Virus record (IMG/VR): IMGVR_UViG_2531839454_000015
Strand: one strand, 5' to 3'
Origin: a virus
Lineage: Duplodnaviria > Heunggongvirae > Uroviricota > Caudoviricetes
Length of the DNA: 16,661 bases
In this document: piece by piece, positions 1 to 16,661 of the stretch
How positions within the stretch are numbered: position 1 is the stretch's first letter
Layout of the letters: every line of letters begins with the position of its first letter
Position numbers and translations under genes: made by a program
Notes under the pieces: generated by a model
What the model was told of the DNA's origin: nothing
Seen by the model: the letters and a program-made list of their open reading frames with translations, nothing else
The model's database searches: none

Positions 1-377
1 CATACAAAGATATTGTTGGTGTATGGACTGTATGTCACGGGCATACAGGAAAAGACATCATGCTCGGTAAAACGTATACCAAAGCAGAATGCAAAACACT
101 CTTGAATAAAGACCTTGCCACGGTCGCCAGACAAATTAACCCGTACATCAAAGTCGATATACCGGAAACAACGCGCGGCGCTCTTTACTCATTCGTTTAC
201 AACGTGGGTGCTGGCAATTTCAGAACATCGACGCTTCTTCGCAAAATAAACCAGGGCGATATCAAAGGCGCATGTGATCAGCTACGTCGCTGGACATATG
301 CTGGCGGTAAGCAATGGAAAGGTCTCATGACTCGTCGTGAGATTGAGCGTGAAATCTGTTTGTGGGGTCAGCAATGA
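1..377 (+). CDS. Phage endolysin, GH24-type lysozyme (5' end lies upstream of window)
   Basis: Frame 3 is open from position 3 ([26 protein letters not shown]...) into ORF 60..377. From memory the sequence matches the RrrD-type lysozyme of E. coli lambdoid prophages. Stop TGA 375-377 overlaps the Rz start (ATGA), as in lysis cassettes. Confidence 0.85.
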
Positions 378-838
378 ACAGAGTAACCGCGATTATCTCC
401 GCTCTGGTTATCTGCATCGTCGTCTGCCTGTCATGGGGTGTTAATCATTACCGTGATAACGCCATCGCCTACAAAGAACAGCGCGACAAAAATGCCAGAG
501 AACTGAAGCTGGCGAACGCGGCAATTACTGACATGCAGATGCGTCAGCGTGATGTTGCTGCGCTCGATGCAAAATACACGAAGGAGTTAGCTGATGCGAA
601 AGCTGAAAATGATGTTCTGCGTGATGATGTTGCCGCTGGTCGTCGTCGGTTGCACATCAAAGCAGTCTGTCAGTCAGTGCGTGAAGCCACCACCGCCTCC
701 GGCGTGGATAATGCAGCCTCCCCCCGACTGGCAGACACCGCTGAACGGGATTATTTCCCCCTCCGGGAACGACTGGTAATGATGCAGGCCCAACTTGAAG
801 GTGCTCAGCAATACATAACCGAGCAGTGTTTAAAGTAA
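374..838 (+). CDS. Rz i-spanin (inner-membrane spanin subunit)
   Basis: ATG at 374 gives [21 protein letters not shown]..., an N-terminal TM anchor followed by a coiled-coil periplasmic domain, about 154 aa. It is lambda Rz-like, sits directly after the endolysin, and contains Rz1 in the +1 frame. Confidence 0.85.
594..779 (+). CDS. Rz1 o-spanin lipoprotein, embedded in Rz in +1 frame
   Basis: 61 aa product [24 protein letters not shown]... with lipobox VVGC and a proline-rich stretch [15 protein letters not shown], matching lambda Rz1 as recalled. Entirely nested in Rz. Confidence 0.8.
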
Positions 839-899
839 AATCTTAACTACAATATGATTCATTTTGATGATTGTTTCATAAGGAACAGTGAAGTAAGAT

Positions 900-960
900 C
901 TAAGAGGAGTTAAATTTTATACAGTATAATCATAATATTGCAGCAAGGTGGTTATAATTG
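900..960 (+). promoter_or_regulatory. AT-rich putative promoter region upstream of trkG
   Basis: TATAAT hexamers at 925-930 and 953-958 in a strongly AT-rich intergenic region. No convincing -35 with correct spacing was found, so this is only a candidate. Confidence 0.2.
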
Positions 961-975
961 AAAGAATATTTAGAT

Positions 976-2433
976 ATGAATACATCTCATGTAAGAGTTG
1001 TTACTCATATGTGTGGGTTCCTGGTTTGGCTCTATAGTCTTTCAATGTTGCCACCAATGGTTGTAGCATTGTTTTATAAAGAAAAAAGCCTGTTCGTTTT
1101 CTTTATAACTTTCGTTATATTTTTTTGCATTGGTGGCGGAGCGTGGTATACAACTAAGAAATCTGGCATTCAATTACGTACCCGTGATGGGTTTATTATA
1201 ATTGTAATGTTTTGGATTTTGTTTTCTGTTATTAGTGCATTCCCTTTATGGATTGACTCAGAACTTAATTTAACGTTCATTGATGCTCTGTTTGAAGGGG
1301 TTTCTGGAATAACAACAACAGGAGCAACTGTAATTGATGATGTTAGTTCATTACCTCGGGCATATTTGTACTATCGGTCACAGTTAAATTTTATAGGTGG
1401 TTTAGGAGTTATTGTTCTGGCGGTTGCTGTATTGCCATTATTGGGTATTGGTGGTGCAAAGCTTTATCAGTCAGAAATGCCGGGGCCATTTAAGGATGAC
1501 AAACTCACTCCCCGCCTGGCCGATACGTCACGGACACTGTGGATAACTTATTCTTTATTAGGTATTGCTTGTATTGTCTGTTATAGACTTGCAGGAATGC
1601 CTTTGTTTGATGCTATTTGTCACGGGATTTCCACAGTTTCGCTTGGTGGTTTCTCAACTCATAGCGAGAGTATCGGATATTTTAATAACTATTTGGTTGA
1701 GCTGGTGGCTGGTTCTTTTTCCCTGCTATCGGCTTTCAACTTCACTCTTTGGTATATTGTTATTAGCAGGAAAACGATAAAACCTTTAATCAGAGATATT
1801 GAACTTCGTTTCTTTCTGTTAATAGCCTTAGGGGTGATCATTGTTACCTCTTTCCAGGTCTGGCATATAGGTATGTATGACTTGCATGGAAGTTTTATTC
1901 ATTCGTTTTTTCTTGCCAGCTCCATGCTCACTGATAATGGTTTAGCTACGCAGGATTATGCAAGTTGGCCCACGCACACGATAGTGTTTTTGCTGTTGTC
2001 AAGTTTCTTTGGGGGATGTATAGGTTCAACTTGTGGTGGAATTAAGTCACTTCGATTTCTTATACTTTTCAAACAAAGCAAACACGAGATAAATCAGCTT
2101 TCTCATCCCAGAGCGTTGTTGAGTGTAAATGTAGGAGGGAAGATAGTTACAGATCGTGTAATGAGGTCTGTATGGAGTTTCTTTTTTCTTTATACTCTCT
2201 TCACGGTGTTTTTTATACTGGTGTTAAATGGTATGGGATATGATTTTCTTACATCATTTGCAACAGTGGCTGCATGTATTAATAATATGGGATTAGGTTT
2301 TGGGGCTACTGCATCGTCATTCGGAGTGCTTAATGACATTGCAAAATGTTTAATGTGCATAGCTATGATTCTTGGTCGCCTTGAAATTTATCCTGTTATT
2401 ATATTGTTTTCAGGTTTTTTTTGGCGCTCCTAA
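976..2433 (+). CDS. trkG: TrkG, Trk-system K+ uptake membrane protein (TrkH/TrkG family)
   Basis: 485 aa polytopic membrane protein starting MNTSHVRVVTHMCGFLVWLYSL, with repeated pore-loop-like glycine motifs (TTTGATV, GGFS, GGIKS). Recalled as the Rac-prophage trkG of E. coli. GC content is markedly lower than the flanks. The track ORF start at 958 is a TTG; ATG 976 gives the canonical N-terminus. Confidence 0.9.
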   Translation: MNTSHVRVVTHMCGFLVWLYSLSMLPPMVVALFYKEKSLFVFFITFVIFFCIGGGAWYTTKKSGIQLRTRDGFIIIVMFWILFSVISAFPLWIDSELNLTFIDALFEGVSGITTTGATVIDDVSSLPRAYLYYRSQLNFIGGLGVIVLAVAVLPLLGIGGAKLYQSEMPGPFKDDKLTPRLADTSRTLWITYSLLGIACIVCYRLAGMPLFDAICHGISTVSLGGFSTHSESIGYFNNYLVELVAGSFSLLSAFNFTLWYIVISRKTIKPLIRDIELRFFLLIALGVIIVTSFQVWHIGMYDLHGSFIHSFFLASSMLTDNGLATQDYASWPTHTIVFLLLSSFFGGCIGSTCGGIKSLRFLILFKQSKHEINQLSHPRALLSVNVGGKIVTDRVMRSVWSFFFLYTLFTVFFILVLNGMGYDFLTSFATVAACINNMGLGFGATASSFGVLNDIAKCLMCIAMILGRLEIYPVIILFSGFFWRS

Positions 2434-2519
2434 TATATGGCTGATTTATAATTGTGAGTTTAATATTATGTTGACTCACTCATTGATCCAATACCTAACT
2501 TTACCAGCAACCCCTCCGT

Positions 2520-2551
2520 CCCCAGTAGCACTGGCTGCTGGGGTGCGTTTT
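2520..2551 (+). terminator. Putative intrinsic terminator downstream of trkG
   Basis: Hairpin CCCCAGTAGC / ACTG loop / GCTGCTGGGG (10 bp stem with one G-U) followed by TGCGTTTTATT. It sits between the trkG stop and the ParB-like start. Confidence 0.4.
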
Positions 2552-2570
2552 ATTCATAAAGCAAGGCTGT

Positions 2571-3362
2571 ATGAGCGAGAAATTAAAGATAGTCTATCGC
2601 CCATTACAAGAATTGTCACCGTATGCGCACAACGCCAGGACGCACAGTACTGAGCAGGTGGCACAACTGGTAGAAAGTATTAAGCAATTCGGCTGGACTA
2701 ATCCGGTGCTGATTGACGAAAAGGGCGAAATTATTGCGGGTCACGGTCGTGTTATGGCGGCTGAAATGCTCAAAATGGATTCTGTTCCGGTCATTGTTCT
2801 GTCTGGCCTGACGGATGAGCAGAAAAAGGCGTACCGCCTGGCAGATAATCGCCTGCCGATGAATGCTGGCTGGGATGAAGATCTGTTGCGGATGGAGCTG
2901 TCGGACCTAATCAATGCTGATTTTGATGTCTCCCTGACAGGCTTCATCCCGACAGAAATTGATGAACTGTTGACGGATGTTTTGCCCGGTACAGGAAATG
3001 AGGAGGAGCCGTATACGACGAAAATTGATACGCCTGTTTATGAGCCGTCGGGCGGTAAACCGGATATCAGTGAACTGTACGACGATACGAAAACTCAGGA
3101 GCTGATCAGCCGGATACGTTCGGCGTCCCTTGAGCCTGATATTGAGAAATTCCTCCTGTGTGCGGCAGAACGTCACACGGTGTTTAATTTCAGCAGAATT
3201 GCGGACTATTACGCTCACGCCCCCTCTGAAATTCAGTGTTTTTTCGAGGAGTCGGCGCTGGTGATCATTGATTATCAGCAGGCTATTGAAAATGGATTTG
3301 TCCGGATGACGCAGCGCATGGTGGAGATCATGCATAGTGGTGAGGAGGAGGAATATGCGTGA
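2571..3362 (+). CDS. ParB/Srx N-terminal-domain protein (ParB-like nuclease/NTPase fold) with uncharacterised C-terminal half
   Basis: N-terminus has ParB-box-like motifs: IVYRPLQELSPYAHNART and IIAGHGRVMAA (the GxxRxxA arginine motif). 263 aa with an acidic tail. Possibly an intact counterpart of E. coli K-12 Rac ynaK, from memory. Confidence 0.8.
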   Translation: MSEKLKIVYRPLQELSPYAHNARTHSTEQVAQLVESIKQFGWTNPVLIDEKGEIIAGHGRVMAAEMLKMDSVPVIVLSGLTDEQKKAYRLADNRLPMNAGWDEDLLRMELSDLINADFDVSLTGFIPTEIDELLTDVLPGTGNEEEPYTTKIDTPVYEPSGGKPDISELYDDTKTQELISRIRSASLEPDIEKFLLCAAERHTVFNFSRIADYYAHAPSEIQCFFEESALVIIDYQQAIENGFVRMTQRMVEIMHSGEEEEYA

Positions 3363-4287
3363 TGATTTTTGCGCCTTTATTCTGACTCACGGGCGACCGG
3401 ACAAAGTTCTGACTTACCGGACGTTGCGTCGTGCTGGCTATACCGGGAAAATTTTTATCGTTGTTGATGATGAAGATAAGACACGGCATCAGTACATGGC
3501 TGAATTTGGTGAACAGGTGCTGGTGTTTTCCAAAGCCGATATCGCCAGTCGTTTTGACGAAGCCGATAATTTCTGTGACCGCCGCTCAATTTTTTACGCC
3601 CGTAATGCCTGTTTCGACCTGGCAAAACTGGTCGGGTGTAAATACTTCATTCAGCTCGATGATGATTATCACGAGTTCCAGTTTCGGGTGGATCGCAACT
3701 ATGACCAGGCCTATTTTCCGATAAGGAAACTGGATGCGATCCTTTCTGAAATGCTGGCGTACTACGAATCAATACCTGCTCTTTCCATCGCTATGTCGCA
3801 GGGCGGGGATTTTCTTGGTGACAATGGCGGCCATGCTTCGTGGGTGAAACGCAAGGCAATGAACAGCTTTATCTGTTCGGTTGATCGACCGTTCTCATTC
3901 ATGGGGCGCATTAACGAGGATGTGAATACGTACACGAATCTCGGTCGCTGTGGTGAATTGTTTATGACGATCGGTGCTGTCCAGTTAGGGCAGAAACAGA
4001 CGCAGAAAAACAGCGGCGGAATGACCGAGCTGTATCTGGATTCCGGAACCTACGTTAAAAGTTTTTACTCCGTCATGTATGCGCCGTCGTGCGTAAAAAT
4101 CTCACTGATGGGTGCCAGCCATAAACGCATTCACCATCAGGTCACCTGGAACAACGCTGCAGTAAAAATCCTTCACGAAAAATACAGGAAGAAGACACCC
4201 TGCATATCAATGGGGGTGACAAATGATTCCGTATTCGAAAGTCGAGTCTCTGGCAGCGTGCCGGATGACTGCACAACAAATCGCTGA
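3355..4287 (+). CDS. Soluble GT-A-fold (GT2-like) nucleotide-sugar transferase-like protein; function unknown
   Basis: ATG 3355 is preceded by the strong RBS GAGGAGGAGG and overlaps the ParB-like stop by 8 nt. The N-terminus FCAFILTHGRPD...GKIFIVVDDEDKT and a later FIQLDDDYHEF resemble the beta1/helix/EIIVVDD and DxD motifs of GT-A glycosyltransferases such as SpsA. No hydrophobic TM segment. Fold assignment is by eye only. Confidence 0.55.
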   Translation: MRDDFCAFILTHGRPDKVLTYRTLRRAGYTGKIFIVVDDEDKTRHQYMAEFGEQVLVFSKADIASRFDEADNFCDRRSIFYARNACFDLAKLVGCKYFIQLDDDYHEFQFRVDRNYDQAYFPIRKLDAILSEMLAYYESIPALSIAMSQGGDFLGDNGGHASWVKRKAMNSFICSVDRPFSFMGRINEDVNTYTNLGRCGELFMTIGAVQLGQKQTQKNSGGMTELYLDSGTYVKSFYSVMYAPSCVKISLMGASHKRIHHQVTWNNAAVKILHEKYRKKTPCISMGVTNDSVFESRVSGSVPDDCTTNR

Positions 4288-4474
4288 CGTTCTGGATGTT
4301 GATCTGAACCGACTGAAAGAAAATCGGGAAGCAATGACAGATTTTTATGCGGCCATCCGTAAGGGCAGAGCGAAAGGTGAAGCCGAGTTACGAGCGGCAT
4401 TGTTTAAGCTTGCCAGAAAAGGGGATGCCTTTGCTCTGCGCGAACTACTCAGGGTGGATAAAAATCAGGACTAA
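4223..4474 (+). CDS. Small hypothetical protein, possible HTH DNA-binding protein
   Basis: 83 aa ORF immediately upstream of the terminase small subunit. The TAQQIADVLDVDLNRL segment looks HTH-like. It overlaps the 3' end of the GT-A-like gene by 65 nt; an alternative start at ATG 4265 cuts the overlap to 23 nt. Confidence 0.45.
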   Translation: MIPYSKVESLAACRMTAQQIADVLDVDLNRLKENREAMTDFYAAIRKGRAKGEAELRAALFKLARKGDAFALRELLRVDKNQD

Positions 4475-4477
4475 CTG

Positions 4478-5572
4478 ATGAGCAGACCGGACTGGGGGGC
4501 GTTGCAGCAGGAGTATATTGCTGAATACACCCGCTCCGGTATATCTCCGGTGGCATGGTGTGAAGCAAGGGGACTGAATTACGCAACAGCCCGTCGTTAC
4601 ATCAAAAAAACTCCGAAAAATGCGCAGACAGAAATGTGCAAAACTGCGCAAAAAAGTGCGCAGAAAAAATCTGCGCAGACTGAACAAAAGCGGAACGAAA
4701 AATCTCAGGAAAAAAAGCCAGTATTCGATGCGGGCCTGAATGAGGGCGACGCGGAGGAATTTTCGTTCTGTCCCGATGAATTCGGCATTTCTGACCAGCA
4801 GGCTAAGTTTGCGATGCTTGTTGCTCAGGGTAAAAAGCCGACAGAGGCGTACCGACTAGCCGGTTATGAGGGGCAAGGTGCGACAGCTAACAGCAACGCC
4901 AGTCGTATGCTTAGAAATGCCAGGGTTTTTCGCGCTATCAGCTACTTCCGCAATCAGTACCAGAAACGCTATACCGCAGACCTGGATTTACTAGTGAGTC
5001 AGTTGATGGCTATTGTCCTGGCCGACCCCAATCAGCTTGCACAATTTCGCCGTGTTAACTGCCGTTATTGCTGGGGCGAGAATCATCTCTACCAGTGGCG
5101 CGATATAGCAGAATTCGACAAGGCAGCGGCGCAGGCTTCCAGAGATGGCAAACCCGAACCGGAATATGGAGGCCTCGGCTTTGTTGATAACGCCATACCC
5201 AATCCGGACTGCCCGAAGTGCTGCGGTGAGGGAACGGGACAGCTTTATATGGCTGATACCACTCTGCTTGATGGGGATGCGCGGCAATTATATGCAGGGG
5301 CAAAATTCGGAAAATTCGGCGTTGAGATCCTGCTGGAGGATAAGGCTGCCGCCCGGCGTGAATTGTTGCGTTTGTTTTCTGCTGGCGGGGCTTTATGTGC
5401 AGATAAACGGCTACAGGAACTGGAAATTGAACGGCGCAGAATGGAAAACCAGAAGCTGCGCAAAGAGATCGAAACGGTGGAAGATAATGAACATCCCCAG
5501 CCTGTGGCGATCAATATTAATGTGGTTGATGCCAGAGTAAGGAGTGATGAAGATGATCTCTCCGACGCTTAA
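4478..5572 (+). CDS. Terminase small subunit (Terminase_2-like), unusually long at 364 aa
   Basis: N-terminal HTH-like region, then the characteristic AYRLAGYEGQGATANSNASRMLRNARV motif of small terminase subunits. Sits directly upstream of the large subunit. Confidence 0.75.
   Translation: MSRPDWGALQQEYIAEYTRSGISPVAWCEARGLNYATARRYIKKTPKNAQTEMCKTAQKSAQKKSAQTEQKRNEKSQEKKPVFDAGLNEGDAEEFSFCPDEFGISDQQAKFAMLVAQGKKPTEAYRLAGYEGQGATANSNASRMLRNARVFRAISYFRNQYQKRYTADLDLLVSQLMAIVLADPNQLAQFRRVNCRYCWGENHLYQWRDIAEFDKAAAQASRDGKPEPEYGGLGFVDNAIPNPDCPKCCGEGTGQLYMADTTLLDGDARQLYAGAKFGKFGVEILLEDKAAARRELLRLFSAGGALCADKRLQELEIERRRMENQKLRKEIETVEDNEHPQPVAININVVDARVRSDEDDLSDA
4621..4677 (+). repeat. Array of five palindromic TG(C/T)GCA hexamers inside the terminase small subunit gene
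   Basis: TGCGCA at 4621, 4645, 4657 and 4672, and TGTGCA at 4636, with spacings of 15, 9, 12 and 15 nt (all in-frame). They encode the low-complexity K/T-A-Q stretch NAQTEMCKTAQKSAQKKSAQTEQ. Confidence 0.5.
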
Positions 5573-6854
5573 TGTGCCTCAGGCGCGATTTCTTTCAATG
5601 CCCCATAAATTTAAAGCCTATATTGCTGGTTTTGGCTCGGGCAAAACATGGGTTGGGTGTGGCGGCATATGCAAGGGGATTTGGGAGCATCCAGGTATAA
5701 ATCAGGGATATTTTGCGCCAACGTATCCCCAAATTCGCGATATTTTTTACCCTACAGTGGAAGAAGTTGCTGCTGACTGGGGATTGAACGTAAAAATTAA
5801 TGAGGGAAATAAAGAGGTTCACTTTTATTACGGACGTCAGTATCGGGGAACCACTATCTGCAGATCGATGGAGAAGCCACAAACGATCGTCGGTTTCAAA
5901 ATTGGTAATGCGTTGGTGGATGAACTGGACATTTTGCCGAAGGAAAAAGCCAGAACGGCGTGGCGCAAGATAATTGCACGTATGCGTTATAAGATTGATG
6001 GACTTCGCAACGGTATTGACGTTACAACCACGCCGGAAGGATTCAAATTTGTCTACGAGCAGTTTGTTAAAGCCGTGCGTGAAAAAACAGAGCTGGCCTC
6101 ACTGTATGGTCTGGTGCAGGCATCTACTTTCGATAATGAAAAGAACCTGCCAGCAGATTACATTCCTTCGCTTCTTGAATCATACCCTCCAGAGCTGATT
6201 AAAGCCTATCTTCGAGGACAGTTTACTAACCTGACAAGTGGTACTGTTTACCATCAGTTTGACCGGAAACTGAATAATTGCGAAGAAGTGGAGCAGCCAG
6301 GGGAGCCGATTTATATTGGGATGGATTTTAACGTTGGAAAGATGGCGGGAATCGTCCATGTGCTGCGTTTGGGGCTTCCATGTGCGGTAACTGAAATCAT
6401 CAATGCCTACGATACGCCGGATATGATCCGCATCATTAAAGAACGCTTCTGGCTGTATGATGGGAATGATTACCGGAAAGTGAGGGAAATTTATATTTAT
6501 CCAGATGCTTCCGGGGATTCCAGAAAATCAAGTAACGCAAGTACGACGGATATAGCCCAGCTTAAGCAGGCTGGTTTTAACGTTGTGGTGAACAGCTCGA
6601 ACCCGCCAGTAAAAGATCGCGTTAACTCAATGAATGCAATGTTCTGCAATGCCAATGGTGAGCGTCGCTATAAAGTTAATGTGAAGCGTTGCCCGTTATA
6701 TGCCGAATCTCTGGAGCAACAGGTCTGGGATGAGAAGGGGGAGCCTGATAAAAAATCTGGCAATGATCACCCGAATGATGCCGGAGGTTATTTCATCGTT
6801 AAGCAATTCCCTATTGTCAAACCGACCGGAAGAGTCACATCACTTCGGATTTAA
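5553..6854 (+). CDS. Terminase large subunit (ATPase/nuclease)
   Basis: Walker A motif AGFGSGKT near the N-terminus. RBS AAGGAG at 5539-5544 precedes ATG 5553. About 433 aa, following the small subunit. Confidence 0.85.
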   Translation: MISPTLNVPQARFLSMPHKFKAYIAGFGSGKTWVGCGGICKGIWEHPGINQGYFAPTYPQIRDIFYPTVEEVAADWGLNVKINEGNKEVHFYYGRQYRGTTICRSMEKPQTIVGFKIGNALVDELDILPKEKARTAWRKIIARMRYKIDGLRNGIDVTTTPEGFKFVYEQFVKAVREKTELASLYGLVQASTFDNEKNLPADYIPSLLESYPPELIKAYLRGQFTNLTSGTVYHQFDRKLNNCEEVEQPGEPIYIGMDFNVGKMAGIVHVLRLGLPCAVTEIINAYDTPDMIRIIKERFWLYDGNDYRKVREIYIYPDASGDSRKSSNASTTDIAQLKQAGFNVVVNSSNPPVKDRVNSMNAMFCNANGERRYKVNVKRCPLYAESLEQQVWDEKGEPDKKSGNDHPNDAGGYFIVKQFPIVKPTGRVTSLRI

Positions 6855-6856
6855 TT

Positions 6857-8263
6857 ATGGCTGATATATCAACACCCAACCTCGACTATAACGATATGCT
6901 GGAGGCGTGGGATATTAACGACGCACTGATGGGCGGTACGCTTGAAATGCGCAGGCAGGGGGAAAATTATCTCCCAAAATGGCCTAACGAAGATGAAGAC
7001 GCTTATAAAAAACGCCTGTCTGTGGCTACGCTACTTCCTGTGTATGAAGAAAGCATCAAGCAAAATATTGGGCGCATATTTGCAGAGCCGACAGTATTGA
7101 GTGAGGAAACGCCGGCAAAAATCAGGGAATATGCAGAAAATATCGACATGGAGGGGAGCCGACTGGATGTGTGGGCGCAGCAATTTTTCAGCCTCGCATT
7201 TCAGTATGGTGTGGCACATGCGCTGGTGGACTATCCACGAACGGATATGAAAGAGATTCGTACAAAAGCCGATGAAAACGCGACCGGTGGTCGTCCGTAC
7301 GTTACGATGCTGAATCCACGCCAGGTTATTGGATGGAAATCGAAAGTTGAAAAAGGGAAAGTTGTTCTCACTGATTTGCGTATAAAAGAGGTCATCATTA
7401 TTGATGGTGATGATTTCGGGCAGAAGAAGGTGGAGCAGATCCGCCATATTATGCCCCGTCGAGTTGAAATTTATCGACGTAGCGAAGGCACTAATGGCGA
7501 ATCTGTCTGGACGCTTCATGAGTCATGGAATACCAGCCGTGATGATATTCCTCTGGTAACACTGTACACGAAGAAAACAGGATTTATGCGTGGTACACCG
7601 CCATTGCTTAATCTTGGCTTGCTGAATATCAAGCACTGGCAAAGCCAGAGCGAGCAGGACAATATTCTTCATGTTACCCGCGTTCCATTGCTGGTGGCCT
7701 ACGGGCTGGACAGGAATGAAGAACTGACGGTTGGTGCATCCACCGCTACGATTTTTGAGGACAGAACAAAAAATGGCCTCGAATATGTTGAACATAGTGG
7801 CGCAGCGATAGAATCTGGCGAAACATCACTTGAGAAGCTGGAAAATCAGATGCGTCATGCCGGCGCTAAACTTCTGCGTGCTGAAAATACATCCACCAAA
7901 TCTGTTGATCAGACTAATGAAGAGCGAATGCAGGAAAACTCGCCGCTTTATACAATGGCGAACTCCCTCGAAGATGCCCTCGATAATATTCTCCAGATAA
8001 TGGCGGAATGGATCGGAGAGAGTTGCGGTGGCAATGTGGATGTGCGCACTGAACTGGATGTATCTGCCCAGGTGTTTGACTCATCCTCCGCGCTGGCTGT
8101 TCAGTCATTGCGTCAGGGCGGTGATATACGTCAGATTGATGCGGTTCGGGTGTTGCAGGCGTTGAAATTTATCGATCAGGATTCCCGTCCAGAGGAAGTG
8201 ATCGATGAATTAAAAAATCAGAGTGTAATGCTGATGGAAATCAATGATGCAAACCGTGAATGA
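6857..8263 (+). CDS. Portal protein (putative)
   Basis: 468 aa ORF translationally coupled to the terminase large subunit (stop TAA, then TT, then ATG). Called by synteny (TerL, portal, MuF-like, scaffold, capsid) and size; no motif confirmation. Confidence 0.6.
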   Translation: MADISTPNLDYNDMLEAWDINDALMGGTLEMRRQGENYLPKWPNEDEDAYKKRLSVATLLPVYEESIKQNIGRIFAEPTVLSEETPAKIREYAENIDMEGSRLDVWAQQFFSLAFQYGVAHALVDYPRTDMKEIRTKADENATGGRPYVTMLNPRQVIGWKSKVEKGKVVLTDLRIKEVIIIDGDDFGQKKVEQIRHIMPRRVEIYRRSEGTNGESVWTLHESWNTSRDDIPLVTLYTKKTGFMRGTPPLLNLGLLNIKHWQSQSEQDNILHVTRVPLLVAYGLDRNEELTVGASTATIFEDRTKNGLEYVEHSGAAIESGETSLEKLENQMRHAGAKLLRAENTSTKSVDQTNEERMQENSPLYTMANSLEDALDNILQIMAEWIGESCGGNVDVRTELDVSAQVFDSSSALAVQSLRQGGDIRQIDAVRVLQALKFIDQDSRPEEVIDELKNQSVMLMEINDANRE

Positions 8264-9359
8264 ACGGCTGCGTGATGAATCAATTGCTCATGCAGTCTGG
8301 ATATCCCGCTATAGCACTGGCGTGGCTGCCAGAATGGTGAAAATACTGAATGACAGCGATGCGGAACTTACTGCTCGCCTGCTGATAGCACTGGACAGCC
8401 TCGATCCAGGTAATTTTACCGTTAAGCGCCTGGAGTCACTTCTGGCGAGCGTCAGAAAGGTTAACCGCACTGCTATTAACAGCATGTTTACCAGTCTCTC
8501 CGGAGAGCTGAACGAGCTGGCAATTTATGAGGCTGGTTATCAGTTAAGTCTGTTTGATTCTATGCTACCTGATTTTGTTGCTGATGTTCACCCTCTGGTT
8601 GGTATCTCTCCTGATGCACTTTATGCCGCTGCAATGGCGCGACCATTCCAGGGACGACTGCTCAGTGAGTGGGCCTCAGATCTTGAGGCGGATCGGCTCA
8701 GACGCATAACAAATACAGTGCGTCAGGGTTTTTTGCTGGGGGATACCAATGAGCAGATCGCAAGAAAAATTCGGGGACATGTCAGTAAGGGATTTCAGGA
8801 TGGTGCATTGCAGATGAGCCGGGCTAATGCGGCCAGCATTGCAAAAACAGCGGTTGGACATCTTGCTGCTACTGCCCGTGAGAGTTTTGCCAGCGCGAAT
8901 AATGATTTGATTAAGGGTAAGCAATGGTTATCAACGCTTGATAATCGTACTACGCCACAATGTCGAATCAGGGATCGCCTCAAATATACGCTGAATAATA
9001 AACCTGTAGGTCACAGCGTGCCTTATTTGCAGGGGCCGGGAAAAATTCATTTCTGCTGCCGCTCAACGGAAACGTTCATTCTGAAATCAGCGAAGGAACT
9101 GGGTATTGATGTTCGCGATATTTCCCCGGCTGAGCGGGCCAGCATGGATGGCGTGGTGGCCGGAGATACAACCTACAGGGAATGGTTTTTGCGTCAGCCT
9201 TACACCAGACAAAAACAGATTGTGGGGGAAACCCGAGCAAAGCTGATTCGGGATGGTGGTATGTCGCCAGATGAATTTTACACCGATAAAGGCGAATGGC
9301 TGACGCTGAAGCAGCTCCGTGAGCGTGATGCACAGGTATTCAGAAAAGCAGGGATTTAA
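8244..9359 (+). CDS. Head morphogenesis / minor capsid protein (Mu F / SPP1 gp7-like, putative)
   Basis: 371 aa ORF overlapping the portal stop. Position between portal and scaffold is typical of MuF/gp7-family proteins. Assignment is by synteny and general resemblance only. Confidence 0.5.
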   Translation: MMQTVNERLRDESIAHAVWISRYSTGVAARMVKILNDSDAELTARLLIALDSLDPGNFTVKRLESLLASVRKVNRTAINSMFTSLSGELNELAIYEAGYQLSLFDSMLPDFVADVHPLVGISPDALYAAAMARPFQGRLLSEWASDLEADRLRRITNTVRQGFLLGDTNEQIARKIRGHVSKGFQDGALQMSRANAASIAKTAVGHLAATARESFASANNDLIKGKQWLSTLDNRTTPQCRIRDRLKYTLNNKPVGHSVPYLQGPGKIHFCCRSTETFILKSAKELGIDVRDISPAERASMDGVVAGDTTYREWFLRQPYTRQKQIVGETRAKLIRDGGMSPDEFYTDKGEWLTLKQLRERDAQVFRKAGI

Positions 9360-9382
9360 ATAAATCATTTATTACAACAGGC

Positions 9383-9407
9383 TACCTTCGGGTGGCCTTT
9401 TTTATTG
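9383..9407 (+). terminator. Intrinsic terminator after head morphogenesis gene
   Basis: AGGCTACC / TTCG loop / GGTGGCCT (8 bp stem, one G-U) followed by TTTTTT. It lies inside the track's N-terminal extension of ORF 9392..10228, which argues for the downstream start at 9464. Confidence 0.55.
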
Positions 9408-9463
9408 CTGCGATCCGGATGGTGAGCAGCGTAACTGTCGGAAGACTTAAACCAGGTACTAAT

Positions 9464-10228
9464 ATGAAACTGAAAACGGTCGAGATTAACGGAAAACAAT
9501 ACGCAGAAATTGATACTGCTGGCCTGCCAGTTTATGTGCACGACGATGGTAAAGAAATTGGCTTCGATGCACCGCTGGCGACAAAAAAAATTACAGAGCT
9601 TAATGGCGAGGCAAAAAATCATCGCCTGGCTAAAGAAGCTGCAGAGGAAAAACTGGCTAAGTTTGCCGCTATCGAAGACCCGAAGAAGGCGATCGAGGCA
9701 CTGGAAATGCTGTCAAAAATCGACCAGAAAAAGCTGCTCGATGCGGGACAGGTTGACCAGGTTAAGGCAGAAATTACGAAAAATTTTCAGCAGCAATTAG
9801 ATGAAGAAAAGCAACGCTCTCAGATGCTGGAGAAGCAGCTTTACGATTCTATGATTGGCGGTAGTTTTGCGGGTTCAAAATATATTGCCGATAAAATTGC
9901 GATCCCGGCAGATTTATTACAAGCCCGCTTCGGGCAGGCATTCAAAGTGGAAGAAGGGAGGATCGTTGCTTATGACGCTTCCGGCAACAAAATTTATTCC
10001 CGCGCGAAGCCTGGCGAACTGGCGCAGTTTGATGAGGCGCTGGAGTTCCTTGTCGAAAATTACCCTCAGAAAGACTACATCCTGAAAGCCAGTGGCAACA
10101 ATGGCGGCGGCTCCCGTCCGACACAGCATGATATTGGTCAGAAAACGATGAAACGCTCTGCTTTTGATGCACTGGATGTTGCAGGTAAGCAAAACGCATT
10201 GAAAGACGGTATCACAATCGTTGATTAA
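9464..10228 (+). CDS. Scaffolding protein (putative)
   Basis: ATG 9464 gives MKLKTVEINGKQYAEID.... 254 aa, charged and predicted helical/coiled-coil (EEKLAKFAAIEDPKKAIEALEMLSKIDQKK...), immediately upstream of the major capsid gene. Confidence 0.5.
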   Translation: MKLKTVEINGKQYAEIDTAGLPVYVHDDGKEIGFDAPLATKKITELNGEAKNHRLAKEAAEEKLAKFAAIEDPKKAIEALEMLSKIDQKKLLDAGQVDQVKAEITKNFQQQLDEEKQRSQMLEKQLYDSMIGGSFAGSKYIADKIAIPADLLQARFGQAFKVEEGRIVAYDASGNKIYSRAKPGELAQFDEALEFLVENYPQKDYILKASGNNGGGSRPTQHDIGQKTMKRSAFDALDVAGKQNALKDGITIVD

Positions 10229-10326
10229 CACATTTGTCAGCTTCCGGATGGGAGCTGGTGTCAGGGCTGGATAGCTCATTACTCCATCTATTCACAATTA
10301 CGCAAATTTTTAAGGAATATTTAATT

Positions 10327-11466
10327 ATGGCTGGAAATACCCTGACCGGGTTGATCCCGACTATTTATACCGCCCTGGATGTTGTATCCCGTGAGCAGGT
10401 AGGTTTTATCCCTGCGGTAGCAAAAAACGCAAAAGCTGACGCCGCAGCAAAAGATCAGACGGTAACCGCGCCAGTTGCGCCTGAGGCGAAAACCGAAGAT
10501 ATCGTACCGGGGCCGTCAGCTCCGAATACCGGTGATCAAAATATTGGCACTGTTGATGTAAAAATTACTAAATCCAAAATGGCACCGGTTAAATGGAATG
10601 GTGAAGAACAACTGGCTCTTGGCCCTTCAGGGACTTACAACACCATTCTGGCTGATCAGTTCAAGCAGGCTTTTCGCGCCCTTGCAAACGAGGTTGAGGC
10701 TGATCTTGGTGCGTTGTATTTCGGTGCTTCCCGCGCCGTGGGAACCGCAGGGACAACGCCGTTTGGTGTTAAAGATGATCTTTCTGATGCTGCTCTGGCT
10801 CGTCAGGTTCTGGAGGATAACGGCGCACCGACAACCGATCTGCAGATGGTGCTTGGCTCCACTGCCATTGCTAATTTGCGCGGAAAACAGTCTGTATTGT
10901 TTAAAGTGAATGAATCCGGCACTGAACAGCTACTGCGTGAGGGCGTGTTGGGGCGTCTGGAGGGATTCAATATTCACAGTTCGGCAGGTGTGAAACGAGC
11001 GCCAAAGGTTGCTGCAACTGGTTATCTCGTGAATGGAGAGAAAAAAGAAGGCGATGTTCTTATTTCCATTGATACTGGTTCGGGGAGTATTTCTGCAGGT
11101 CAGATTGTTACGTTCGCTGGTGATCCGAATCAGTATGTTGTGGCAGCAGCGACCAGCAATCTGATTACTCTTGCAGCGCCCGGACTGCGTCAGGATCTGG
11201 CCGATGATACTGCCATCACAGTTGTTGGGGCCTTTACGGCAAATATGGCGTTTGATCGCAACGCGTTTCTGCTGGCATCCCGTACTCCGGCAATGCCGGA
11301 AGGTGGCGATAATGCTGATGATGTAATGAATGTTACGGACCCGATTTCAGGGATTACGTTCCAGATTGCACTGTATCGTCAGTATCGCCAGGTGCGCTAT
11401 GAAGTTGGACTGGCATGGGGTGTTTCATCAGTGAAGCCGGCACATGGTTGTCTGATTCTTGGTTAA
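10327..11466 (+). CDS. Major capsid protein (putative)
   Basis: ATG 10327 is preceded by AAGGAA and gives MAGNTLTGLIPTIYTAL.... About 379 aa, following the scaffold and followed by a strong terminator, which fits a highly expressed coat gene. The track start at 10234 is an unlikely N-terminal extension. Confidence 0.6.
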   Translation: MAGNTLTGLIPTIYTALDVVSREQVGFIPAVAKNAKADAAAKDQTVTAPVAPEAKTEDIVPGPSAPNTGDQNIGTVDVKITKSKMAPVKWNGEEQLALGPSGTYNTILADQFKQAFRALANEVEADLGALYFGASRAVGTAGTTPFGVKDDLSDAALARQVLEDNGAPTTDLQMVLGSTAIANLRGKQSVLFKVNESGTEQLLREGVLGRLEGFNIHSSAGVKRAPKVAATGYLVNGEKKEGDVLISIDTGSGSISAGQIVTFAGDPNQYVVAAATSNLITLAAPGLRQDLADDTAITVVGAFTANMAFDRNAFLLASRTPAMPEGGDNADDVMNVTDPISGITFQIALYRQYRQVRYEVGLAWGVSSVKPAHGCLILG

Positions 11467-11476
11467 ACATTCAAAC

Positions 11477-11497
11477 GGGGCTTCGGCCCCATTTTTA
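11477..11497 (+). terminator. Intrinsic terminator after major capsid gene
   Basis: GGGGC / TTCG / GCCCC hairpin followed by ATTTTTAAT. Confidence 0.55.
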
Positions 11498-11508
11498 ATG
11501 GGGGGCAT

Positions 11509-11685
11509 ATGGCCGGATTAACTAAAGAGCAAAGAGCACAGCGTGAAGCCGCACAAAAAACGCAAATTGAGTTAGTGGTTATGGTGACCGATTATCAGAT
11601 GTTTCCCGGCGCACCAACTATCGCTAATGTTCATCCTGATGAAGTTGACAACTGGAAGGCTATGGGCTGGAAAACTCAGGAGTAA
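11509..11685 (+). CDS. Small hypothetical protein (58 aa), not in ORF track
   Basis: ATG 11509 after a GGGGG run; MAGLTKEQRAQREAAQKTQIELVVMVTDYQMFPGAPTIANVHPDEVDNWKAMGWKTQE. It fills the gap between the capsid terminator and the next gene and ends 3 nt before that gene's ATG. Confidence 0.3.
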   Translation: MAGLTKEQRAQREAAQKTQIELVVMVTDYQMFPGAPTIANVHPDEVDNWKAMGWKTQE

Positions 11686-11688
11686 CAC

Positions 11689-12084
11689 ATGATCACTTAC
11701 GTGACCTGTGATGACGTTGATAATGCGTTTGGGAACGCCTGGACGAGTGAGAACGCTAAAAATAAAGCTGTTTTAATGGCTAATGCCTGGCTTAATGGCT
11801 TCAACCTGAAAATTAACCCATCCCGTATTCCGGAAGAGGTAAAACTTGCGGGAGCATATGCAGCCAGAATTGCCTCATTCGGTAAGTTGTTTCAGCAGAA
11901 AAATGATTCTGGCGTTGTTATCAGTAAAGCCGTGTCGGCTGACGGGGTCAGTGTATCGAAATCATTTTCTGAGTTGCCAGCAAACAGCACTGCATTGCTT
12001 GAACCCGATTTACAGCTTGCGATAGCACTGCTGAAACCGTACGGACTTAGTCGCTCACAAGTCAGGGTTGTGAGGGGGGGATAA
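11689..12084 (+). CDS. Head-tail connector / head completion protein (putative)
   Basis: 131 aa ORF with RBS AGGAG 6 nt upstream. First of four small tightly coupled genes between capsid and major tail genes. Called by synteny. Confidence 0.4.
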   Translation: MITYVTCDDVDNAFGNAWTSENAKNKAVLMANAWLNGFNLKINPSRIPEEVKLAGAYAARIASFGKLFQQKNDSGVVISKAVSADGVSVSKSFSELPANSTALLEPDLQLAIALLKPYGLSRSQVRVVRGG

Positions 12085-12467
12085 TGGGGCTTCGTGAAGA
12101 GATTCAGTCAGAGGTTGCCGCTGCTTTTGATGAGGATTTAGCGGACGCCGTGAGTGATTTTTCTGGTTCTTACGTTACGCACCGGCACTGGGATCCTGTG
12201 ACGGAAACTGGCGGCGAATCCACCGCAATCTATACCGGGCGAGGCGTGTTGACACGTTATAAGCTGGGCAGAATTGATGGGATTAATATTTTGCATGGTG
12301 ACCTTAAATTAACCGCTCTGGTATGCGAGGTTACGGATAAACCAGCTGTCGACCATATTATTGAGATTTATGATCCTGTATCAAGGCAGTTACAACGATA
12401 CGAGGTAATTACAGCAAGTGTAGATCCTTCCGCATCAGTTTACTCTATCCAGTTAAGGAGAGCGTAA
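12084..12467 (+). CDS. Head-tail joining protein (putative)
   Basis: 127 aa ORF whose ATG overlaps the upstream stop (TAATG) and is preceded by GAGGGGGGG. Called by synteny. Confidence 0.35.
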   Translation: MGLREEIQSEVAAAFDEDLADAVSDFSGSYVTHRHWDPVTETGGESTAIYTGRGVLTRYKLGRIDGINILHGDLKLTALVCEVTDKPAVDHIIEIYDPVSRQLQRYEVITASVDPSASVYSIQLRRA

Positions 12468-12848
12468 ATGGCAAAGGCATGGGATATAGAACCGTCAATA
12501 TTTGCCGGGATGATTGAGGAAGATGTAGGGCTGAAGATTCGCTACATCGCTATTCAGATTCTTACTGCTATTGATATTGCTGCTCCGGTTGATACCGGAC
12601 GTTTCAGAAATAACAACCTGGTGTCGTTACAGCATCCCGATTTTGGTATATCTGATAACGTGGATCCGAACGGTACGATTGCTGTTCAGCGTGGGATCGG
12701 GGTTATTTCGAAAGCTGCAAATTACGGAGTTATTTATATCCAGAATAACCTTCCTTATGCAGAGGCTCTTGAAAACGGTCATTCACAACAAGCGCCAACT
12801 GGCGTGTATGCCAACGCTTTTCATGGTGTTTTACAGGCTTACAAATGA
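12468..12848 (+). CDS. Neck/tail-completion protein (HK97 gp10-like, putative)
   Basis: 126 aa ORF with RBS AGGAG. Contains an APVDTGRFRNN motif reminiscent of HK97 gp10-family proteins. Called by synteny. Confidence 0.4.
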   Translation: MAKAWDIEPSIFAGMIEEDVGLKIRYIAIQILTAIDIAAPVDTGRFRNNNLVSLQHPDFGISDNVDPNGTIAVQRGIGVISKAANYGVIYIQNNLPYAEALENGHSQQAPTGVYANAFHGVLQAYK

Positions 12849-13237
12849 CGTTTACTGAAATCAGAAATACGGTTATTTCCAGAATGACGGCACAGACGAT
12901 TATTGATGGAAAAGACGTATTGTATCCGAACGCGCCAACGTTCGATCCTTCCGGTAAGTTAATCTGGGCGCGGTTAAGTAATATTCCCGGGCAGGCTGGA
13001 GTTAATGAAATTGGCGCGGGGCCGATTGTTTATCGCACGGGGATAATCATTATTCAGTTATTTGTCCCCGCAGGTTCTGGTTCAAAACTCATTACTGAGA
13101 CAGCCGATAAATTGCGGGAACTGTTTGAGTTTCAGGATGACGATCGTCTCAGTTACCAGGCTGTTTCCTCAATAGCCGTTGGCGAAAAGAATGGCTGGTT
13201 CCAGCTTAATCTTCAAATTCCATATCGCGCGCTCTAG
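12845..13237 (+). CDS. Tail terminator / tail completion protein (putative)
   Basis: 130 aa ORF with ATGA start/stop overlap with the upstream gene, immediately before the major tail gene. Confidence 0.35.
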   Translation: MTFTEIRNTVISRMTAQTIIDGKDVLYPNAPTFDPSGKLIWARLSNIPGQAGVNEIGAGPIVYRTGIIIIQLFVPAGSGSKLITETADKLRELFEFQDDDRLSYQAVSSIAVGEKNGWFQLNLQIPYRAL

Positions 13238-13263
13238 CGCAATTAATGACATAGGAGGCTCCT

Positions 13264-14226
13264 GTGAGTTCAGGTGCAAAGGTTATCTCGGCATTTATCC
13301 GGGAGACGGTTGCAGGCACTACGCCAGCAAGTGGTGACTGGAGTTTATTAAAACGCACAAGCTGGGGAGTAAAACCCACCCAGAATAAAGGCGAAAATAA
13401 TGAGATTGGTGGCTCCCGGATGGCTCAGGGGGCGACGCCTGGCACTGTGGATGTCGGCGGTGATGTTGGTACCAAATTTCGCTGGGGTCAACATGATGAT
13501 TTTCTTGCATCCTGTTTCGGCGCGGAATGGTCAGGCGATTCTCTGACAATGGGGAATGAGCGAATAACATTTTCTCTGGCGACCTATGCGTCCGATGTCG
13601 GAATTGCCTCTGTCGTCAGAGGAGCGCAGGTTGGCTCATGGAAAATGCAGATCCCTAACGACGGCGATATTACAGCGACCGTAACCTTTGCCGGACTGGA
13701 CTGGGAATCAAAGGCCGATGATACGAATTTTATCAAAGGCGAACCTGTGGATAGTGCAGGAAAGCTACGTTATTCGTTTAAGGAGGTTTCAGCAGTAAGC
13801 CTGAATGGTGTTGCCGGAGGTAACGGTTTTTGTATCGACAGTTTTGATATTCAGTTCGATAACAAACTCCAGACACAGCGTTGTATCGGGACTGGCTCGC
13901 CTTATGCAGGAGCAAATATTCCGACTACTTTTACACCGTCCGGTACGGTGACGCTTTCATGGTCTAAAGCCGCGTGGGAAATCTGGAGTAAAACACTGAC
14001 TGGAGAAACAGTTCCGTTCAGCTTCACGCTTTCGAATGGAGAGGGGGCATACACTTTCAGTTTCCCGAAGGTTCAGGTGTCAGGTGAATGGCCTGATGGG
14101 GGTAATAGCGACATTATCCAGGTTCAATTGAGCATTACCGCAGCAGATGAAGCACCTACGATAACCAGAAAAAAAAATTCCCCGGCTGCCGTGATCGCAA
14201 AAGCCAGTGCTGAGGCGATTAGTTGA
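13264..14226 (+). CDS. Major tail (tube) protein (putative)
   Basis: GTG start preceded by AGGAGG. 320 aa, Gly/Thr/Ser-rich, located just upstream of the chaperone pair and tape measure gene. Confidence 0.5.
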   Translation: MSSGAKVISAFIRETVAGTTPASGDWSLLKRTSWGVKPTQNKGENNEIGGSRMAQGATPGTVDVGGDVGTKFRWGQHDDFLASCFGAEWSGDSLTMGNERITFSLATYASDVGIASVVRGAQVGSWKMQIPNDGDITATVTFAGLDWESKADDTNFIKGEPVDSAGKLRYSFKEVSAVSLNGVAGGNGFCIDSFDIQFDNKLQTQRCIGTGSPYAGANIPTTFTPSGTVTLSWSKAAWEIWSKTLTGETVPFSFTLSNGEGAYTFSFPKVQVSGEWPDGGNSDIIQVQLSITAADEAPTITRKKNSPAAVIAKASAEAIS

Positions 14227-14432
14227 TTTTCCGTTATTCCTCCTGTGGTACTGCCCTACAGGGGGACGCATTGAATGAGGTTATGGATGTTTATTCTTAA
14301 TCAGAAAATTATCATTGGTGGAGAACGCTGGTTTACGCCAATGAAGGACTTAAAACCTGTAGACGGGTTAAAAGCAGCGATAACGATCAGTATCGCTCCC
14401 GTAATGCATTAATCCGTCGCCACATTGAGAAA

Positions 14433-14723
14433 ATGGATGCCAGTTTGCACGTCGGAACGAAGGAGTTTGATATTTCAAAGGTTTCCGAGGTGGATTCTGT
14501 TGATGATTTACTCATTGATAATGCCGCTCGTTATCTGCTGAAAGACTGGAAAGGGGTTGGTGAACTGGTTAATGGTGTTGAGGTTGCACTGGAATATACG
14601 GCAGAACGAGGGATCGCGCTGCTTAAGCAGAATCCAGAGTTGTACTGGCAGATCCTTGCAGAAGCAGCCAGCATCGCCCAGGGTAAAGAGCAGCAGAAGC
14701 AGGATACGATAAAAAAGCCATAG
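14433..14723 (+). CDS. Tail assembly chaperone (lambda G-like)
   Basis: 96 aa acidic protein ending ...QDTIKKP with the slippery heptamer A_AAA_AAG at its 3' end, directly upstream of the tape measure gene. Confidence 0.5.
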   Translation: MDASLHVGTKEFDISKVSEVDSVDDLLIDNAARYLLKDWKGVGELVNGVEVALEYTAERGIALLKQNPELYWQILAEAASIAQGKEQQKQDTIKKP

Positions 14724-15031
14724 CTGCCCAGCGGTGGTTATCGGAGTTCGGGGGAGAAAGGGGGGAAAAGGCAAGATGGAAGCGAGAAAAACTCAGGTTG
14801 CCACCGATACCGGAACCAGAAATAGACCCGGTGCTTAAGGAGTTGTTGTACGCCTATTCGGTAATATCCCGTGCCCGACGTTATGCTGGAATGGCTGGGG
14901 TGCCTTTGCCTTTATCTCTGACAGAGATAAATGAATATTTAGCCACTCATCCGGTATTGATTGAGCGCGATGAATTTGAAGCAGTGATCTTTGCACTGGA
15001 TGACCAGTATTTTCAGGAGCAGTGTGTGTAG
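14433..15031 (+). CDS. Tail assembly chaperone GT-like frameshift fusion product (predicted)
   Basis: A -1 shift at 14711-14717 would join the G-like ORF to the downstream open frame (...AIAAQRWLSEFGGERGEKARWKREKLRLPPIPEPEIDPV... to 15031), about 200 aa. This is the conserved G/GT arrangement of long-tailed phages. Confidence 0.45.
14711..14717 (+). other. Programmed -1 ribosomal frameshift slippery heptamer A_AAA_AAG
   Basis: In the zero frame of the G-like gene the codons are A AAA AAG at 14711-14717. The -1 frame is open from 14717 to the stop at 15029-15031. Confidence 0.5.
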
Positions 15032-15151
15032 TTGTTAATTACGTACACTCTGTTACAGAGATGTGATGGTGTCTTTAATTAAATCGATGATGCTCCTGGA
15101 GAAAAGCATTGCGTGGCCTCGTAATCGCTATATCTACTATTATGTCGCCTG

Positions 15152-15176
15152 AAACCCACTTCGCGGTGGGTTTTTT
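15152..15176 (+). terminator. Intrinsic terminator immediately upstream of tape measure gene
   Basis: AAACCCAC / TTCGCG / GTGGGTTT followed by TTTTTTGTTG. RBS CAGGAG and ATG 15197 follow. Confidence 0.6.
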
Positions 15177-15196
15177 GTTGTCAGGAGTTTTAATAA

Positions 15197-16373
15197 ATGG
15201 CAGAGCAAACCTCGCGTCTCGCAATAATTATTGATAGCACTGGAGCGAAAAATAATGCTGACAATCTGACCTCCTCATTAGTCAAAATGACGCAGGCTGG
15301 GGAAACTGCTGCAAATAGCGCAGGGAAAGTGACTAAGGCAACAGAAGATGAGAAGAACGCGCTCGCAAAATTAAAAGCAGCTATTGATCCAGTTGGTGCC
15401 GCAATTGATACTGTCGGTCGACGCTATTCTGAATTAAAGAAATTTTTCGATAAAGGGCTTATTGATAAAGAAGAATATGAATTTCTTGTCCGTAAACTTA
15501 ATGAAACCACAGAGGAATTGAGCGGGGTTGCGCAAGCGCAGAGAGAAGTCGAGAAGGCCGGAAAACTTGCTGCCGCCCAGCAGGAAGCGCAGGCTCAGGC
15601 CTTTCAAAGAATGCTGGACAAGATCGACCCTCTGGCTGCGGCGCTAAGAAATCTTGAACAACAGCATGATGAACTTAATGCTGCGTTTGCATCCGGGAAA
15701 ATAAATGGTTCTCAGTTTGAGAATTATAGCCGAAAAATACAGGAAACACGGCGAGAGCTTACCGGAGAGGCTCAGGCAGAGCGAGAAGCAGCAAAAGCGC
15801 ATGATGAACAGGTTGTTGCTTTGCAACGTCTGATTGCTCAACTTGATCCTGTCGGAACTGCTTTTAATCGTCTGGTAGAACAACAGAAACAGCTCAATGA
15901 AGCAAAAGCTAAGGGGATGCTTTCTCCTGAAATGTATGAGGAGCTTTCTGGAAAACTTCGTGCTATGCGGAGTGAGCTTGAGGTTACTCAATCACAATTA
16001 AGCAAAACCGGAATGTCGGCAAAACAAACGGCTTTTGCTATGCGCATGTTGCCTGCACAAATGACGGATATTGTTGTTGGGTTGTCCACTGGTCAGTCGC
16101 CATTTATGGTGTTAATGCAGCAGGGCGGCCAGCTAAAAGATATGTTCGGTGGGATTGGCCCGGCGATCAAAGGGGTAGGTTCTTATGTGCTGGGATTAAT
16201 TAATCCTTTTACCCTGGCCGCAGCAGCCGTTGGGGTCTTAGGACTGGCTTACTATAAAGGCTCTCAGGAGCAGGACGAATTTAATAAATCTCTTATTCTT
16301 ACCGGAAATCAGTTGGGGACAACCAGCGGGCAATTGGGCGATTTAGCTCAACGTGCCGGGAATGCGGCTGATT
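15197..16373 (+). pseudogene. Tail tape measure protein (lambda H-like), interrupted by IS insertion after about codon 392
   Basis: N-terminal coiled-coil repeats and the conserved [35 protein letters not shown] motif are like lambda gpH. The native reading frame ends at the IS terminus at 16374; the track ORF then continues into IS-derived sequence to 16528. Confidence 0.7.

Positions 16374-16661
<288 letters not shown>

Follow-up and report, generated by a model that had tools for sequence, protein, structure and literature searches.

Proteins of the ParB fold that accompany DNA-modifying enzymes are already known from several systems. In the ParB-dependent phage thymine dioxygenases of the 5mYOX176-ParB176 class (O'Toole et al., PNAS 2026, PMC13229309), a ParB protein stands beside a post-replicative DNA-modifying enzyme, near terminase genes, and consists of a nucleotide-binding domain (NBD), an unstructured linker and a C-terminal domain (CTD), without a DNA-binding domain. 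The ParB-like ATPase DpdB of the Dpd 7-deazaguanine system is indispensable to DpdA for the modification of bases in double-stranded DNA (PMC10164549). Finally, ParB is found covalently joined to N6/N4 DNA methyltransferases in prophage-borne fusions (Kaljevic et al. 2025).

Glycosylation of phage DNA against restriction is known from the T4 alpha- and beta-glucosyltransferases and from the T2/T6 beta-glucosyl-HMC-alpha-glucosyltransferase. Both T4 enzymes have the GT-B fold and act alone on 5hmC that is incorporated pre-replicatively; T4 BGT serves as the GT-B reference in the phage GT-A study. The family TAGT (PF20691) includes the trypanosome base-J glucosyltransferase (JGT) and phage 5hmC-DNA glycosyltransferases of the GT-A fold (Pyle et al. 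2024). All characterised DNA-modifying enzymes of the TAGT type use 5hmU or 5hmC as the acceptor, and the known TAGT/JGT enzymes occur in clusters with a C5-methyltransferase and 5mYOX or with ThyS-type hydroxymethylases. Contigs with a glycosyltransferase (GT) but without 5mYOX or ThyS were judged by Pyle et al. to be less likely to encode DNA-acting enzymes.

The DNA considered here (the window) is a stretch of 16,661 nucleotides from a virus of the class Caudoviricetes (IMG/VR record IMGVR_UViG_2531839454_000015). It carries a pair of overlapping genes, referred to as ORF1 and ORF2, in which a ParB-like protein is not fused to the enzyme but encoded as a subunit of its own by translational coupling; the enzyme is a predicted glycosyltransferase. 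The pair, too, is prophage-borne, and its prophage is a Rac-like one of E. coli. The features of the locus are as follows:

958-2433: trkG moron
2520-2553, + strand: hairpin resembling a terminator, with a T-tract, that follows the AT-rich trkG moron and ends 17 nt 5' of ORF1
2571-3362, + strand: ORF1, ParB-like partner gene of 263 aa, the full-length form of K-12 ynaK
2571-2975, + strand: predicted ParB/Srx NBD of ORF1 (aa 1-135), without an HTH DNA-binding domain
3012-3047, + strand: linear motif Y148-T-x-K-I-x-x-P-x-Y-E-P159 of ORF1, within a predicted disordered linker (aa 137-162)
3063-3359, + strand: module-specific, very conserved CTD of ORF1 (aa ~165-263)
3342-3351, + strand: Shine-Dalgarno element GAGGAGGAGG of the GT gene, within the 3' end of ORF1 and kept in E. 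coli-type loci
3355-3362, + strand: 8-nt overlap ATGCGTGA with the GT start (ATG, 3355-3357) and the ParB stop (TGA, 3360-3362)
3355-4287, + strand: ORF2, TAGT/JGT-like GT-A glycosyltransferase gene, 310 aa from the ATG at 3355
3394-3396, 3658-3666 and 3916-3921, + strand: motif residues of ORF2, namely R14, D102-D103-D104 and E188-D189
4265-4474, + strand: small ORF similar to a portion of a small terminase subunit, 70 aa from the ATG at 4265 or 83 aa from 4223, overlapping the GT tail
4478-6854, + strand: terminase genes, the downstream neighbours (small subunit 4478-5572, large subunit 5544-6854)

A preliminary description of this DNA had recognised two translationally coupled ORFs in the slot between the trkG moron and the packaging genes. 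This arrangement was recovered in full, together with the motifs quoted in it (IVYRPLQELSPYAHNART and IIAGHGRVMAA in ORF1; FILTHGRPD, IFIVVDDEDKT and FIQLDDDYHEF in ORF2), and its assignment of a ParB/Srx fold to the first protein and a GT-A fold to the second agrees with the profile searches and models given below. The GC content of the pair (48-50%) resembles that of the terminase backbone; trkG has 33-40%.

The Pfam TAGT profile (PF20691) matches ORF2 at 122.3 bits, against a cut-off of 27.5, with aa 8-222 aligned to positions 4-205 of the 205 in the profile. The family phrog_842 matches with an E-value of 6e-104, and PF20691 is carried by all ORF2 homologues among the matches listed. The motif R...DDD...ED is common to ORF2, the trypanosome JGT and the phage 5hmC GT-A enzymes, and its residues R14, D102-D104 and E188-D189 are at least 90% conserved or invariant in 62 sequences; at the last position of its longer form, R...DDD...ED(Y/F), ORF2 has V190 in place of Y/F, and Y193 is conserved. 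The tail (aa ~285-310; 4207-4284) is without conservation. In the AlphaFold2 (AF2) monomer model the pLDDT reaches 89.7, and 126 PDB chains match this model at E<=1e-3; the best 50 of the 126 are mostly GT-A enzymes, with TarP first. TarP is the best PDB match of the phage GT-A DNA glycosyltransferases as well, with which ORF2 also shares a phage origin (Pyle et al. 2024). Another of the top structural matches is the nucleoside-modifying glycosyltransferase AvpGT, and the best BFVD matches are TAGT-domain proteins (TM up to 0.79). From profile and model, ORF2 is a clear TAGT member with a predicted GT-A fold. Annotation based on PHROGs gives its family the name beta-glucosyl-HMC-alpha-glucosyltransferase, and this transferred name is unsupported for phages making no 5hmC.

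ORF1 matches Pfam ParB_N over aa 23-90 (29.3 bits, cut-off 26.3) and phrog_620 with an E-value of 1e-90. The sequences most similar to its NBD are the ParB-methyltransferase fusions mentioned above (phrog_498, 9e-51; PADLOC MTase_II, 1.5e-38). The motif residues are N21-A-R23, G57-H-G-R60 and D92-N93, corresponding to Box I (N/Q-x-R), Box II (GxxR) and Box III (D/E-N); N21, G57, G59, R60, D92 and N93 are invariant across 46 sequences, and R23 is missing in some variants. The NBD was modelled by AF2 with a pLDDT of about 75-92, and Foldseek matched it to CTP-binding ParB (ParB-CDP), Noc, KorB, PadC and Srx. These data indicate that the N-terminus of ORF1 is a ParB/Srx NTPase fold with its predicted NTP-binding motifs intact. 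The family and motif matches of both proteins are far beyond chance. ORF1 shares the architecture NBD-linker-CTD with the partner proteins of the 5mYOX176-ParB176 class and has the same N/H/D as the 5mYOX-activating ParBs at the positions of Mx Q52/E93/E126, as mapped by motif spacing, not by structural alignment. A canonical partition ParB (ParABS) was rejected: no HTH domain was detected in ORF1 by Pfam profiles or in the AF2 model, no parA was found in the neighbourhoods examined, and TIGR00180 gives only 38 bits, under its cut-off of 58.

The linker of ORF1 (pLDDT <50 in AF2) contains the motif listed above, of which Y148, P155 and Y157 do not vary among 41 diverse sequences and K151 and P159 are invariant inside the enterobacterial set. 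The CTD, with the motif FLxxAAERHTVFNFxKIADYYAHA...SALVIIDFxKAIExGF, shows very high conservation and goes only with the GT pairing, which would set the pair apart from 5mYOX176-ParB176. A search of PDB sequences and Pfam with the CTD profile gave no significant match to a known family; below significance, it picked up designed armadillo repeats and, repeatedly, a match of 20 residues to PF23887. The AF2 model of the CTD is of low confidence. PGAP annotates ORF1 as a truncated pseudogene, yet the ORF is intact.

The preliminary description had called for a survey of synteny, and the pairing proved to be close to obligate. When loci were found through the GT, the CTD protein was directly upstream in 93 of 94; when they were found through the CTD, the GT was downstream in all 78, which gives a joint count of 171/172, on which chance adjacency was rejected. 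The start and stop of the two genes overlap by 4-20 nt in 89 of the 94 loci. A terminase is located 3' of the pair in almost all related loci, and it belongs to at least four unrelated families, in accordance with the late-operon position supposed before. In Lactobacillus phage c5, the ParB-CTD and GT genes are the first gene pair past cos. In T4-like phages of Vibrio, the CTD is present without the ParB NBD, and the CTD-GT pair lies amid SSB, primase and helicase genes.

The carriers are phages of Proteobacteria, Lactobacillus, Nocardia and Porphyromonas and of the archaeon Haloarcula, and the identity of the pair is 40-60% across phages whose hosts are Gram-negative bacteria, Gram-positive bacteria or archaea. 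Cultivable carriers include Lactobacillus phages c5 and phi jlb1, Nocardia phage NTR1 and Haloarcula phage HHTV-2. Of 5426 complete E. coli genomes, 1580 contain a match to the module, which is full-length in 889, and the IMG/VR contigs with a match number more than 570; a single-protein search of genome contigs gave 7 loci. Purifying selection acts strongly on both genes; as dS is saturated, dN/dS can mostly not be given as an exact value. No Rosetta-stone fusion of ParB and GT was found among the long homologues. At the N-terminus, these homologues are extended by a domain like that of P-loop NTPases or by another copy of TAGT, and at the C-terminus by a SAM methyltransferase or a sulfotransferase. 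Among the accessory fusions and inserts, methyltransferases of the O-methyltransferase type, kinase-like P-loop NTPases and a second GT match the kinds of enzymes reported for DNA-glycan pathways; sulfotransferase and nucleotidyltransferase-like domains occur too.

The E. coli K-12 Rac prophage carries a deletion that fuses window position 2824 to 14372. Thus, ynaK corresponds to the first 254 nt of ORF1, and the GT gene is wholly absent. The preliminary description was therefore right about the truncation of ynaK, but ydaY, which it had taken for a remnant of the GT gene, derives from sequence beyond 14372. Its statement that the pair is experimentally uncharacterised is in line with the papers searched, which contain no such study, and the literature searched holds no functional data on ynaK/ydaY, phages c5 and LL-Ku, or HHTV-2.

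The clade of ORF2 differs from the known TAGT/JGT enzymes in belonging to neither of their cluster types and in having an obligate ParB-CTD partner instead. Over 20 kb on either side of the pair, the Rac-like prophage has no annotated TET/JBP, no thymidylate-synthase-like hydroxymethylase and no other enzyme that would generate a hydroxyl, and no such enzyme is annotated in the whole 31.8-kb genome of phage c5. The Pfam annotation of 8 loci shows none either, at distances of up to about 10 kb. Among the upstream neighbours of the pair in 24 diverse loci, none recurs (150 upstream ORFs, recurring families only), and no third gene is conserved beside the pair in >170 loci. E. coli is not known to synthesise 5hmC or 5hmU. 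With no source of these bases, the acceptor of the characterised DNA-modifying relatives is impossible here, unless it is supplied by an unrecognised enzyme.

In our opinion, held with moderate confidence, the pair is a ParB-dependent, post-replicative phage DNA glycosyltransferase that would add a sugar before or during packaging and thereby shield the DNA. It would be a self-contained, late-expressed module of a GT-A catalytic subunit of the JGT/TAGT type and an obligate NTPase partner of the ParB type, the two proteins being delivered together by translational coupling. The module-specific CTD probably docks the GT. On binding NTP, the ParB dimer would clamp or open replicated double-stranded phage DNA and offer it to the GT, which would move a sugar from an NDP-sugar onto the DNA prior to or during packaging; the sugar may then protect the DNA from host nucleases. 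The same course of events, with ParB engaging DNA and the GT glycosylating it before packaging, was outlined in the preliminary description, and it is the best fit to the data and has two experimental precedents, the ParB-dependent thymine dioxygenases and DpdB with DpdA. We infer this mechanism, namely a physical complex, a GT dependent on ParB, DNA as the acceptor and protection as the benefit, and do not state it as a result because the hydroxymethyl-pyrimidine source needed by every characterised DNA-modifying relative is absent and because the acceptor may instead be a protein, the partner included. The idea is less novel than was supposed, since subsequent work attributes to Iyer et al. 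2013 the proposal that ParB directs DNA-modification enzymes during packaging.

ParB-dependent DNA-modifying enzymes being known, the new element here would be the glycosyltransferase client. In the 5mYOX176-ParB176 class, the client is an Fe/2OG dioxygenase, and no dioxygenase was found near the pair. The proposed pair would share with DpdA-DpdB the principle of a ParB-fold NTPase that enables a base-modifying enzyme to work on double-stranded DNA. For its part, DpdB is an ATPase of the DGQQR/SspE-like branch that forms no stable complex with DpdA, and its client is a transglycosylase of a bacterial restriction-modification system, not a phage GT.

Hosts that range from Proteobacteria to Haloarcula call for a universal acceptor, and DNA is one. 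Canonical DNA has no hydroxyl available for O-glycosylation. We consider it possible, though rather tentatively, that the two proteins glycosylate DNA without prior hydroxymethylation: with double-stranded DNA made accessible by the ParB NTPase, the GT would link the sugar straight to the backbone or to a base, either canonical or methylated by the host, for instance through an exocyclic amine. We know of no precedent for a sugar on an unmodified base.

Another target that should be considered, although it seems unlikely to us, is protein. The GT could glycosylate its own partner, at the Tyr/Thr/Ser-rich linker motif YTxKIxxPxYEPS, or a packaging or virion protein from the adjacent genes, and the ParB-like protein would be a substrate, primer or adaptor. 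That motif is conserved though predicted to be disordered, as a docking or acceptor peptide would be, and the partner is the sole constant companion of the GT; GREB1, a TAGT relative, is reported to be a protein O-GlcNAc transferase, and one locus has four additional GT2 genes in its head module. The almost constant proximity to packaging genes would suit such a target too, but the terminase, portal and capsid families adjoining the pair vary from locus to locus, so there is no conserved virion acceptor, and the Vibrio phage pair is located in a replication module. Moreover, it is hard to see what the conserved NTP-binding motifs of ParB would do if the two proteins were simply enzyme and substrate, and the characterised phage members of the TAGT-type family act on DNA.

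It is still less probable that the GT follows the conventional route and acts on 5hmU or 5hmC, the precursor being supplied by an enzyme that is encoded at another place in the genome of the phage or the host and has escaped recognition. Such a route would agree with the acceptors of all characterised DNA-modifying TAGT-type enzymes, and room for it is left by many ORFs near the pair without a Pfam match, by the thymidylate-synthase homologue that the Vibrio carriers encode and by thousands of divergent 5mYOX-like sequences without TET/JBP annotation (O'Toole et al., PMC13229309). The lack of an annotated candidate in the phage c5 genome and the Rac-like prophage, the lack of a conserved third gene and the metabolism of E. 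coli, as described above, argue against it.

Slightly more doubtful again are two other kinds of target: a cell-envelope polymer, which TarP- or Gtr-like action would modify for seroconversion or superinfection exclusion, and a nucleotide or other small molecule, for which an immune signal and the ligand of the ParB domain are candidates. The best PDB match of ORF2 is indeed the prophage wall-teichoic-acid GT TarP, AvpGT points to nucleosides, and the ParB fold includes the small-molecule kinases SerK and Srx. However, the same pair occurs, at the identity given above, in phages of hosts with differing envelope polymers, its late genes lie beside packaging genes and not in a lysogenic-conversion position, and its GC content is like that of the backbone and unlike that of the trkG moron. 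A seroconversion GT in particular was rejected because of the too broad host range and the lack of a membrane-associated partner gene of the Gtr type in the neighbourhoods examined.

That the two genes are unrelated neighbours, with the ParB-like protein having its own role in partition, packaging or as a nuclease, is highly improbable and disfavoured: ParB-like genes and ParB-methyltransferase fusions are common by terminase genes and in prophages, but the pair co-occurs with a conserved start/stop overlap in several bacterial phyla and an archaeal host, its CTD accompanies the GT even without the ParB NBD, and neither an HTH domain nor, in the neighbourhoods examined, a parA was found.

If the module glycosylates DNA, the principle of ParB-dependent DNA modification would be widened from dioxygenases to glycosyltransferases, and a DNA sugar without a hydroxymethyl handle, that is, a new acceptor chemistry, would be indicated. 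Direct attachment of the sugar, if true, would be an undescribed chemistry of DNA that occurs in lambdoid prophages of up to one third of E. coli genomes and in phages of Firmicutes, Actinobacteria and haloarchaea. The present annotations 'beta-glucosyl-HMC-alpha-glucosyltransferase' and 'chromosome partitioning protein', as well as the spurious pseudogene call for ynaK, are misleading. Because the module comprises no more than two genes and the GT is naturally missing from E. coli K-12, a clean gain-of-function assay would be easy to set up. In practice, the DNA of temperate phages could be made resistant to restriction or CRISPR, sequencing could be affected, and DNA labelling could gain a new pair of enzymes.

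The two genes are read from the same strand and overlap by 8 nt, as had been described; they lie between the trkG moron and the terminase genes, and every peptide motif cited for them in the preliminary description was found in the translated ORFs. The features of this region are as follows:

958–2433, upstream of the pair: trkG moron, AT-rich, GC 33–40%
2520–2543: terminator-like hairpin closing trkG
2571–3362, + strand: ORF1, ParB-like protein, 263 aa (ORF call)
3342–3351, + strand: GAGGAGGAGG ahead of the ORF2 start (sequence)
3355–3362, + strand: 8-nt overlap of the ORF2 start codon into ORF1, ATGCGTGA (sequence)
3355–4287, + strand: ORF2, glycosyltransferase (GT), 310 aa, ATG at 3355 (ORF call)
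4478–6854, downstream of the pair: terminase genes

By its GC profile (48–50%), the pair is at the level of the phage backbone, unlike the trkG moron. Since no convincing candidate for a dedicated promoter was found in the sequence ahead of ORF1 and the pair is placed between trkG and terminase, both genes seem to belong to the late operon, in the order lysis genes, trkG, pair, terminase. A small ORF at 4223–4474 (83 aa; 70 aa from the ATG at 4265) overlaps the non-conserved GT tail and matches a small-terminase PHROG in its middle only (positions 145–218 of 319); it is followed by a 364-aa protein at 4478–5572, whose Terminase_2 domain starts at residue 122. Judging by these profile matches, the small terminase may consist of two pieces or have an accessory HTH-like subunit.

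The ParB/Srx fold proposed for the first protein was confirmed for residues 1–135 of ORF1, a nucleotide-binding domain (NBD) with a Pfam ParB_N match above threshold and Foldseek matches to the CTP-binding ParB, Noc, KorB and PadC; N21, G57, G59, R60, D92 and N93 are invariant in it. By fold a ParB-type NTPase, ORF1 is not a partition ParB: it scores under the cut-off of the partition-ParB model, and no HTH domain was detected in it. Residues 137–162, predicted to be disordered and closed by the invariant motif YTxKIxxPxYEP, connect the NBD with an extremely conserved C-terminal domain (CTD), for which no match was obtained in Pfam or PDB.

ORF2 belongs to Pfam PF20691, the TET-associated glycosyltransferases or TAGT (122 bits, cut-off 27.5 bits), and is also assigned to phrog_842 by PHROG profile match. 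A confident AF2 model built from 62 homologues (pLDDT 89.7) has mainly GT-A glycosyltransferases among the PDB matches listed, with TarP at the top, and TAGT-domain phage proteins among those in BFVD, so that the expected GT-A fold is supported. R14, D102–D104 and E188–D189 are counterparts of the R...DDD...ED motif set described for phage GT-A DNA glycosyltransferases and the trypanosome base-J glucosyltransferase (Pyle et al. 2024). Sequence, fold and motifs all place the GT in the family, from which it departs in lacking the TET association behind the family's name. At 50% identity, the GT family resolves into 1321 clusters. Accessory parts occur as fusions with homologues or as inserts within the module: extra GTs, a nucleotidyltransferase-like enzyme, a P-loop NTPase-like domain, a SAM methyltransferase and a sulfotransferase. 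They indicate that some versions of the module make decorated glycans, like known DNA-glycan pathways. The P-loop domain (GxxxxGKS, NTPase/kinase-like, about 180 aa) is N-terminal in homologues P0271, P0306 and P0318, and such fused forms (locus L094, 1879–3270) still have a ParB-CTD gene upstream.

Database product names of both genes (ON470609 and others, NC_019449, NC_021340) are misleading. Those given to the partner are 'chromosome (plasmid) partitioning protein' and 'ParB-like partition nuclease', and the GT appears as 'beta-glucosyl-HMC-alpha-glucosyltransferase' in phages without an annotated 5hmC-synthesis gene; PGAP occasionally labels ORF2 homologues 'GREB1-related protein'. In locus L001, PGAP calls the 263-aa ParB-like gene a truncated pseudogene 'ynaK' missing its C-terminus (20001–20258, window 2571–2828). 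The ORF is whole there and 100% identical to that of the window, and the call is apparently an artefact of taking the 87-aa truncated K-12 protein as the reference.

Conserved co-occurrence and overlap, for which a survey had been suggested, were found in other genomes. Among 94 scored loci retrieved by the GT from genomes, IMG/VR and metagenome assemblies (L087, whose sequence starts at the GT, was left out), a CTD-bearing protein is encoded directly upstream in 93, and the GT start overlaps the partner stop by 4–20 nt in 89. In loci retrieved independently via the CTD, a TAGT glycosyltransferase lies downstream in 78/78, adjacently in 69; most of the remaining nine have one intervening gene, namely a histidine-phosphatase/nucleotidyltransferase-like fusion, a radical-SAM protein or a second TAGT copy. 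The radical-SAM gene is ahead of the pair in L094 and between both genes in L111. The inserted gene of about 320 aa in L103 (3488–4456) and L152 (867–1811) has, by sequence inspection, a histidine-phosphatase-like N-terminus (RHGQT) and a cytidylyl/adenylyl-transferase-like C-terminus (HSGH motif), a combination suggesting that a special nucleotide-activated donor is made. Both genes are under strong purifying selection (dN 0.15–0.31, dS saturated). That they are neighbours by mere chance can practically be ruled out.

At its N-terminus, the partner has domains of differing ParB subtypes (Box II is GHGR or GGNMR). 191-kb T4-like Vibrio phages lack the ParB NBD altogether, and a protein of 139 aa consisting of the CTD alone precedes the GT there (phage pv27, OR413349; L177, 6459–7888). 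Therefore, specificity for the GT lies in the CTD, and the ParB NBD serves as a usual, not universal, effector domain. In these Vibrio phages the pair is found among SSB, exonuclease, primase and helicase genes, not beside terminase, and the pv27-type genome has genes for thymidylate synthase, DHFR and a dNMP kinase as well.

Of 5426 complete E. coli genomes, 1580 have matches to the DNA of the pair, 889 of them at full length. Carriers in culture are known among the phages of Lactobacillus (c5, LL-Ku, phiLdb and phi jlb1), Nocardia (NTR1) and Porphyromonas, and also include the haloarchaeal virus HHTV-2; in c5, the pair is ORF1 and ORF2 of the genome, the first genes past cos. The first large downstream ORF is almost always a terminase. 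Since these belong to differing families (Terminase_6N 15, Terminase_3 14, Terminase_2 11, GpA 5 and TerL_ATPase 5 matches in 45 non-redundant loci), the position of the pair is conserved across unrelated head modules. One pair-carrying phage (L093, 17837–20316) has four GT2-family glycosyltransferase genes directly 3' of the capsid gene, which could reflect virion glycosylation. In a Superficieibacter prophage with the pair, a C-5 cytosine DNA methyltransferase of 649 aa is encoded some 7 kb upstream (L005, 1156–3102); comparison of upstream ORFs gave no recurrence of it in other loci.

Two experimentally studied DNA-modifying systems, directly relevant here, depend on a ParB-type protein. 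A subclass of phage thymine dioxygenases needs a neighbouring ParB homologue, solely for action on dsDNA; it consists of an NBD, an unstructured linker and a CTD, without a DNA-binding domain (O'Toole et al., PNAS 2026, PMC13229309). DpdA inserts preQ0 into DNA only with the ParB-fold ATPase DpdB (PMC10164549). ORF1 has the same architecture as the dioxygenase partner, and by motif matching its N21, H58 and D92 are the same characteristic substitutions at Q52, E93 and E126 of Mx ParB. The pair may work in the mode of both systems, but its client enzyme is a GT. Later authors trace back to Iyer et al. 2013 the broader proposal of ParB steering DNA-modification enzymes at the time of packaging; the pairing had been thought uncharacterised, and no description or test of a ParB-GT pair was found among the papers searched.

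Carrier hosts differ wholly in envelopes and proteomes, so the acceptor must be universal; nothing but DNA and the partner protein accompanies the GT without exception. Along with the precedents and the shared architecture, this favours reading the pair as a ParB-dependent post-replicative DNA glycosyltransferase, to which we give an about even chance of being correct. Made late, the ParB-like partner would enable GT action on DNA, and the GT would glycosylate DNA after replication, before or during packaging. Glycosylation of protein, notably of the partner at its invariant Tyr/Thr/Ser motif, is distinctly less probable.

Modification of a hydroxymethyl base from an unrecognised source seems improbable. 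All characterised DNA-modifying relatives glycosylate 5hmU or 5hmC, provided by a 5-methylpyrimidine dioxygenase (5mYOX/TET) or a thymidylate-synthase-type (ThyS) hydroxymethylase. No such gene is annotated in the Rac-like prophage with 20 kb examined on each side or in the complete 31.8-kb c5 genome. In the eight loci for which Pfam annotation was precomputed, there is none over a distance of about 10 kb, and the 150 upstream ORFs of 24 diverse loci include no recurrent one; single-ORF families were not displayed in this last comparison, and rare cases are possible. Pyle et al. found neither 5mYOX nor ThyS in about 65% of their GT contigs and left these unexplained. An envelope or small-molecule target, given the diversity of host envelopes, is slightly less probable still.

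In the Rac prophage of E. coli K-12 MG1655 (L096, 1421000–1431000), an 11.5-kb deletion fuses window position 2824 to 14372. Lost with it are the greater part of the ParB-like gene, the GT, the genes for terminase, portal and head, and some of the tail genes. As a consequence, ynaK, regarded earlier as a counterpart of the pair, is the 5' 254 nt of ORF1 joined to distal sequence; ydaY, also regarded as one, is a fusion-side ORF from past the deletion and does not derive from the GT, which is absent. Owing to this loss, K-12 is by nature a null strain in which the module can be tested. If the acceptor is an unmodified base, the pair would represent a new DNA chemistry.

Follow-up and report, generated by a model that had tools for sequence, protein, structure and literature searches.

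We sought to explain why a small terminase gene in an E. coli prophage carries a cluster of nearly identical hexamers within its coding sequence, and whether these hexamers serve the protein that the gene encodes or act as DNA. The whole stretch of DNA that was analysed, hereafter the window, is 16,661 nucleotides long and comes from a Rac-type lambdoid prophage of E. coli. The genes around the cluster are the following.

958-2433: trkG, a moron
2571-3362: ynaK homologue, ParB/Srx-like
3337-4287: TET-associated glycosyltransferase-like gene (PF20691; phrog_842)
4223-4474: 83-aa ORF directly upstream of terS
4478-5572, plus strand: terS, the small terminase gene, an ORF of 364 aa with Pfam Terminase_2 at aa 122-321 and a full-length match to phrog_51
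5544-6854, plus strand: terL, the large terminase and presumed nuclease/motor, with Pfam Terminase_6N and Terminase_6C
6857-8263: portal

The terS product is labelled 'terminase small subunit' in RefSeq, and Pfam PF03592 (Terminase_2) matches aa 122-321 with 34.6 bits against a gathering cut-off of 26.1. The head module runs in the order terS, terL, portal, Mu-F-like minor head protein and P22-type capsid gene, and we take the combination of a Terminase_2 TerS, a Terminase_6 TerL, a portal and a Mu-F-like protein to be the kind expected of headful packagers. The terS region was present in 906 of 5,426 complete E. coli genomes (about 1 in 6) and in several induced-phage records. Relatives of terS were found in Klebsiella, Yersinia, Serratia, Providencia, Aeromonas and Pasteurella phages, and those of TerL in Jersey-like and HK578-like siphophages. 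The interval from the lysis genes to terS (958-4287) contains the trkG moron, the ParB/Srx-like gene and the glycosyltransferase-like gene, which could form a DNA-modification module or a remnant of one; no TET/JBP dioxygenase was visible within the window. The 83-aa ORF at 4223-4474 matches positions 145-218 of 319 in phrog_309, another small-terminase family (E=8e-23), and may be what is left of a terS that was displaced, or else encode a small accessory protein.

The hexamers themselves occupy the following positions in terS.

4621-4626, no strand assigned: hexamer 1, TGCGCA, codon phase 2, Asn-Ala-Gln
4635-4640, plus strand: hexamer 2, TGTGCA, degenerate here, codon phase 1, Met-Cys-Lys (ATG TGC AAA)
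4645-4650, no strand assigned: hexamer 3, TGCGCA, phase 2, Thr-Ala-Gln
4657-4662, no strand assigned: hexamer 4, TGCGCA, phase 2, Ser-Ala-Gln
4672-4677, no strand assigned: hexamer 5, TGCGCA, phase 2, Ser-Ala-Gln
4681-4686, plus strand: decayed sixth slot, TGAACA, which is TGCGCA or TGCACA in relatives

A sequence-only reading of this locus had described five clustered copies with A-rich spacers inside the small terminase gene, and in this it was right: all five lie within 57 bp of the ORF at 4478-5572, and the spacers are A-rich. It had given the spacings as 15, 9, 12 and 15, which need correction to 14, 10, 12 and 15 from start to start. Its description of the copies as in-frame applies to the four TGCGCA hexamers, which share one phase (NNT GCG CAR, read as x-Ala-Gln), while TGTGCA stands in another; likewise, TGCGCA is self-complementary and TGTGCA is not a palindrome. 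The array in the window contains two eroded slots. The array is real and non-random. Within 52 bp it holds 4 of the 10 TGCGCA sites in the window, a concentration with a probability of about 3e-5 under uniform placement, and when the same peptide was encoded with codons resampled from the usage of the window, a mean of 0.41 TGCGCA was obtained against the 4 observed (P≈1e-4). Multiple copies sit in the 5' third of the small-terminase gene, with up to six in close relatives and up to ten family-wide. Between 4678 and 4821 we found no further TGCGCA-like site and no second cluster of the P1 kind. Outside the array, words with at most one mismatch to TGCGCA were rarer than in shuffled sequence (83 against 102±8, with 199 of 200 shuffles giving 83 or more), a deficit that might mean that pseudo-sites are avoided. 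Through 4604-4717, runs of 5-7 A come every ~10-14 bp, with A8 runs in some relatives, and could confer intrinsic DNA curvature or act as slippage-prone tracts.

Relatives were collected by TerS similarity, taking one genome per species together with IMG/VR. In most relatives of the E. coli clade the site at 4635 is TGCGCA, read as Met-Arg-Lys, and a sixth copy occupies the slot that is TGAACA in the window. Relatives from Serratia, Buttiauxella, Superficieibacter and Aeromonas retain 4-7 copies and between them use all three codon phases. The position of the array is unchanged even where TerS is only 52-55% identical, as in Superficieibacter (four copies), Serratia fonticola (five copies, in phases 2,1,2,1,2) and Buttiauxella (four copies, in phases 2,2,1,0). 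Over the non-redundant arrays, 236 hexamers were in phase 2, 45 in phase 1 and 6 in phase 0, and the peptides that they encode differ between copies (Met-Arg-Lys, Cys-Ala-Val, Ala-Asn-Ser-Gln). Synonymous recoding gave P<=1e-4 in all 12 of 12 tests on distant lineages, among them P1 pac as a positive control. Since the hexamers are kept across genera in all three codon phases while the peptide has diverged, selection acts on the DNA and not on the peptide; nucleotide conservation beyond what the protein needs, which the earlier reading had named as one check on its proposal, is what we observed. Within the E. coli clade, a shallow one, the difference between hexamer and spacer columns was modest, with 19% and 29% of them variable, respectively. 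Whole units have been gained or lost between close relatives (L078-L080), so slippage shapes the copy number; it does not explain the copies that stand in other phases.

The protein encoded around the array is divided as follows.

4478-4609, plus strand: HTH domain of three helices at the N-terminus, aa 1-44, added to the Terminase_2 body
4580-4606, plus strand: predicted recognition helix, aa 35-43, YATARRYIK, with the Arg39 codon at 4592-4594
4610-4840, plus strand: Lys/Ala/Gln-rich linker, aa 45-121, as translated, containing the array; pLDDT <50 for aa 42-105
4841-5440, plus strand: Terminase_2 body with its own HTH, an oligomerisation region and a Cys-rich insert

An exhaustive search of cluster representatives with the aa 1-44 domain returned 190 of them at E<=1e-3, nearly all carrying it at the N-terminus of proteins of 200-380 aa. 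The domain occurs on at least two unrelated TerS bodies, phrog_51/Terminase_2 and phrog_370, and distant TerS homologues from Acinetobacter and Collimonas are without the N-terminal extension. The body of TerS is related to the TerS proteins of F116, which we take to be a generalised transducer, Bcep22 and PEp14. A single-sequence AF2 model placed helices at residues 6-20, 24-30 and 35-43 with low confidence; as the mean pLDDT of the whole TerS was 44.6, the model was used for these three N-terminal helices only. Pfam found no HTH family in TerS aa 1-103, and a word-indexed protein search with the 46-aa HTH returned short E. coli fragments only, with no domain context. In a sequence search of the PDB, TerS gave only a marginal match, of the Terminase_2 HTH to Pam5 TerS, and TerL gave none. 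The Cys-rich motifs NCRYCWGE ... NPDCPKCCGEG at ~5057-5230 (TerS aa 194-250), which also occur in the Acinetobacter and Collimonas homologues, look like a zinc-ribbon insertion within the Terminase_2 body. In three further proteins (P0039, P0090 and P0120) a related HTH with the motif 'SGxSxxxWCxxxGI' is repeated 4-7 times in tandem; in our view it resembles the HTHs of insertion-sequence OrfA type.

The link between this domain and the hexamers also emerged from the DNA side. When IMG/VR was scanned blindly for triplets of TGCGCA separated by short gaps, at least 120 loci were obtained; among the matches listed, many of the arrays with the highest density (4-7 copies in 90 bp) lay directly 3' of an aa 1-44 homologue. 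Such HTH-linked arrays occur even where the rest of TerS is 35-40% identical or unrelated. Across the family the first hexamer starts a median of 5 nt after codon 44, and the arrays comprise 4-10 copies with spacings of mostly 7-16 bp and the extended consensus AAAnTGCGCArA.

The hexamer is not the same in all members of the family, and its changes follow a single residue of the adjacent HTH. Among 70 distinct HTH variants, Arg39 was accompanied by TGCGCA in 55 of 55 cases and Lys39 by TGCGAA or TTCGCA in 14 of 14; the single His39 variant, a near-identical E. coli form, had TGCGCA. In a subset of 30 unique HTHs picked by protein similarity alone, the counts were 21 of 21 for Arg39 with TGCGCA and 8 of 8 for Lys39 with TGCGAA. 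The reciprocal DNA scan for TGCGAA arrays yielded nine more HTH-linked arrays, all with Lys39. Residue 39 is the sole position of helix 3 that is perfectly partitioned by hexamer type. Klebsiella phage RothC, Providencia phage PSTCR3, Yersinia phage vB_YenM_29.18 and Pasteurella phage Pmp11 have an HTH ending in ...AKRYIK and carry TGCGAA/TTCGCA at the same place, while Aeromonas phage phiARM81mr, with the ending ...ARRYLK, carries seven TGCGCA. Both hexamer types were found on both the phrog_51 and the phrog_370 bodies; the hexamer therefore follows residue 39 of the HTH and not the body of TerS. Because the HTH adjoins the array, part of this covariation could be due to co-inheritance and not to recognition. 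Repeated switches on backgrounds that are nearly identical meet this objection in part. Some Lys39 variants are 100% identical to Arg39 variants over aa 1-34, and the Pasteurellaceae Lys39 clade, which has TGCGAA, is only 53-59% identical to any Arg39 form; the sequences suggest at least two to three separate switches at residue 39, or exchanges of the cassette.

At ~550-590 of locus L321, TGCGAA and TGCGCA abut directly (TGCGAATGCGCA, twice) in a mixed array that comes after an HTH ending in ...STAKRHIKI. A different N-terminal domain, MSKPDEKAIERDF...ITIKALRYMAGK, stands in the TerS proteins of L007 (564-900), L008 and L302-L318 (~1610-1700), and it occurs in Erwinia, in Izhakiella and in 17 IMG/VR contigs. 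In arrays of this Erwinia/Izhakiella type, the linker-coding DNA contains 2-4 GGGGCA followed by 1-3 inverted TGCCCC in mixed phases, which is a second instance of the design in which an N-terminal domain is joined to an array. Escherichia phage Rac-SA53 (L219, 1351-2379) represents a natural loss of the domain, a deletion having fused terS to the upstream gene and removed the HTH. Here 3 of 5 remaining hexamer slots are mutated (TTCGCA, TGCGCT, TGCCCA), in this single case a divergence similar to that found elsewhere in the gene.

The closest precedent for this arrangement is phage P1, whose hexamer pac has long been known (PMC11260489). According to the annotation of AF234172, the P1 pac site within pacA consists of four TGATCA hexamers, an IHF site, mapped cleavage positions and three more hexamers. 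Aligned by HHalign to P1 PacA aa 3-41, the HTH profile gave a probability of 92-93% and E≈5e-7 over 38-39 ungapped columns, for what is a short domain of a common fold. Pairwise BLASTP between TerS and PacA gave a weak E=0.046 and no similarity outside the HTH, and the PacA N-terminus itself had sub-threshold matches to HTH_23 and HTH_28. These comparisons make a common ancestry of the TerS HTH and the N-terminal part of P1 PacA probable. At both loci a short, mostly palindromic hexamer is repeated several times within the 5' portion of the small-terminase gene, just after the codons of an N-terminal HTH. The spacings are similar (7-15 bp), and the hexamers at both loci stand mostly in phase 2 with some in phase 1, encode drifting peptides and exceed what synonymous recoding produces. 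Cronobacter phage JK004 has a PacA that is 70% identical, and in its gene the TGATCA hexamers have stayed in place while the peptide has completely changed. The two loci also differ in several respects. P1 has seven TGATCA/G, whereas the hexamers here are TGCGCA or TGCGAA without GATC, and Dam methylation therefore cannot control this array. In P1 the 4+3 hexamers flank an IHF site and the cut, whereas here there is one cluster of 4-6, so the position of a cut cannot be predicted from the P1 geometry. The P1 array begins ~70 nt after the HTH codons, against 11 nt here; the protein body is phrog_1711 in P1 and the unrelated Terminase_2/phrog_51 here; and a P1-like myophage is compared with a lambdoid siphophage.

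Other packaging systems share parts of this layout. In lambda, the winged HTH at the N-terminus of gpNu1 binds the repeated R-sites of cosB, which are near the gene for gpNu1. Both systems combine such a domain of the small terminase with several repeated sites near the gene that encodes it, but the lambda sites lie outside the coding region and belong to a cos system that is IHF-dependent and has a GpA-type TerL, whereas the array here is inside the coding sequence and TerL is of the Terminase_6N/6C type. G1P of SPP1/SF6 resembles the present TerS in its body, which is Pfam Terminase_2, and the pac of these phages also overlaps the terS region and is contacted at multiple points in A-rich DNA (PMC9611059). 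The SPP1 system, however, is without the extra N-terminal HTH and without an exact multi-copy hexamer, and in vitro the SPP1/SF6 TerS is reported to bind weakly and largely non-specifically (PMC9611059). P22, an enterobacterial headful phage, likewise has its pac inside the small-terminase gene, gene 3 (PMC9611059, PMC11260489), but as a single asymmetric 22-bp site with a TerS of another family, in contrast to the repeated hexamer array described here. A 'wobble' mutant, in which the P22 pac was recoded, is described in PMC11260489.

If slippage or duplication in a K/A/Q linker of low complexity were the whole origin of the repeats, they would have no function as DNA. The region does encode a disordered Lys/Ala/Gln linker, and units come and go among close relatives such as those mentioned above. 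Against this account, the recoding test gave P<=1e-4 in every lineage, copies in other codon phases encode different peptides, and the hexamers stay while the peptide diverges; we consider it extremely improbable. The same applies to the linker that the earlier reading had offered as its alternative to a pac site: the DNA does encode it, as that reading had said of a K/T-A-Q linker, but a linker alone cannot explain the pattern. A role as hairpins in mRNA or single-stranded DNA, affecting translation or stability, draws on the predicted fold of RNA 4600-4720, which reaches -27.5 kcal/mol (z = -3.5 against shuffles) with the hexamers pairing together, and on the mutual complementarity of the GGGGCA and TGCCCC sets. 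Yet the Pasteurellaceae arrays, with up to eight direct TGCGAA and few or no inverted partners, cannot pair, copy number and spacing vary freely, and an RNA model does not predict the covariation with Arg/Lys39. The folding result alone is compatible with this reading, and it is mainly on the direct-repeat Pasteurellaceae arrays that we reject it as very unlikely.

Two further explanations accept the hexamers as protein-binding sites. They could belong to another factor, be it a regulator of the host or of the phage or an enzyme that modifies or restricts DNA, as TGCGCA is a 6-bp palindrome of the type II restriction kind, ParB-like and glycosyltransferase-like genes lie just upstream, and words resembling TGCGCA are slightly underrepresented in the rest of the window. 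We regard this as unlikely, since the hexamer tracks residue 39 of the adjacent HTH in hosts from Aeromonas to Pasteurella and changes completely with a different N-terminal domain, and since the upstream genes are not conserved beside the arrays of other phages. Alternatively, the HTH itself could bind the array for a purpose other than packaging, namely autoregulation of terS and terL as a roadblock or operator, with packaging starting elsewhere. All of the evidence for binding sites fits any function of HTH binding, and there is one hexamer cluster here against two in P1; autoregulation therefore keeps some weight. It is nevertheless a minor possibility in our judgement, given that the probable homologue PacA uses equivalent hexamers as pac and that the cassette moves between unrelated TerS bodies, as would be expected of a packaging-specificity module. 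DNA recognition for packaging is, moreover, the known role of TerS DNA-binding domains.

We therefore consider it likely that the array comprises the cognate sites of the N-terminal HTH of TerS (aa 1-44) and serves as the pac recognition site. A TerS-binding site of pac type had been called plausible on the letters alone; the phase-independent conservation, the adjacency of the HTH, the switch at residue 39 and the likeness to PacA all lend weight to that proposal, in which the pac function itself is suggested by analogy. In the mechanism that we propose, TerS would oligomerise through its Terminase_2 body, and several HTHs on flexible, Lys-rich linkers of ~75 residues would bind the 4-6 closely spaced TGCGCA sites, giving specific, high-avidity capture of phage concatemers. 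TerL (5544-6854) would then cut near the array, and headful packaging would proceed, probably rightward into the head genes. Within the recognition helix, residue 39 would read hexamer position 5, Arg going with C and Lys with A. We infer the binding, the oligomer avidity, the cut position and the direction of packaging alike. Because no more than ~100 bp separate the recognition helix from its sites, the two would move together between TerS bodies as a specificity cassette. On balance we lean towards the broader view that an HTH and an array of its own hexamers, within ~100 bp downstream, form a portable packaging-specificity cassette that is common to P1 PacA and at least two unrelated TerS families and in which one residue reads one base.

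Our literature search found no paper linking TGCGCA to a phage terminase and no pac site of Rac-type phages, and the Yersinia phage paper contained no analysis of ends. A boundary ~3.8 kb upstream of terS, common to the GenBank record vB_EcoS-606R9 and similar ones, is probably an assembly break and uninformative on pac. Compared with P1 pac, the features that are new here are another hexamer, the lack of Dam control, a single cluster, another terminase body and a wide distribution, to which is added an apparent specificity rule, read from sequence covariation, of one residue for one base. The P1 pac site has already been used as a tag for engineered transducing particles.

For P22, Sf6, SPP1 and SF6, binding of TerS in vitro is weak and largely sequence-independent, and specific recognition of pac is poorly understood (PMC9611059, a 2022 review). 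The HTH/array family offers a simple testable case, with a separate small HTH, 4-10 exact hexamers directly downstream and a natural switch between Arg39 and Lys39. If our interpretation is true, it would provide a tractable system for sequence-specific recognition of pac by TerS, and it would explain why pac sites lie inside terS genes, because the reader and its site would be inseparable by recombination. Pac sites and the start points of lateral transduction would also become predictable from sequence in many enterobacterial, Aeromonas and Pasteurellaceae prophages. The rule could thus predict where packaging starts and which way lateral transduction runs from prophages, and indicate minimal pac tags with which transducing particles could be engineered.
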